Program-made: the position numbers and the translations under genes
Assembly: GCA_963775685.1 (NCBI GenBank)
Contig: CAVZJV010000014.1
Span: forward strand, 1,504,001-1,568,000
DNA length: 64,000 nt
Source: Candidatus Bathyarchaeota archaeon
Lineage (GTDB): Archaea > Thermoproteota > Bathyarchaeia > Bathyarchaeales > Bathycorpusculaceae
Direction of reading: 5' to 3'
In this document: positions 1 to 64,000 of the stretch, in pieces
Layout: the number at the start of each line of letters is the position of its first letter
Numbering within the stretch: the first letter of the stretch is position 1
Notes under the pieces: generated by a model
Databases searched by the model: none
The model's input: only the letters and a program-made list of their open reading frames with translations
What the model was told of the DNA's origin: nothing

Positions 1-420
1 GCAATAGGAAACCCGAACAAAGCAAAAATAATCGCACACCTCGCAAAGCATAGAGGTGAGACGGCTGAAGGCATTGGAAAACACTTAGGCTATCCACTAC
101 CAACCGTTTACAAGTACCTTCGAGAGCTTGAAGCTGCAAGCGCTGTAGAGAGCGAAGCTAAAGGCAACACAAGAGTGTATTTTGCTGGCGATTTCAAGCT
201 TGAAGTTTCGCCTGAGAAGTTAATGGAGGCGTTCGAGGAACAAACGATGATGGATCTCTATAAAGGCCGATTTGGGGCTGAGGGTGTAGAGAAGTTTAAC
301 AACGTTGCAGCTAAAGCTAAAGCGGGAAAGATGACTTTTAGACAAGCAGCCGCCACACTGGGCATAAACTACTACGAGTTTATCTCACTTCTAGAAGAAG
401 CTGGCACCCTCGATGCCTAA
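1..420 (+). CDS. ArsR-like wHTH fused to a UPF0175-like antitoxin domain (5'-truncated by the window)
   Basis: Frame is open from base 1: AIGNPNKAKIIAHL...GIGKHLGYPLPTVYKYLRELE (HTH). C-terminal GKMTFRQAAATLGINYYEFISLL resembles UPF0175. Overlaps the downstream PIN gene. Confidence 0.7.
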   Translation, partial: AIGNPNKAKIIAHLAKHRGETAEGIGKHLGYPLPTVYKYLRELEAASAVESEAKGNTRVYFAGDFKLEVSPEKLMEAFEEQTMMDLYKGRFGAEGVEKFNNVAAKAKAGKMTFRQAAATLGINYYEFISLLEEAGTLDA

Positions 421-910
421 GTGTCTTGTAGTAGATTCGTCAGTTCTCATATTCTATGATAGAAAGAGGAAATTAGAGGATTTCTTGCAGGCGAAAAAGA
501 AAGAAAACTATAAAATCATAATTCCAAAAGCGATAGCACAGGAAGTCGTTGATGAACCAAAAGAGTTTGCAAGAGAAATCAAACAAACAGCTCCCGAATC
601 CGCAAAGCGAATACTTGAGTCTGTGAAAAGGTTCAACACTGCTATTGAGCAAGGCCTTATCCAAGTGGAAAATGTGAACTATAGAGAATATTCGAAAGTG
701 ATAGATAACGTTAGAAAACACTTAAGCAAGCTCGATGCTACTCCAGAATACGCGGTAAAGAAAGGCGACCCAGAACTCATAGCGCTTGTTATTCAACTCT
801 ACGGTGAAGCTAAAGAGAAGGTCTTTGTTGCAACATTGGATAAGGGGTTGCTAAAGGCGCTCAAGCCATTTGGAGGCTTAGTTGATTACGAGGTCATAGA
901 AAGAACATGA
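413..910 (+). CDS. PIN-domain ribonuclease toxin (DUF3368/VapC-like)
   Basis: PIN acidic motifs VVDSSVLI, IIPKAIAQEV, GDPELIAL and VATLDKGL. Overlaps the upstream antitoxin-like gene. Confidence 0.75.
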   Translation: MPKCLVVDSSVLIFYDRKRKLEDFLQAKKKENYKIIIPKAIAQEVVDEPKEFAREIKQTAPESAKRILESVKRFNTAIEQGLIQVENVNYREYSKVIDNVRKHLSKLDATPEYAVKKGDPELIALVIQLYGEAKEKVFVATLDKGLLKALKPFGGLVDYEVIERT

Positions 911-1149
911 AACCTTAGATTTCAATCAGATTCAAAAAAGAATTTATCCTGTAAACAACGCACCTTTCTTTTTAACTCAACCTTTTGTAGTAATATGGCA
1001 TTAGCCTTATTACAGGCGCAAGAAAAATCAATGAATTCCGACCTAATTCCCAGAATTAATTGATTCCCCCAAAATTCCAAAGTTCCATCCATAAAGGAAA
1101 TTAAGGGGGTATTATTCGATCTAATTTAGCGCTCTGGAACCATGTGGTT

Positions 1150-1473
1150 TCAATCGCTGATTGGATTTTCTGCCATTTCAGCTTGAACTTGAGTCATGTT
1201 AACAGGAGTTGCCTTAGCTGGGTCAAACGGCGGTAACGTAGACTCAGGACCTGTTTCAGTTATGTTGATGCTTGGAATTTTTAACGGTGCAAGAGTAGGC
1301 TGAGAATTGAGTAATGTTGCATTAGAGTTTGAGGATCGGATTAAGCCAAGCCTTGATGGTGTATTGGATTGTATTGATTGTGCGAGGACCGTTGCAGCAA
1401 GAGCAGTGATAAATAAGCTGGTGATTAGGCCGATTGTTATTATTTTTCTAATCTTTTTCACATCTATTCTCAA
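1150..1473 (-). CDS. Small secreted hypothetical protein
   Basis: N-terminal signal peptide (KKIRK + hydrophobic + VLA) and Pro/Thr-rich body. Overlaps the end of the upstream gene. Confidence 0.55.
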   Translation of the reverse strand: MRIDVKKIRKIITIGLITSLFITALAATVLAQSIQSNTPSRLGLIRSSNSNATLLNSQPTLAPLKIPSINITETGPESTLPPFDPAKATPVNMTQVQAEMAENPISD

Positions 1474-2317
1474 ATTTCCGCTTTATTCTTTTGTTTATGA
1501 GAGATACCAAGCGATGTCTGTTTGTGAATAAGGCAACTGAAACTATGACAGCACTTGCCACAGCAACAAGCAGTAAGTAAGGTAACCAGACGGATGAGAT
1601 TGAAGCTTTAGTGGTCAGTAAACTGGAGTCTGCCGGCAACTGATTTGCAGGTGCAGGCACGGGCGCCCAAGCGTATTTGATGCTAACGTTTGAAGTAGCC
1701 CCATTAACCATGAGTCCTGTGCCATATGGAATCACTCCATCGGTAAAGTTCAAACTGGATGTGTTATATTCTGTTTGTTTGCCATCGATGTAGACCTCAA
1801 CGCCAATCGGCCAAGTGCAAATTCCGTTATATGTATCCGGTGCAGGCTCTGTCCAATTTGCCAGATTGAACTGAATTATAATAATTTGCTCCCCGATACC
1901 AGCTACTGTGTAGTTTAGCCAGCCCACCGTTAACCATGAACCCTTATTCTGGTTGTCACTTCCATCGGGAGTTAGGAGGCGTTCGAAACTGGTTATAGTG
2001 ATATTGCTGTCTTGTGTTGTTATGTTTAGGTTTGCACTTGTTGGGCTGTCAGAGAGGATATCGGCTTGTTGCGGGTCAAGTTGTAGGTGAGTAAAAACCC
2101 ATGTGCCTTCGACAAGAGTGGCGTTATTGTAATATCCTGTCTGGTTGAAACCAACGGTGCCGTTTGTTGCTGGGATGATAAATTGGGTTTCTGACGTGAA
2201 CGCCATTGGAGTTGCGTTGGTTGTAAATATGTTTGTTACGTCGGCTTTTATGGGGAAAGCAGCATATGACAAAACTAAGATTGCGCAAAGTGCTAGAATG
2301 ATAATTCTGCATTTCAT
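1448..2317 (-). CDS. Secreted, C-terminally membrane-anchored surface protein
   Basis: Signal peptide ending PIKA, many N-x-S/T sequons, C-terminal TM helix plus basic tail. Confidence 0.75.
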   Translation of the reverse strand: MKCRIIILALCAILVLSYAAFPIKADVTNIFTTNATPMAFTSETQFIIPATNGTVGFNQTGYYNNATLVEGTWVFTHLQLDPQQADILSDSPTSANLNITTQDSNITITSFERLLTPDGSDNQNKGSWLTVGWLNYTVAGIGEQIIIIQFNLANWTEPAPDTYNGICTWPIGVEVYIDGKQTEYNTSSLNFTDGVIPYGTGLMVNGATSNVSIKYAWAPVPAPANQLPADSSLLTTKASISSVWLPYLLLVAVASAVIVSVALFTNRHRLVSLINKRIKRKFENRCEKD

Positions 2318-2391
2318 TGTTGTTGTTACCTCTTGCTTTTGATATAATACTCAGAGTGGGGCGATACTTAATACGATGCTTTAGAACGAAC

Positions 2392-2409
2392 TGTTCTTCT
2401 TTTAGTACA
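2392..2409. promoter_or_regulatory. Putative operator TGTTC-N8-GTACA
   Basis: tgttc-ttctttta-gtaca upstream of the 1448..2317 gene. Variant of the palindrome at 2802 and 7124. Confidence 0.45.
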
Positions 2410-2430
2410 CGCCCGTGACAGCGCCATTAT

Positions 2431-2730
2431 CTATCGATTAGTTTCTTTCTTGAGGCTTCTTTCTGAAAACAACAAAAGAGCCGAAACTATCCCAACTACT
2501 ATAGCGGCGACAGCAAAGAGAATTGAAACTATATTGCCGTTTGCTGAAGATTGAGTGGGTGCTGTTGTAGGCAAGGGCGTCATTGTAGAATTAGGATTTG
2601 AGGTAGGTTGAGGGTTTGGGGGACCTTGCGAAGCATCTTGGGGCAAAAAACTTACGGCTCCTGCCAGCAAGAAGGCTAATGCGATTGCAAGAATGGGCGC
2701 GAACAGCATTTTCTTTCGGAGCAGGCTCAT
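2431..2730 (-). CDS. Small two-TM membrane protein with Pro/Thr-rich loop
   Basis: Two hydrophobic segments around a PNPQPTSNPNSTMTPLPTTAPT linker. Confidence 0.7.
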   Translation of the reverse strand: MSLLRKKMLFAPILAIALAFLLAGAVSFLPQDASQGPPNPQPTSNPNSTMTPLPTTAPTQSSANGNIVSILFAVAAIVVGIVSALLLFSERSLKKETNR

Positions 2731-2801
2731 AATTTCAACCTTACCTACGATACTTCATGAAAACATGTAGTCGGTTATTTAATGCTATATTTTATTGAAG
2801 G

Positions 2802-2819
2802 TGTTCTAATTTTCGAACA
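2802..2819. promoter_or_regulatory. Putative operator palindrome TGTTC-N8-GAACA
   Basis: Perfect arms tgttc-taattttc-gaaca in the divergent promoter of the membrane-anchored HTH gene. Confidence 0.55.
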
Positions 2820-2889
2820 GGCTACATGAGTAACTGTTGAGGGTAGCTCTTAAATTATTGTTGCGCTTTGTTTTGGCATGTGAAAGGTT

Positions 2890-3312
2890 TTGGTTGACGA
2901 TGATTCCAAAGAAGTGCTAAGAGGAACTACTCTTGAAGTTTACCGTTTTCTGTTAAAAAGCAACAAGCCTGTTGGAACGCGGGAACTTCAAAGAGCTCTA
3001 AATCTTAGTAGTTCCTCGGTGGCCACTTACCATCTATCTAAACTTGAAGATGCTGGGCTTCTAAGAAAGGAGCCTGGCGGTTTCACCGTTAGCAAATTCC
3101 TTTTGGAAAACAGCATCAAAATAAATCGTTTTCTGGTTCCAAGATACTTTTTTTATGCGATATTTGCCGTAGCAATTCTCATAATAGAATTGACAATCAT
3201 GAAGCCTGCTGTTCTTTACCGTGAATACATTTTTTCGTTAGTTGCAACCATGATACTCGCCTTTTTCTTTTGTTATGAGACACTAAAAACTTGGCGACGG
3301 GGCAATTTGTAG
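2890..3312 (+). CDS. Membrane-anchored winged-HTH transcription regulator (ArsR-like + 2 TM)
   Basis: VGTRELQRALNLSSSSVATYHLSKLEDAGLL HTH followed by two hydrophobic helices. Confidence 0.85.
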   Translation: MVDDDSKEVLRGTTLEVYRFLLKSNKPVGTRELQRALNLSSSSVATYHLSKLEDAGLLRKEPGGFTVSKFLLENSIKINRFLVPRYFFYAIFAVAILIIELTIMKPAVLYREYIFSLVATMILAFFFCYETLKTWRRGNL

Positions 3313-3375
3313 CAATCGATGTGTTCTAAAGCTTAGAGCTAAATACACGCCAAACTCTCCATATTTGAGGCTGAA

Positions 3376-4424
3376 ATGATGATGATCCTTTCAAAGAAGG
3401 CACTTCTGATAATGTTTCTGTTCGTAGTTTTGTTTGTTCCATTGGGACAACTTTCAACAGTGCATTCTGACCCATTACCACAGACTTTAGAGTCTAAGGC
3501 GTTTGCCTGCTTAACTGATGTTTATCCTCTAAACTTAACCCATTATAATGTGACGGCTGATCCCGTCTATACGTTATCCTCAGCGTCAGACACCTCCACA
3601 ACTCAAGCAGTCAATTACAAACTCAACTCACCCGACAGCAACCTTGTAGCAAACTTCCTGTTCAAAGATGGCAAATTGTATTCACTCACCCTAAGCGTCG
3701 TGAACGGTTCAGTAGTCACCTCACAGTCCTATGACAACTTGACCGATGCATCCCGAGACCTTCTGCTTAAGTATCAGGCGTTTAGTGGTGCGGACTCGAC
3801 AGACCTTATCTGGTTGCTAAACCACTTTGACGAGAGTAAAAACATCCCAGTAACTTTAGGCAATGTGAGTGTGAGTCTTAGGGTTTCTCATTTAGGGTTA
3901 CCTAACACGGGAATCGTGACAACAACCTTCAACTGGATTTATTTACTGAATGTCGTGGATGACACCGCCGTTACTTTAACCTTAGCCAACAACACATTCG
4001 GCGGTCTTTTCGACTCACGCCAACTCTACAAGATAGGCAGTGGCGAAGCAATAACCGCAGCAACAAACTACATCGCGAGTCATACATTTACTTGTTCTAA
4101 CGGAGCTCAAGTAAACGGTATCGACGTTGACAAAGACCGCTCAGTTGCGAAATTTTTCGCTTTAGCCCAAAACGGGACCCTCCAAGCCTGCTGGAACGTA
4201 ACTTTGAGCCTCAACCATACATATCAAGGAGGCGTTGATGCCCTTCAAATGGATGTTTGGGCGAATTCAGGTGAAGTTATTGGCTTCCGTAACCAATCAG
4301 TCAACTCGTTACAGGTTAACGACTCAAACATGAATCCTTCAGTAGTAGGGTGACCATAACCGCGATTGCCGCCCTTACGATAGCAGTTGGAATAATTCTC
4401 ATACGAAGGCACAGAAAACATTGA
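3376..4424 (+). CDS. Secreted surface protein whose C-terminal TM anchor is out of frame (frameshift near 4350)
   Basis: ORF 3376..4353 has a signal peptide. The adjacent frame continues VTITAIAALTIAVGIILIRRHRKH* after a G run. Confidence 0.7.
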
Positions 4425-4951
4425 ACAGAAAACTTAAGCTGTTATCAGGTGCTGTTATCTTAATCTTCTTTTTTTTGGTTTTATCACTCTTTTTAGTATG
4501 GACTAAACCAACAGCACCTTCATCCCTTCAACCTAAAGGGAACGTCTATTTGCATTTTCCAAGTGATTATCAGGGAGGCGCAGAAACCAAGGCTTACTTG
4601 ATTGATTCACAACTTTATTATGGAACTTATAATCAAAGCTTTACCCGCTCAGGCGCCACAGGCGCCTATTCTATTAACAATGGCGATGCGTGCGTTATCA
4701 TAAATGGAACAGTTAGAAACGACTACTCCAAAGATTACTATTTCAGCATAACAGCAAACGTTTACAATTCTACAAACCAAAAGATCGGACCAATTCTTAC
4801 CGCAGACTCGCCACAGCCAGGTTTCACCATTACTAAAGTGAGCAGCAATTCAACAGGAACATTTGAAATACAAATCCCATACGACAGAAAAGACATCGTA
4901 AATTACGACCTTCTTCTCGCATTCGAACCCACCGAAAACCCGCCCACATAA
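4421..4951 (+). CDS. Membrane-anchored protein with FxLYD-like Ig fold
   Basis: N-terminal TM; IINGTVRND...ITANVYNSTNQKIG beta-sandwich pattern. Confidence 0.65.
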   Translation: MNRKLKLLSGAVILIFFFLVLSLFLVWTKPTAPSSLQPKGNVYLHFPSDYQGGAETKAYLIDSQLYYGTYNQSFTRSGATGAYSINNGDACVIINGTVRNDYSKDYYFSITANVYNSTNQKIGPILTADSPQPGFTITKVSSNSTGTFEIQIPYDRKDIVNYDLLLAFEPTENPPT

Positions 4952-5084
4952 GGAGCCCCTCGAAAATGAAAAGCCAAAATGTTCAAGCAACTGACGCAAT
5001 CCTTGACAAGACTTATTGTGTCAAGAAATTTTTACAAACAGACATTTATTTAAAAAATTGTATTCCAGCTATAGGTGATTGTAG

Positions 5085-5957
5085 ATGAGAGAGAAACGAT
5101 TTCTAGCAGTTTTAACAGTTTTGATGTTGCTGATAACCGGAGGAATTGCCTTTATGATGGCAGAGGCGCAAGCGCAATCTTCAGAAAGTGTATACATTAA
5201 CGCAGACGGGTCAGTGACAGGGACCAATAATATCCAACGAAACCGCAATGTTTACACTTTAATGGATAACATTTCAGGCAACATTCAAGTTCAGAGAAGC
5301 AATATAGTATTGGACGGAGCAGGGTATTCCCTTAACCAAGGTGGAATAGACCTAACCAACGGGATAGGGCAAGACCCAACACATTCCACCATTAGCAATG
5401 TAACAATCGAGAACTTCTATATTGAAAATGGAGGCATAGGCACTAATGGCGGTGGTAATTACACGTTCTACAATGACTACATTCCCTCCATCCAGTTTTT
5501 GGGAGACTGTATTAACAACAACATAACTTTCTGTACCGTTTCAGCAATTGCATTCGATTATGGAGGAAACGCCACATTAACCGAAAATAACCTTGGTAAC
5601 ATTTTAGTGTGGTTAAGTTTCGGTGGAATTGCTGACAGAAACTATTGAAGTGACTATTTAACTAAGTACCCTAATGCTACAGAAATTGATGATTCTGGGA
5701 TAGGCAACCAACCATATGTCTATGCTACTGTACAGAATTACACGCAAACAATCTATTGCCAAGATAATCATCCGCTAATGAAGCCAGTAACAATTCCACT
5801 GATGGGTTCAAATCCTTTAGTCAATCCAAGTGCCACTCCTCCTATTCCAGAGTTTCAACCATGGACAGTTTTGTTGCTGTTTGGCATAATAGTTACAACT
5901 GCTGGTTTGTTGGTTTACTTCAAAAAACGCCAACCGAAATCGGGAGGTAAAATATGA
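5085..5957 (+). pseudogene. NosD-like right-handed beta-helix surface protein with PEF-like C-terminal motif, interrupted by an in-frame TGA at 5646-5648
   Basis: VYINADGSV..IQR..NVYTL..NI...IVLDGAGY. After RNY*SDYL the frame continues YPNATEIDDSGIGNQPY...IPEFQPW-TM-KKRQPK to a stop at 5957. Confidence 0.75.
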
Positions 5958-7082
5958 GAAAGAATGTTGTATTGCTGGCTGTTCTCGTCGTCTTGGCAAT
6001 TTCATGTTTGGCTGTATATTTACCCCGTTAAGGCTGAATCTAAAACAATCACTGTACCAGACGATTTCCACACTATTCAAAAAGCCATCAACGCTGCCGA
6101 CGTAGGAGACACAATATTCGTTAAGAAGGGCAGTTATTTTGAAAATCCAGTGGTCAACAAATCGGTTTCATTGGTTGGAGAAGATAGGGATGCAACTGTA
6201 ATTGATGTGACAGCTGGTTTGAAGGTAGAAAGCGATAATGTAACCATAACAGGCTTGACCATATTTGACGGTTGGCAGGGGATCACGGTATCTGCAAACA
6301 ACTCTAAAATTTCGAGAAACAAGATAACGAATTGTCAATATGGCATAGTATTACTCAATTCGCAGGATAGCACCATTAGCGAGAATTTTCTTCAATCAAT
6401 CGGACTTTCGGCTGCCATCCAACTGAGCTACTCAAACAAGAATATGATTAAGAACAACTATATTGAATCCTGTACAGAAGGCATTCAGCTTAGAGCAGGT
6501 AGTTCTAATAACGTGGTTATAGAAAATACCGTAACAAATTGCCAAGACGTAGCTATCCGACTATTAGCAGAATACTCCCCATCGAAATGGTATAACCCAG
6601 ACGGAAACACAATAATGCGGAATAACATCTCAAATTCAGGTTGTGGAACATCCGTTTATGGTTCAAGCAATAACATCATATCAAATAATGACTATGTTAA
6701 CAACACCATACAGTTTTCTGCTAATGAAGACTATTGTCTTACATGGGGCGGTAGTCATTCAACTAATTCTTTTGACCGAAACTATTGGAGTAACTATAAC
6801 GGGAAAGACTCTAATAGAGATGGCATCGGTGACACCCCATTCATTATAGACTCCTACAATAAAGATAACAATCCTGTTATGTCCTCAATTCCAGTAACTT
6901 TGCCTAATTATGGTCCAACTTCCTCTCCAATCCCAACCATCAATACGGGTCCTCATATGCCAGAAACAGAGTCGTTCCCAACTTCATCCGTAATAGTTAT
7001 TGCTTTGATTGTTATAGCGGTTGTTATTGCCTCTTTGTTGCTTTATAGAAGGCATCGAAAAACCGCTAACCCACTGAATTAA
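5954..7082 (+). CDS. NosD/CASH parallel beta-helix surface protein (signal peptide frameshifted near 6020)
   Basis: ITVPDDFHTIQKAINAA..GDTIFVKKGSY, repeated I.NN, NYWSNY..DG.GDTP, C-terminal TM. ATG 5954 gives the signal peptide MRKNVVLLAVLVVLAISCLAV in a different frame. Confidence 0.8.
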
Positions 7083-7123
7083 GACTTTTTCTCAATTAAA
7101 TGTATAATCACCCAATCGTTTAC

Positions 7124-7162
7124 TGTTCTTTTTGCGGAACAGATTGTTCTCTAAGGAGAGCT
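7124..7162. promoter_or_regulatory. Tandem putative operators TGTTC-N8-GA(A/G)C
   Basis: tgttc-tttttgcg-gaaca (7124-7141) and tgttc-tctaagga-gagct (7145-7162), 21 bp apart, upstream of the 7238 gene. Confidence 0.55.
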
Positions 7163-7237
7163 AAAAGCAACTCTGTAGTATACTATATTTTGACCAGAAA
7201 TAAAGAAAGCTCTGTAACTAAGGGAAATGATGACTAA

Positions 7238-7687
7238 ATGAAAACCAAAGTAAAAGTTTTAGCTATAATAATTTCAGCAATAGTCATAGCAACAATTGGA
7301 TTTACTGTTGAATTTAGGCCTATACCAACCCAAACACCAGCTACTTCTTTAATAAAAACAACACCAACGCCTATAACAAGTAATGTAACAGTCTCAGGCT
7401 TAATTATTAGCCACGGCTTAACTGTCCCACCTACAGAAGTACAGTTCATAAATACAGAAACCCATGAAGTGTACAAAGCACCAATAAGTCAGCCACAATA
7501 TTCCTATGCTATATCTCTTCCAGTTAATCAAACGTATGGCATAGAAGGTGACTGGAACGGCAGGACATTTAACGCTACTGGAATACCGATGGGGGCCATA
7601 ACAATGAGATGTGACAATGGTTTACCAATTCTAAATCTTGACAATGCCAAGATTACTATGACGCAAAATCTTGTTGTTGGGCAGTAA
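7238..7687 (+). CDS. Membrane-anchored exported hypothetical protein
   Basis: N-terminal TM, Pro/Thr linker, small beta domain. Confidence 0.65.
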   Translation: MKTKVKVLAIIISAIVIATIGFTVEFRPIPTQTPATSLIKTTPTPITSNVTVSGLIISHGLTVPPTEVQFINTETHEVYKAPISQPQYSYAISLPVNQTYGIEGDWNGRTFNATGIPMGAITMRCDNGLPILNLDNAKITMTQNLVVGQ

Positions 7688-7801
7688 GAGTGAGTAGACC
7701 TTTTCCCAAGCAAGTGTACCGTGCTTTCTGACAAATAAATTCTTTTAAGCAAGGCAAAACAAACAAAGATATCTAACAACAATCGATTGAGGCTAATACA
7801 A

Positions 7802-8053
7802 ATGGATAAAGAAACGAAAAAGATGAGTGCGGGTCTTTTATCGGTCATTGGATGCATATTATTTGCATTTTCAATTTACATTTACATTGATGACCCTCAC
7901 CGCTGGCTTTTAGCGTGGGTTTCAAGTTTATCTTTTTTGGTTATCGGCATAGTCTTAATCATTCTTGCAGTAGTCATTCAAAAAATGAAGATAACGGAAA
8001 CAAAACAGAAACCTTTGGCATTCACCCGCTTATCCGAACGGATTCTAGTATAA
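7802..8053 (+). CDS. Small two-TM membrane protein
   Basis: Two hydrophobic helices; ATG at 7802. Confidence 0.5.
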   Translation: MDKETKKMSAGLLSVIGCILFAFSIYIYIDDPHRWLLAWVSSLSFLVIGIVLIILAVVIQKMKITETKQKPLAFTRLSERILV

Positions 8054-8256
8054 CAAGCTGCTCGCAGGAATTCTTTCTCCAAAGGAATGCGTCTCAAGTA
8101 CAGTCAAGGCCTAATTAAAGTGACAAAGTAATCTCAGGAGTGGACTAGAAAGAAGTATTCGCCGCTTTAAAATTGACCTGCCCTTTGCCACATGATCAGG
8201 AGATATTAGAAACAAACTCTTTGGCAAAAATAGAACCCAAGCGACAACTGATTTGG

Positions 8257-8676
8257 TTAACGGTATTGTTTGGTCTTCTTGTATTCATCGTATTTGTAGA
8301 GGGTTTCGGAAATTTGGCTGCGTATAAATTGCTCTGGACTGCGGAAGGGCGAACCCATTTCTTTTAGGGCTTCATCGAGCTCATCATACTGCTCACGAGA
8401 GACTTCTAGGAATTCGTTATCGTTTTTCAATCGTTCAAGCCGGTAGCGTATGGCATCACGGACAAAGTCCTCTTTGTTGGTGAAGCCTACGTCTTTGTTT
8501 TCTTCAATGAAGTTTTCCACTTTGGCAATGACTTCAGATGGAAGAATAACCGACTGCTCCAAGAGAGCGTTTATGGCGTCCTGGTAAGTTTGCATTTTGT
8601 TAGTCTCAGCGGTGAGCTCTCCCAGGAGACCAGTTAGTTTGCTATGGATGTCGTCTGAGATTTTTATCGCTTTCAT
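8257..8676 (-). CDS. Multi-ribbon-helix-helix DNA-binding protein (probable element repressor)
   Basis: Three RHH-like units: MKAIKISDDIHSKL..; SVILPSEVIAKV..FTNKEDFVRDAIR; LEVSREQYDEL..FRSPEQFIR. Divergent from the integrase operon. Confidence 0.7.
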   Translation of the reverse strand: MKAIKISDDIHSKLTGLLGELTAETNKMQTYQDAINALLEQSVILPSEVIAKVENFIEENKDVGFTNKEDFVRDAIRYRLERLKNDNEFLEVSREQYDELDEALKEMGSPFRSPEQFIRSQISETLYKYDEYKKTKQYR

Positions 8677-8720
8677 GAGGTATTTCTCCTGTGAATAGAA
8701 GTATGATTAGTAGGATTAGA

Positions 8721-8761
8721 TTTATAAGGTTACCCATAGTAACGGAGTTAACTAAGTTAAC
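8721..8761. promoter_or_regulatory. TATA box plus two palindromic operators in the divergent RHH promoter
   Basis: tttataag at 8721, GTTAC-ccata-GTAAC (8729-8743) and GTTAAC-taa-GTTAAC (8747-8761). Confidence 0.55.
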
Positions 8762-8780
8762 CAGAGGGGAATTGTGAAAA

Positions 8781-8999
8781 ATGAAAGCAAAAGTCGCCTT
8801 CACCATAGATCAAGAGGTCCTAAAAGAAATAGACGCCTTAAGGGACCTAGCAACCCGAAGCGCATTCGCCAATGAAATCCTCAAACAAGGACTCAAAGCA
8901 TACAAGGCAACGCATAAGCGACCCAAGGCGCCATTTCCAGCCGTGACCTTTGATACGGAAGAGGAAACAGCGTTAACGCCGTCGAAGGTGAAACCCTGA
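8781..8999 (+). CDS. CopG/RHH DNA-binding protein
   Basis: KVAFTIDQEVLKEID...TRSAFANEILKQGL. Confidence 0.75.
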   Translation: MKAKVAFTIDQEVLKEIDALRDLATRSAFANEILKQGLKAYKATHKRPKAPFPAVTFDTEEETALTPSKVKP

Positions 9000-9235
9000 T
9001 GGAGCCTCGCAAGGTTTGCCCCTTAGCCGCAGCTCACCCGCAACAGGAAAACAGCAATTGCCTTGGCGAAGCATGCGCATGCTACGTGAAAATGCAAAAA
9101 AACCGCTTTATCCAAACAGGCAACACCAGTATTGTTGATCCAGAGAGTTTCTATCGCTATGTCGGGTGCGGACTGGTGGCGCATATTCCCTGGGAACTTG
9201 TCAACTTCGAAAAGATTCCAGAACCAAACAAGTAA
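8999..9235 (+). CDS. Small Cys-rich hypothetical protein
   Basis: CPL...CLGEACACY...GCGL. Translationally coupled to the RHH gene (TGATG). Confidence 0.6.
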   Translation: MEPRKVCPLAAAHPQQENSNCLGEACACYVKMQKNRFIQTGNTSIVDPESFYRYVGCGLVAHIPWELVNFEKIPEPNK

Positions 9236-9279
9236 ACTAACCAAGCACAAGAACTGCACAAAGAAAGGGGTGGGAGGGA

Positions 9280-10569
9280 ATGGTTGGATCTTCAGTTGGG
9301 GTTAAGTCTTCTGACGTTTTTGGCACCTTCTCCAGTTCTCCCGCTTGTGGATCCACGCTTCAAGAAAGCATCCCCCTAAACCCACCTTGCCCTCAATGCG
9401 GATCTAGAAAACTCTGGAGAGACGCCAAACGCTACACCGTTTTTGGGGATGAAATTCAAAGATGGCTTTGCCGAGAATGCGGCCTTAGATTCTCAGATCC
9501 AAATGATGTCAAGAAAAGCTGGAGCACCCAGGAGAAAGCAGCCCGATCGGAATTGAACAATGAAATAAAAATGACCTCTGACTTAGTATCTAATCGCCAA
9601 ATATGCGTCACGGAGACGAAAAACTTGGTAGCAGAACAAAAGACAACTGAAGTTCTGCGGAGAAACCAAACTGGCGAGGTCAAAGGAAAAATCATCGAAT
9701 ACGCCTGGTGGCTAAAAAAAGACGGAAAAAGCGAATCAACAATCCTGGGCAGAACAAAGATCCTAAGCGTACTCACAAAACGAGGAGCAAACCTCTACGA
9801 TCCCGAAAGCATCAAAGAAGCCATAGCCAAACAACCCTGGAGCAGCGGCAGAAAAAACAACGCTTGCGACGCCTACTCATCCTTCCTAAGAATGGTAGGC
9901 GGCACCTGGGAAGCACCAGTATACCAAACAATCCGAAAACTTCCCTTCATCCCCAAAGAAACGGAAATCGACCAGCTCATCGCAGGAAGCAGCAAACGCA
10001 TGGCCACTTTCCTACAAACGCTAAAAGAAACAGGCTCAAGATGCGGAGAAATCTGGCGACTAAAATGGGACGACATAGACTTCGAAAGCAAAGTCGTAAA
10101 CATCACCCCCGAAAAAAACAGCAACCCACGAGTAACCCACCTAAGCGACAAACTCCTCGACATGCTCAGACAACAGCCAAAGAACTACGGTGAATACGTC
10201 TTTTCCCGCCCAAACATGAGAGTAGATAACCACGCGGTCACATTCCAGCAACAACGCAAACGAATCGCAAAGAAAATCGGCAACCCAAGAATACTAAAAA
10301 TCCACTTCCACACTCTAAGACACTTCAAAGGAACCATGCTCTATCACAAGACCAAAGACCTGCTCTACGTAATGCAAGCCTTAGGCCACAAAAACATCAA
10401 AAACACGCTCCTCTACATCCAACTCGAAGAAGCATTGTTCCAAGGCGAAATAGACTACATCTCAAAAGTCGCAAAGACTCCAGGAGAAATCTGCGTCCTA
10501 ATCGAAGCAGGCTTTGAATACGTCACTGAATTTGAAGGCCTCAAGTTCTTCAGGAAAAGGAAGACCTAA
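9280..10569 (+). CDS. Tyrosine recombinase/integrase with N-terminal Zn ribbon
   Basis: CPQC...CREC ribbon. Catalytic R (TGSRCGE), K (PEKNS), HxxR (HTLRH), H (LGHKNI) and Y (TLLY) are all present. Adjacent to a tRNA. Confidence 0.92.
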   Translation: MVGSSVGVKSSDVFGTFSSSPACGSTLQESIPLNPPCPQCGSRKLWRDAKRYTVFGDEIQRWLCRECGLRFSDPNDVKKSWSTQEKAARSELNNEIKMTSDLVSNRQICVTETKNLVAEQKTTEVLRRNQTGEVKGKIIEYAWWLKKDGKSESTILGRTKILSVLTKRGANLYDPESIKEAIAKQPWSSGRKNNACDAYSSFLRMVGGTWEAPVYQTIRKLPFIPKETEIDQLIAGSSKRMATFLQTLKETGSRCGEIWRLKWDDIDFESKVVNITPEKNSNPRVTHLSDKLLDMLRQQPKNYGEYVFSRPNMRVDNHAVTFQQQRKRIAKKIGNPRILKIHFHTLRHFKGTMLYHKTKDLLYVMQALGHKNIKNTLLYIQLEEALFQGEIDYISKVAKTPGEICVLIEAGFEYVTEFEGLKFFRKRKT

Positions 10570-10636
10570 AACATGAAAAATCAAGAAAAAACGAGTATAC
10601 ATCGCCAGGATAAACCCCCTGTATGTTTTAACATAG

Positions 10637-10724
10637 TGGTGCAGGGGGTGGGATTCGAACCCACGAACGCCTACGCGATAGGGTCCTAAGCCCTACTCCG
10701 TTGACCTGGCTTGGAGACCCCTGC
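10637..10724 (-). tRNA. tRNA-Leu(UAG)
   Basis: Reverse complement GCAGGGG..TAGGG-CTTAGGA-CCCTA..long variable arm..GTTCGAATC..CCCCTGCACCA; CCA encoded. Confidence 0.95.
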
Positions 10725-10994
10725 AGTTTAAGCGTGTAGTATAGAATAATTTACCTTAATATCTGTTAAGGATTTGTTTCTCTAATGTTCTTGAAATGCA
10801 GCTTTAAATTGAATTGGTAACAACTAAATAAACAAAAATAACAGACACAATATTTGTTTTAAATGATAAAAAAACTAACATCTGATTTAACTATTTTCAC
10901 TAAATAGCTTTGAGTTTTTTAAATATAGATTGCAAAGTCACAAACCTAATAAGTTTTGGATGAAAATGTGAGATCCTTATAATAAGGCGATACT

Positions 10995-13900
10995 ATGCTT
11001 GCACCACATATTTCAAAAGAAAAAATAAAGCAATTAACAGGAATTTTACTAGTCCTAACAATAATCTTTTCAATGGCGCTCTTAGTTCCACTTGCAGCCT
11101 CAGATACGCCAGTAGGCAACAACGTCTCTTGGCAAAGCCAAGATGAAACAATCCAAAACAACTGGAATTGGACAAACCAGGGATGGCAATTTGGACCCTA
11201 CCCCACTTTCGCAATAATATTGCAGAATGGCACTGAATTAACTAACGATAATTATTTACCGTTGGGACAAACATTCACAGTCAGAATAGACATACAAAAA
11301 AGCATTTTTGTTGGGAACGCGACTCTTGGACAAGCAGGAGTAAATTGGGGCATCGACCTACGGGCTCAAAATGGTTCAATCACTGGCAACGCAAATTGCA
11401 ATATGAATTACGTAAATAGCATTCAAATGGGGAATTACAGCCAAACAAACACATGGAACATCTTTAGTAATATCAACAACCAAACCGCAATTGATGTCAA
11501 AGGTCCATCAGGACCTCAACCTATGCCACAACAAATGGGCTTCTATCAATTCAACGACCAATTAAGTAATATAACCGAGACAGAACTCGGCTGGAGATTA
11601 CAAATTGTTGGAACATTCAACAGTTCCACACCTGTCGGGCCTTACTGGGTTAACTTACAGATTACTGACCAGCATAACAATTGGATAGATGTCAGCGGTC
11701 AAAGGCTACAAAACAGCGAATCTAACAACCGACAAGTCGCCGTTGGCCAAGCAGGTTTTGTGTACGGTGGATATCAAGATTACTACACTTTTGAAAAGTT
11801 AGATAATCAAAACAATCCACTAATGTCGGTTTCCAAGGGCGCTGAATGGAAAATGCGATTAAACGTAACAAGCCCTCAATTTTCAAACGTTACAATCGGT
11901 TTAAACTTACCATGGAACATTCAACAGTTCGTGAATGTTACAGGTTGGTACCAGCAAGTCGTGACTGAACATGGCGGCTGGATGTTCAATGAAAACTCTG
12001 GAACCTACTACTGGAACAGCACAGTTGAAGTCACCCGGAACCAGCAAGTTTATGGTCCACATCTTGAACAACGATGGATCAGCCTATCGAATACTCAGCA
12101 TCAGGTAAACATTACAAATATGATGTGGAACCCAATAACTAACCTCAATGAATTATCTTCACAGCAAATAAACATTCAAGATCAACTATTCTTAACATTC
12201 AATCAGGCAACACAAACCTTTGACATAAAAATAGGCTACTGCTATAATTCCTACGATCCAATTTTACAGCAAATGGTTCAATATCAAGAACTGACCCCCA
12301 TCAATGCCTCAGATCCTTCCGGCCAATTTTATAGCCTGGTATTGCCTGATTGCAGTTACTATAAAACTGGACCAAACAACCATGTAGTTGAATTCGCAGG
12401 TTTGTTTACAAACACCACAAACTATGCACAGGACCAATACAGCTTACAGGTAAATGTATTCTCTGCCAATCAACAAATTTGGCCTAACTGGGAAAACACC
12501 AATCCAAGCGATATGCAAGTTATAATTGACAGACCTGTTGCCGTCTCAACTATACTTGATGACCAAGGTAACCCAGCGACTACACAATCCATGTTTATGA
12601 TAGGTCAGAATAAACCCTTCATCCTTCAAAGCAAGATCTATGGCATCTCAGAGATTTATCAAGATTTAGACGCTGTTGGTGTTTCATTATACTCAAACTT
12701 TGGCACATGGAGTGAAACCGAAAACTCGAACTCGCAAGTTGAAATTCGGTTAACTAAAAACTTAGATACCGGCATAATCACCTCGACGTCTTATAACCGA
12801 ACAAACGTGAATCGGTACGTTTACGACTCCCACATAGGATGGGCTTATGTTAATGTAACAGATTGGCACACTGAATTCAATTCCGCGACAGGTATGTGGG
12901 ATTGGGTAGAATCGCCACATCTAATTTGGAACCAAACCACCCTTACAGATTGGCACTGGGAATACTATCGCCTCAACCAAACTGAATATGCTCGAGACCC
13001 AAATTCACCCAATATCTGGATGGATACAACAACAACTTGGGTTGACGATATAGACCCTGCATTCAAAACATCAACAAGCTACGCTACCTTAAACTCAGCA
13101 AACGTGACATTAACAAACGGTGTAGTGGTGGCTAACTTAGGCGTTGTCTTTAATGCTGAGGCACCACAGGGAAACTACTGGTACAACATGATATTCCAGA
13201 ACATGACCTATGGACAGGACCCAAGTCAAGGCTGGGGACAACACCAAATAACAGAGTGGACCAACGAACCAACATACTTCATCAACGGCCTCGCCACGTA
13301 CGGGCAATCATGGCTTGTTGAGGCACCATCAAACCCGCTCTACACAACTTATCAAGCACAAAAATACCAAGTCAACCAAGAACCATACATAACCATAGGA
13401 AGCCAAGACATACTCCTTAAACCACAGATTCAATATGACCAATCGCAACAGAGAGACTGGATGCAGTATTTGCTCACAGGACCATATGACCCTTCAATAG
13501 GAAGACAAACACAATACTACCAATTACCAAACGGCACAAACATATACGTAAACCAGGCGTACCAAACAATCATACGCACGCTGCAATTAACCACAGCCAA
13601 CGCTTACATACTGGTTGATGACTCAGAAGTTTTACTCCCCAACGGAACAACGGTTAGCACTTACATGAACCTCGCTCAGCCAGACTACACACGTCAACAC
13701 TGGGATCCAATGCAGGGCAACATTGTACCATACTACTATGACTTCTTGAATGGATCAAGAGTCTACTTCAGACGGTCTATTTGAGCAATCTCTGTTTAAT
13801 GGCACCACAAACCACTGGGACAAAAGCAACCAAGTCTATAATGAAAGTGACAGCACACTACTAGTAGAATCTGCTGGTTCAGGCGTTAAACTAGAGAACT

Positions 13901-16900
13901 CTGTTGTTCTCCTAAGGGATCCAGGTTACTGGCAATCCCTGCCAGATGGCTCAGGATACTATTTGGTCATGCAGAATGGGACACGACTAATCGTCAAAGA
14001 TCCATTTTCAGTTCCAGATGACCAACGCACCGTTTCGCTCAATGGAGTCATTTATCACATAGGATGGCCAAACCAATACTACCAAGCCAACTATCAAGGT
14101 CAAACCCTCTTAATCCCCAACAATGGTCCAAACGGCGACAATTACGTGCAAAGTTACTTCTACACCAATCTAGGCATTGAAGCGGGAGTAAAATATGAGC
14201 TGCCCTATCCAGGAGCTATGGCAACCTCTTGGTGGGATCTGCAAGGTATTGAGTCAACAAGTCAAAAGCTCAAAACCTTAAAAACAATAACAGTTGACGG
14301 CTCTGACTACCGCCTAAACTTTGACAGCAACAGCCAAACGTACTATATAGACATCGAGGGATCCAGACAAACTGTGACGTATCCAAGCGTTGACAACAAC
14401 AATTTCTACTCAGTCATAAACGGACAAGACTGCTGGAGCATCACTCAAAACGGCTGGACCGTAAACTACGGGACATACACACAACAATCCCATCAATTAA
14501 CAGCAACCGGTAGCTTATCGACAACAACAGGGTACGACCAAAATCAGCAAACTTGGACAACCAATAGGTATGGTTACGACTATGAAAACGCAACTTTATA
14601 CCTAATGATGCCAAACGGCACGCACCTCGACGTTAGCTCAACAATGAACCTAATTGTTTGGAAGGTTCAAGTCGATGACCAGTCATACTATACATCTGAT
14701 AACTCCCCGAGCACAGAAAGCGTCCAGGATATTTCGGGTCAAACGGTGTTTCGTAACTATTTCAAAACACTCAATGGTCAAAAAGTGTACTTTGACTGGA
14801 ATAACCCAGCAAGTTGGCAACAGGAAATTCACATTCCAATATCGGGCACTAACTACACAAAACTGATCCCGTATACATGGGAAACGCAAACAATATTTGA
14901 TAAAATAATCGTATATAACATCACCATTCCAGCAGTACAAGGCAATGCCACAAGCACAGGGGTATACTTTGAAAACGGGACTGAAGTTACAGTAGGAACC
15001 CCCTTCAAAGTAATTGGCAGCACCTATGGACCAGGCACAGACTACACATTCTACCAAAACGGCAACACCTACAATTTCGATGGCGCCTACATGCCAACAA
15101 CTCAAGCTCCATGGAATCATAACATAAACGTTGCTTACTGCATAACATTGGACGGCAGCCGACTCTACAGCCCAACAATGTTTGGCTGGAACGGCAACAT
15201 TTACAATAACCCCTGGAACGCGGACAAGCAATGGCAATTCAACGGAGATGAAGGTTCCGCAAACAGCACAGTTTCAGTAGTGCAAGGTGGCTATGCCGTT
15301 TATCTGAATAATACCTTAAAAGTGGATGTTACATCAATGTCGATTTTTGGTGGCGGAACAAGTTCCTATGTCGTTTTGACAAATGGCACACATCTTGACG
15401 TGCAATGGGTTAGTTCGCTAAATCAATGGTTCACCATGGTCGGAACTGAAAAGTACCTTTTTAGCAACATCGTAACTTACTCTAACTTAACCGACGGCGG
15501 ATTCAACTACAACGTCTGTGATCCGTTGGCATATGACCAACGACACTTCTATACGGCAACAACATATCAAGCGCCAAACGTCTCCACAGATACCGGCGCC
15601 TGGTTATGGATGAATGCTACTTCTGCATCGATTCTCAAAGATGACAGTGGATACTACCTTGTTAACGCTTCAAACCAAAGCCGAATAGATATACAATCAG
15701 TCGATAACTGGTGGGGAAGCATCCCAAGCCAGATAAGGTCTCAAGTATTCACTAACCAGCTAAGTGACTACTACCCCAGATTCAACATAACCATCAACGG
15801 AGTAGAATACTTCGTTTTGGACCCAAGTCCAGCCATAGACCGATGGAACGGAGAATGGTCATCACAAAATGCCATGTACCGGTACCCAAACACGGTATCT
15901 ATAACGCTTGAAGAAGTAACCTACGACATTAACCTCTACCAAAACACATACTCATGGAACAATAATATCACTACTGCACAAATAAACACCATAAACATTG
16001 ACGACGCATCATATGATCTGGATGATCAATACAATTGGAAACCCTCCTACCAAGTCACCATAGGCGATGAAAGTTTACCAATTCAAATGGAAACCATGAA
16101 CATCTACAAAACACACCAAAGCTGCGGCAACATCTACACCTGGAAACTAACCGACATAGGCATACAAACAACAAGCCAAGTCAACAGCCTAATCGTGGGA
16201 ACACCCCAATTCGGTATGTGGGGAATAAAAGCCTACAAAACCGTCGACGATACAGGCGCAGTTGACCTAGATGGGAATACATCAAACGCCTCCGACCAAT
16301 ACTTTGTCCGCAAAATCCACAGTGGCACAGATGCTCAAACACAAACAACCAAACGTATGGTGGTGGACACAACTTGGAACCCCGATGCCACCAAGGTAGG
16401 CGATGATATCCACTTGAACGCTTGGATGGGTCAGCTTCAGGTAACTTGGACTTCGCAATGGAGTGAATCATACATCTGGTACCATGCATCTGACATGAGT
16501 CCGGTAAGTAGCCAAGAAATGACGCAGATTAGACAACTAATAGTTAACAGTGAAACCCAACAACCGAACCCAGGCTACTGGGATTTAGCGTATATGGTGC
16601 GAAACCAAACGTGGGATGATGTACTCACACAAGCAAAAGCCAACAATTGGGACTGGATAAACACCAACACCAACGAGTGGAATTGGCTATGGTTTGGAAC
16701 CAACCAGAACTACAACGTTAACATACTCCAAGACGGCAAACAATCCACCGCAGGCGTCGACTTGAAATATGAATTCGCAGGCATAAACCTACTCAACGGC
16801 ACAACACAAACCCACTATTTCATGCCTAAAACAGTGGGCAAAATATCATTCGTTACTCCAGGACAAGCATATGGAAACAATGATGCATCCGGCAACATGT

Positions 16901-17973
16901 CACTTCCATTAAACTCAAAAATTGACTTCGGCGTCACCTACGAAGACGTAAACGGCACACTCTTTCCATATAGTGACCAAAGGTCAATGTGGGGCTGGTG
17001 GGATCAACCAATATTTGGTTCAGACTTTAACGTGCCCAACCTAATGAACAAACCAACAACAGCATCAATCGATGAATTAGCATTTACAGTTCACTTCAGT
17101 GGAACCCAAACTGAATCACAATACAACACTGCTTCCATGAAAATCGATCAGCGAGTCGGCGACTGGAAGCTCCCAGCTGATGTAGTTGATGGCAGAGAAC
17201 AGAACAGCAGCGGCGTAATGGTTCCGTTGATGGGCAACGAAGCCCTCCAAAATAGAAGCTTAGCCCTAAACTACTATGTTACGGCCTCCTCCTCGATGGG
17301 ATGGAACGTTAAAGATGACAACGGAGCCAACGTTAACAACAATGGCATAACCAACTCTTCCCAGTTCAACGTCGCATCGGCACTCTCAGACGTTACGTTT
17401 GCTTCAGTTAAGCTCGGCAGCACTTATGACTGGGGCAAACCCACAACATCAACCGATCAGATAAGGACATTTAACGTTACAAGCCAAACTACATCCATCC
17501 AAAACTTCCAATCCAGCTACCAATCGGGTGCAGGCAAATCCTCAACAGGCTTTGACATATCATCATCAATGTACTTCCTTACACAAAGCTTCCCAAGATG
17601 GGATGGATACTCAATTTACAATGACCCCGAAGTCTCTGTAATGGTAAGCAAGGGCACAACTCCAGAAGCTAACCAACCAACGCCACCACCGACAGGAGCC
17701 ACGCCCCAACCTACGACTAACCCCACAAACCAACCGACAAATCAACAAAACACCTCACCATCTACCCCTCCGACCAACAACCCCGAAGGTCCAACCACGC
17801 CCCCACAAGGCACAACCCCGACACCTAAAACACAAACCCCACACCCAACAGTTTCGCCACCAAAAGAGATGCCAACTATGCCAACGACTATAATACTGGT
17901 CGGTGTCGCCATTGGATTAGGCGCAGTAATTGGCTCAATCATGCTGGTTCGAGCCAAGAAAAAACGTAACTAA
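10995..17973 (+). CDS. Giant (~2,300 aa) cell-surface/S-layer-like protein split by one frameshift near 13770
   Basis: ORF 10995..13784 has the signal peptide. ORF 13750..17973 has the PT linker, TM and KKKR tail. Same W/N/T/Q-rich composition; the two ORFs overlap in different frames. Confidence 0.8.
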
Positions 17974-17982
17974 AACTTTGCG

Positions 17983-18702
17983 TTAAACCCTATTTTTATT
18001 TTTCTTTCTTTTGTACAATAGTGCAATAATCAAAGCAACGATCAGCAAAGTCGCTGTGGCTAAAATGACAAGAATTGTCCATGTTGTAATTACCGCAAAC
18101 GAACCAGGGACAGGAGTAAAGTTTTCAGTTGCTGTTGGTTGTGAAACATCAGGGCTTATACTTGGCGTGGGTGCACTAAATGGTGTCGGAGTTGGTGAAG
18201 CAGTCGGCCCAGCAGTAGCAATTGCAATGGGTGAAGCTGTTGGTGTCTCTTTTGGCACAAACCAAGTCCAACCAAGGGAGCTGAAGTCAGTATTAGCCAG
18301 GCTACCGGAAACTGCATATCCGTTCTGTACCATCGCTTGGTTAATGTTTTCGAAATGTGTAGAATTATAGTCAAGATAGGCTACACAAAGCAGTCTTCCT
18401 TGCTGATCGTTAACTGTTACTGAGTCAATATCAAGATAAACTGTTTTTCCCTGAATCATACCAGAAAGATAGCCACGAGATTCCTCATAGCCAACTGCTC
18501 CCGCCACAGGGGTTTCAATACCAGCTAACTTCACTACAGTTTCTCCAGAGGTAAGTGTAAAGGAGCTGCCATCGATAACTGAGGAAACCGTCCCAGTTTT
18601 ATCTATCGAAATAGTGGATGCTAAAGCCAATGGAAACAAAAACCCGAGGATAATGGAAACCAGAAATAATACAACAACAGCACGATGATTCATACGAGTC
18701 AT
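17983..18702 (-). CDS. Membrane-anchored staphylococcal-nuclease (thermonuclease)-like protein with degenerate active site
   Basis: GTVSSVIDGSSF..VKLAGIETP..GRLLCVAY..INQAMVQNGYA; signal peptide, PT linker, C-terminal TM. Confidence 0.8.
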   Translation of the reverse strand: MTRMNHRAVVVLFLVSIILGFLFPLALASTISIDKTGTVSSVIDGSSFTLTSGETVVKLAGIETPVAGAVGYEESRGYLSGMIQGKTVYLDIDSVTVNDQQGRLLCVAYLDYNSTHFENINQAMVQNGYAVSGSLANTDFSSLGWTWFVPKETPTASPIAIATAGPTASPTPTPFSAPTPSISPDVSQPTATENFTPVPGSFAVITTWTILVILATATLLIVALIIALLYKRKKNKNRV

Positions 18703-18865
18703 GGATAATACGATGAATTTCCTTTTATGGCTTTTCAGGCAATACCAGACCTTTAAGGCAAAAAACATCGATTAAAACCAAATACATCAAAAGAGGATTG
18801 TTTACAAATTCAAAACCGCAAGCGTTTTATTGACATATGCAATTCTTTCACGGGAACACACGTTT

Positions 18866-18942
18866 GCCTTCGTAGCCTAGCCCGGTGGGGCGTTACCTTG
18901 GTAAGGTAATGGTCGCGGGTCCAAATCCCGCCGAAGGCTCCA
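18866..18942 (+). tRNA. tRNA-Thr(GGU)
   Basis: GCCTTCG/CGAAGGC acceptor stem, TTACC-TTGGTAA-GGTAA anticodon arm, GCGGG-TCCAAAT-CCCGC T arm, CCA encoded. Confidence 0.93.
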
Positions 18943-19232
18943 ACCTACCCCTGATTCACGGAAGAAGTCTGATTTTGGCTCTGATTGTTGCTGCAGAATT
19001 CAGCAACGCCACTGTGGTTTTCCGTAACGTTTAGCCCCGAGGACTTAAACAAAGAAAGTACCTCGCGCATTTTTTTCAGCTTTGACTTTCAAGCGACAAC
19101 GTATTGAACGCTGATAGTTCAAATCAAAACTATCCGGATTATTAAGAAATTCTCGCTCCGTTTTGCTGGGCATAAAAAAAATGTGCCTGAGCGATGTTTA
19201 ATCGCTTTCTGTATGTTTTCTTGTGGTAGCTA

Positions 19233-19369
19233 AAGGCCTTCAATTTCTGAAGGGGTATAGAAGAAGGAAGGGAGGTCTGACGTGAAATTGTTAATCATCA
19301 GAACATATTTTTTAATGAGTATATTATGCGGCTTCTTTCCTCTATACTTCTCAATTGTTGGAAGGCCTT
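19233..19369. repeat. ~135-bp element with AAGGCCTT inverted ends, copy A
   Basis: aaggccttcaa...ggggtatagaa / ttcctctatac...ttggaaggcctt. Core taatcatcagaacatat is shared (inverted) with copies B and C. Confidence 0.75.
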
Positions 19370-19404
19370 ATATCCCGAGGAACCACTAAGGTGCAGGATG
19401 CCAC

Positions 19405-19791
19405 ATGGAAAAGTTCTCTGTCTTAGACTGCGAAATCCTCTGGAACAAGAAAAACAAGATTCCCAAAAGCCACAAAACGGCAATCAAAGAAACGCTAAAA
19501 ACAATGTCTGCCAGCATCCAAAACGCAATGAAATTCACTTCGGACAATGAACAAGGCATTGTCACTTATGCCTTCATTCCCGAGATAGAGAATCAAGAAT
19601 GCGAAGTCGTCTATTTTCTTGAAGTTTACGTTGCCGGATATGAAGAAGAGCAGAAGTTTTGGCACGCAACCGTCAGGAGCAGATCAAAAATCTGGGATGA
19701 TGCGCATTTAGCCGACATTTACGATGAAAAATTTCGCTTGTATACAAGCTTGCTTGAAGAAGACGCTCAACCTGACAGCTTCAGCAAATAA
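19405..19791 (+). CDS. Hypothetical protein between repeat copies A and B
   Basis: 128-aa ORF; its stop codon TAA overlaps the AAGGCCTT end of copy B. Confidence 0.55.
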   Translation: MEKFSVLDCEILWNKKNKIPKSHKTAIKETLKTMSASIQNAMKFTSDNEQGIVTYAFIPEIENQECEVVYFLEVYVAGYEEEQKFWHATVRSRSKIWDDAHLADIYDEKFRLYTSLLEEDAQPDSFSK

Positions 19792-19921
19792 GGCCTTCAA
19801 CCGACGGAGGGTATAGAGTAAATGGTTTCTGTATTTTATTTTGTTGTTTTATAGGTTCTGTGATTAGATATTTTCCAGAAGCCCTGTTCCTACTATGCGG
19901 CCAAAATTTTGGAAAACCCTT
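19790..19921. repeat. ~135-bp element, copy B (right end degenerate)
   Basis: aaggccttcaa..gagggtatagag...ttttataggttctgtgattagata...ttggaaaaccctt. Confidence 0.7.
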
Positions 19922-19935
19922 GGTTAGCGACTAAC

Positions 19936-20214
19936 TTACATTTGGCGGCTCATTTTGCTAGCCACTATCAGAATCTGCTGTGTCAAAAACTCTTCCAACG
20001 AGTCAGGCTCGAAACCATGAATCGCTTTCTTGTGTCTGGCGGCATGATTTTTTATCGCGCAGTTCATGGCCTTCAAATCGGGTACAACCAAAATTTTGAA
20101 ACCACAGGTACACTTGATAATTGGCATGTTTGTTTTATATGCAACACCATTGTCGGTGCGATCTTTACTCAAAATGAAGTTGCTTTTTTGAATATCGTTT
20201 TTTGTCATACCCAT
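19936..20214 (-). CDS. Small Zn-binding protein (CxC...H...H)
   Basis: IKCTCGFKILVVPDLKAM..AIKNHAARH. Ends 14 bp from repeat B. Confidence 0.6.
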   Translation of the reverse strand: MGMTKNDIQKSNFILSKDRTDNGVAYKTNMPIIKCTCGFKILVVPDLKAMNCAIKNHAARHKKAIHGFEPDSLEEFLTQQILIVASKMSRQM

Positions 20215-20483
20215 TTCCCCTCCCTTGAGCCAAGATGATCTATGAATTCTTTGAATAATATATTAAATATTGTAGTAGGCGCGGCACAATCACAATTGCA
20301 TTGCAATTCATCAATTACTCACTAATTTATGCATCATACAATTCATTTTATTGTACTTATAGCATATTTGCTAATAAAAAGCATAATTGCTTGAATTAAA
20401 CAACAAAAATAGCAAAAGCTTATAACAATCAACCACATAACATACAGATATATATGGTTAAGTGAGAGGGAGAGGGTTCAAAG

Positions 20484-20813
20484 ATGAGACGATCAAAACT
20501 AATAATTTATGTTGACATTCTCAACGTGTTGGCTCATAGAGGTCCATCAAAGCTGACACATATCATGTACAAAGCTAACGTTAACTGTAACGTTCTTACA
20601 GATCACTTAGACTTTTTAATTAAGCAAGCTCTTGTAGAAAAACGAACGGTCACGAAAATGCGAGTAGTTTTCGCAATCACTCAACGCGGCACCAATGTTC
20701 TGAAGTATTTCCATGAACTCACACAAGTGTTGCCTATAATAGACGAAACCCCAAATCAAACAACCCCACTGCTTTATGCTCAGAAGAATTGCCTGTCAAA
20801 ACGAGTACGTTAG
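20484..20813 (+). CDS. Winged-HTH transcription regulator (COG3432/HTH_45-like)
   Basis: RRSKL.IYVDIL...LTHIMYKANVN...HLDFLI...FAITQRG. Confidence 0.85.
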   Translation: MRRSKLIIYVDILNVLAHRGPSKLTHIMYKANVNCNVLTDHLDFLIKQALVEKRTVTKMRVVFAITQRGTNVLKYFHELTQVLPIIDETPNQTTPLLYAQKNCLSKRVR

Positions 20814-20831
20814 TTGCCTAACTCCACAACC

Positions 20832-20968
20832 AAGGCCTTTCAAGATTGGATGCCATAGGATAAAGCCAAATCACGATTTATTTTATTCATTTTATATGTT
20901 CTTATGATTAGATAATCTAATGAAGACCTGTCGACTTCCCTCTATACCCCCAATTTATTGGAGGCCTT
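20832..20968. repeat. ~135-bp element, copy C
   Basis: aaggcctttcaa...ttttatatgttcttatgattagata...ccctctataccccc..ttggaggcctt. Confidence 0.75.
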
Positions 20969-21004
20969 TGAACTCTTGGTAAAATTTAAGTTCACAGCTA
21001 ATTC

Positions 21005-21530
21005 AGTTACATATTAACGCTCATCTCGCCCAGGGCATTCAACGTTCGTTCTCTGAGTTCTTTTATCGCTCGAGAAAAATAGTGTCTAACGAATATGCTC
21101 GGCGAAATTCTGCCGCAGAGCCAGTCTGCTTCTTGAGCAACGAGTCCGTGCTTAATCATGAAAGTTCGTAATAATCGCGTAACTCGCTGATTCGACTGGG
21201 AATCTTGCGCCTTTGCGATTTCTTAATCACCCCTGCGTAAGTTACGGGTTGGCAATTCGAGATTTCGCCGATTATACTTTCAGACATAATGCTGATGAAA
21301 GCGTTCTTCGTTCCCCGCAAAAACTCTGCTTTGTATCGAAAATGCTCCAGAATTCCAAGTTCCCTGTTCAAGTAATCGCTTAATTTTCCTTGCTTTGAAA
21401 GCTCAATTATCTTGTCAAAGCTGGCGATTCCCTCGTTTGCTCGAAGTCCAGTCAACTGTAAAAAACCTAAGGATCAAATTCTCTTGTTGAGCAAGTACTG
21501 GCTCAACTTTAGAAAACCATGCTATATTCA
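21005..21530 (-). pseudogene. Decayed SSV-type tyrosine integrase remnant 1
   Basis: Across frameshifts: WFSKVEPVL..ENLILRF/LTGLRANEG..LGILEHFRY..FLRGTKNAFIS..ELRDYY/EADWLCGRISPSIFVRHY. Confidence 0.8.
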
Positions 21531-21572
21531 ATTTACTCGCGGGTAGACGTTCAACCCTGAATTCGCTTTCGG

Positions 21573-21610
21573 TGTTCCAAATTGGAACGGTTTGTTCCAT
21601 GAATAGAACT
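21573..21610. promoter_or_regulatory. Tandem putative operators TGTTC-N7/8-GAAC
   Basis: tgttc-caaattg-gaac and tgttc-catgaata-gaact followed by aaaagc. Same layout as 7124-7168. Confidence 0.5.
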
Positions 21611-21645
21611 AAAAGCTGTTATTGACAATTATTGAGTGAAAACAA

Positions 21646-22710
21646 ATGAATAAGAAAATAATAGCTCCATCAATTTTGATCGTGATACTCTTTGTGGTCG
21701 CAATTTCTGGAACGATAGTTTATTGTAATGGAGTACTAAGTGACGGAAATTCCAAAATGGCATCATTAAATAGCCAAATAGCGAAGTTGGATAGCAGAGT
21801 TTCTGACCTTAAAACTCAAGCAGCAAATATATACAGCCAGACAGAAAATTTGCTCTCACCAAAAATCGTAACTGCATTAGGAATCAATGAAGTGCCATAT
21901 GATTCGCCCCACAACTATCCCACTCCACTTTTGTATAATCACCTACTCATTATGGGGTCAGTCACAAATACAGGTGTAACCACAGCTTACAACGCAGGAC
22001 TCCACGTAGTTGCCTATCAAGCGGATGGAAAAGTTCAGATAAACATGACTGTTCCCCTCGTTAATTGGGCAAACGAAACTACCAATGAAAACACCGACTT
22101 CGCACCTGTCTTTGGAACAGATACATCTACTCAAATTTATGGCAATGAATCTCTTCAACTCGGAAATTTGTATAGCGGACAGAACGTTACAATCATCTTA
22201 GGTATTTTCCACCATGGAACCGTTACAAATTGGACTATAGCACCAGTATGGACTTCAAATTCCACTCCAACCACAGTAATCCCTCCTACTCCAGCGCCTA
22301 AGCCCCTTCCAATAGCCACAACGGTAATCACTTCAGTAACTTTCAATAATACAACTTATGATTTTGGAAGTGGCGCACCATCCGAAAGAATCCCAGACGT
22401 ATCGATGAGTATGGGACAAAATTCCACCTTAATTATTAAAGTCTCAGATTACGAAGCATTGAATCACACAGTAACTCCAAGTACTTTTGGTTGTGAAGTG
22501 TCGTATTCTGGTACCGACAAAGTTGTATTATTGGGTCCGACCAACAATGCACCAGTAGTTTTGCCCCCTAAGAACGGGCTTACTCTAAGTTGGAATTTAC
22601 AGGCTAAATCTGTCGGCGTGGCCAATCTATTGATGACTATCAGGCCAATAGGCACAGGTTACTCTTTCCAGAATGCCACGTTAAGCTTTCGAGTCACAAT
22701 AACCAAATAA
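21646..22710 (+). CDS. Membrane-anchored coiled-coil + Ig-like (FxLYD-like) surface protein
   Basis: N-terminal TM, short coiled coil, GSVTNTG..AYNAGLHVVAY domain, PT linker, second beta domain. Confidence 0.75.
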   Translation: MNKKIIAPSILIVILFVVAISGTIVYCNGVLSDGNSKMASLNSQIAKLDSRVSDLKTQAANIYSQTENLLSPKIVTALGINEVPYDSPHNYPTPLLYNHLLIMGSVTNTGVTTAYNAGLHVVAYQADGKVQINMTVPLVNWANETTNENTDFAPVFGTDTSTQIYGNESLQLGNLYSGQNVTIILGIFHHGTVTNWTIAPVWTSNSTPTTVIPPTPAPKPLPIATTVITSVTFNNTTYDFGSGAPSERIPDVSMSMGQNSTLIIKVSDYEALNHTVTPSTFGCEVSYSGTDKVVLLGPTNNAPVVLPPKNGLTLSWNLQAKSVGVANLLMTIRPIGTGYSFQNATLSFRVTITK

Positions 22711-22722
22711 GGAGTAAAAACA

Positions 22723-23343
22723 ATGAAAATCAAAATAGACCCAAAAATTTTTGTTGTATCTTTAGTCTTTGCAATCATATTCGCAGGAGTTCTATCTTCT
22801 TACGCTTACTTGATAGTTGTTCAAGATTACAAAATTGCTTCACTTAAAGCGCAAGAGCAAAATCTAAACAGCGAAATCGAAAACTTGACTAATCAAATTC
22901 CAAGCGTCAACGACCAGACAACAAATTTAACAGCTGCTTATCTTGCATCAGGGTTAAAAGCAAACTTAACAACTGTGTTGCAGGGAAAAGAAATCGTAAC
23001 TTCCGATTATGCAGCCACCCAATCAATTCCTTACAATTACTTTTACATTTCTGGCACAGTCACCAATACTGGAAACGGCACTGCATTTGAGACAGGATTA
23101 CATGTAATTGCATATGATGTCTATGACAAAAGCACGAGAGATATAGACATGACTCTTCCATTTGGCGGTAGATTTGGAACTGACAGCACAATTGACGCTT
23201 ACGTTGCATCCCAAGGCGGAACAAGCTCGTTTCAGCTTGAAAGCTTGGGCAGTGGACAGACAAAAACAGTCAATATTCAAATTTTTCACGAAGGAACCGT
23301 CTCTAATTGGACTATAACCCCTATCTGGACAAACATCCCATAA
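22723..23343 (+). CDS. Paralog of the upstream coiled-coil + Ig-like protein
   Basis: Shares GTVTNTG..GLHV.AY..I.MT.P..FGTD..IFH.GTV.NWTI.P.WT with 21646..22710. Confidence 0.75.
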   Translation: MKIKIDPKIFVVSLVFAIIFAGVLSSYAYLIVVQDYKIASLKAQEQNLNSEIENLTNQIPSVNDQTTNLTAAYLASGLKANLTTVLQGKEIVTSDYAATQSIPYNYFYISGTVTNTGNGTAFETGLHVIAYDVYDKSTRDIDMTLPFGGRFGTDSTIDAYVASQGGTSSFQLESLGSGQTKTVNIQIFHEGTVSNWTITPIWTNIP

Positions 23344-23637
23344 TTGCGAAAACAATCAAAAAAAAATTGCTTTTCCAGTTACACAAAGAGTCTAAACGGA
23401 CTAGAACTTTGCTCTTCTAATATCTCCTTTTTAGCTCGGAAAAGGACTCCAAATACATTGACCAAATTAAGTCTCTTTTCAGGAGCTTGGATTTAATGTA
23501 TACACAGATTAGCTTTTAGTTTGTTCTACGGTCCTACACTCTGTTTTCTTGTAATTGCCCTAGTTGAAAGTGATATTATGAGATTCTTTCCGAATAACTG
23601 GATATCATTAAAAAAGAAAAAAATGAGAAAACTTGGG

Positions 23638-24533
23638 CTATACGCCCACTTCTGCCAAAGCATGTAAAGTTCTATCGCGTAAATCTTTGATTGTGGAAGA
23701 AAAGTAATGACGAACGAATATGCTTGGTGGAATCCTTCCAAAAAGCAAGTCTGCCTCCTGGGCAACGAGCTCATGACTAATAATAAAAGTGCCATAGAAA
23801 TCCCGCAGTTAGCTGATTCAAGTTGGAATCTTTCGCCTTTGAAGCTTCTTTGTGATGGCCGCATAAGTCACAGATCGACTCCTCGCGATTTCATCAATCA
23901 AAGTCTCAGGGACTATGCTGATGAAGGCATTCTTTCTGCCGCGCAGAAATTTGTCTTCATACTAAAATGCTCCAGAATCCCAATGTCACGGCTTAGGTAT
24001 TCATGTAATCTTTTTCTCTCCGAAAGCTCGATTATCAGGTTGAAGCTTTCAATGCCCTTGCTGCAACGTAGTCCTGTCAGGCTCAAGAATTTCAACAGCA
24101 AATTCTCCTGTGGCGTGAGTATCGGATTGACTTTGGCGAACCACTCGTCCAAATTACTATTGTTAATGCTGTATATTCTGACGAATGCGGCAAGCGCATC
24201 TGGTCGGGCGCTCTTGGGTCCGTAGCTTTTAAGGGCGGCCTTGCATTGCTCATAGCATCCGATGGACTTCGAGATTATGATTAGACTTTTTATTACTTCC
24301 GATTAACTGTTGATGGGACAGCAGAGTTGCCCGATATTGCCTGATTCAAGGTACATGGTAGTAGCGGTTAGCATAACAAATGACTCTTTTAGAGGTGTTT
24401 TGCCGGTATTTTCCCTGGACAAATTTTTTGAATTCAACCCAATCAAAAACTTTAAAGCTCATCGGTTCAATGAATCGGGCGGGCTGCTTGGTAAGGTAAT
24501 GGTCGCGGGTCCAAATCTCGCCGAAAGCTCCAT
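23638..24533 (-). pseudogene. Decayed SSV-type tyrosine integrase remnant 2, whose 5' end reads through the att site
   Basis: MELSARFGPATITLP (from the tRNA-derived repeat) / FDWVEFKKF..KY / WFAKV..LTGLR / LRDFYGTF..EADLLFGRIPPSIFVRHY. Multiple stops and frameshifts. Confidence 0.8.
24487..24532 (+). repeat. att site: direct repeat of the tRNA-Thr 3' half
   Basis: 44/46 identical to 18897-18942, starting at the anticodon loop. Confidence 0.9.
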
Positions 24534-24619
24534 TTCTTTAATTCTTTGCTTTATGTTTTTTGTAGAGACAACAAAATTGCATATATATGCATATGCACAT
24601 AGTAGTGATGGTAGTAATC

Positions 24620-24850
24620 GTGACTAAAGTAATCTCTCTTTCCGAAAAAGCATATGAAACTCTCAAGGGCATGAAGGAACCTGGAGAATCCTTTTCAGAT
24701 GTCGTTTTAAGAGTTGCAAAACCGAAAAAAAAGAAATCACTGCTGGAGTTTTCAGGCAAATGGGTTGGCAATGATATTGACGAAGTGTTTGCTAAGATAA
24801 AGAAAGATAGAGAGCATTCAGTTTCTCGGAAGGTCGACTTGTTTCAGTGA
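24620..24850 (+). CDS. vapB: VapB antitoxin (DUF217-like)
   Basis: (M)TKVISLSEKAYETLKGMKEPGESFSDVVLR..SLLEFSGKW. Overlaps vapC. Confidence 0.85.
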   Translation: MTKVISLSEKAYETLKGMKEPGESFSDVVLRVAKPKKKKSLLEFSGKWVGNDIDEVFAKIKKDREHSVSRKVDLFQ

Positions 24851-25236
24851 TCCTCGACACAGACATATTGATCGCACTGCTGAAAGGAGAGAAAGACGCA
24901 GACAAAGCAATGGAAAGTTTAGAACAAAACGGAGAACAAGCTGCCATTACAATGCTCACTGCTTATGAACTCCTTAGAGGAGCATATATTTCGTCAAATC
25001 CACAGAAAAACTTGGCGAAAGTGCAAGAACTAATAGCTAACATGAATGTTTTAGAGTTGACCTTGCAAGCATGCGAAGAAGCCTCCAAAATCTATCGAGA
25101 CCTCCGAAAAGCGGGGCACTTGATTGGAGAATTCGACACGTTAATAGCTGCAATAGCAAAAACTTATGTGGAACCGGTTATGACACGAGATGGACATTTC
25201 AAACTTATTACAGATATAAAGTTAAGTGAATGGTAA
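24847..25236 (+). CDS. vapC: VapC PIN-domain toxin
   Basis: ILDTDILI, YELLRG, FDTLIAAIA, MTRDGHF. Confidence 0.9.
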   Translation: MILDTDILIALLKGEKDADKAMESLEQNGEQAAITMLTAYELLRGAYISSNPQKNLAKVQELIANMNVLELTLQACEEASKIYRDLRKAGHLIGEFDTLIAAIAKTYVEPVMTRDGHFKLITDIKLSEW

Positions 25237-25252
25237 CTGGTTAATTTCTCAC

Positions 25253-25297
25253 CCTTGGTAATGTCGCGGGTCCAAATCCCGCCGAGATCTCCAACCT
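25253..25297 (+). repeat. Second att relic (tRNA-Thr 3' half)
   Basis: ccttggtaa-tgtcgcgggtccaaatcccgccgagatctccaacct, with a short deletion and a few substitutions. Confidence 0.85.
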
Positions 25298-25354
25298 TCA
25301 TTGTTAGTCGATCTGCGCATTTTGGCAAATTTTTTTAGGTAAACGGTCATTAGA

Positions 25355-25560
25355 ATGAAAGAGAAGCGGTTTTACAAACATTTGATGATTTAAAAAGGCA
25401 ACTTGAGCTGCTTAAGCCTGTCTTAAAACAGAAGTTTCAAGGAGAACCTATGAACACATTTGGTTCGTATTCGCAGAGTTGCCAAAATGAGAAATGAAGC
25501 AACTAAACATCTTAACGCATGAACTACCAATCATCAAAATGAGGTTATATGGAAGACAGT
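25355..25560 (+). pseudogene. Decayed minimal nucleotidyltransferase (MNT antitoxin) remnant
   Basis: LKRQLELLKPVLKQKF....FGSYSQ..QNEK* resembles the MNT N-terminus (LFGSYxRGEQ..SDxD); stops follow. Confidence 0.5.
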
Positions 25561-25773
25561 AACGAAACGTTGCCTGATTTTTTCACATGTTGTTCATTCT
25601 TTGTTAGATCCAGCCATTTTTGAAGCAACACAATCTCTTACTTGTAAAACAGTACAGCAATCATATATAACATATATTAATACACAATATACTTAAAGCA
25701 CCAGTTTATACAAACCTAATCAAAGCCAAAAGGGAATATAGGAAAATCAACCAATCATTAAGGTGAGAAAATA

Positions 25774-27966
25774 CTGCAAAAAAGAATAATACAGACAATA
25801 TTAATCCTAATTCTTCTCGCATCCACCTTTATAATAATTAATCCAAGCTTTTCCATTGCAGCAACAACCGATCCTGCAAAACTCAAAATTTTCATAGGCC
25901 CAACAAGTGTTCTCGCAGACAACAATACATGCAACTGTATTTTTGTTCAATTACAAGATTCAAGTGGAAAACCTGCAAGAGCATTGCAAGACACGACAAT
26001 AAGCCTCTCATCCTCTCTTACGAACATAGGAACAGTAGACCAATCAATAATCATACCTAAAGACACAACATATGCCTCAGCAAGTTTTACCTCAACATTC
26101 TCACCGGGAACAACGGCAATTTCAGCATCAGCAACGGGTTACGCAACCATACAATCCTCAATAAATACCGTTGGACCAATTCCACACTCTGTAGCGGTTT
26201 ATGGATTTCCATCTACTCTACCTCCTGATGGCTCGTACGATGCCATAATGGTTCAATTACAGGACTCAAGTGGGACACCAGCAAAGGCACCCAAAGACGG
26301 AGTATTGGTAAGCCTCTCCAGTTCAAACACCTCAATAGGCAAAATTAGCCCAAATGTTACAATCGCTGAAGGTAAGACATACGCTATAGCTACTTTCAAC
26401 ACTACTTCAGCAGCCCAAGATGAAGGAAAAGTAAAGTCAGTGATAGTAACCACTGTAGCCCAAGGGTATATTTCTCAACAGGTAACAATGACCATAACTC
26501 CATTAGCAACAAACCCAACTCAACTTAAAATTTTCTCCGGACCTACGCAAATTCCAGCTGACCAGAGCACCTACAGACAAATTGCTATTGAATTGCAAAA
26601 CGCATCAGGTTTCGTTGGAGTTTTACCATCAGACGTAATGGTTACGGTAGGTTCAAGTGATCCAAACATAGCTGAAATTGACTCACAAATAACCCTTCCC
26701 CAAAGCCAAACCTACACTGTAGCAGCACTCAACACAACATACAAAGCCGGAAGCACCACCATAACTGCCGTAGCAACTGACCTGCTAAGAAACCAACAGA
26801 CAGTAACCACCACCGGGTTTACCCCTTCTAAATTGGCAGTTTACTGTGCGCCGTCAGTATTGGCATCTGATAAAGGAACTTACCAATCAATCCAAGTGCA
26901 GCTTCAAGATTCGCAGGGCAGACCTGCAAAAGATCCCCAAATAGACGTGAACCTAAACCTCTTTTCCTCACAACCAATAATAGGAACGGTTTGCTCAACC
27001 TTAACAATTCCCTTCGGACAAACCCAAGCCACCGGAACACTCACCGTAACGAACACACCCGGGTCAACAGCCATCACAGCCCAAGCATCAAGTTACACGA
27101 CCGGTCAAGGAACCATAACAACTTACATCATCGATTTCTTACCACTACAAATAACAGCAACAACTGACTCAGCAAGTATACAGAATGCTCAGAAAACAAA
27201 CGTCACAGTTTACGTTACCGCTGACGACAACCCGCTAACAGGAGCTACAATAAAATTTGCCTCAGACAATAGCGGGTCCTTCACCGCAAGCGCTGATCAA
27301 GGAAATGGGTACTACAAAACAGTTTTCACAGCACCAAGCTTTGCCAAAGCAACAACTTGCACCCTAACGGCAACGGTCTCAAAAACAGGATATGTAACCT
27401 CCCAAGCCACTACACAAGTAACTGTTCAACCTGCATCAGCAACTACACCAACAACTACGCCGACAACAACAATAGCTCCAACCAACCAAAGCGAAACCTC
27501 AACTCCAGCCGCCACAAACAGCACAACAGGAATCATACAGATGCGTATCGAAGACTGCGAGGGAAACCCGTTGAGCAACGCAACTGTATATTCAACAACC
27601 CAGCCAACCGGTGTGGCTGTACTCACTGGCACTACAAACTCGTCAGGATACATTACTTTTTCAAATGTTACCGCAGGGAAATACAGCGTCTGTATAGTCA
27701 TGGACGGGTATGAACAGTTGAACCAGACAATTAACTATACTGGGCAATCGACAAAAATGTCTCTTACCTTAAACAGCGAAAGTACTTCAGCGCCCGGAAA
27801 TAACAACATATTACTGATAGCAATAGTCATAGTCGTTGTGGTTGTTGTCATTATTATCATTGGATTACTCTTCATATCAAAGCGTCGACACGTAAACGAG
27901 CCCTTTAATCAATCTAACTTTAAACTATCCTCAGCCTTTTCGCAAATAAAAGGAGCCGCCTTCTAA
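25774..27966 (+). CDS. Invasin/Big_1-like Ig-repeat adhesin with C-terminal TM; probable CTG start
   Basis: Frame is open from 25762. GGTGA RBS precedes CTG at 25774, which gives a signal peptide. Four P.KL.(I/V)..P..L.AD...I.VQLQD..G.PA repeats, T-rich linker, carboxypeptidase-regulatory-like domain, TM. Confidence 0.8.
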   Translation: MQKRIIQTILILILLASTFIIINPSFSIAATTDPAKLKIFIGPTSVLADNNTCNCIFVQLQDSSGKPARALQDTTISLSSSLTNIGTVDQSIIIPKDTTYASASFTSTFSPGTTAISASATGYATIQSSINTVGPIPHSVAVYGFPSTLPPDGSYDAIMVQLQDSSGTPAKAPKDGVLVSLSSSNTSIGKISPNVTIAEGKTYAIATFNTTSAAQDEGKVKSVIVTTVAQGYISQQVTMTITPLATNPTQLKIFSGPTQIPADQSTYRQIAIELQNASGFVGVLPSDVMVTVGSSDPNIAEIDSQITLPQSQTYTVAALNTTYKAGSTTITAVATDLLRNQQTVTTTGFTPSKLAVYCAPSVLASDKGTYQSIQVQLQDSQGRPAKDPQIDVNLNLFSSQPIIGTVCSTLTIPFGQTQATGTLTVTNTPGSTAITAQASSYTTGQGTITTYIIDFLPLQITATTDSASIQNAQKTNVTVYVTADDNPLTGATIKFASDNSGSFTASADQGNGYYKTVFTAPSFAKATTCTLTATVSKTGYVTSQATTQVTVQPASATTPTTTPTTTIAPTNQSETSTPAATNSTTGIIQMRIEDCEGNPLSNATVYSTTQPTGVAVLTGTTNSSGYITFSNVTAGKYSVCIVMDGYEQLNQTINYTGQSTKMSLTLNSESTSAPGNNNILLIAIVIVVVVVVIIIIGLLFISKRRHVNEPFNQSNFKLSSAFSQIKGAAF

Positions 27967-28004
27967 GGAAAAGGTCACAAGGGAAAATTCTGCCGAAAGC
28001 TCCA
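27964..28004 (+). repeat. Third, most decayed att relic (tRNA-Thr 3' half)
   Basis: 30/41 ungapped match to the tRNA 3' end, ending gccgaaagctcca. Confidence 0.6.
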
Positions 28005-28044
28005 CTTCCAAAAGCTAAAAGTAAGTTTCGCAAAAGCTTCTTAT

Positions 28045-29307
28045 TTGATGGCAGCGAGTATCTCTCCAGAAGGGGAAACAGTGGTTAACTTCTCGTTCGC
28101 TAAACGCGAAACCGTTATTTTAGTTGTGGTGCTTGCGGTTTCCCTTGCAGTTAGGGTTCTCTTGTTTCCGCTCAAAGGTTACTCCATTGACACCAACGAT
28201 TTTATCGCTTGGTTTGGAACTGCCACGGCACATGGGATAAGACCGTTCTATTCAGTTGTAGGATTTGCCGATTATCCGCCGTTTAATGTTTACATTTTCT
28301 GGTTTTTTGGTTCTTTGGCAAACGTCTTAGGCATCGGCATAGCAAACATCGTTAAATGGGTACCTAACCTCTTCGATTTGGCAACGGCAGGTCTGATCTA
28401 CTATTTTGTTAGAAAACAATCCAGTTTCAATATAGCGATTCTAGCTACAGCACTCTACGCATTTAACCCAGCAGTAATCTTCAACACTGCCGTGTGGGGA
28501 CAATATGATGCCATCTATACGTTCTTTTTAGTCATCTCACTTATGCTGGCACTTAAAAGTAAGCCTGAACTTTCAGCAGCCGCCTTCGCGCTAGGCATTT
28601 TAACGAAACCACAGGGCATCGCTTTAGCACCGGTCTTAATTCTCTTAATTTACAAAAAGAATGGATTAAAGCGTCTGTTATATTCTGTGGGCGCATTCGC
28701 CGCCACGGTTTTTGTGGTAATCGCGCCGTTCCAGTGGACAGACAATAACCCGGTGAGTTTCTTAAGCAAAATCTACTTCGGTGCATATGGCGGTTATGCT
28801 TTCACATCCATTAACGCTTTCAACCTGTGGGGACTGTTTGGCATATGGATGCCTGATGGAGGTTTCTTCATTGTTGGCTGGGCGTTATTTGGCGGCTTCA
28901 CGGCATACGCTCTATACGTATTGCATAAGCGGTTTAATATCTCGGGTGATTACCTGGCAATCTTTGCAGCGTTCATGCTTTTCTTTAGCTTCTTTATGTT
29001 GCCAACTCGTATTCACGAGCGCTACATGTTCCCAGCGATAGCTATGTTAGCTTTGATGTTTCCCCTCCTAAAGAGAACACGCCTACTCTATGTTGTTTTA
29101 ACTGCGACTCTGTTTATCAATCAAGCCTATGTTCTCTATTGGCTAAACGCAGCCTATCCTTATGCTCCTAATTTGACTGGAGACCCCGTGGTTGTGGTAG
29201 TAAGCGTTATCAATTTATTGATGCTTGCTTATGCTTCCTTACTGTTGTGGTATGAGCTGAAAGGACCCAACAGGATGGACTCAAACGCTGAAGGTGAGCC
29301 AATATGA
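28045..29307 (+). CDS. GT-C fold polyprenyl-phosphate-sugar-dependent glycosyltransferase (GT87/ALG6-like)
   Basis: Polytopic protein with DYPP, NPA...WGQYD, KPQ, NAFNLW and HERY motifs. Confidence 0.8.
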   Translation: MMAASISPEGETVVNFSFAKRETVILVVVLAVSLAVRVLLFPLKGYSIDTNDFIAWFGTATAHGIRPFYSVVGFADYPPFNVYIFWFFGSLANVLGIGIANIVKWVPNLFDLATAGLIYYFVRKQSSFNIAILATALYAFNPAVIFNTAVWGQYDAIYTFFLVISLMLALKSKPELSAAAFALGILTKPQGIALAPVLILLIYKKNGLKRLLYSVGAFAATVFVVIAPFQWTDNNPVSFLSKIYFGAYGGYAFTSINAFNLWGLFGIWMPDGGFFIVGWALFGGFTAYALYVLHKRFNISGDYLAIFAAFMLFFSFFMLPTRIHERYMFPAIAMLALMFPLLKRTRLLYVVLTATLFINQAYVLYWLNAAYPYAPNLTGDPVVVVVSVINLLMLAYASLLLWYELKGPNRMDSNAEGEPI

Positions 29308-31173
29308 ACTTCGACTTAAAACTCACAAAAAAAGACATCATAACAATGGGTCTGTTAGCAATCGTTTTTTTCAGCATTGCAACTTGGAATGTTGGCGAAG
29401 TCAAGGCGCCACTCACAAGCTGGCAGAGTACCAGCCAGCAGATTTTCTATGTTGATTTAGGCACAAGTCAGATGGTGCAGACGGTTTATTTCTGGGTTCC
29501 AAGCGGCAACGCCACGGTCGATGTTTCTTATGGTGCGCCTGGAAACTGGACTTACTTTGGACACATTGAACATGGACTGCAAGAAAGAGCCACCGATTAC
29601 ATGGTCCAGCAAGATTTCTCTTTAAGTGTGAATACTCGGTATTTGGAGTTTAACGTCACAGCCCAAGATTATGATTCGAGACCGGACTTCTACTGGTCTG
29701 TCCCCAACCCCTCTGACCAAGCACCCTCACCCTTCATAGCGGTCTCGGAAATCGGCGTAGCAAACCCCAGCGACAAGCAAATCCCCATTGTCGGCGTAAC
29801 AGGGGAGAATAGTGCAGATGCAACTTTACCAAAACTGATAGATGAGCAAGGCTCACTTGAGATTCCTCCCACGTACATGTCAAAAATGTACTTTGACGAA
29901 GTTTATTTTGCCCGCTCCGCAATCGAATTCGCTAACCACCAAATACCTGACGAGAGAACTCATCCCGACCTAGGAAAACTAATCCAGGCAATTGGAGTAG
30001 CAGCTGTCGGGGTAACGCCGTTTGGCTGGCGTATAATGGGAGTAATATTTGGCACTTTGATAGTTGCGGTGATGTACCTGTTGGGCAAGAAACTGTTCGG
30101 AACTTGGATCGGAGGATTCTCTGCAGCTTTTCTAATGACTTTTGATTTTATGCATTTCACCATGGCACGCATAGGCACCGTAGACACTTATCTGATATTT
30201 TTCTCAGTGATTTCCCAATTGTTCTTCCTGATCTATTTCATGAAAGTCCTAAAAGTTGGTTGGAAGAAGACCTCTGTTTTGCCTTTGGTCTTAGCTGTGG
30301 TTTTCTTCTCGCTCGGGTTCTCAACAAAATTCGGGTTCCCGCTTTTTCCCGCTTTGGGCTTGCTCGCATTACTTGCCGCTGTTCGAATAAATGACCTCCT
30401 CAAACAAAAAGGCAACTTAGCCGACAAGTACATTGCCTTCTTTGACCACCCGTTCCTGCTGATATTAGCCTGCATCGGAGTTGTAGCCGTGATTTACTTT
30501 GTAAGCTACATCCCAGACATGCTCCTAGGCGACTCCTTCCCCTCGATTATTAACTTACAATTTTCCATGCTTAGCTTCCACGGAGGCTCGGTTGTGGACG
30601 CGTCTTCGTCTCCTTGGTGGTCTTGGCCCTTAATGCTGGGTACAGGCAACATAACAGTTCCAAGATGGTTTGACATAACCTACTTACCCAACAACGTGGT
30701 GTCCACAATTTCCGTTTTCGGTAATCCGTTGGTTTGGTGGGTTGGTTTTGCATTGATGCTTGTTCTTGCAGAGAAGGCGATTCATGGCAGAGCACTGGCA
30801 GCGAACCTTTGGGGGCGAATCTCCAAATCAACTATGGCAAACCGAGTAAGCATACGTGGAAACGGCTGGGATGTACAGGCAATATTCATAGTGGTCGTGT
30901 TCGCCTTCTCTTGGCTGCCATATGTTTTCATCGGAAGAGCAACATACATTTACCATTACTATCTAAGCGTACCCCTGATTTGTTTAGCAACAACCTACTT
31001 TATCAACAAGTACTGGAACACCAAACTGGGCAAAGTCAGCGGCTATCGCAATATTTGCTGGCTCAATAGCGTTATTTTTGCTCTTCTACCCAGTGATTTC
31101 GGGCGCACCAGTTTCAACCTCGTTTATTAACGATTATCTCAAGTGGTTCCCAAGTTGGGGGGCTTACGCGTAA
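29304..31173 (+). CDS. Dolichyl-phosphate-mannose protein O-mannosyltransferase (PMT, GT39), frameshift near 31036
   Basis: YFDEVYF..THPDLGK..FGWR, SPWWSWP, GNPLVWW, YIYHY. The canonical end FYPVISG..LKWFPSW lies in the +1 frame, stop at 31173. Confidence 0.85.
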
Positions 31174-31210
31174 CTGCACCACCAGACAATATGGTTTTCA
31201 AGTCTCACTA

Positions 31211-31915
31211 GTGCTTCCCGCCTATAACGAAGTAGACTACCTATCATCAGCTGTGGAAAAAACTATTGTAGCCCTAAAAAATTTTGCCAACTCCTTCGAA
31301 ATTATCATCGCTGAAGACGGCAGCACAGACGGCACTGACGAATGCGCTCAAGAAATAGCTCAAAAAACGCCGGGTGTCAGGCATATCCACAGAGAAAAAC
31401 GGTTGGGAAGAGGAACCGCGCTAAACAACGCTTTTAAACATAGCAAAGGTGAAGTTCTGGTCTATATGGACTTGGACTTAGCCACTGACCTTAACTATCT
31501 TAAGCCTTTGATTGAAGCCATCACGGTTGAAGGCTACGATTTCTCAACAGGATCAAGGATGCTGCCCCAAAGTAAAGCCAAACGCTCCTTTAGCCGGAGT
31601 CTGAGTTCTAAAACTTACAATTTTCTGGTAAGACAAATGCTTGGCTCTAAACTTCGCGATCACCAATGCGGTTTTAAAGCCTTCAAACGAGAGCCACTTA
31701 TGGAATTGCTTGACCAAGTTGATGCGACACATTGGTTCTGGGACACTGAAATCGTGGTCCGAGCCTACTGTAAAGGCTTCAAGATAAAGGAGATTGCTGT
31801 GGAATGGAAAAGTGGAAGGGGCACAAAGGTTAATTTGTTTACAGACTCCCGCAATATGTTCCGACAGGTGTTAGTTCTCTGGTGGAAACTAAAAATAAAG
31901 AACCAGAAAAGTTAA
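31211..31915 (+). CDS. GT2 dolichol-phosphate mannose/glucose synthase (Dpm1/ALG5-like)
   Basis: LPAYNE, EDGSTDGT, DLDLA, DHQCGFKAF, WFWDTE. Confidence 0.88.
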   Translation: MLPAYNEVDYLSSAVEKTIVALKNFANSFEIIIAEDGSTDGTDECAQEIAQKTPGVRHIHREKRLGRGTALNNAFKHSKGEVLVYMDLDLATDLNYLKPLIEAITVEGYDFSTGSRMLPQSKAKRSFSRSLSSKTYNFLVRQMLGSKLRDHQCGFKAFKREPLMELLDQVDATHWFWDTEIVVRAYCKGFKIKEIAVEWKSGRGTKVNLFTDSRNMFRQVLVLWWKLKIKNQKS

Positions 31916-32433
31916 CGTCTAGCCATTAACACAAACGCCCTTGCAACCAACGCTAAACCAAAGATTAGTATTATTCCAGCCCAGAAGACAAACCACTCGC
32001 TTGGTATGGTCATGTTGACAAGGTAAGTCGTTACCAGGTAGCTTGTACCAAGCCAGAAAACGATATTTTCAATGGTTTCAGCTTTACGTGTAACAGGCGA
32101 ATGTAACCATACTCTTAGCATTAAAATCACGATTTCCAATATACCTAAGGCTAAACTAAACTGGAAAAAAGCACCATACAGGTTCAGATTCATGTAATCA
32201 GCTGGGTTTGCGGGAGCAGGAAGAGAGATGCCGGTCGTTGGAACCGGGGCAAGCGTGAAGGACGAAAAAAAGTTTACCAAACCACCCCAAAGATCATCAG
32301 CTATATGACTATAGTAAACTAAAGCTAAGATTATGAAGACAGAACCTACGTAGACTGCAGTAAGCAAGTTTTCTTTTTTCTTCTCTGGTAGTGTCTGAAG
32401 GTCCAAAGCACGCTTCAAGAAAGTCTTCTCCAA
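31912..32433 (-). CDS. Membrane protein, paralog of 50317..50823
   Basis: Four TM; shared PA.PAD, FWLG and WF.FWA..GL.L.ARAFV motifs. Confidence 0.7.
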   Translation of the reverse strand: MEKTFLKRALDLQTLPEKKKENLLTAVYVGSVFIILALVYYSHIADDLWGGLVNFFSSFTLAPVPTTGISLPAPANPADYMNLNLYGAFFQFSLALGILEIVILMLRVWLHSPVTRKAETIENIVFWLGTSYLVTTYLVNMTIPSEWFVFWAGIILIFGLALVARAFVLMARR

Positions 32434-32533
32434 TCGAAAATGCGCTGTTTACAACATATATGTTTCTCTTTAAGTGAGTAAGTGCATCTTTTAAATACTC
32501 AGAGCAGATAAATTATAGTTGGGATGTGAATTA

Positions 32534-32953
32534 ATGTCGTATTGTCCAAAATGCGGCAATAAAGTTGACGAAACGATGGCTTTTTGCCCACGTTGCGGTG
32601 CATCATTAAAAGTTGCTATGTCAGGTCAACCAACTCCACCGCCTGCTCAGCCATATAGGAGCAGAAATGAGAAATCAGAGAAAAACGAAAAGCGAGAAAA
32701 GCAGGAGAAAAATCAGCGTCCCGAGAGAGCCGAAAAGCAAGAGAAGGGTGAAACAGGTTTTATCGGCTATCTAATCGGCGGTTTAGTCCTTATAACGTTT
32801 GGTTTGTTCTCGGTGCTGCAAATAAGCGGTTATTTCACAGTTGATTCCGGCCAAAGTTGGGCGGTTATGCTACTGGTCATCGGCATAATCATCATTGTCG
32901 GCGCCATTTACGTTGCAATGATCGCCCGGAGACGCTCTCCACAACCAACCTAA
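32534..32953 (+). CDS. Zinc-ribbon membrane protein
   Basis: YCPKCG...FCPRCG, EK-rich linker, two TM helices. Confidence 0.8.
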   Translation: MSYCPKCGNKVDETMAFCPRCGASLKVAMSGQPTPPPAQPYRSRNEKSEKNEKREKQEKNQRPERAEKQEKGETGFIGYLIGGLVLITFGLFSVLQISGYFTVDSGQSWAVMLLVIGIIIIVGAIYVAMIARRRSPQPT

Positions 32954-34098
32954 ACTATCCAGCCTAAAAACGCCCTGTAAAGTCTATGCTCCAGAATTGT
33001 TAGGGCTTTCTTTCTGCCAAACACACGATAATAGTTTTTTCCTGCCGACTCAACCAAATCTCCTATCTCATAACGCGGAAACATGCATGAGGAAATAATT
33101 AGGCTACCCCATTCGCCACGTTTGAGTTCATGCAGCATTTTAATGCCCTTGCCGATTTTTACTTCTAAAAAGTAGGAGTCATAGTTTGGGGTTATGTAGG
33201 GGAAATCGTCAAGTTGTTGTCCAAAGACACCTTCGGTAGCAGTATACATTTCCACGATTGGCACATCTCCGAAGTACCGCTTGAGGATAGGACCGTACTT
33301 GAAGTGGATTTTGGGCACACTAGTTAAGAATATGGCGCGGGTTTTCCATATATCAGCGGGTTTTTTCCCGTACTTGCGCTTAACGTACCTTGCGAAGGAT
33401 AAAATTACAGGGGTCACTCCCATCGCCGCAGTCACGTTTTGGTTTTCCGCCATCTGATAAGCAAGGTCGAAACGTTTCTCCCAATCCTTTCTGCTTACGC
33501 CGCTGCCTAAAGCATCGATTTCTTCTTGCCTTGGCAAGAGACTTACCCTATCAAACATTGGATTCAGACGCGCATAGGTGCCTGAACTGTACCCATAAAC
33601 GACTTGTTTGCCTTCGACATCCATAGTGTGAACGTTTGAGGGAAAATTCAAGTTGAGGATAACGCCCATAAATACTTCATAGGTTTTTTTTCTAACGGCA
33701 TAGTTTATGAGCCCTCTTGCGCCACAGCTGTAGATTTGTTTTAGGTGTGTTTGGGTTGCAGGCAAGACTTTTGATTTGCCCGTTGAGCCGCGGGTCATAA
33801 CCCAGGTTTCTGGCGGTTCAGACAAAAACGCCTTATAACTACGTTCTTTTACTTGAATCAGATATGGAGTGAGCCCTGAATAGCCAATTATGGGAAAATT
33901 AGACTGATAATCCGTGACACTTTTGACTTGGGAAGCACCATAGCGTTCCCCATATTCAGTAGTTGCATATTTTTGGACCAAATCAGCCAGCACATGCTCC
34001 TGCGCCTTCTGCGGATTCTCAATCGAGTCATACCATGGCTGAATGTATGGCCGAAGGATACGGTTAATGGCATCTTGATCCGGCAACATAGGGCTCAC
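32950..34098 (-). CDS. GH3-family (acyl-acid amido synthetase-like) adenylating enzyme, short form
   Basis: TEYGERYG, TRGSTGKSK P-loop, YTATEG, YEIGDLV..GR. Confidence 0.8.
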   Translation of the reverse strand: MSPMLPDQDAINRILRPYIQPWYDSIENPQKAQEHVLADLVQKYATTEYGERYGASQVKSVTDYQSNFPIIGYSGLTPYLIQVKERSYKAFLSEPPETWVMTRGSTGKSKVLPATQTHLKQIYSCGARGLINYAVRKKTYEVFMGVILNLNFPSNVHTMDVEGKQVVYGYSSGTYARLNPMFDRVSLLPRQEEIDALGSGVSRKDWEKRFDLAYQMAENQNVTAAMGVTPVILSFARYVKRKYGKKPADIWKTRAIFLTSVPKIHFKYGPILKRYFGDVPIVEMYTATEGVFGQQLDDFPYITPNYDSYFLEVKIGKGIKMLHELKRGEWGSLIISSCMFPRYEIGDLVESAGKNYYRVFGRKKALTILEHRLYRAFLGWIV

Positions 34099-34153
34099 TA
34101 AATCAATGGTATGGTTTTGCTTATATGCTTCTCCACTAATAGACTAAAAATGG

Positions 34154-35080
34154 TTGAGCGTCATGACCGCACCAGTTAAAGATACGGCGGAAAGAATAAG
34201 AAAACTCCAAGTTCAAGGCGCAAGAAACGTCGCCATAGCCGCCGTCAAAGCAATCATAACCCAAGCAGAACAATCAAACGCAAAAACCAAAAACCAATTC
34301 CTCGCCGAACTCATAGAAGCCCAAACCATCTTCGCTACCGCCAGAGAAACCGAGCCACTGATGAGAAACGCCATCCGATGGCTAATCACTCAATCCCAAG
34401 CCATCATCGTGGAAAAAGTTGAGACATTAAACCAAATCGTAGTTGCAAACGCTAACCAATTTCTCAAAGATTTGGAAGATTCAAAAGAACACATAGCAGA
34501 AATTGGAGCTAAACGAATAAGCGACGCCGCCACAGTTTTTACTCATTGCCACTCCTCAACCGTCACTAGACTCCTCGCAAAAGCAAAGGCAGGCGGCAAA
34601 AACTTCAAGGTAATCTGCACTGAAACCCGTCCTGCATTTCAAGGAAGAATAACTGCCAAAGAACTTGTCGATTTAGGAATTGAAACTACGTTTATTGTGG
34701 ATTCTGCTACTCGAACTTTCATGAGAGAGGTTGATTTAGTAATCGTTGGAGCCGACGCCATCACCTCTGAAGGAAACGTGGTCAACAAGATCGGGTCAGG
34801 CGGAATCGCCGTTTTAGCCCATGAAGCCAGAGTGCCCTTCTACGTGGTTTCGGAACTACTCAAATTCGACCCTGAAACTCTTGCAGGCGGATATGAAAAA
34901 ATCGAACAACGTAGTTCAGCGGAAATCTGGGACGAAGCACCCTCAAAGCTCGCCGTGCGAAACCCCGCTTTTGACATCACCCCAAACCGATACATTAACG
35001 GTTTAATCTGCGAAGAAGGCATAATCGCCCCACAATCAGTAGTTGAGGTTACGCGACGAAATTACCCATGGATCTTCTAG
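34154..35080 (+). CDS. Ribose-1,5-bisphosphate isomerase (eIF2B-like)
   Basis: VQGARNVA, THCHSSTV, ETRP.FQG, VGADAI, NKIG, NPAFD. Clustered with RuBisCO and AMP phosphorylase. Confidence 0.92.
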   Translation: MSVMTAPVKDTAERIRKLQVQGARNVAIAAVKAIITQAEQSNAKTKNQFLAELIEAQTIFATARETEPLMRNAIRWLITQSQAIIVEKVETLNQIVVANANQFLKDLEDSKEHIAEIGAKRISDAATVFTHCHSSTVTRLLAKAKAGGKNFKVICTETRPAFQGRITAKELVDLGIETTFIVDSATRTFMREVDLVIVGADAITSEGNVVNKIGSGGIAVLAHEARVPFYVVSELLKFDPETLAGGYEKIEQRSSAEIWDEAPSKLAVRNPAFDITPNRYINGLICEEGIIAPQSVVEVTRRNYPWIF

Positions 35081-35254
35081 TGTATTAATCATTTCTTAAA
35101 GCCAATAGAAAACCACCCAAAAAGAGGATATGCCCGGAATCGCCTTCTTTGACGTTTTAGCTGTTTTGCCTTTATTCAAGGGTAGAGCCAGCGCTACAAG
35201 AGAAATCGGTTTTACATATTTCTAAAGCAAGAGACCGGCCTCTTCGAGAGGGAG

Positions 35255-36478
35255 TCAGATTTTCCATTGGTTTAGTGCTGAGGCGAGTTCTGGGTGGTTT
35301 TTGGCGTACTCGTTGAGGTTTTTTCCATATAGAGTTGCATCGACGGCTTGGCGCATAGCTTTGGCGCCGCAGATTGTGCCGTCTGGGTGTCCATGGATGC
35401 CACCGCCTGCTTGAATAACAAAGTCATTGCCAAATGTCTCTATCAACGCAGGAACAAGACGTGGGTGCAGCCCGCCGCTGGCAACGGGCAAAACAGGTTT
35501 CAAATCGCCCAATTCGGATTTGCAGGCAACAATGTTCTCTAAGACCTCGGCTTTGGTTTCTGACATTTTGCCCACCACAGTGCCCACGTGGAGTTGGTCA
35601 ACGCCGATTATCCTTGCCACTGACACGATAGGTTTCATAGCTATACCATGGAGGTGACTCTTGGTAAAAGCCGCATGCCCAGCGCGATGTGCATGAAATA
35701 CGAGCTTGAAATTCTGGTCCCTTAACGTCTGCAAGGATGACCAGCCGCATGTCAAGATGTCAACCATCACATATTCGCCACCATGGTCAACCACAGTTTG
35801 GGCACGCTTAAGCATGAGGTTGGTTTCCGCGGTGATGTTTATCATGTAGACTTTGCATTCGCCTGTCTCCTCTTGCGCTTTATCGCGGCTCTCCAGTGTC
35901 TGCGTTAAACGTTCTTCGAAAGGGTTGAAGCTTTGATTACTCAGGTTTTCATCGTCCTTTACTATGTCGCAGCCTCCGAACCATGCCTCATATGCGACTT
36001 TAGCGTGATCTTTGGTTTCTAACCCCAGTTTCGGCTTGATTATTGTGCCGACGAGGGGTCGTTTTTGGATTTTTAGTAGGTTGCGAACTCCCGGTATGCC
36101 AAATGCTGGTCCTTTGAAGCTGGCGAGAAGATCTTTTGGAAAGTCTATGTCGAGGAGGCGAAGGTTTTTTAATGATTTAAGCCCAAAAACGTTTCCAGCT
36201 ACACTGCTCAGAATGTTTGGCATGTTTGCTGGCTCAAAGAGCTCATGAGGATATGCAATTTTTACGATACTACCTTCAATGCCATAAACGTGGGCTGCTA
36301 GCTGCTTAACATAGGGCCTCTCGGTCGTAAGTTCGGTCCAAGTGCCGACTGAGCTTTCCGCTGCCACACCACCTGCAGCCTCTTTAAGGCTTATACCTTC
36401 AGGCTCAATTTGGAAGGTGCAAATTAAGTCAGTCTCTATTGGCTTGTAGTTTAAATCAACAAAGTCAAGGTACTTCAA
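35255..36478 (-). CDS. rbcL: Form III RuBisCO large subunit
   Basis: AESSVGTW, GNVFG, GTIIKPK, DIVKDDE, HAHRAGH, VVGKM, SGG and GGG catalytic motifs intact. Confidence 0.95.
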   Translation of the reverse strand: MKYLDFVDLNYKPIETDLICTFQIEPEGISLKEAAGGVAAESSVGTWTELTTERPYVKQLAAHVYGIEGSIVKIAYPHELFEPANMPNILSSVAGNVFGLKSLKNLRLLDIDFPKDLLASFKGPAFGIPGVRNLLKIQKRPLVGTIIKPKLGLETKDHAKVAYEAWFGGCDIVKDDENLSNQSFNPFEERLTQTLESRDKAQEETGECKVYMINITAETNLMLKRAQTVVDHGGEYVMVDILTCGWSSLQTLRDQNFKLVFHAHRAGHAAFTKSHLHGIAMKPIVSVARIIGVDQLHVGTVVGKMSETKAEVLENIVACKSELGDLKPVLPVASGGLHPRLVPALIETFGNDFVIQAGGGIHGHPDGTICGAKAMRQAVDATLYGKNLNEYAKNHPELASALNQWKI

Positions 36479-36555
36479 AGCGCAATCCTCGCATCTATTG
36501 AGATCCTTGAATGCCTTAAAATCTTTAACTATTTCTTAGCATAATTGGTATTGAC

Positions 36556-38110
36556 GTGCCTCAGATGGAATTAAGCGTTGAAGTCCTAATGATTACCACG
36601 GGCGGCAGCAGAATCGCCCTCATTAGTGAACAAACAGCCAACATGCTAGGTGTGCATAGTTCGGACAGAATAAAAATCAGCTGCAAAAACCAAGAGATGA
36701 TAGCCATCGCCAACATAGCTGACTATTTTCCCCAAAACAGTATAGGACTCTACCGGGAAACCGTTGCTGCACTCGGAGTAAAGGAAGCTGAAACAGTCAA
36801 TGTGCAACTAGCGCCATTACCTGAATCACTCTTTAACATACGCGCCAAGCTTCATGGGGAACGGTTACGCGAAAAAGACATTGTTGCAATTGTGAAGGAT
36901 GTTGTTGAGCAACATTTGAGCACAGTTGAAATCGCCGCGTTCCTCACGGCGCTAAGCATCCATGGTTTAGGCACTGGAGAGACCGAAGCGTTGTCACGAG
37001 CGATGATTTCCACGGGAAAAACCATTGATTTCGGTAAAGGACCCATCTTAGACAAACACAGCGTCGGAGGAATCCCAGGCGACAAAACCAGTATGCTGGT
37101 CGTACCCATTGTGGCCGCGGCGGGATTTACGATTCCCAAAACCTCCTCACGCGCAATCACCTCTCCCGCGGGCACCGCAGACCGAGTAGAAACCCTCTGC
37201 CCAGTTAATCTATCCATCAAAGAAATAAAAGAAGTCGTCGCGAAAACCAATGGTTGCCTAGTTTGGGGAGGATCTTTGGAGCTTGCGCCTGCTGATGATC
37301 TCTTCATCCAAGTCGAATACCCATTGGGAATAGACCCCATGCTTTTGCCCTCAATCCTAAGCAAGAAGAAAGCCATTGGAGCAACACATGTCGTCATAGA
37401 CATCCCAACAGGTATGGGTGCCAAAATCAAAACACGAACAGAAGCCTACAGCCTGGCTTCGGACTTCGTAGATTTGGGGAAACGTTTAGGGCTAAACATC
37501 CAGTGTGCCTTAACTTTTGGCGAGCAACCACTGGGCTGCGGCATCGGACCCGCATTGGAAGCAAGGGAAGCATTATCAACTCTTATGGGTGGGGGGCCGC
37601 CTGACTTGCGCGAGAAAGCTATTGGCCTCGCAGGCATGCTCTTTGAAATGGTCGGAGTCAAAGATGGTCGAGTCTTGGCTGAAGAAATGGTTGATTCAGG
37701 CAAAGCGATGAAAAAGATGCGAGAAATAATCGGCGCACAAGGTGGAAATCCTTTGGTGACCCCTGAAGATTTGCCTGTGGGTCCAGAATCTACTGTGGTG
37801 CGCTCAGAGCGTCCTGGAAAAGTTCTCTGGCTAAGCACAGACGATATCGTGCGAATAGCGCGGGAGGCTGGAGCACCCAAAGAGAAGGGGGCTGGCGTTG
37901 TTTTACATGCAAAATTAGGAGGAGCGGTTCATAAAGGTGGCATACTCTTCGAAATCTACGGTGAGAGAGGCAGCAAGTTGGCATCGGCGCTCGAGCTTGC
38001 GGGAAAACTCTCCCCAATTGTGCTAAGCAAAAAACCAGAGGAAAAAATGATTCTAGACAAAATACCAGAGAAAACCACACATGAAAAAGCGTTCATGTCT
38101 AGACAGGTAA
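36556..38110 (+). CDS. AMP phosphorylase (thymidine-phosphorylase family); probable 1-nt frameshift at the C-terminus
   Basis: DKHSVGGIPGDKTS, KTSSRAITSPAGTAD, APADD, SKK. A likely natural end M-LDR* (TAA at 38108-38110) is in the +1 frame, whereas the called ORF runs into the convergent gene. Confidence 0.92.
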
Positions 38111-38118
38111 ACACTTTG

Positions 38119-38475
38119 CTATTTTGTTATTGCTCCGCCAATTACGCCACCTATAGCTGCAAGCACTGTAACAGCGACAGCGAGAACAATGCCTAATACT
38201 AGGCCGACCAAGCCACCAAACAGGAAGCCCAGTAAACCATGATTAACAGTTTCCAGAACGATGAAGTGGAGAAAAGCCAGGATTCCTAAAACTATGGCGC
38301 TAAGTAGGCCAGCTATGAAACCCGCCATGGATCCGCCTATTAGGCCTCTTGTAATGAACCCCGCGACTATTCCGCCCAAGAAGGCACCTAAAAGGTGACC
38401 AACTCCTGGGAAGATTATGCTGAGAATGATAGTAACTCCGAAACCTGAGATTGTGCCTAAACCAACGCTGGCCAT
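38119..38475 (-). CDS. DUF5518-like Gly-rich membrane protein
   Basis: GxxxG-rich TM helices. Confidence 0.7.
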   Translation of the reverse strand: MASVGLGTISGFGVTIILSIIFPGVGHLLGAFLGGIVAGFITRGLIGGSMAGFIAGLLSAIVLGILAFLHFIVLETVNHGLLGFLFGGLVGLVLGIVLAVAVTVLAAIGGVIGGAITK

Positions 38476-38522
38476 TCTTTCACCAATTATTCGCGAAAGT
38501 ACAAAAAAATAGATATTTGTTT

Positions 38523-39221
38523 TTAGCGTGCTCTTGAATTGCGCACTTTGGGTTCGAGTAGTGTCCAGAGCCACTCGGTGAATTCCTGCATGTTTTTGGT
38601 TTGAATGTAGACATCGCCAGGTCCAGTGATTTGGGTAACTAATCCTTCGCCGCTTAGCAGAGTTTCTTTTAAACCTCCGAACCTTGTCACTTTGTAGCTG
38701 CAGGATTCGCTGAAGCCGACCAGATGAAAGTTGTCAACGATTAGGGTTTGACCTGGTGTCAGGGTATGGGTGTCAATGGCGCCAAACGTGTTGATGAACA
38801 TTTGTCCGCTGCCTCTGGCTTTAAGCATAAATAAGCCTTGTCCAAACAAGCCTTTGGTGAAGCCTTCCCATTTCACATCCAGATCAATTCCCGATGTGGA
38901 TGCTACGTATGCAGATTTTTGTATGACATAGCCACTGCATGGGGCAACATCTAGTTGCTTTATGTCGCCCACGGGTGCTGCGACAAACGCCGCTTCTGCC
39001 GGTCCGCTTGTAGCAGTGTAGTCGTTAACCCAAAATGATTGCCCCCCTATGAGGCTTAAGCCTAAGGACCCGAGCAGGCTTTTTTCTCTTTTGCGCGTGT
39101 GCACTTCGATGGTTGGATCCATGTAAGTCATAGCGCCTGCTTCTGCAGTGATGGTTTCGCCTTGCTCAAGTGTAGCAACCAGCATGGCGTATGAGGGTCT
39201 ATACTTAATTTCAAACTTCAA
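38523..39221 (-). CDS. AIM24 / TIGR00266 family protein
   Basis: AEAGAM, GG.SFWVN.Y, LFGQGLF, VDN.H.V, SGEGLV...GPG.VY.QT. Confidence 0.9.
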   Translation of the reverse strand: MKFEIKYRPSYAMLVATLEQGETITAEAGAMTYMDPTIEVHTRKREKSLLGSLGLSLIGGQSFWVNDYTATSGPAEAAFVAAPVGDIKQLDVAPCSGYVIQKSAYVASTSGIDLDVKWEGFTKGLFGQGLFMLKARGSGQMFINTFGAIDTHTLTPGQTLIVDNFHLVGFSESCSYKVTRFGGLKETLLSGEGLVTQITGPGDVYIQTKNMQEFTEWLWTLLEPKVRNSRAR

Positions 39222-39315
39222 AGTTATTTTTCTCCTAACATGAGTTACTTATAAAAGACGGTTAAGCAGACCTTCTTAATAAAACTTAAAGTCCAACGAT
39301 TAATAGGAGCAACAA

Positions 39316-40002
39316 ATGCAAACTTCCGTTGAAGTAGTCTTAAAGAAAACGTTCAGTTTAGCCTTAATCTTCAATGCACTCAGCACGATTGCAGGGATTG
39401 CGGGAATCCTATATGGTTATTACCTCGCTTACCCCAATTGGAAACCTTTCGCGCCCTACCTTCTTGACGGAAACCTGTTTTGGCTCGCCATGGCGGCAGC
39501 AGTCATCAACATTTTTCCAAGTGCAAGTATAGGTCGCGCTCTACATACAGGACGATTCCTATTTCACCATTACGTTTACGGCTTCTTAGTCCTGCTGTCC
39601 TCTTCTTTATTTGTCGCATTTTTTACGTCTGTTTCTTTAATTAGCCTTTTCCTGATTACTACCAGCGATTTAGCGGTTAATTTGGGGCGATTTTTTATTT
39701 TAGCAGGGTTAACTTTGCTGCTAGATGATTTGCCTGATGTTTCAGAAAGAATTGAAACTTCCTTGAATTGGGTAAAGTCAAGAGCCTGCCAAGCAAGAAA
39801 AGTTCTGCACGCCCTTCAATTATTCACTGGATTAATTTCGCTTTATATTTTGGTCTCTATATCAATCTGGACAGCTCAAAACCCAACACGGTTTTTTTTC
39901 AATTCTTTTTTGATTGGTACCTTACTGGTAACTTCAATTACCTCTTTTGCCCTGGTGCAAAGGAAGGAATGGCTGAAAATTAAGCCGCCTGTTTGTGCTT
40001 AA
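39316..40002 (+). CDS. Polytopic membrane protein (HHY...LLDD motif)
   Basis: About 6 TM; FHHYVYG and GLTLLLDD. Confidence 0.7.
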   Translation: MQTSVEVVLKKTFSLALIFNALSTIAGIAGILYGYYLAYPNWKPFAPYLLDGNLFWLAMAAAVINIFPSASIGRALHTGRFLFHHYVYGFLVLLSSSLFVAFFTSVSLISLFLITTSDLAVNLGRFFILAGLTLLLDDLPDVSERIETSLNWVKSRACQARKVLHALQLFTGLISLYILVSISIWTAQNPTRFFFNSFLIGTLLVTSITSFALVQRKEWLKIKPPVCA

Positions 40003-40721
40003 TGCTTGTGTTTAAGGAGTTGTTGTACGATTGTTTCTAGTTGCTCCCGCGAAAAATGAGACGAGCGCCTGACCGAATTGACAAAATTGGGCAATTGAGA
40101 AAGCCTCAAGACGGCTACAGCAGAGTTTTTAATATGTAGGATAGCGTGGTTGTTTGTAAAAACTACAATGCCTTCAACCCAGATGCTCATCCCCCGTAGG
40201 TTGGGGGAATTATCTATTATATCCTGGATTTTTGCAGCGTTCCGCTTTACCTGTCGACTTGGGCTACCTGAAAAGTTGCCCTTGCCTGCTCTCTGCCATT
40301 CATCTCCGTTGCATGAGAAGTTGCCGCTCCAATTCTTTGTTTCCAAAACGAAAACTCCGTTGGGTCCCAAAACGATGTGGTCGATGTCTCCGCCACCGTC
40401 GCGCAAGTATAGGTCGTTTAGGAGGTAATAATCATCACTAAGAGTTTGGGATAGGAGCTTGGCTACTTGTTTTTCACCTTCCCAACCGCCTCTATAGATA
40501 TGGTATTTACGAAGGTAAAAGTAGAAAGCAGCTATTGGTGCAAGTAAAAAAACGAAAACTGCTTCCTCTAAGAAGCCAACTTGAAAGGTCGATAAGATTC
40601 TGTAGATCAAAAGGGCAAACACGGCCGCAAACACTAGCGCACTGAGGCAGGCTTTGGCTAGGTTTTTTCTGACCTGGTTTTTGAGGTAGTTGCTTGAACC
40701 CCTAATTTTTCGCATATGCAA
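39999..40721 (-). CDS. Membrane-anchored NERD nuclease-domain protein
   Basis: Two TM then GEK.V..L...DIDHIVLGPNGVFVLETKNWSG..SP.RQ. Confidence 0.88.
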   Translation of the reverse strand: MHMRKIRGSSNYLKNQVRKNLAKACLSALVFAAVFALLIYRILSTFQVGFLEEAVFVFLLAPIAAFYFYLRKYHIYRGGWEGEKQVAKLLSQTLSDDYYLLNDLYLRDGGGDIDHIVLGPNGVFVLETKNWSGNFSCNGDEWQRAGKGNFSGSPSRQVKRNAAKIQDIIDNSPNLRGMSIWVEGIVVFTNNHAILHIKNSAVAVLRLSQLPNFVNSVRRSSHFSREQLETIVQQLLKHKH

Positions 40722-40841
40722 TCCTTAGTCTATAAACTATATTACCATATAGAAATTCAAAAATCAATTACTCTGAACAAAAACGGGAAAAAAGTTTATT
40801 GTTAAATGAGATGGATAGTTTTGGAGACTATGAGTTCGTGT

Positions 40842-42251
40842 TTATTTTTTGTCGGTTAGGTATTCTTGCATTGCTTTGGCAGCGCGTTTGCCTGCTCCCA
40901 TTGCGCTGATGACTGTTGCTGCTCCTGTCGCGACGTCTCCGCCTGCATAGACGCCGTCTAGGCTGGTTTTGCCAACTTCGTTAACGCATATGGTTCCGTG
41001 TCTGGGGTCGCTTTGTAAGCCGCCTGTGGTACGTTGGATTATGGGGTTGGGTGTTTGTCCGATGGCGATGATGACTGTGTCAACGTCCATTGTGAATTCG
41101 CTGCCTGGAACCTCTTTGACGCTTCTTCTGCCTTTAGCATCTGGTTCTCCGAGTTCCATCGCGATAACTTTCATTGCTTTAACCCATCCTTTTTCGTCAC
41201 CGTAGAATTCGAGTGGCGCTGCAAGGAATTTGCAGACTAAGCCTTCTTCTTCAGCGTTTTCAATTTCTTCGTTTCTTGCAGGCAACTCGTTTCTGGAGCG
41301 TCTGTAGAGTAAGCATACTTCACTTCCCAGTCGCATGCTACTTCTTGCGCAGTCCATAGCTACGTTTCCACCACCGATGACGACCACTTTTTTGCCGATG
41401 CGTAGGGGAGTATCGTACTCGGGGAACAAGTACGCTTTCATAAGGTTAACGCGTATCAGAAACTCGTTGGCAGAATAGATACCTCCCAAGTTTTCACCGG
41501 GGCAACCAGTAAACTGAGGCAAACCAGCGCCACTTCCGATGAAAACTGCGTCGTAACCGTTCTTCATGAGTTCAGGGATAGTATGGATTCTACCGATCAA
41601 GTTGCCCAAGCGCAAGTCAACGCCAAGCTTCTGAACATAGTTAACTTCATTCTGAACAATGGCTTTGGGTAGACGAAACTCTGGAATCCCGTACATTAGT
41701 ACGCCTCCACCCACATGCAAGGCTTCGAACATGGTGATTTCGTGTCCGCGCTTAACTAGGTCCGCTGCAACGGTTAGTCCAGCGGGACCGGCACCAACGA
41801 TAGCTACTTTCTTACCTGTTGCTGGAGCTTTTGGCGGAAGTTGAAATCCATTGTCTCGTTCCCAGTCTGCCAAGAAGCGTTCTAAGCGTCCAATGCTTAC
41901 TGGTTCACCCATCTTGCCGATGACACATTTTTTCTGGCACTGCTCTTCTTGTGGGCAAACTCGTCCACAAACGGCAGGCAAGGCATTCTTTGTTTTAATG
42001 GCAGCTATGCCTTCACTGTACTTCTTTTCTTTGATGCATTTTATGAATGTTGGAATTGGAATATCAACTGGACAACCAGATCTGCATTGGGGATTTGGGC
42101 ATTGCAGACATCGGCTTGCTTCTTCTTGGGCTTCTGCTTCAGTGTAGCCTAAAGCTACCTCGCTAAAGTTTTTAGCGCGAACTTTAGGCTCTTGCTTTGC
42201 CATCTCTACGGCTTTTTTATTTAACTTTGGTTTAGGCTTTACTTCTGCCAC
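40842..42251 (-). CDS. nfnB: NfnB/SudA (GltD-like) large subunit of electron-bifurcating transhydrogenase
   Basis: EASRCLQC..C..GCP, CGRVCPQE.QC, GAGPAG, YGIPEFRLP, GGGNVAMD, GGD..G.ATV. Confidence 0.9.
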   Translation of the reverse strand: MAEVKPKPKLNKKAVEMAKQEPKVRAKNFSEVALGYTEAEAQEEASRCLQCPNPQCRSGCPVDIPIPTFIKCIKEKKYSEGIAAIKTKNALPAVCGRVCPQEEQCQKKCVIGKMGEPVSIGRLERFLADWERDNGFQLPPKAPATGKKVAIVGAGPAGLTVAADLVKRGHEITMFEALHVGGGVLMYGIPEFRLPKAIVQNEVNYVQKLGVDLRLGNLIGRIHTIPELMKNGYDAVFIGSGAGLPQFTGCPGENLGGIYSANEFLIRVNLMKAYLFPEYDTPLRIGKKVVVIGGGNVAMDCARSSMRLGSEVCLLYRRSRNELPARNEEIENAEEEGLVCKFLAAPLEFYGDEKGWVKAMKVIAMELGEPDAKGRRSVKEVPGSEFTMDVDTVIIAIGQTPNPIIQRTTGGLQSDPRHGTICVNEVGKTSLDGVYAGGDVATGAATVISAMGAGKRAAKAMQEYLTDKK

Positions 42252-43077
42252 ATTTACAACCTCCACTCATTTCTGACAATACTGAACTTAAACGTTCTTC
42301 AGGAAGCATCGTTCGTTGACGCAGAATTAACTCGTCAAAGTCAGTTTTGTGACCATCAAACTCTGGACCATCCACGCAACCAAACATCATTTTCCCGTCA
42401 ACTGTAACTCGGCAAACACCACACATGCCCATGCCGTCAATCATTATAGGCGTTAAAGTTACGATTGTTGGGATAGCAAAGGGTTTGGTGATTTCGCAGA
42501 CATCTTTCATGAGAATTACTGGACCCATAACAACGCAGCGGTCAAATTTTTCTGTCTTGAGTAACTCTTTAAGGAAATCTAAGCCTTTGTAGCCTCTGGA
42601 GCCATCATCTGTGGCAACGTAGACTTTGTCGCTTAGGGCTTTTGCTTCGTTTTCCATCATGATAAATTCTTTTGTTCGTGCCCCAAGGACCGTAGTGACT
42701 TTGTTGCCTGCTTCTTTCATCGCCTTAGCTTGCAACAACAAGGGGGCAATCATTACGCTTCCTCCTACACAAAGGACCTTGCCGAAGTTTTTGACTTCCG
42801 ACGGATTACCCAATGGACCAGTGACGTTATCGATTGATTCACCTTGGTTAAGCATTCCGATTCCTTTGGTAGTTTTGCCGACTTCATGGAAAGCAAAAGA
42901 AACTGTTCCTTTAGCTTGATTATACCCACTAATAGTTAAAGGCACACGTTCGCCAGTTTTACCGTGGATTACGATTAGGAATTGTCCAGCTTGGGCTTTA
43001 GCTGCAACATCTGGAGCTTCAACTTCGAAGAGTTTAATCTTGGGAACGAGTTCTGTTTTGTTTACTATTTTGTACGT
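42232..43077 (-). CDS. nfnA: NfnA/SudB small subunit; no canonical start (ACG at 43077)
   Basis: Frame extends upstream of the called ORF: (T)YKIVNKTELVPKIKLFEVEAP.VA.KAQAGQF..ERVPLTI. DGMGMCGVCR..CVDGPEFDGH [2Fe-2S] motif. Confidence 0.88.
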   Translation of the reverse strand, partial: TYKIVNKTELVPKIKLFEVEAPDVAAKAQAGQFLIVIHGKTGERVPLTISGYNQAKGTVSFAFHEVGKTTKGIGMLNQGESIDNVTGPLGNPSEVKNFGKVLCVGGSVMIAPLLLQAKAMKEAGNKVTTVLGARTKEFIMMENEAKALSDKVYVATDDGSRGYKGLDFLKELLKTEKFDRCVVMGPVILMKDVCEITKPFAIPTIVTLTPIMIDGMGMCGVCRVTVDGKMMFGCVDGPEFDGHKTDFDELILRQRTMLPEERLSSVLSEMSGGCKCGRSKA

Positions 43078-44291
43078 TTTGCAGTCGCCTCCACAGTTAC
43101 TTCACGTTTAGGTAAAGTACAAATTTTTTTATAGAAATCATCGAGTTTATGCTCAAAGTCGCCAGCGCATCTGGGTGACTCCTCGTAGAGTTCAAATCGA
43201 TCAAGCAACCCCAGCTTTTTGAGGACAACTTTCAGAACAGCTACATTGCGTTCTGCAGTGTCTCTGCCTTCTTGGAGTTTGCAGTCTTTAGATGAGCAAA
43301 CCACACCCATAACACCGTCAAAACCACAGTTTAACGCGTTTATTATGTGGACTGGGTCAAGGGATTTGAAGCATGGAACTTCCAGCGCCAACACATTTTT
43401 GCCCTCAAACGCCTTGTTTGGGGTGTCAAGAGCTGAAAACTCTGACCATTGACAAACGAATGCGAGAACTGCTGGACCTTTGCCCTTAGCTTTTAATTGT
43501 TCAAGCGATTTCCCGTATCTGTCTACGACTTCATCAAATTCGAAGCCTTTTACTTCGATTGCTTGGTGTGGACAAACCAGTTGGCATGCACCACAACCGA
43601 CACATTTTTCCTCGTTAACTTTGGGTGTTGCAAACGACTCAAATTCAAGAGCACCGTAAGGACATATGAAGATACATTTGTCGCAACCCACACAAGCTTG
43701 TACATCATAGACTGCTTTGCGAGAAAACTTTATTATTCTGACAGCGTTATCGTCAAAACCCAACTGTTTTAGAACATTTTTGGCTAACACCAATCGCCTG
43801 GTATTAATTTTTGTGCCTTCTTTGTAGCGACAGAATGGGTCTTCACATTGAATTGAAACGATGTTTTTTACTCCAGTGTTGAGGGCTTCAAATACGAAGT
43901 CGGTTGGAACTCTTCCTGCACAGGGCAAACGCAAAGCCATGTAATTATCAACTTTCAAGCCTTGCGCTTTAAGGATGTCCTGAACCTCGCCTGTCGATGG
44001 TGAGTTTCCTCGGCACATCAAAACCAGCGTTTCAGCATCATTTTTGGCTTTTTCCTGCGCCTTCTTCAGGTATTCGGACAGGTTATCGTAAGTGTAATAT
44101 TGCATTTTTATTGCTGCAGAGGGACAAGCACTATAGCATATGCCGCAAACCTGGCAGTCCTGACTATTAATTTCAACTTTGCCCGTTGAATCTGCCTTTA
44201 TAGCTTCATAGGGACAGATTGATTTACAGACATAACATCGGCTACATAAGTCCTGATCGATTTCCACTACAGCGAGACATTTTTCACTCAT
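43065..44291 (-). CDS. Tandem (2x[4Fe-4S] ferredoxin + MvhD/FlpD) x2 protein
   Basis: Four CxxCxxCxxxCP motifs and two MvhD-like domains (PCAGRV..C..C.Y..G; FVCQW..PC..DP..GFDGV..C..DC). Confidence 0.85.
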   Translation of the reverse strand: MSEKCLAVVEIDQDLCSRCYVCKSICPYEAIKADSTGKVEINSQDCQVCGICYSACPSAAIKMQYYTYDNLSEYLKKAQEKAKNDAETLVLMCRGNSPSTGEVQDILKAQGLKVDNYMALRLPCAGRVPTDFVFEALNTGVKNIVSIQCEDPFCRYKEGTKINTRRLVLAKNVLKQLGFDDNAVRIIKFSRKAVYDVQACVGCDKCIFICPYGALEFESFATPKVNEEKCVGCGACQLVCPHQAIEVKGFEFDEVVDRYGKSLEQLKAKGKGPAVLAFVCQWSEFSALDTPNKAFEGKNVLALEVPCFKSLDPVHIINALNCGFDGVMGVVCSSKDCKLQEGRDTAERNVAVLKVVLKKLGLLDRFELYEESPRCAGDFEHKLDDFYKKICTLPKREVTVEATAKRTK

Positions 44292-44401
44292 TTTGAACAC
44301 TCTTTTAATTCGCGTTTCCGGTGTTACCTTATGCTTCAGCACTTAAGCTTAAGCTCATTGAAAACATGAAAAGGGTTTTAGAATATTATAATCCTTTCTC
44401 T

Positions 44402-45340
44402 CTATTTTCTGTAATACGGTTGGCGAATGTAGCTGTAAGCTTCAAGCGCGGCTGTGATGCCTTGACCCACAGCAGTACCCACCTGCTTAACAGGGTGATT
44501 GGATACATCGCCTGCAGCGAAAACGCCCGCAATGTTGGTATGCTGGCGAATATCGATTTTGATGTAGCCATACTCGTCAGTCTCTATACCGCTGGCTTGG
44601 GCAATTTGGCTATTGGGAGCTTCGCCGACTTGCACGAAAACTGCATCAACTTCCATTTCAGTTGTTTTCTGCGTTGTGTTATCGATTATTGTGACTGTTC
44701 TTACTTGTTTATCGCCCTTAATTTCTTGAATTTCAGTGTTCCAGAGAATGTTTACGTTTCCCTTGGAGGTTATATCTGAAACCAAAGTTTCTTCCGCTCG
44801 GAAAGCTTGCCTTCTATGGATAACGGTGACTTGACCCGCAAGATCTGAAAGGTAAAGAGTAGTGATACAAGCAGAGTTTCCGCCCCCGACTACGACGACT
44901 TTTTTGCCCCTAAAGAATGGCCCATCGCAAACTCCACAGTAGCTCACCCCTTTCCCACGAAATTCTTTTTCACCCTTAGCTCCTATCTCTTTGTAGTGAG
45001 AACCCTGGGATATTATAACTGCTTTTGCCTCGTAGGTGGTTCTTATGGTTGTTACTAGTCTTTTTTCACCTGCCAGGTCAATGGCGGTTACTGGTTCAAT
45101 GTCGTGGATAATTACGCCGAGCTTTTTGGCATGGTTAGTCATTTTTTCTGCAAGTTCTCCACCGCTAATTTCCGCAAAACCTGGATAATTTACAACAGTA
45201 GGGGCATCAGAAATTGTTCCTCCAGCCAACTTTTCATCCAAAATAAGGGTTTTTAGTCCGCTTCGCACAGTGTAGATTCCTGCGGCTAATCCTGCTGAGC
45301 CCGCACCTATGATTATGACATCCCAATTCTCCATAAACAT
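44402..45340 (-). CDS. trxB: Thioredoxin reductase
   Basis: GAGSAG, NYPG, GVSYCGVCDG, GGGNSA, HRR, FAAGD. Confidence 0.93.
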   Translation of the reverse strand: MFMENWDVIIIGAGSAGLAAGIYTVRSGLKTLILDEKLAGGTISDAPTVVNYPGFAEISGGELAEKMTNHAKKLGVIIHDIEPVTAIDLAGEKRLVTTIRTTYEAKAVIISQGSHYKEIGAKGEKEFRGKGVSYCGVCDGPFFRGKKVVVVGGGNSACITTLYLSDLAGQVTVIHRRQAFRAEETLVSDITSKGNVNILWNTEIQEIKGDKQVRTVTIIDNTTQKTTEMEVDAVFVQVGEAPNSQIAQASGIETDEYGYIKIDIRQHTNIAGVFAAGDVSNHPVKQVGTAVGQGITAALEAYSYIRQPYYRK

Positions 45341-45478
45341 GCATCTCTTTATATGTAAATAGTTGGCCGGAGCAGTTTATGAATTGTTCGGCTTACCTTG
45401 GGTTGGTTTGGCGTCTCCAATAAGCTGATTAAGGCGAAACTAATTTAGTTCTAAATAAGACTTTTCGAGGATTAATTT

Positions 45479-47236
45479 ATGGCAAAATATAGGTGCACCG
45501 TCTGCAATTACGTTTATGATGATGCGAAAGAAAAAGTAAAGTTCACAGATTTGCCCAAAGAGTGGGTTTGCCCCGTTTGTGGAGCACCCAGATCAGTTTT
45601 CGTTTTGCTGGCGGAAATGTCCGAGAAGAAAACAGCTGAGCACACTGTTTCCGAAGTGCTCATTAACCAGATTGCCGAGTGGGGAGTCCAATACGTTTTC
45701 GGCATTCCAGGAACATCAACTTTGGGTGTAGTGGAAGCTATACGCAAAACCGATGGAAAAGTAAAATATGTTCAGGTTCGCCATGAGGAAACAGCTGCGT
45801 TTATGGCTTCAGCATATGGCAAGTTAACTGGACATGTGGCGGCTTGCCTTGGGATTTCCGGTCCAGGCGCAACCAACCTTGTAACTGGATTGTACGATGC
45901 GCAACTTGATCACTCACCAGTTTTAGCCTTAACAGGTTTGGTTCCACGCAAACAGATAGGTCAAGGTGCAATACAGGAAATTGACCAACAAGCGTTCTTC
46001 GAACCTTTGAGCGTATATAACAAAACTTTGATGACTGAAGACCAAACCACAACGCTTGCGACATTGGCGATTAAGCATGCGCTTCTGAATCAGGGTGTGG
46101 CGCACATTGGGATTCCCAATGATGTGCAAAAGTTGCCGTTTGAGGCGAAGATTCTGTCTTTCGAAGGAAGAATGCCCAATATGGCTTATGGACAGGAGGA
46201 ATGGATAGTTGAGAAAGCGGCAAAAGTCATCGATGAAGCAAAGAGGCCGGTGATTTTGGCTGGGTTTGGTTGCCGTGGTCAAGGCAAAAAGTTGTTGAAT
46301 TTAGCTTCCAAGTTATGTGCGCCGATAATATCTACTTTTAGGGCTAAAGGAGTAGTTGACGAAAACGATCCGCTCTATGTCGGGTGTCATGGCGGTGTCG
46401 GTTCGACCGCTGCTGGAACACTTATGGAAAAGGCGGATTTGCTCATCGCAATTGGTTCGTCGTTTTCCGATTTGTCGTTGATTCCGCAGAAACGAACGGT
46501 TCAGATTGAGATCAATCCATTGATGATTGCTCGCAGGTATCCTGTTGAGGTTAGCTTGCTTGGCAACAGTGCGATTTTAATTCCAAAGCTGACGGAGAAG
46601 GTTGCATTGAAGCAGAACAAAAATTATTTGGTTGAGATAAGCCAGTTAAAGCAGGCTTGGATACAACAACTGGATATAGAGTCGGATGCAACCCTGAAAC
46701 CCATTAGACCACCTTACATTATCAAGGTCTTAAATGACAAAATTGCAGACAACGCAATTATCTCTCTTGATGTTGGCGAGAACTGCTGGTGGTTTGGTAG
46801 AAACTTTAGGATGAAGAAGACGCAAAAACTGGTGATGAGCGGACAATTGGCTACAATGGGTTTTGGTTTACCTGGAGCATTAGCGGCTGCACTGGCCTAC
46901 CCTGAGAGACAGATTGTGTGTTTAACGGGCGATGGTGGTTTGACTATGGTTATGGGCGATTTCTTGACCGCTTTGAAATATAACTTGCCAGTCAAAGTAT
47001 TTGTTATGAATAACAAACGATTGGGGATGATTATGCAAGAGCAGAAAGTGGAGAGGTATGAGAGCTGGCAAACAGAGTTGCATGACTTTAGCTTCGCCGC
47101 TTTTGCTGAGCATGCAGGTGGTTTAGGCATCAAGGTCACTGAGCCAAGTGAGTTGGAAGCAGCCGTGGACAAAGCCCTCATAGCAAACATACCTACAATC
47201 GTGGACATTGACACTGACCCAAGAAGGTTTCTGTGA
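45479..47236 (+). CDS. Rubredoxin fused to a pyruvate oxidase/dehydrogenase-like TPP enzyme
   Basis: [22 protein letters not shown], then VRHEE.AAFMA, GPGATN, GDGG...NN TPP motif. Confidence 0.88.
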
Positions 47237-47247
47237 GGTGAAAAAGT

Positions 47248-47661
47248 ATGAGTGAAAAACAGGGTTTGACATTGGCGTTTGTGATTTCATTGGTCGGAGG
47301 TTTAATTGTTCTAATCTTTAGTTTAGTGAATTTGGTATGGTTTGGTTCTAACGCTCCAAATTGGGGAGGTTTTGGCGACTATTGGGGCAGCATGATGAAT
47401 GGCTACCATAACTTTATGGGCAACTATGCTAGTTCGACAGGTTTCTTTACTGCTGTTTCGGTAGCTAGTTTTGTTTGCGGAGTAATCGTTCTGATGAGTG
47501 CTTTTGTTTTGCGGATTCACCCACAAGAGCATTTTCTTTGGGGAGTGGTTATCGTTGTGTTTTCAGCGATAAGCTTTGTTGGAATGGGTGGATACTTTGT
47601 CGGCGCAGCATTCGGCATTATCGGAGGAGCACGTGCTTTAACCTACAAACCACTAACATAG
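47248..47661 (+). CDS. Membrane protein (DUF6114-like)
   Basis: Four TM; GGYFVG..FGIIGG. Likely co-transcribed with the upstream gene. Confidence 0.7.
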   Translation: MSEKQGLTLAFVISLVGGLIVLIFSLVNLVWFGSNAPNWGGFGDYWGSMMNGYHNFMGNYASSTGFFTAVSVASFVCGVIVLMSAFVLRIHPQEHFLWGVVIVVFSAISFVGMGGYFVGAAFGIIGGARALTYKPLT

Positions 47662-47983
47662 ACTAAACCAAAGAAACATGGCAATCCTATCAGCTCGCCT
47701 CAACCGCTGCATTGGCAACAGTTTCTACTATTTAGGCGGCTGAGCAACCTTTGTTTTTAATGGTGGTTGGAAAAAAGATATGAACATTAGTCTTTCACCG
47801 CTTTGAATGCTACTATTGGCCCACGGAATCTCTTCAGACAAAAGCTGGTGCACGCCAAAAAAATGACCTCGTCAGAAGATCATCATAAATAAACAGTGAA
47901 CAAACAGACAGAGGCTAGAGACAACTAATTTAGCTCAAAGTTTAGCCATGTTTATTAGTGCTTTAGTTTTTTTTATGTGACGT

Positions 47984-48250
47984 TTAAGTCAACATTGTTT
48001 TCTTTTCAATTTTGTTTATCGTTTGAAGCGTTTTTTCTGCAGTAGATGCACTGGAAAGCAGGTCATCTATGGTTGCTGTGAGGGTAACGATTTTGGCGTC
48101 GCAATCTATTTCTGTTATGACCCTGTTGTTTTCCTGCACGGTTTTGACTTGTAGCCCCTGGGGGATTTTGAAGTTGTCAGGCGAAACCGCTTCTGAAACA
48201 GCTTGCGCAGTTTTCAGGTCTTTGTATTCAAGCGTTATTGTTGCTCTCAA
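47984..48250 (-). CDS. pcc1: KEOPS subunit Pcc1
   Basis: A..VSEAVSPDN...L.ATIDDLL. Conserved position after the RecJ-like gene. Confidence 0.85.
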   Translation of the reverse strand: MRATITLEYKDLKTAQAVSEAVSPDNFKIPQGLQVKTVQENNRVITEIDCDAKIVTLTATIDDLLSSASTAEKTLQTINKIEKKTMLT

Positions 48251-49694
48251 GCTTCTCCCCCTTAAGTTGCCTACCTACCAACTCATCAGCCAATTTAATG
48301 AAATCATCAATCTTTTCTAAAGGAACCTGTGCACCAGCAGCGATGTTGTGGCCTCCGCCTTTGCCGCCATTGTTCTCCGAAGCTAATCTCATTACGGTCC
48401 CGAGGTTGACTCCTTTTCGAAGTGCAGCTTCGGTGGTTCTGCCCGAAAACTTTGCAGCTTTTTCAGCTTCGATATTGGCGAATGCTATGAGTGGTTTTTC
48501 GTTATTAATAAGACCTGAAACGATGATGGATGATACAGTACCGATGATTTTTTCGTTGATGAAGGTTTCACCATAGACAACGTAGATGTTTTGGAGCTCG
48601 CGCATGCGGTCAGGTTTCTCGTTTACCCAGCTGAGGTATTTGTTAATGCTTTTGCGATAATCCTCAAGGATTTTGCTGGATTCTTCAAGGGCTGCTTTGC
48701 GGTCCCCCATACAAATAGCGATACCCAAACTAGGTCGGTCCATACGTCCTGTCGAATTCAAAACCACCGCGAACTCCCGGCCATCCCGCAGCGCAGTGTT
48801 GGGTTCTTCCTTGGCTAAAATGTAAATATACCCAATGAGGTTGTCAACTTCCATATGCAAGCCTTTTGATAATAAGTAGTCAGCTATAGCAGAGCATAAC
48901 CGTTTTCGTTCTTCGTCTGTTAAGTCGCAGAGAGCCCTCAACTTGTCGCCCTGCTTTAGGGGAATACCCAGGTTTGCTACAAAGTTTAATGCTTCGGTTT
49001 CTTGACCGCTTAGACCTGGAATAAACGGATTAGTGGTAGTCGCTATCATCTTGTATATGGGCCGTGTTTCTCTGCCAAAGAAAATCAGATCCTTCTCAAC
49101 TTTCAACACCCCAGCGGCGATGCCGTCGTTAACTATTATTTCGTTTAGACTCCGGAGACTTCGTTGTTCATACTTGTCCTGCATGTCCCCAAGGGCACCA
49201 ATAATGGCAATTGCTGCCAAATCCAAATTTGCAGCATTCACTGCCCTAGCCGCAAAGTAAGCTACACCTGAACCGCTAACATCAGTCGCCCCATCGATAC
49301 CGAAGAGATGAGGGTTTACCTGTACAAAATTTGGGTTAGAGACTTTCCTTGTTATTTGGTGGTGGTCAAGGATTACGACTTTCACGTTTGGGATTTTCTC
49401 ATTAAGCAAATCAAGATATCCGCTTCCAAAGTCGGTGAGTATAACGAGCTGAGGCTTGTCAGCTATGACTTCACCGATGATTTTATCATCAACCCACTGC
49501 ATAACCCGAATTCGAAAACGAGCATCAAGCCGATAGAGCATCTTGGCCATAACACCTGCCGCGGCAACACCGTCAGCATCCAAATGCGAAAATACGAGGA
49601 TGAAACCGTCTTTCTTGACAACCTCCAGAATCACTTTTGCTGCTTCATTTGCTGCTGTTAAGAAGTCTTCGATTGATTTTTGCTGCGTCGCCAT
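48228..49694 (-). CDS. RecJ-like DHH/DHHA1 phosphoesterase
   Basis: SHLDADG, TDFG, LDHH, GALGD, GGGH..AAG; rps15-DHH-pcc1 synteny. Confidence 0.9.
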   Translation of the reverse strand: MATQQKSIEDFLTAANEAAKVILEVVKKDGFILVFSHLDADGVAAAGVMAKMLYRLDARFRIRVMQWVDDKIIGEVIADKPQLVILTDFGSGYLDLLNEKIPNVKVVILDHHQITRKVSNPNFVQVNPHLFGIDGATDVSGSGVAYFAARAVNAANLDLAAIAIIGALGDMQDKYEQRSLRSLNEIIVNDGIAAGVLKVEKDLIFFGRETRPIYKMIATTTNPFIPGLSGQETEALNFVANLGIPLKQGDKLRALCDLTDEERKRLCSAIADYLLSKGLHMEVDNLIGYIYILAKEEPNTALRDGREFAVVLNSTGRMDRPSLGIAICMGDRKAALEESSKILEDYRKSINKYLSWVNEKPDRMRELQNIYVVYGETFINEKIIGTVSSIIVSGLINNEKPLIAFANIEAEKAAKFSGRTTEAALRKGVNLGTVMRLASENNGGKGGGHNIAAGAQVPLEKIDDFIKLADELVGRQLKGEKLESNNNA

Positions 49695-49786
49695 GCCCAG
49701 TTATCTCTTCGTGGCTTAAAGGTGCTGATTGGATTTAAAGCTGGCGTATCAAGAAACAATAAAAATTAAATAAAGGAAAGAAACGC

Positions 49787-50227
49787 TTATGTTACGGAAG
49801 CGATTTTTGGCACGTACTTCCAGTTCTTTGCGATTACGCCTTCACGTTTGTAGTAGCGGCTGAGCTTGTGGATTCGGGCTTCGATGATTTGCATATTGCG
49901 TTTGTTGTGAAGATCTTTTTTATTTTTGTCCATGTGGACGGCGAGACCTTGGGCTTTCTTCATTAGGTTAGATAGATCTTCGGGCATTGTGGGCGCTAAA
50001 CCTGAGGCTTTTAATGTGTCACTTATGCTCTTGCCCGTGATTGGTTTAACCAGTGGAATTGCGTATTGGTCGCGTAAGATAGTGCCTATGCTACTCAGCG
50101 AGTGCCCTTCTTTGGCGTGTTTAATTATGAACGCTTCTACTTCTTCAGGCTGGTATTTGCACCAGCTTGGAGGGCGCCTGCTGACAGGACGCGTCGAATG
50201 GGATTTCCCTTTTTCTTGCTTTGGCAT
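49787..50227 (-). CDS. rps15: 30S ribosomal protein S15 (uS15)
   Basis: GKSHSTRP, IGTILRDQY, PEDL.NL, IEARIHKL.RYYK. Confidence 0.96.
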   Translation of the reverse strand: MPKQEKGKSHSTRPVSRRPPSWCKYQPEEVEAFIIKHAKEGHSLSSIGTILRDQYAIPLVKPITGKSISDTLKASGLAPTMPEDLSNLMKKAQGLAVHMDKNKKDLHNKRNMQIIEARIHKLSRYYKREGVIAKNWKYVPKIASVT

Positions 50228-50316
50228 CGTTACACCTTAAACTGCACCCTTATCCACACCCAACGAATATTTAAAAGTAATCCCTACAGGTTAAAAAACC
50301 GGGTTTCTTAGTTCCT

Positions 50317-50823
50317 TTATTCGTGCTTCCGTTTAGGCCTCCTTGCCAAATATACAAATGCTCTAGCAATCAATGATAAGCCAACCAGCACAAGCAAAGA
50401 TGCCCAGAACTGAAACCAGCCATTAAGCGTCCCAGCCAATAGGAAAACATTCGCTATAACGGCAGCGCCTAGCCAGAATATTAAGTCACCCATGCTTTGA
50501 GCTATCCTCCTAATCCTCGAATGGACCACCAATCTGAGGACTAAAATTATGATTTGCAGGACACCTACGCCTAAGAAAAAATTCATGATTGCATTGTAGA
50601 ACCCTTGGTGATCAGCGGGGTGGGCGGGTGAGAGCAGGGTTATGGTGCTTGAGGTGTTGAGGTAGCTTTGGGTTGTTAAGTCGTTGAAGAAGTAGCTTGT
50701 TTGTTCAGCTATGCCCGGGGTGAATGCGAATACGAAGCCTAAAATTATGAAAAATCCGCCTACGGCTATGGCAGCGATTAAGCCTTCATGCAAAAACCTA
50801 TTTTTAACCGCACTATGAGTCAT
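50317..50823 (-). CDS. Membrane protein, paralog of 31912..32433
   Basis: Shared motifs PAHPAD, FWLG and WFQFWA..ARAFV. Confidence 0.7.
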   Translation of the reverse strand: MTHSAVKNRFLHEGLIAAIAVGGFFIILGFVFAFTPGIAEQTSYFFNDLTTQSYLNTSSTITLLSPAHPADHQGFYNAIMNFFLGVGVLQIIILVLRLVVHSRIRRIAQSMGDLIFWLGAAVIANVFLLAGTLNGWFQFWASLLVLVGLSLIARAFVYLARRPKRKHE

Positions 50824-50896
50824 GCCTAGTGCACCTTCACCAATTCTGCTTATGCAACAATTGCAATATAACACTTTGTTTCTGAAGCGGTTTGAC

Positions 50897-51511
50897 TTAA
50901 TAATTCTTGTACCATTTGGCGAATTTTTGGATGGCTGCTGCCCTGTGTGAGTAGCCGTTTTTTTCTTCTATTGCCATTTCCGCAAAAGTTTTGGGGCTCC
51001 CTTCTGGCTGGAAGATTGGGTCAAAGCCGAAGCCCGATTTACCTTGTTCCTTCCGCTCGGACATCGTGATTTCGCCTCTGGACTCTCCCTCAAAGCATGT
51101 TGGTTCACAGGATGTTTGGTTGTCGCAAAAGGCAATAACAGATTGGAAATGGGCACATCGATTTTTGTTGTTTTCCATGAGTTTTAGGATGCCGTCGTTG
51201 TGGACTGTATGGTAAACGTAAGCGGCATATGGACCGGGAAAACCGTTTAGGGCATCGACGAATAAGCCTGCGTCTTCGACAAAGATTGGCAACTTACAAC
51301 GCTGGTAAGCGTTCTTGACGCTTTTTTGCGCGATTTCTTTAAGACTCTCACTTTGGATTTCGTCGCCCTTGAGCTTGAGCATGCCAACTGCGAGGCCTTG
51401 CTGGCTAAGAATCCTGCGTGCCTCATTGAACTTGTTGATGTTGCCTGTTGCAAAGAAAACAACCTTACGTTTGGGAAGCTGGCATACTTCATTGTTTGCG
51501 TTCTTCGACAT
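50897..51511 (-). CDS. rdgB: XTP/dITP diphosphatase (RdgB/Ham1)
   Basis: ATGN.NK, EDAGL...LNGFPGPY, GFGFDPIF, SHR. Confidence 0.93.
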   Translation of the reverse strand: MSKNANNEVCQLPKRKVVFFATGNINKFNEARRILSQQGLAVGMLKLKGDEIQSESLKEIAQKSVKNAYQRCKLPIFVEDAGLFVDALNGFPGPYAAYVYHTVHNDGILKLMENNKNRCAHFQSVIAFCDNQTSCEPTCFEGESRGEITMSERKEQGKSGFGFDPIFQPEGSPKTFAEMAIEEKNGYSHRAAAIQKFAKWYKNY

Positions 51512-52157
51512 AGCGTCCACGCTTCTCTATCTCCCTAATTTTCTCATAAACCTTTTCCGCCGCCTCGACACCTACGATGGATGAATAGCCGCAAAGCACA
51601 CCTTGGAAGCATTCCTCCCAGAACATGTAATGCGTACTCTGCAGTGCACGTTTGAGCAAGTGCAAATCCACCCCTTGTGCCTCCAACTCTGAGTTTTTAT
51701 CACCCAAGCCGAAGTCCACAAAGTACAGTTTGCCCATGGGTGTCAGGATCATATTTGAGGTGGTTAAGTCGCCATGGATTAAGCCATACATATGGAGCCG
51801 TGCGATGAATTCGCCGATCCTGACGCATAAGTCTTGGCGATCGGTCTTCGATGCATTGTTCAAAACCTGTTTTACTTGCTGCCCTTCAATATACTGCATT
51901 ATTATAGAGGATTCTGGCAAGTTTACCATGTAAATAAGTGGTGTTGGCACCCCAGCGGCTTTGGCTTCATGCATCAACTGTGGCTCATGTACTGTTCGGT
52001 AGCTGCGAATCCGTTCATCTAGTTCTAGTGAACGATACTTTTTGGGAATGCGGACTTTTATGATTACTTTTCTTTCATGCCAATCTGTGAGGAAGAGGCT
52101 AGCTTCGGCGCCCTTCTTTAGTAACTTTGCTGTATTTACTTTATCTATTGTATCCAT
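51489..52157 (-). CDS. bud32: KEOPS kinase Bud32
   Basis: GAEA, K.R.PK.YR, HGDLTTSN, DFGL, VDL. Confidence 0.93.
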   Translation of the reverse strand: MDTIDKVNTAKLLKKGAEASLFLTDWHERKVIIKVRIPKKYRSLELDERIRSYRTVHEPQLMHEAKAAGVPTPLIYMVNLPESSIIMQYIEGQQVKQVLNNASKTDRQDLCVRIGEFIARLHMYGLIHGDLTTSNMILTPMGKLYFVDFGLGDKNSELEAQGVDLHLLKRALQSTHYMFWEECFQGVLCGYSSIVGVEAAEKVYEKIREIEKRGRYVEERKQ

Positions 52158-53173
52158 GGCACATCCACCTTGTCTACTCGCCAACGCAACTTCACGTAAC
52201 TCTCAGCCATTGGCGTAACTATACCTTGTTGAAAAGCTAAAATCCCTGTCCATGCAATCATTGCACCGTTGTCTGTTGCAAACTCCAATGGAACCACGCT
52301 GAACTTAGCATCATGTTCTTGGGCGATGACTGCAAGCATGGATTGCAACCGCTTATTCGCCGCTACGCCGCCCGTTAACAGGACTTCCTTTTTTTCGGTA
52401 TGCGCAAGTGCACGTTCGGTGACTTCCGATACCATAGAGAAAGCATGTTCTTGGAGACTGTAGCACAAATCCTCCAGTCGACAATCGCCTCTTCGCAACG
52501 CCGCAGTAGCCGACGTCAATAATCCGCTAAGCGACAAATCCATCCCCTTCACCACATATGGCAAAGAAACCAGCTTTTCACCTTTCACTGCTAGCTGTTC
52601 TACGGCAGCGCCAAGCGCCAAACCCTTCTTATGTTTAAGACCAGCTTCCCTGGCGAATACATCCAAGCAGTTTCCAAGAGCGATGTCTAAAGTTTCGCCG
52701 AAAACCCTGTAACGACCCGCCTCAAACGCGGTGACCATGGTGTTGCCGCCTGAAGCGTAGAGTGTCACGGGGTCTTGGGCACTCGTTTTAAGTTTGCCTA
52801 TTTCGATGTGGGCAACGGAATGGTTCACGCCGACTAGCGGAACTTTGAGATAAGAAGCTAAGGCGCGGGCAACGGTGGCTCCTGTACGCAAGGATGGGCC
52901 CAAGCCTGGACCTTGGGAAAAAGCGATAACTGACAATTCACGCGGTTTCAACCCAGCCTTGACCAATGCTTCACTGAGGATTTTGTCTGCGACTTCAGCA
53001 TGGTGTCTTGCGGCTTCTCTAGGGTGGATACCCCCTTCCACAGGGATGTAGCTGTCGGATTTGTTGGCGATAATTTCGCCACTAAACGTGACTATTCCAA
53101 CGCCAAAGTCGTCAGCTGAGGATTCAATGCCAAGGCAGTAATTGCCTGAATTGTCTTTTCTGGTTTTTTTCAT
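52145..53173 (-). CDS. kae1: tRNA threonylcarbamoyltransferase Kae1
   Basis: GIESSA, GGIHP, GPGLGP, NHSVAHIE, GETLDIA.GN, GGVAAN, DNGAMIA. Confidence 0.95.
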   Translation of the reverse strand: MKKTRKDNSGNYCLGIESSADDFGVGIVTFSGEIIANKSDSYIPVEGGIHPREAARHHAEVADKILSEALVKAGLKPRELSVIAFSQGPGLGPSLRTGATVARALASYLKVPLVGVNHSVAHIEIGKLKTSAQDPVTLYASGGNTMVTAFEAGRYRVFGETLDIALGNCLDVFAREAGLKHKKGLALGAAVEQLAVKGEKLVSLPYVVKGMDLSLSGLLTSATAALRRGDCRLEDLCYSLQEHAFSMVSEVTERALAHTEKKEVLLTGGVAANKRLQSMLAVIAQEHDAKFSVVPLEFATDNGAMIAWTGILAFQQGIVTPMAESYVKLRWRVDKVDVPWIQ

Positions 53174-53255
53174 ACCATTCCACGTTTAACTAGGGATACA
53201 TATTTTTATGTGAATCCAACGCATATATTATTGTATTATTTGGAACTGATCATAA

Positions 53256-53681
53256 ATGCCTAAGCGTAATGACCTTGAACAGAAAGCTCTTCACTACGTC
53301 GTCGGTACAGGCTATCAGGGTGTACTGCAATCAGATTTATGGCGTGAACTCGGCGCAAGCAGCCGCGAAGGCTCACGCGTCTCTATTAAATTGGAAGAGA
53401 AAGGGCTTATCCGCAGAGAAAAAGAACTTCAAGAAGGAAGGTGGACATACAGGCTCTACCCTAAGAGGTTACCTGCATCCATAGAAACCATAATGGACTG
53501 CCCGTGTTTACTATGCCCAGACAACGCACGCTGCGATCCCACAACCGCCCTTTCCCCTAAAAGTTGCCCCAAACTAACTGATTGGATTTTAAACTTAGGA
53601 AAACCGCCAGCACCCGCTACTGGTCCTGAGGGTCCAAGCATACAAGAGGATGATTCCGTTGCCGAAAGCTTGGATACGTGA
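53256..53681 (+). CDS. tfeB: Transcription factor E beta subunit (RPC34/C39-like wHTH + FeS domain)
   Basis: GVLQSDLWRELG...SR...KLEEKGLI.R, then PC..C.....C......SP..C..L..W cluster. Confidence 0.75.
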   Translation: MPKRNDLEQKALHYVVGTGYQGVLQSDLWRELGASSREGSRVSIKLEEKGLIRREKELQEGRWTYRLYPKRLPASIETIMDCPCLLCPDNARCDPTTALSPKSCPKLTDWILNLGKPPAPATGPEGPSIQEDDSVAESLDT

Positions 53682-54267
53682 AAGAAAAAACGAATATTAT
53701 TATAAAAAAGCCAAAGAAGAAAATTATCGCAGCCGATCCATATACAAGTTGGTTCAAGCTAATGAGAAATATGGCTTCATTAAACTTCGTGATGTAGTTG
53801 TTGATTTAGGCGCTGCTCCAGGCGGTTGGATTCAAGCAGCAAGAAAAATGACGGGCAGAAAAGGCTTTGTTTTAGGCATAGACTTAAAGGCCATTGAACC
53901 TTTCACGCAAGAATACATCCGAACAATCATTGCTGACTTCACTGAGCCAGGAATTGTTGATCAAATCCTTTCATTTATTCCTCGCAAAGCGGACATAGTT
54001 CTATGTGACGCTGCCCCAAACATTACAGGTGTGTGGGAAGTTGACCATGCACGACAAATCGACTTGGCTACCCAAGCCTTAGAAATAGCACAATGCGTGC
54101 TGCGACCCACTGGTAACTTTTTTGTCAAAGTCTTCGAAGGCGATATGCTTAACGAGTTCCAGTTGCACATAAAGACGCTCTTTGAGGAAGTTAAGTTGGT
54201 GAAACCGCAGGCAAGCCGACAAAAAAGCTCAGAGATGTATCTTTTAGCCTTAGGCTTAAAGGCTTAG
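53659..54267 (+). CDS. rlmE: 23S rRNA Um2552 methyltransferase RlmE/FtsJ
   Basis: YRSR..YKL, DLGAAPGGW, D.APN, K.F.G, KP.ASR..SSE.Y. Confidence 0.93.
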   Translation: MPKAWIRERKNEYYYKKAKEENYRSRSIYKLVQANEKYGFIKLRDVVVDLGAAPGGWIQAARKMTGRKGFVLGIDLKAIEPFTQEYIRTIIADFTEPGIVDQILSFIPRKADIVLCDAAPNITGVWEVDHARQIDLATQALEIAQCVLRPTGNFFVKVFEGDMLNEFQLHIKTLFEEVKLVKPQASRQKSSEMYLLALGLKA

Positions 54268-54432
54268 AATTAATTTTGAAGCGTAAATCTTATTCTGAAA
54301 GAATGCGACATTAAAAGCTCGAACAATTAGGTAGAAAACTCTTATCTGAAGCTTAAAGGACAAAAACAACTAATCAAAAGTACAGCAAAACCTTTAAGCT
54401 CACTTGCAGTAGGACTCTAAAGAGGCTGAATT

Positions 54433-55128
54433 GTGGAAAACCTGAAAACAGTGCATCTTCCACTTTGGGAGGTTGGTTTAGTCATTGTAGCAACGTTTTT
54501 CGTAACCATTTTTCTAGGCGCCGCAATTCTGCTTTTGTTCGGAGATGCAATTACGCTTATTGCAGGTGAGCTGTTAGTACTTATAGTTCCCCTAATATAC
54601 CTAATATCCAAACGTGTAAATGTAAAAGACTACGTTCGAATAAACCTTAACCCTAAATACATAGGGATCGGCTTAGCTTGTGGATTATTTTTGCTTATCG
54701 TAAACATTTTTGTTTCAGGTGCTTTAACCACTATCTTTGGAGAAAGCACAGCAGTACAACAATCTAACCAGTTAGTCACCAATCTGGCAACGACACCTTG
54801 GGGGCTAACTGCTGTGGCTATTTCCTTGGCTTTGGCTGGAATTTGTGAAGAATTCGCATTCCGTGGTTTTTTACAAAATTCAATCTTTAAAACATTAAAA
54901 AACTCAAAATATGCAAAATTTTCAGCCATCATATCTATTGTTTTCTCAGCTACCGTTTTTGGGCTCTTCCATTTTGACCCACAGGGCGTATACACTCTTT
55001 CCGCTCTCGCAAGTGGATGTGTGTTAGGTTACTTTTACTATCGGTGGAACTACATTGTTTCGGCAACGGCGCATGCAAGCATGAACATCATTGTTCTGAT
55101 ATTTCTCTTGCTCAGCTTAGGGGTTTAA
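54433..55128 (+). CDS. CPBP (CAAX/Abi) intramembrane protease
   Basis: EEFAFRG, FGLFH, AH..MN. Confidence 0.9.
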   Translation: MENLKTVHLPLWEVGLVIVATFFVTIFLGAAILLLFGDAITLIAGELLVLIVPLIYLISKRVNVKDYVRINLNPKYIGIGLACGLFLLIVNIFVSGALTTIFGESTAVQQSNQLVTNLATTPWGLTAVAISLALAGICEEFAFRGFLQNSIFKTLKNSKYAKFSAIISIVFSATVFGLFHFDPQGVYTLSALASGCVLGYFYYRWNYIVSATAHASMNIIVLIFLLLSLGV

Positions 55129-55993
55129 AGGGAATTTTACTCAAACCTACGATTTCCAAACTTATATCCAATGCCTTAACGCTGTGAGTCAGCTCGCCCA
55201 AACTTATTATATCTATATTTGCATTCGCAAAGTCCACCAGTTTTTCATCTGTAATTCCGCCGCTCACTTCAAGCAGTACTCTGCTAAAACCAGCCTCCTT
55301 AAGTGCTGCACTTGCGATCTTCGCTTGTTTGGATGAAAAATTATCCAGCATGATGATGTCGGCGCCGACATTTGCCGCTTTCAAAGCGTCCTCAACATTT
55401 GTAACTTCAACTTCGATTTTTTTAGTAAAAGAAGCATTAGCTTTAGCCCTCTTAACTGCTTCCTCAACACTTCCAACGATAACGAGATGGTTATCTTTAA
55501 TCAAAACCATATCGTCCAAATGTAACCTATGTGGGTCGCCGCTTCCAATAATCACGGCTTTTTTGTCAAAATAAAGCAGCCCAGGCGCGGATTTGCGCGT
55601 TGCCGCAATTTTCGCTTTCAGGTTTAATGCCTCAAGCTTGTCGATTAGCATTCTGGTTTTGGTTGCGATGCCGCTCATTCGCGAAAGAAGATTAAGTATT
55701 GTTCTTTCAACGGATAGGATAGTTTGGGCGTCTCCTGAAATCTGCAGTAGGACTTGTTTGTTTTTTATTTCTTCGCCGTCTGCAACTTTAGTAATTACTG
55801 TCAGCCCTAAGTATTCGATAAGAAATGTTGCTTCTGCAATTCCAGCCGCTATCCCCTCCGACTTCGCAACTACTTCTGCGTTGACAGCTAAATTTGGAGG
55901 AATAACTGCTGAGGCTGTTACGTCGCCCAGTCCGATGTCATCGGCGAGGATTTGCTTGAGCTTTTCCTCCACGATTTGCCTTGGAATAAACAT
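55112..55993 (-). CDS. nadC: Quinolinate phosphoribosyltransferase
   Basis: ERTILN..MSGIAT, TRK..PG, HR..L.D..LIKDNH, EVEV, LDN, SGGI. Confidence 0.95.
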   Translation of the reverse strand: MFIPRQIVEEKLKQILADDIGLGDVTASAVIPPNLAVNAEVVAKSEGIAAGIAEATFLIEYLGLTVITKVADGEEIKNKQVLLQISGDAQTILSVERTILNLLSRMSGIATKTRMLIDKLEALNLKAKIAATRKSAPGLLYFDKKAVIIGSGDPHRLHLDDMVLIKDNHLVIVGSVEEAVKRAKANASFTKKIEVEVTNVEDALKAANVGADIIMLDNFSSKQAKIASAALKEAGFSRVLLEVSGGITDEKLVDFANANIDIISLGELTHSVKALDISLEIVGLSKIPFKPLS

Positions 55994-56096
55994 GTTGTAG
56001 TGTTGGCGTTCATAGCTTAAAATGCTTGCCTTTCCTTGGTTGAACCAAGCTATAGGCTATAGTTCAAATATAATCTTGCACTTACACGTACGCTGT

Positions 56097-57236
56097 ATGC
56101 GACTGCTACTCAGCTGCTCTGAACTCGGATTGGGTCATGTTTCACGGATAATTCCTTTAGGGAAGCGGCTGGAGAAAGACGGTCATGAAATGTTCTTCTT
56201 TTCAGGTGGCAAAGCCCATAAGTTGCTTCAGAAAGAGTTCAGCCACGTGTATGAATGCACGCCAGTTTCATGGTATGAAAATGCTCATGGCATAATCACA
56301 TCCGCCTCCCTAATCAATCTGTTATTTCCACTTCCTCTCTTCAACATGGAAAAAAACAGAATAGAAATAAAACCATCCAACGCAATGGAAACCATCAATC
56401 GCTACTACGATTTAAGAGAAAAACTTCATGATATCGCTCCTGACCTGCTCATCGCTGACGGAGACATAAATGCCCTCCGGCTTGCCCAAAGATGGAAAAT
56501 TCCTTCAGTTTATATTGCAAACATGATTAGGCCCAGCTACGGTTTCTCATCTTTCTTGAGTCCAGGTGAACGGATAGTTGAGCGGTACGTTAAGCAAACC
56601 TCAAAAATAATTATACCTGATAACCCACCGCCCTACACCGTATCCGAATACAATATCGGCAACATTGAAAGCATGAATCTGAACCGAAAAGTCGAGTACG
56701 TCGGAAGCTTCGTGGACACCTCAACTGTTCAAGGCGCTCAGGAACATATTTTTGCGCCCATAAGCGGACCCATTGGAACTAGAGCAAAGCTTGAGAAAAC
56801 GCTTTTACCGGTACTTGAAAAACTAAAAACCAAATCCGTTATAAGCTTAGGAACACCAGGAAAGAAGGTTTCAACTAAAATTGGCAACATTGAAATCCAC
56901 ACTTGGCTCTCACCTGAAGAGCGAGCAGAAGCTATGCGGAACGCCAAGTTTGTGATTTTCAGCGGCGGTCACGCAACATGTTTTGAAACAATCAAGTATT
57001 CCAAACCAAGCATCTGCATCCCCACACAACCTGAACAACTGGGCAACGCAGCAAAACTGCAAGACCTCAACTGCTCCATAACTGTAAAGAACCAGAAGCA
57101 ACTTAAAAAAGCGGTTGAAAAGATGGAAAACCAAAAAGAAGCCTATAACAGAAGCGTGAAGAAGCTAAACGAGTTCTCTAACAGGTTTAATGGTTTAGAG
57201 CGTGCAACTACGATAGTTGAGACCGCGTTGGATTAA
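56097..57236 (+). CDS. GT-B glycosyltransferase (MJ1255/MurG-like)
   Basis: GLGHVSR, GGH.T..E.I..KP...IP.QPEQ..NA. Confidence 0.85.
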   Translation: MRLLLSCSELGLGHVSRIIPLGKRLEKDGHEMFFFSGGKAHKLLQKEFSHVYECTPVSWYENAHGIITSASLINLLFPLPLFNMEKNRIEIKPSNAMETINRYYDLREKLHDIAPDLLIADGDINALRLAQRWKIPSVYIANMIRPSYGFSSFLSPGERIVERYVKQTSKIIIPDNPPPYTVSEYNIGNIESMNLNRKVEYVGSFVDTSTVQGAQEHIFAPISGPIGTRAKLEKTLLPVLEKLKTKSVISLGTPGKKVSTKIGNIEIHTWLSPEERAEAMRNAKFVIFSGGHATCFETIKYSKPSICIPTQPEQLGNAAKLQDLNCSITVKNQKQLKKAVEKMENQKEAYNRSVKKLNEFSNRFNGLERATTIVETALD

Positions 57237-57240
57237 TAGG

Positions 57241-57864
57241 TTATTTTGTCAGGTTTAGGCGTTTGACTTCTCCGTTTGGTGTTTCTTCATCGAAGACGAT
57301 TGCTTTGAACTTGTAGATCTTGGCGTCTTTAGTTAACCAGCTGTCTGGGGGTACGCCTGCTTTCATGCAGCACTGACACAAAAACTCCTCTTCACACCAA
57401 CCCCATTCCACAGGCACCTGCGGGAGCAACAGTCCTTTGTATGGGCCCCGCTCAACGATTAAACCGTCAACCCCCACTTTGATTTTGTCAACGTACTCCT
57501 TTGGATTCTTAACTTCCACTTGTTCTGGCGGCGTTAAAACGCTAACCTCAAAAACTACGTTTTCTAACTCGCCGAGGGATAGAGGTTCAAACCGTGGGTC
57601 TTCGGTTGCAGCGTTGATGGCGCTGTCAATTACTGCTTCTACAAGGGGGCTTGTGGGGTATGGGTAGCCGATGCAGCCTCTGAGTTCCTTCTCATTGCCT
57701 TGGAGGCTGTTTATGGTTACGAATATTCCGCAGTGCTCGAAGAGTTTTTTGGGTGTTTCTTTGGGCGGCTTGAGGGTTTTGCCTGTTTCTAGGTACTCTT
57801 TTACGGTGTTCCTTGCAAGCTGGATTAGGAATTTTCCTTCTTCTTGGGTTAGTTCAAACGACAT
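57241..57864 (-). CDS. AMMECR1/AmmeMemoRadiSam protein A
   Basis: G.FVT, LRGCIG, AA.EDPRF, EVSVLT, GLLLPQV, C.KAG. Confidence 0.93.
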   Translation of the reverse strand: MSFELTQEEGKFLIQLARNTVKEYLETGKTLKPPKETPKKLFEHCGIFVTINSLQGNEKELRGCIGYPYPTSPLVEAVIDSAINAATEDPRFEPLSLGELENVVFEVSVLTPPEQVEVKNPKEYVDKIKVGVDGLIVERGPYKGLLLPQVPVEWGWCEEEFLCQCCMKAGVPPDSWLTKDAKIYKFKAIVFDEETPNGEVKRLNLTK

Positions 57865-57941
57865 ATTTTTCCTTCCTTTAAGAGCCTTTGCACTGCTCAA
57901 TAAGTTGAGGTAACTAAAAAATTTTAAAAAAATAAAGTTGG

Positions 57942-58640
57942 TTAAAACTTTACTGATTCTTCAGTGACGCCCTCCTTAGTTATGATAAGGAAGTCTATTC
58001 CGTCACCGCTCATAGAATCGCGGCTAACCGCTGACTTTATCGACCTAGTAACAAGATCTTTTGCTTCTTTTACAGTCATTGTTTCTTGGTAGCCTTCTTC
58101 GAGAACACCCATGGCGATTTCTGTGCCTGAACCGACGACCGCATACTTGTCAGGAATCAGGGAACCTAAGACGTCAAGAACGTAGAGTGATGCACCTTCG
58201 TCATCTAAGCCGCCGACGATTGTCTGGGTGAATAATGGTGAGTACCGACGATTGAACAGTACGTTAGCTAAGAGTTTTGATGCTGAACGCACGCTGATTT
58301 TTCTTCCAACATCCATACTGAAGAGGTTTGCTTGCGCCTGCATTTCTTTGGCAAGAATCTGCATGTCTCCAATCAATCCCGCACATGCTACGCCGATTTG
58401 GTCGGAAACTTTGAAGACTTTTTTGCCGCCTTTACTCATGATAAAGTTTCCGTATGTGACTCTTTTTTCGGAAGCTAAAATTACTCCATCTTTGAAGATA
58501 GCGCCCACTGTGGTGGCGCCTGGCATCCATCCACCGCCTTGCTGGGCTTGGTTGCCTTGAGCTTGCTGCTGGTCTTGTGGCATCAGCTGGATTTGTGGAA
58601 TATTGGGTAATCCAGGTAGTTGTGGTCCATAACCTTCCAT
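57942..58640 (-). CDS. psmB: Proteasome beta subunit
   Basis: GATTVG..FKDGVILASE.R, AG..GD.Q, GSG, RD..SGDG. Confidence 0.92.
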   Translation of the reverse strand: MEGYGPQLPGLPNIPQIQLMPQDQQQAQGNQAQQGGGWMPGATTVGAIFKDGVILASEKRVTYGNFIMSKGGKKVFKVSDQIGVACAGLIGDMQILAKEMQAQANLFSMDVGRKISVRSASKLLANVLFNRRYSPLFTQTIVGGLDDEGASLYVLDVLGSLIPDKYAVVGSGTEIAMGVLEEGYQETMTVKEAKDLVTRSIKSAVSRDSMSGDGIDFLIITKEGVTEESVKF

Positions 58641-58721
58641 AATTTTCGCCTTTTCTTGATATACACAACACAAATAATTAAGGTTACTTATAACCATTAT
58701 AGAGTAAGCGGAGAGGCTTGA

Positions 58722-58892
58722 ATGAGTGAGTCTAAACCGTTAAGGTGGTAAAGATGCGGCAAACCCCTCGGTTACGTAATCGTCGGCGCTAAGAGCTACT
58801 TGGAAGCTAAACCCGATATGGATAATTTAAAGTTGGCTGCTATATGCATTGATTGTTCCAGTCAGAATACCTTTTTCTTCAGAAAGTTTTAA
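58722..58892 (+). pseudogene. Small Zn-finger-like ORF with internal stop
   Basis: MSESKPLRW*RCGKPLGYV...AICIDC; RBS-like ggagagg upstream. Confidence 0.4.
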
Positions 58893-58932
58893 CATATAGC
58901 TATTTCATTGAGTAGAAAGGGGAGAGACAGAA

Positions 58933-59517
58933 TTGATTGAAGTCTACACCCAAAACTTGGACCAAACATGGTTTGCAATCGCTCTAAACAATCAACAAGT
59001 TGTCACGTCGTCGTTTGGGGTAAACCAGCGGACAGCGATAAAAAATGTTTTAGGCAACATATCCTTCAACCGTGCGTTCCAGGTTTTCCATGAACCCACA
59101 ACCTTCGCCAAAAAGGTACTCGCAACATTAAAATGCATCTACGACGGCAAAGATGTAACCCCTAACTTACCTTTGGCAACAAACCATTTGCCCTCTTATA
59201 CCAAAAAAGTCCTAAAAACAACCTCAACAATCCCGCTTGGCTACGTGACTTCTTATGGCGAAATCGCCAAAGCCGTCGGCGGCGGACCAAGAGCAGTTGG
59301 CAACATAATGGCATCCAACCCCTTTGCTCCAATCGTTCCCTGCCATAGAGTTGTTCGGGCAGATTTTTCGTTGGGCGGTTATGGTTTTGGCTTAAAGGAG
59401 AAGATAGATTTTTTGGGAAGGGAAAAGCGAGGATTTTCTTTTTCGAGAGAAATTGAGGTGGATGGCGGACGACTTATGATTTTTCCCGTTGAACAGGTTC
59501 TTCGTAACTTTACTTGA
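58933..59517 (+). CDS. ogt: Methylated-DNA-protein-cysteine methyltransferase
   Basis: IPLG.VTSYGEIA, RAVG, NP..PIVPCHRV. Confidence 0.93.
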   Translation: MIEVYTQNLDQTWFAIALNNQQVVTSSFGVNQRTAIKNVLGNISFNRAFQVFHEPTTFAKKVLATLKCIYDGKDVTPNLPLATNHLPSYTKKVLKTTSTIPLGYVTSYGEIAKAVGGGPRAVGNIMASNPFAPIVPCHRVVRADFSLGGYGFGLKEKIDFLGREKRGFSFSREIEVDGGRLMIFPVEQVLRNFT

Positions 59518-59574
59518 AATTGAGTTACGCAAATCATAAATTCAGCCAAGCCCCACTCAAAGCAAGTGAGCAAC

Positions 59575-60102
59575 ATGGTTAACCGAGGCCTCTTCGTTGG
59601 AAGATTCCAGCCTTTCCATATAGGACACTTAGACGCCATCAAATATTCGCTAAAAGGGGTAGATGAACTTGTTATTGTCATCGGCAGCGCACAGTACAGC
59701 CACAACACTAATAACCCTTTTACGGCAGGCGAGAGGCTGGTTATGGTTCGCCGAGCACTGCTGGAGGCTAAGGTGGATTACTCGAAACTCTGGATTGTTC
59801 CAGTTCCAGACGTTCACCTGCACATGCTTTGGGTAAGCGCAGTTGAAGGCTACACCCCAAAATTCAACGTTCTAATTTCTAACGAGCCTTTAACTAAGAG
59901 GCTATTCATGGAAGGCGGCTACGAGGTTAGAACCATCCCCTTGTTTGAAAGAAAAGTCTACAGTTCAACTTTTGTTCGTGAAAAAATAGTTAAAGACAAT
60001 AGCTGGACTGAGCTTGTGCCAAAAAGTGTTGCGGACTTCATTTTGGAAATAGATGGGGTAAACAGGCTCCGGGATTTAGCTAGAACCGACAGGGTTGGTT
60101 AA
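59575..60102 (+). CDS. nadM: Nicotinamide-nucleotide adenylyltransferase
   Basis: GRFQPFHIGH, GSAQ, NPFTAGER, SST.VR. Confidence 0.94.
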   Translation: MVNRGLFVGRFQPFHIGHLDAIKYSLKGVDELVIVIGSAQYSHNTNNPFTAGERLVMVRRALLEAKVDYSKLWIVPVPDVHLHMLWVSAVEGYTPKFNVLISNEPLTKRLFMEGGYEVRTIPLFERKVYSSTFVREKIVKDNSWTELVPKSVADFILEIDGVNRLRDLARTDRVG

Positions 60103-60680
60103 ACAACCATTTTGTCCTTTGACGCATTGTGGTAAAACCGCCATGCCAAAAGGTAAACGGTGATTAAAACGAACAGTTCAGCAAATATCCCAAGGAATAT
60201 GTCGCTTGAGAGAGCGAAAAAGTTGTTTGCTATGTGAAGTGATACTGCAAGCAGATAATATGGTAAGGGGTTCTTTTTTGCTATGCCATAAGCAACAATG
60301 GTTGCACTTGAAGCATGGAAGATAATATGAGGCAAACTTGCAATAAGCGGCGAGCCTATATAGAAAACGTATTCAAAAAATTCTGCAAAGCCAAAACCTA
60401 AGCCGATTAGAAGCCCCAAAGTCACAAGTGAGCGTTCTGTTTCCCCATGCCTGTAGAATAGAGGAAAAACTTTCGCTACCTCCTCAATAAAAGGAGCTAA
60501 AACAACGATTAGAAGTGCTGCCGAAAATTCAGTGGGAATCAATGATTCGAAAAAAACTGCAAAAGGAATGCTCACTAAGATGCCTGAGGCGAAAAAGAAG
60601 GCTAACTCTTTTTTGGTTGGTTTATGAATCGGAATGACGCATTGACGCTGCTGTTCGGTTTTCAAAAAAATAGGCTCCAT
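60099..60680 (-). CDS. PrsW-family intramembrane protease
   Basis: EEVAK, GFGFAE, FH and LH..NN motifs in a polytopic protein. Confidence 0.82.
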   Translation of the reverse strand: MEPIFLKTEQQRQCVIPIHKPTKKELAFFFASGILVSIPFAVFFESLIPTEFSAALLIVVLAPFIEEVAKVFPLFYRHGETERSLVTLGLLIGLGFGFAEFFEYVFYIGSPLIASLPHIIFHASSATIVAYGIAKKNPLPYYLLAVSLHIANNFFALSSDIFLGIFAELFVLITVYLLAWRFYHNASKDKMVV

Positions 60681-60727
60681 TAAAAAACAATAACAAAGAC
60701 TTCCTTATCAGCGTTTTCGCTAACTCC

Positions 60728-62101
60728 CTAAAACCCAGAGGAAATAAGGTCAGAAGGCTTCATTATTTCTCTTAAAACCACTGTGGCATAGGAGCCTCTG
60801 AGCAGCATGAAGCTTACTTTCGCCTGATATCCAGAGCCTTCTTGATTTGCCAAGACGTTTTGCAGCTTAAAATCTTTGACAGGGGTCACGGCTGTACGCA
60901 AACCTCCACGCCCACCTGTTCTTGATAACACGTTAACGTGACAGTTTTCTGCTTTGATTCCTTCTTGCTCAAGAACTTCTATCTCTATCTGCCCTATGGC
61001 GCCTTGAGAAAGCTTCTGTTTTACCCCAAAAATCGGAAGGGCAACACGCAACCGCCCATAATTGATTTGAGAGTTAACTTCAGCCAAGTTCTGGGCAGTT
61101 GCAATTTTGGCAACGGCAGTCATGGGCAATCCCGAATGCTCAACACCAACAACATAGTCGCCGACAACAGCCTCATTCAAAGGCAACCTATGCTTAACCC
61201 GCTCGCTAAGAAAACGGTTAAACAAATACGACTGGTGGGCTTGAACAAAGAGCGCTTGAAGCTTAGGGGGTAACTTCTGAAAAGCCCCAACAAAATCGTT
61301 GGGATTTTCAGCTAAATGGTTAAGCATTATCTGTTCAAACCGAAGCTGCTTGGGAAAATTCTCCTTTGCCATTTTGAAGTTCTTTGTTATTTCTAGCTCT
61401 TGACGGGCTTGCCTTGAAGCAGGGTGCTCATAGACGCTGGGTTTAGCCAGAAAAAGCATTGCGGCTTCCTCAAAGTCGCCTTTGATAAGGGCTTTTCCGA
61501 CTAAATGTGTGATAGGACGGGTGGTTCCGAAGCGTTGGTGACCAAAAAAGTTGGGAACTCCGCCTATAGCATCGAGTTCTTGGATGGTTTTGGTTATGTG
61601 TTCGGTTAAAGTTGCTTCTGTTTCACGAATGTTTTGGATTGTTATACTAAAGTTGTTGCCTAACAGGTAAAACACCGACAACGGCTCCCTTATGTAGCCA
61701 ATAGGGCATACTTCTACGTCTTTGACATCGATTTTATGGGCTTCTTCTATGGAGAGGTTTGCGATGCTGATGTGTTGGGCTGTTATTGCTCTGGCGTCTT
61801 TTATACCTGCAAACTGGACCCGCGCCTGGTCAATGCCTAAGGATTTTGCGATGTTTTTTATGGCTATGAAAGTGTCCCAGTTGCGCTTAATTAAAACGCA
61901 AAGAAGAAACCGCTGGGTATGAAGTGTAGAACCCAAAACTCGACTTGGAGCGGCATCATTCACAGAAGCTTTGGACCCATCCACAAGAATCTCTTCAACC
62001 ACAAAATCCTCCACAGACTGCTTGATTGCCCCCTCAACGCCTTTTGTTTTAGTGGAGTAAACTTCCATGCCCAGAAGCTTATCGATATCGGGAACGGACA
62101 A
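60728..62101 (-). CDS. truD: tRNA pseudouridine(13) synthase
   Basis: EDFVVEE, AGIKD.RAIT.Q, GN.F.I, PNFFG.QRFG, A.QSYLFN, F.L.RGSYAT..LRE. Confidence 0.95.
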   Translation of the reverse strand: MSVPDIDKLLGMEVYSTKTKGVEGAIKQSVEDFVVEEILVDGSKASVNDAAPSRVLGSTLHTQRFLLCVLIKRNWDTFIAIKNIAKSLGIDQARVQFAGIKDARAITAQHISIANLSIEEAHKIDVKDVEVCPIGYIREPLSVFYLLGNNFSITIQNIRETEATLTEHITKTIQELDAIGGVPNFFGHQRFGTTRPITHLVGKALIKGDFEEAAMLFLAKPSVYEHPASRQARQELEITKNFKMAKENFPKQLRFEQIMLNHLAENPNDFVGAFQKLPPKLQALFVQAHQSYLFNRFLSERVKHRLPLNEAVVGDYVVGVEHSGLPMTAVAKIATAQNLAEVNSQINYGRLRVALPIFGVKQKLSQGAIGQIEIEVLEQEGIKAENCHVNVLSRTGGRGGLRTAVTPVKDFKLQNVLANQEGSGYQAKVSFMLLRGSYATVVLREIMKPSDLISSGF

Positions 62102-62109
62102 AAAATCGC

Positions 62110-62472
62110 CTAGAGCAACTTGAGCTTACCCGTTAAACGATCAATCATCGCTGAAGGTGCAGGACCTATGCCCAAGCAGGTAACAGTGCCCTCCGGAATC
62201 TCAGTTAAACCCCTATCAACTATAAGCGCATGAGGTAACCCTAAATCGTCTGCAAATTCCTCGAGTTCGCCAAGTTCTTTTTCGCTTGCAACCTTAACCG
62301 CAACCTTTTTTTGCCCCTCAAACATCCATGCTTCCCACCACTTCTTATGACGAGAATAAGCGTCTTGAGCTGCAGAAACTGCTGCGTGACCAGCTTGGGC
62401 AGCGATTTTGCCTTTGCTCATCTGCAGGTCGGTTCGGAAGACGAGGACTTGCTTGTATTCGAATTCACCCAT
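62110..62472 (-). CDS. pth2: Peptidyl-tRNA hydrolase Pth2
   Basis: R.DL.MSKGKIAAQAGHA, GQKKV, D.GLTEI..GT.T.LGIGP. Confidence 0.95.
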   Translation of the reverse strand: MGEFEYKQVLVFRTDLQMSKGKIAAQAGHAAVSAAQDAYSRHKKWWEAWMFEGQKKVAVKVASEKELGELEEFADDLGLPHALIVDRGLTEIPEGTVTCLGIGPAPSAMIDRLTGKLKLL

Positions 62473-62506
62473 TTAGTTTCCCGATTGTATGTTTGCGTAC
62501 TGGACT

Positions 62507-63742
62507 TTAAGGGTTTGCAGATAAGTAAAGAAGCCCAAAATAGAGAAGAGCCGCTGTCACCGTTGGCTTTTTAAGTGACGTTAATAGCATTTTGCCCTGG
62601 AAATCTATTTCGTCTACACTATTGAGCGCTTTATCAACGCCCAGCTTGTCGCAGACCCGTAGCATCTCATCCAACCGTTCATCAGAAAGAGAATCAAGAA
62701 AACGCCTAAGCCTCAACATAACTCTGAAGTCAAAACGAAACAAGTCGTCACAGCGTTTCTGGTAGGCATGCAGAGCTTTTGAGGAAACATTACCCCGTGC
62801 TATGGCGTGGCTTGCTACTTCTGCGACTTCTTTGGCAGCAGTTAATCCGAATATGACGCCTCCGCCCGTTGTGGGTTTAACTTGTGAAGCGCAATCTCCG
62901 ACGGCAAGGAAGCCATTTGTGTAAGCTTGCTGGATTGGACCAGCCAAACTGATGGCATGGTAACCCACAGTTTCTATTTTTGCCTTCGCCAGTTGTTTGG
63001 AAGCTACTGGGTGCTTTGTCATGAGGCGGGTTAGGTGTTCTCGGGGGTCACCTTTGTTTGTTGCTAACCCCACTTTAGCTGTACCGTCTAATCGGGGTAT
63101 GAGCCAACCGTAGAAACCGGGTGCGTAAGCTTTACCGAAGTAGACTTCTACTGCGTTGAGTTCAACGTTTTTGACATTGTCCATTTCAGCTTCAACGGCA
63201 TATACTAAGGCTTTGGGGTTTAGGGTAGGCAAGCCAGTTTGGCGCAGTAGCTTCGACGAGATTCCTTCGGCGTCAATGACGATTTTTGAGTTAACTTGCT
63301 CTTCAACACCATCGCGGTTGATCTTTACGCCTTTGACGGACCCGTTTGACATAATGAGCGATTGGACACGCGAACCCAGCATATAACCTACTCCTGCTGC
63401 CTCCGCTTGTTTTGCCAAGTACTGGTCAAACCTAGCCCTATTAAGAGCAACAGTTACGGGACAGTTTAGGTGAAGCGTGAATTTAGTGCCTGCGGGTGAG
63501 TAAAAGTTAGCTGCACAAAACGTATTCTCAGCCACGCCATCTGGAAGTGGATAGAACCCCAAGTTTCTGAGGCTGCGTATGCTAATATGGCCTGCGCAAT
63601 GCGACGGCACCCCAACCATGGGATGCTCTTCGTAAACCGTGACGTTTAGGCCTTTTTTGGCTAAATGCTGCGCTGCAAAGGAACCGACTGGGCCAGCACC
63701 TACGACTACTACGTCTGTTGGTTGAGATTTTTGGACAGTCAT
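62507..63742 (-). CDS. Geranylgeranyl reductase family flavoprotein
   Basis: GAGPVG, C.G, R..FD..LA..A, YGWLIP, VGD.A.QV.P.TGGG. Confidence 0.88.
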   Translation of the reverse strand: MTVQKSQPTDVVVVGAGPVGSFAAQHLAKKGLNVTVYEEHPMVGVPSHCAGHISIRSLRNLGFYPLPDGVAENTFCAANFYSPAGTKFTLHLNCPVTVALNRARFDQYLAKQAEAAGVGYMLGSRVQSLIMSNGSVKGVKINRDGVEEQVNSKIVIDAEGISSKLLRQTGLPTLNPKALVYAVEAEMDNVKNVELNAVEVYFGKAYAPGFYGWLIPRLDGTAKVGLATNKGDPREHLTRLMTKHPVASKQLAKAKIETVGYHAISLAGPIQQAYTNGFLAVGDCASQVKPTTGGGVIFGLTAAKEVAEVASHAIARGNVSSKALHAYQKRCDDLFRFDFRVMLRLRRFLDSLSDERLDEMLRVCDKLGVDKALNSVDEIDFQGKMLLTSLKKPTVTAALLYFGLLYLSANP

Positions 63743-64000
63743 CGTTATGGTACTGTGTTCGGTTGTTTATAAAAGGTGAAGGAAAGCTAAAGTTTGAGGC
63801 TTTCACAATCAGCCTACGGCCCAAATCCGGCCCGAACCTAACACGCATCTAATTGCACTATTGGTTGGTTGTTGTATGTAGTAAACTTCAACAAATCTAT
63901 CAATAAGAAACAACACAACACAAAAAAGCATTTTGGGCAGAATATTTTGGAAACAAAAAGATAAAATAAAGAAAAAGGGGTTTGATGTTTTCCTTAATTG

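Follow-up and report, generated by a model that had tools for sequence, protein, structure and literature searches.

The tRNA-Thr island and its elements

The segment described here lies in a 64,000-nucleotide stretch of Bathyarchaeota DNA, the window, and is an island inserted at a tRNA-Thr(GGT) gene, with two decayed copies of an integrase gene. Roughly 10 species have the tRNA-Thr island. The tRNA gene (18866..18942, plus strand) was identified by ARAGORN and scores 62 bits in Rfam. Its last 46 nt (18897-18942, plus strand) form the left attachment-site copy, detected as a BLAST repeat, and the same 3' part of the tRNA recurs at 95.7% identity at 24487..24532 (plus strand), the right attachment-site copy. 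Another repeat, 23 nt long and corresponding to 18912-18934, is found at 25263-25285. Both remnants are of an SSV-type integrase gene that we call Int-A and lie on the minus strand: the first, with several internal stops, occupies about 21028..21548 (G000:C14:1525028-1525548), and the second, at about 23653..24353 (G000:C14:1527653-1528353), adjoins the right attachment-site copy. An archaeal phage integrase and a duplicated tRNA 3' part at the island ends, the features by which cryptic integrated elements are recognised, are thus both present. The integrase linked to arrays of this kind matches PF16795 Phage_integr_3 (E = 4.3e-8, 33.6 bits, cut-off 27).

Between the tRNA gene and the first integrase remnant, three repeat elements alternate with small genes. 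Element A (19233-19369, minus strand) is a full-length copy, inverted relative to the other two. It is followed by the c3 gene (19405..19791, plus strand; 128 aa, no Pfam match), the stop codon of which overlaps the first bases of element B (19790-19921, plus strand). A 92-aa Cys/His-rich gene (19936..20214, minus strand), Zn-ribbon-like by eye and without a Pfam match, is convergent on the right end of B and ends 14 bp from it; paralogues of this gene are present. A 109-aa winged-helix gene (20484..20813, plus strand; PF14947 HTH_45, E = 1.3e-14) stops 18 bp before element C (20832-20968, plus strand). C is the final element of the array, the first Int-A remnant is convergent on it, and right arms of its kind contain the stop codon of the integrase at other loci.

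The preliminary description, made from the letters of the window, had recorded three elements of ~135 bp at these positions and noted that the intervening genes end at them. Both observations were borne out, and A, B and C proved to be 3 of 19 copies or fragments of a real repeat family in the genome. The inversion of A was confirmed by a profile built from the three elements, which scores A at 106 bits on the minus strand versus 27.7 bits on the plus strand; the whole element is turned, arms included, rather than the core alone. With A reverse-complemented, mean column identity in the alignment of the three is 76%. The statement that no transposase lies nearby can be extended to the whole genome for the families tested, but a recombinase does lie nearby, in the form of the decayed SSV-type integrase copies.

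Anatomy, distribution and orientation of the element family

The profile built from A, B and C alone matched further copies in the genome (E = 1e-15 to 1e-6), and its iteration brought the number to the 19 copies or fragments mentioned above, 17 of them on the minus strand. A profile scan had been suggested in the preliminary description, and it revealed additional copies not only in the genome but also across the genus: of the 120 species examined in one genus of soil Bathyarchaeota, 64 have the family. It was not found in 24 genomes from other genera within the order or in 145 genomes sampled across 78 other genera of the class, and is so far known from this one genus.

The elements are intergenic, lack an ORF and have a median length of 132 bp (range 125-146 bp). 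Each consists of two ~30-nt imperfect inverted boxes, both headed by the palindrome AAGGCCTT, around an AT-rich interior. Within it lie a T-rich tract and a TATA-like box, together with a conserved TTCTGATGAT core that is preceded by TTTTATATG-like boxes. An AAGGYCTT box occurs three times per element at fixed positions, with palindromic sub-sites. Runs of at least four T are found in 64 of 66 copies and of at least five in 44, with a median start at position 53.5. Copies are about 62% identical, with a median longest shared run of 10 nt, and identity is the same within genomes (0.616) as between them (0.619), indicating that there is neither homogenisation nor clustering within a genome. Signs of an imperfect hairpin of the attC kind in the single-stranded element are mixed: complementarity between the arms is partial (score 3.9 vs -6.5 for shuffles) and no higher within an element than between elements, RNAalifold gave 0 pairs on 14 copies, and single-copy folds had z < -3 in two of eight cases. 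The two arms of an element do not appear to co-evolve.

Several other identities for the element were considered and rejected. Compensatory hairpins within the arms are not apparent, the arms being no more stable than shuffles (left arm -1.61 vs -1.66 for shuffles; right arm -1.51 vs -0.99). A structured RNA was discounted: RNAalifold returned no consensus pair, and tRNAs were the sole Rfam matches at gathering thresholds, both in the window and in seven related loci. The motif CTGATGA had been considered as a C/D box or K-turn, but by eye no second box lies at the right spacing. A 17-nt core pattern matched four IMG/VR contigs, none of which contains a real element.

Elements are co-oriented in 27 of 28 multi-copy loci (log10 P = -19 relative to random orientation). 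The exception is the window, in which A is the sole inverted copy across the 28 loci. At all 11 loci with a tRNA gene beside the array, the elements are on the tRNA strand, and complete islands begin at the tRNA gene and extend through the array as far as a convergent integrase of the SSV type. In 10 loci this integrase converges on the last element and abuts it; in locus L020, where the intact protein has 296 aa, its last codons and stop lie inside the element's right arm. Up to 7-8 copies are packed into 6-12 kb, and copies are confined to islands. By an eye tally, elements are present in all 20 genomes in which an Int-A match reaches ~55% identity or more. The arrays are tied to one integrase family, a co-occurrence that the preliminary description had named as support for its view of the elements as functional sites. 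The idea that the element is an arm of the integrase attachment site was rejected: the tRNA-derived core is absent from the elements, and the first element can lie anywhere between 39 bp and about 2 kb from the tRNA gene.

Exchange of modules and its possible explanations

The 46 segments between elements have a median length of 574 bp, 34 of them measure 1 kb or less, and they are mostly single genes. The c3 module is found between elements in nine loci with different neighbours, and modules c3, c6, c5, c2 and Alba all keep a constant length while their neighbours change; the commonest module is a winged-helix and Zn-ribbon pair. Copies therefore flank varied single genes, and the same module recurs in different company, as the view of the elements as cassette boundaries had anticipated. 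Among 2145 pairs of elements, the upstream flank alone is common to 29, the downstream flank alone to 45 and both to two. The flanks are therefore almost fully uncoupled, both being shared in 2 of the 76 pairs that have any flank in common. Where the upstream flank is shared, identity is raised at element positions 1-56; where the downstream flank is shared, it is raised at positions 89-134. The left portion of an element accompanies the module upstream of it, the right portion the module downstream, and the two have separate histories. B is a case in point: its left part goes with the c3 module and its right part with the Zn-ribbon module. Compared with a paralogous island (C14:2152-2158 kb), the window lacks ~2.2 kb between two elements, and B corresponds to the left part of one and the right part of another element of that island. 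In four DNA runs with small parts of the stretch, one relative's contig had 150 other letters in place of B, and the remaining relatives' contigs gave no usable joint.

The points at which exchange took place are scattered over positions 3-56 and 87-130, and a single crossover point can thus be dismissed. In the latest event observed, a 1-kb duplication of 97.8% identity in genome G016, one boundary falls near position 95 of an element and the other 27 nt beyond the following element. Half-elements had been considered as insertions into core-bearing pseudo-sites, and this was rejected: in the single comparable case, next to a tRNA-Cys gene, the half-element merely marks where an integrase gene has been truncated, and in related sequences without an insertion this place has no core. 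Half-elements that retain the core are in any case favoured by the detection method. A search for an empty site around the c3 module of locus L058 defined none, because each neighbouring module maps elsewhere. The elements are thus cassette boundaries in a descriptive sense, whereas the scattered exchange points, the one-sided duplication and the truncation half-element all speak against a dedicated recombination site.

We tentatively favour the explanation that A, B and C are boundary, or linker, elements at which the modules of an island are shuffled, an archaeal counterpart of the PeSL cassettes of T4-type phages, while holding it to be somewhat short of probable. The elements would be linkers within the cargo of a family of small islands that have an integrase and use tRNA genes as insertion sites. 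The element is the only sequence that otherwise unrelated one-gene modules have in common, and it would be the place where modules are gained, lost and exchanged. It may be retained by selection as a transcription boundary, its T-tract serving as a putative terminator for the genes that end at it and its core possibly containing a promoter that reads outwards. In crude ORF calls around 65 elements, 55 gene stops and 33 gene starts face an element. The c3 ATG lies 36 nt past the neighbouring element with no TATA-like box in between. It counts against the boundary reading that module c5, and probably Alba as well, has a TATA-like box of its own, and that the orientation of the elements is independent of that of the flanking genes (15 starts face the left end and 28 stops the right end), where a pure regulatory unit would be expected to be oriented with its genes. 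Shuffling would proceed through the short conserved blocks, by recombination that is either illegitimate or guided by homology. Circles or unequal crossovers are the probable intermediates, which would keep the copies co-oriented. Three further points sit uneasily with this explanation. An identity of ~62% with shared runs of around 10 nt would seem to offer little to classical homologous recombination, a terminator-promoter role leaves the inverted arms and the strongly conserved core unexplained, and the near-complete uncoupling of the flanks suggests an efficient process.

It is also possible, though rather unlikely in our judgement, that the elements are true recombination sites of an archaeal integron-like cassette system, in which Int-A or another tyrosine recombinase of the island recognises the boxes and core, and circular cassettes are excised and then inserted at another element. 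The platform would then be, with the same modest likelihood, a tRNA-inserted island with a Phage_integr_3 integrase, using a new class of ~132-bp site with AAGGCCTT-headed boxes and a TTCTGATGAT core and drawing on a genus-wide cassette pool that includes chromatin (Alba), regulator, antitoxin-like and even metabolic genes. Much of the evidence above is consistent with such a system: the co-orientation of arrays regardless of gene orientation, the mostly single-gene modules of conserved length with changing neighbours, the uncoupled flanks, the fixed position and orientation of the elements relative to the integrase, the elements in all 20 genomes tallied for an Int-A match, and the composition of B with the missing 2.2 kb. 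The motifs also keep a fixed spacing in diverged copies that show no homogenisation within genomes, which fits selection for protein recognition. Against it stand the absence of a fixed crossover point for cassette exchange, the G016 duplication with an element at one end only, its other end falling outside any element, and the tRNA-Cys half-element, a truncation junction with no core in its unoccupied relatives. Elements also occur in 25 of the 62 genomes that have no Int-A match at E <= 1e-10, the attachment site of the integrase is the 3' end of a tRNA gene, unlike the element, and module c2 has also been seen 1.2 kb from any element.

That the elements are solely regulatory sites, operators or insulators predicted to bind a protein such as the winged-helix or Zn-ribbon protein, seems improbable. 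They would then lie at module joints merely through being intergenic and would have no role in recombination. The three AAGGYCTT boxes at fixed positions with their palindromic sub-sites, the prevalence of the winged-helix and Zn-ribbon pair among the modules, and the high winged-helix copy number in element-rich genomes (up to 15) are what such sites might be expected to show. However, homology between loci ends within elements far more often than it would for a passive bystander, and the two halves of an element have different histories. The winged-helix family, found in 98 of the 120 genomes of the genus including some without elements, is not specific to them.

We consider it very unlikely that the elements are MITEs, moved by a transposase that recognises terminal inverted repeats, which the preliminary description had offered as an option. 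Their length of 125-146 bp, ~30-nt imperfect terminal inverted repeats, AT-richness, lack of ORFs, intergenic location and copy number all suit a MITE. By eye, though, the flanks of the 19 copies reveal no target-site duplication, in agreement with what had been noted for A, B and C. The arm profile gave 25 matches in the genome, 21 of them in known elements and four weak singletons (E = 2-6.5); as the arm motif is found nowhere else in this 96.9%-complete assembly, there is no full-length partner IS. PF01797 and PF07282 had no match in the same genome, which thus has neither a Y1 nor a TnpB transposase, and single-strand transposition, considered in view of the 17 of 19 copies on the minus strand, was rejected for the same reason. 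The arrays are co-oriented, unlike copies that insert as units in either orientation, the left and right halves follow different flanks, the copies are confined to islands, and at ~62% identity they do not cluster within genomes.

Least likely of all is that the elements are invertible promoters or mini-origins in which an unwinding element is flanked by initiator boxes in inverted orientation. The layout, in which inverted boxes enclose an asymmetric, AT-rich core and a TATA-like box, and the inversion of A would suit one or the other, but neither orc1/cdc6 gene has the arm motif beside it (nor, in a limited test, a TTCCA-N3-7-TGG motif or a shared repeat), 7-8 copies can lie within a few kb, and the inverted copy, seen in one of 28 multi-copy loci, has the whole element turned.

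Whichever explanation applies, the element is a simple sequence marker with which, in 64 species, the variable cargo of an entire island family can be located, and among these islands one-gene modules circulate, including a paralogue of a chromatin protein. Should a recombinase act on the element, the arrays would represent a second system of cassette capture, built independently of the first; otherwise they would be an archaeal case of modular evolution driven by regulatory linkers, which has so far been documented for T4-type phages. In both cases, the element provides a handle on how archaeal islands acquire genes.

Comparison with known systems

Besides canonical integrons, our literature search, which included the available parts of PMC6563490 and PMC9668308, found no repeat-delimited cassette organisation for archaeal islands. 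Like MITEs and REP, BIME or REPIN sequences, the elements are small, non-coding, extragenic, multi-copy and bear inverted repeats; unlike them, they have no target duplication, partner transposase or RAYT, they are co-oriented and diverged, and their halves have separate histories.

The islands themselves resemble the archaeal cryptic integrated elements (CIE) described in the available part of Krupovic et al. (2019, PMC6563490), which can be as small as 2.6 kb and use SSV-type or other tyrosine integrases to insert at tRNA genes. They share with CIE the integrase as sole signature gene, insertion at tRNA genes and tandem re-use of the site. The terms 'MITE' and 'intergenic repeat' do not occur in that part of the text, nor does a description of repeat-delimited cargo; relative to it, the organisation of the cargo by a conserved repeat is a new feature.

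The arrays are also reminiscent of integron attC arrays, including those of archaeal integrons as far as the accessible text of Ghaly et al. (2022, PMC9668308) describes them: co-oriented imperfect inverted-repeat sites of ~60-140 bp, mostly single ORFs between them, an adjoining tyrosine recombinase, and cassettes common to relatives in changing order. Here, 27 of 28 loci have co-oriented sites between mostly single ORFs, with a median spacing of 574 bp. In contrast to the integrons portrayed there, the ends of the elements are not of the attC type, as the preliminary description had already remarked: R'' RYYYAAC and R' GTTRRRY occur together in 0 of 66 full-length copies on either strand, and each alone in 0-1 of 66. 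The window's genome also lacks an IntI (best TIGR02249 score 45 bits, cut-off 265). The recombinase is instead SSV-type, convergent at the far end of the array and has a tRNA attachment site; there is no fixed crossover, and copies within a genome are no more alike than copies from different genomes.

A close parallel under our preferred boundary reading is provided by the promoter-early stem-loop (PeSL) mobile regulatory cassettes of T4-type phages, terminator-promoter cassettes that mediate the shuffling of modules, as set out in the portions available of Arbiol et al. (2010, PMC2839356) and Comeau et al. (2014, PMC4122927). Compared with the PeSL described in these portions, the A/B/C family is archaeal, has ~132-bp members with ~30-nt inverted arms and a conserved non-promoter core, is much more diverged and encloses genes that run in both directions; its terminator and promoter activities are predicted from T runs and a TATA-like box. 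What the two have in common is the arrangement: in the hypervariable part of a mobile genome, short conserved composite motifs separate ORFs that are small and non-essential, the end points of insertions, deletions and replacements between relatives fall within the motif, and the motif is the sole homology between otherwise unrelated modules.

The element family and the islands that carry it

Our analysis showed that the three repeat elements A (19233-19369), B (19790-19921) and C (20832-20968) lie where the preliminary description placed them, at the distances from neighbouring gene ends that it gave. Aligned with A reverse-complemented, they have a mean column identity of 76%, and a profile built from these three alone, a check proposed in that description, picks up additional copies elsewhere in this genome (E = 1e-15 to 1e-6), which means that the similarity of the three is not due to chance. 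Iterated profile searching yields 19 copies or fragments in this genome: the three in the window, clusters of five at C14:2152-2157 kb and seven at C14:2384-2393 kb, and four single copies. In 66 full-length copies, drawn from 17 genomes, length varies between 125 and 146 bp (median 132 bp) and conserved blocks recur at fixed positions: the left end carries AAGGYC, and then come TATAG near position 25, a T-rich tract at about 40-62 (58% T, with a run of at least four T in 64/66 copies and at least five in 44/66), a TTTTATATG-like box ahead of the core, the core TTCTGATGAT.AG at 67-80, GACCT near 95, CTAT near 107 and TTTTGGAAGRCCTT as the right terminus. Each arm spans ~30 nt, and the two are one motif in inverted orientation (score 3.9 versus -6.5 for shuffles); arms of the same element (3.91) are no more complementary than arms taken from different elements (4.32), so they do not co-evolve. 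No consensus RNA structure was found among the copies, single folds of eight copies were inconsistent (z from -5.8 to +0.4), and no Rfam family matches the element.

With a sequence-only model (R1), the element was detected in 15 out of 36 congeneric species and in none of 24 genomes from other genera of the order. Across the whole genus it is present in 64 of 120 species (E <= 1e-6), with per-genome copy numbers that are lower bounds (the highest is at least 28), since no more than 28 candidates were scored in each genome, and counts that are not independent, all comparisons being between species of one genus. A class-wide sample of 145 genomes from 78 other genera contained none, and a scan of IMG/VR with the core pattern gave no real copy; partial elements lacking the core are hard to detect.

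Absent from the preliminary description were the tRNA-Thr(GGT) gene at which the segment holding A, B and C starts, with its last 46 nt repeated at 24487-24532 and a partial repeat of them at 25263-25285, and two decayed integrase copies (about 21028-21548 and about 23653-24353); A, B and C therefore lie inside an integrated island. Copies are co-oriented in 27 of 28 non-redundant multi-copy loci (log10 P = -19 under random orientation), the exception being the window, and at the 11 loci with a tRNA gene (Thr, Cys or Ala) beside the array, elements and tRNA gene share the same strand. The convergent integrase at the array's other end is of the archaeal-phage (SSV) type (PF16795, E = 4.3e-8, 33.6 bits). 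At locus L020, where it is intact (296 aa), its last codons and stop lie inside the right arm of the last element, and it likewise abuts the last element in L022, L045, L083-L088 and the window. Complete tRNA-Thr islands in five other species (L045, L083, L085, L087, L088) have an identical frame, and the genes between their elements vary from island to island. Homologues of this integrase occur in 58 of 120 genomes (E <= 1e-10). Its co-occurrence with the elements is only loose: elements are present in 39 of these 58 genomes and in 25 of the 62 others (odds ratio 3.0, relatives not being independent), and in all 20 genomes, tallied by eye, with matches of at least ~55% identity.

Antisense into tRNA-Thr runs a conserved ~100-aa ORF (18945-19173, minus strand), frameshifted in the window and intact at L088:8933-9244 and L087:890-1222; an earlier insertion may have left it behind as the N-terminal part of a split SSV-type integrase. 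A small two-gene pair, VapB/VapC (PIN)-like by eye, lies between the 46-nt and 23-nt tRNA-Thr repeats (24587-25236, plus strand) and also follows the integrase in L086:4151-4767. Located 8 kb upstream, a second and intact tyrosine recombinase (442-aa open frame; PF00589, 90 bits) adjoins tRNA-Leu (9958-10428, plus strand, and 10637-10724, minus strand), probably marking another integrated element.

Gene modules between the elements

Of 46 segments between elements (median 574 bp), 34 are at most 1 kb long; among the 46 are modules that recur at constant length with changed neighbours: c3 (about 420 bp, the 128-aa gene of the window, nine loci), c6 (about 390 bp, DUF5752-like), c5 (about 415-428 bp), c2 (about 515-543 bp) and an Alba paralogue module (398-430 bp). 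The expectation that copies would flank varied single genes was borne out, modules differing from island to island. Pairwise comparison of full-length elements (2145 pairs) gave 29 with a common upstream flank only, 45 with a common downstream flank only, two with both in common and 2069 with neither; an element is thus nearly always the joint of modules that assort independently. A common upstream flank raises identity at element positions 1-56 and a common downstream flank at 89-134, so the element's left part tracks the module upstream of it, and its right part the module downstream. The window island is itself a rearranged paralogue (86-90% identity) of the island at 2152-2158 kb: B matches one element of that island in its left flank and arm and a second one in its right arm and flank, and the stretch of 2.2 kb separating these two counterparts is absent from the window island.

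Module c2 (L002:12301-12816, L003:3700-4210 and L006:5250-5700 in the window's genome; also L026, L027, L046, L047 and L052) is 73-93% identical over eight loci. Its 52-aa ORF, ribbon-helix-helix-like by eye, lies downstream of an AT-rich palindromic region and upstream of a highly conserved non-coding tail of ~110 nt that holds a T run and two hairpin-like palindromes; c2 could be a small RNA or antitoxin-type module. The Alba (PF01918) paralogue is a one-gene module flanked by two elements in two species (L002:6837-7121, that is G000:C14:2386837-2387121, and L045:6839-7153); the window's genome also has a third copy (L003:7391-7687, 85% identical), 3 kb away from an element. A three-gene, 4.1-kb operon, FAD-dependent oxidoreductase-like by eye (L002:8895-11987; G000:C14:2388895-2391987), is bounded by an element and a half-element, so metabolic genes can also sit in the array.

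Possible roles of the elements

We ranked five readings by the mechanism evidence for and against them. The one placed first, to which we give somewhat less than an even chance, is that the elements are linkers or boundaries resembling the promoter-early stem-loop (PeSL) cassettes of T4-type phages, as the latter are described in PMC2839356 and PMC4122927; module shuffling would be guided by homology at these elements. The copies are ~62% identical, with a median longest shared run of 10 nt, and are no more alike within a genome (0.616) than between genomes (0.619); it is the island that sets their orientation, rather than the genes beside them. Together these observations speak against both simple homologous exchange and a role in regulation alone.

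A dedicated site-specific cassette system, the one option of the preliminary description that keeps some weight, we consider rather unlikely. Against a single-site recombinase, the change points of flank-sharing pairs are scattered over positions 3-56 and 87-130. The youngest event seen, a 1-kb duplication (97.8% identical) of a winged-helix and Zn-ribbon module in G016, another genome of the genus (L045:8185-9201 and L050:3714-4731), begins near position 95 inside one element and runs to a point 27 nt outside the following one. The half-element adjoining tRNA-Cys in the window's genome marks the point at which an integrase gene has been truncated; no core is present in the equivalent sequence from relatives. 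Module c2 is also found 1.2 kb from any element.

That the elements are binding sites with no role in recombination is improbable, given their island-fixed orientation; by crude, mechanical ORF calls at 65 elements, stops face the left end 27 times and the right end 28 times, and starts 15 and 18 times. The two remaining readings fared worse. A MITE is very unlikely: as first described, no target duplication is visible, neither Y1 nor TnpB was found in the window's genome, and no partner emerged there, the arm profile matching only known copies and four weak singletons. A mini-origin or invertible promoter is the least credible, the arm motif being absent beside both orc1/cdc6 genes. In another species, a 131-aa ORF that is IS200-type Y1 transposase-like by eye (L057:670-1065) lies 1.8 kb from a c3 module; no such transposase was found in the window's genome.

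Relation to known systems

Literature on Bathyarchaeota mobile elements, on integrons in Bathyarchaeia and on archaeal MITEs, as far as it was accessible, yielded no description of this family. The archaeal integron paper reports canonical attC sites and IntI, identified with HattCI and IntegronFinder (PMC9668308), and its searchable main text does not mention Bathyarchaeia. The element arrays differ from integrons in both respects: the attC end consensus occurs in 0/66 full-length copies, in line with the original reading of the ends, and there is no IntI in the window's genome, the best match scoring 45 bits against a cut-off of 265. In the thaumarchaeal island survey that defines cryptic integrated elements (PMC6563490), the terms 'MITE' and 'intergenic repeat' do not occur in the searchable text, and its passages on these elements describe no such repeats; the island holding A, B and C is itself a cryptic integrated element with an SSV-type integrase.
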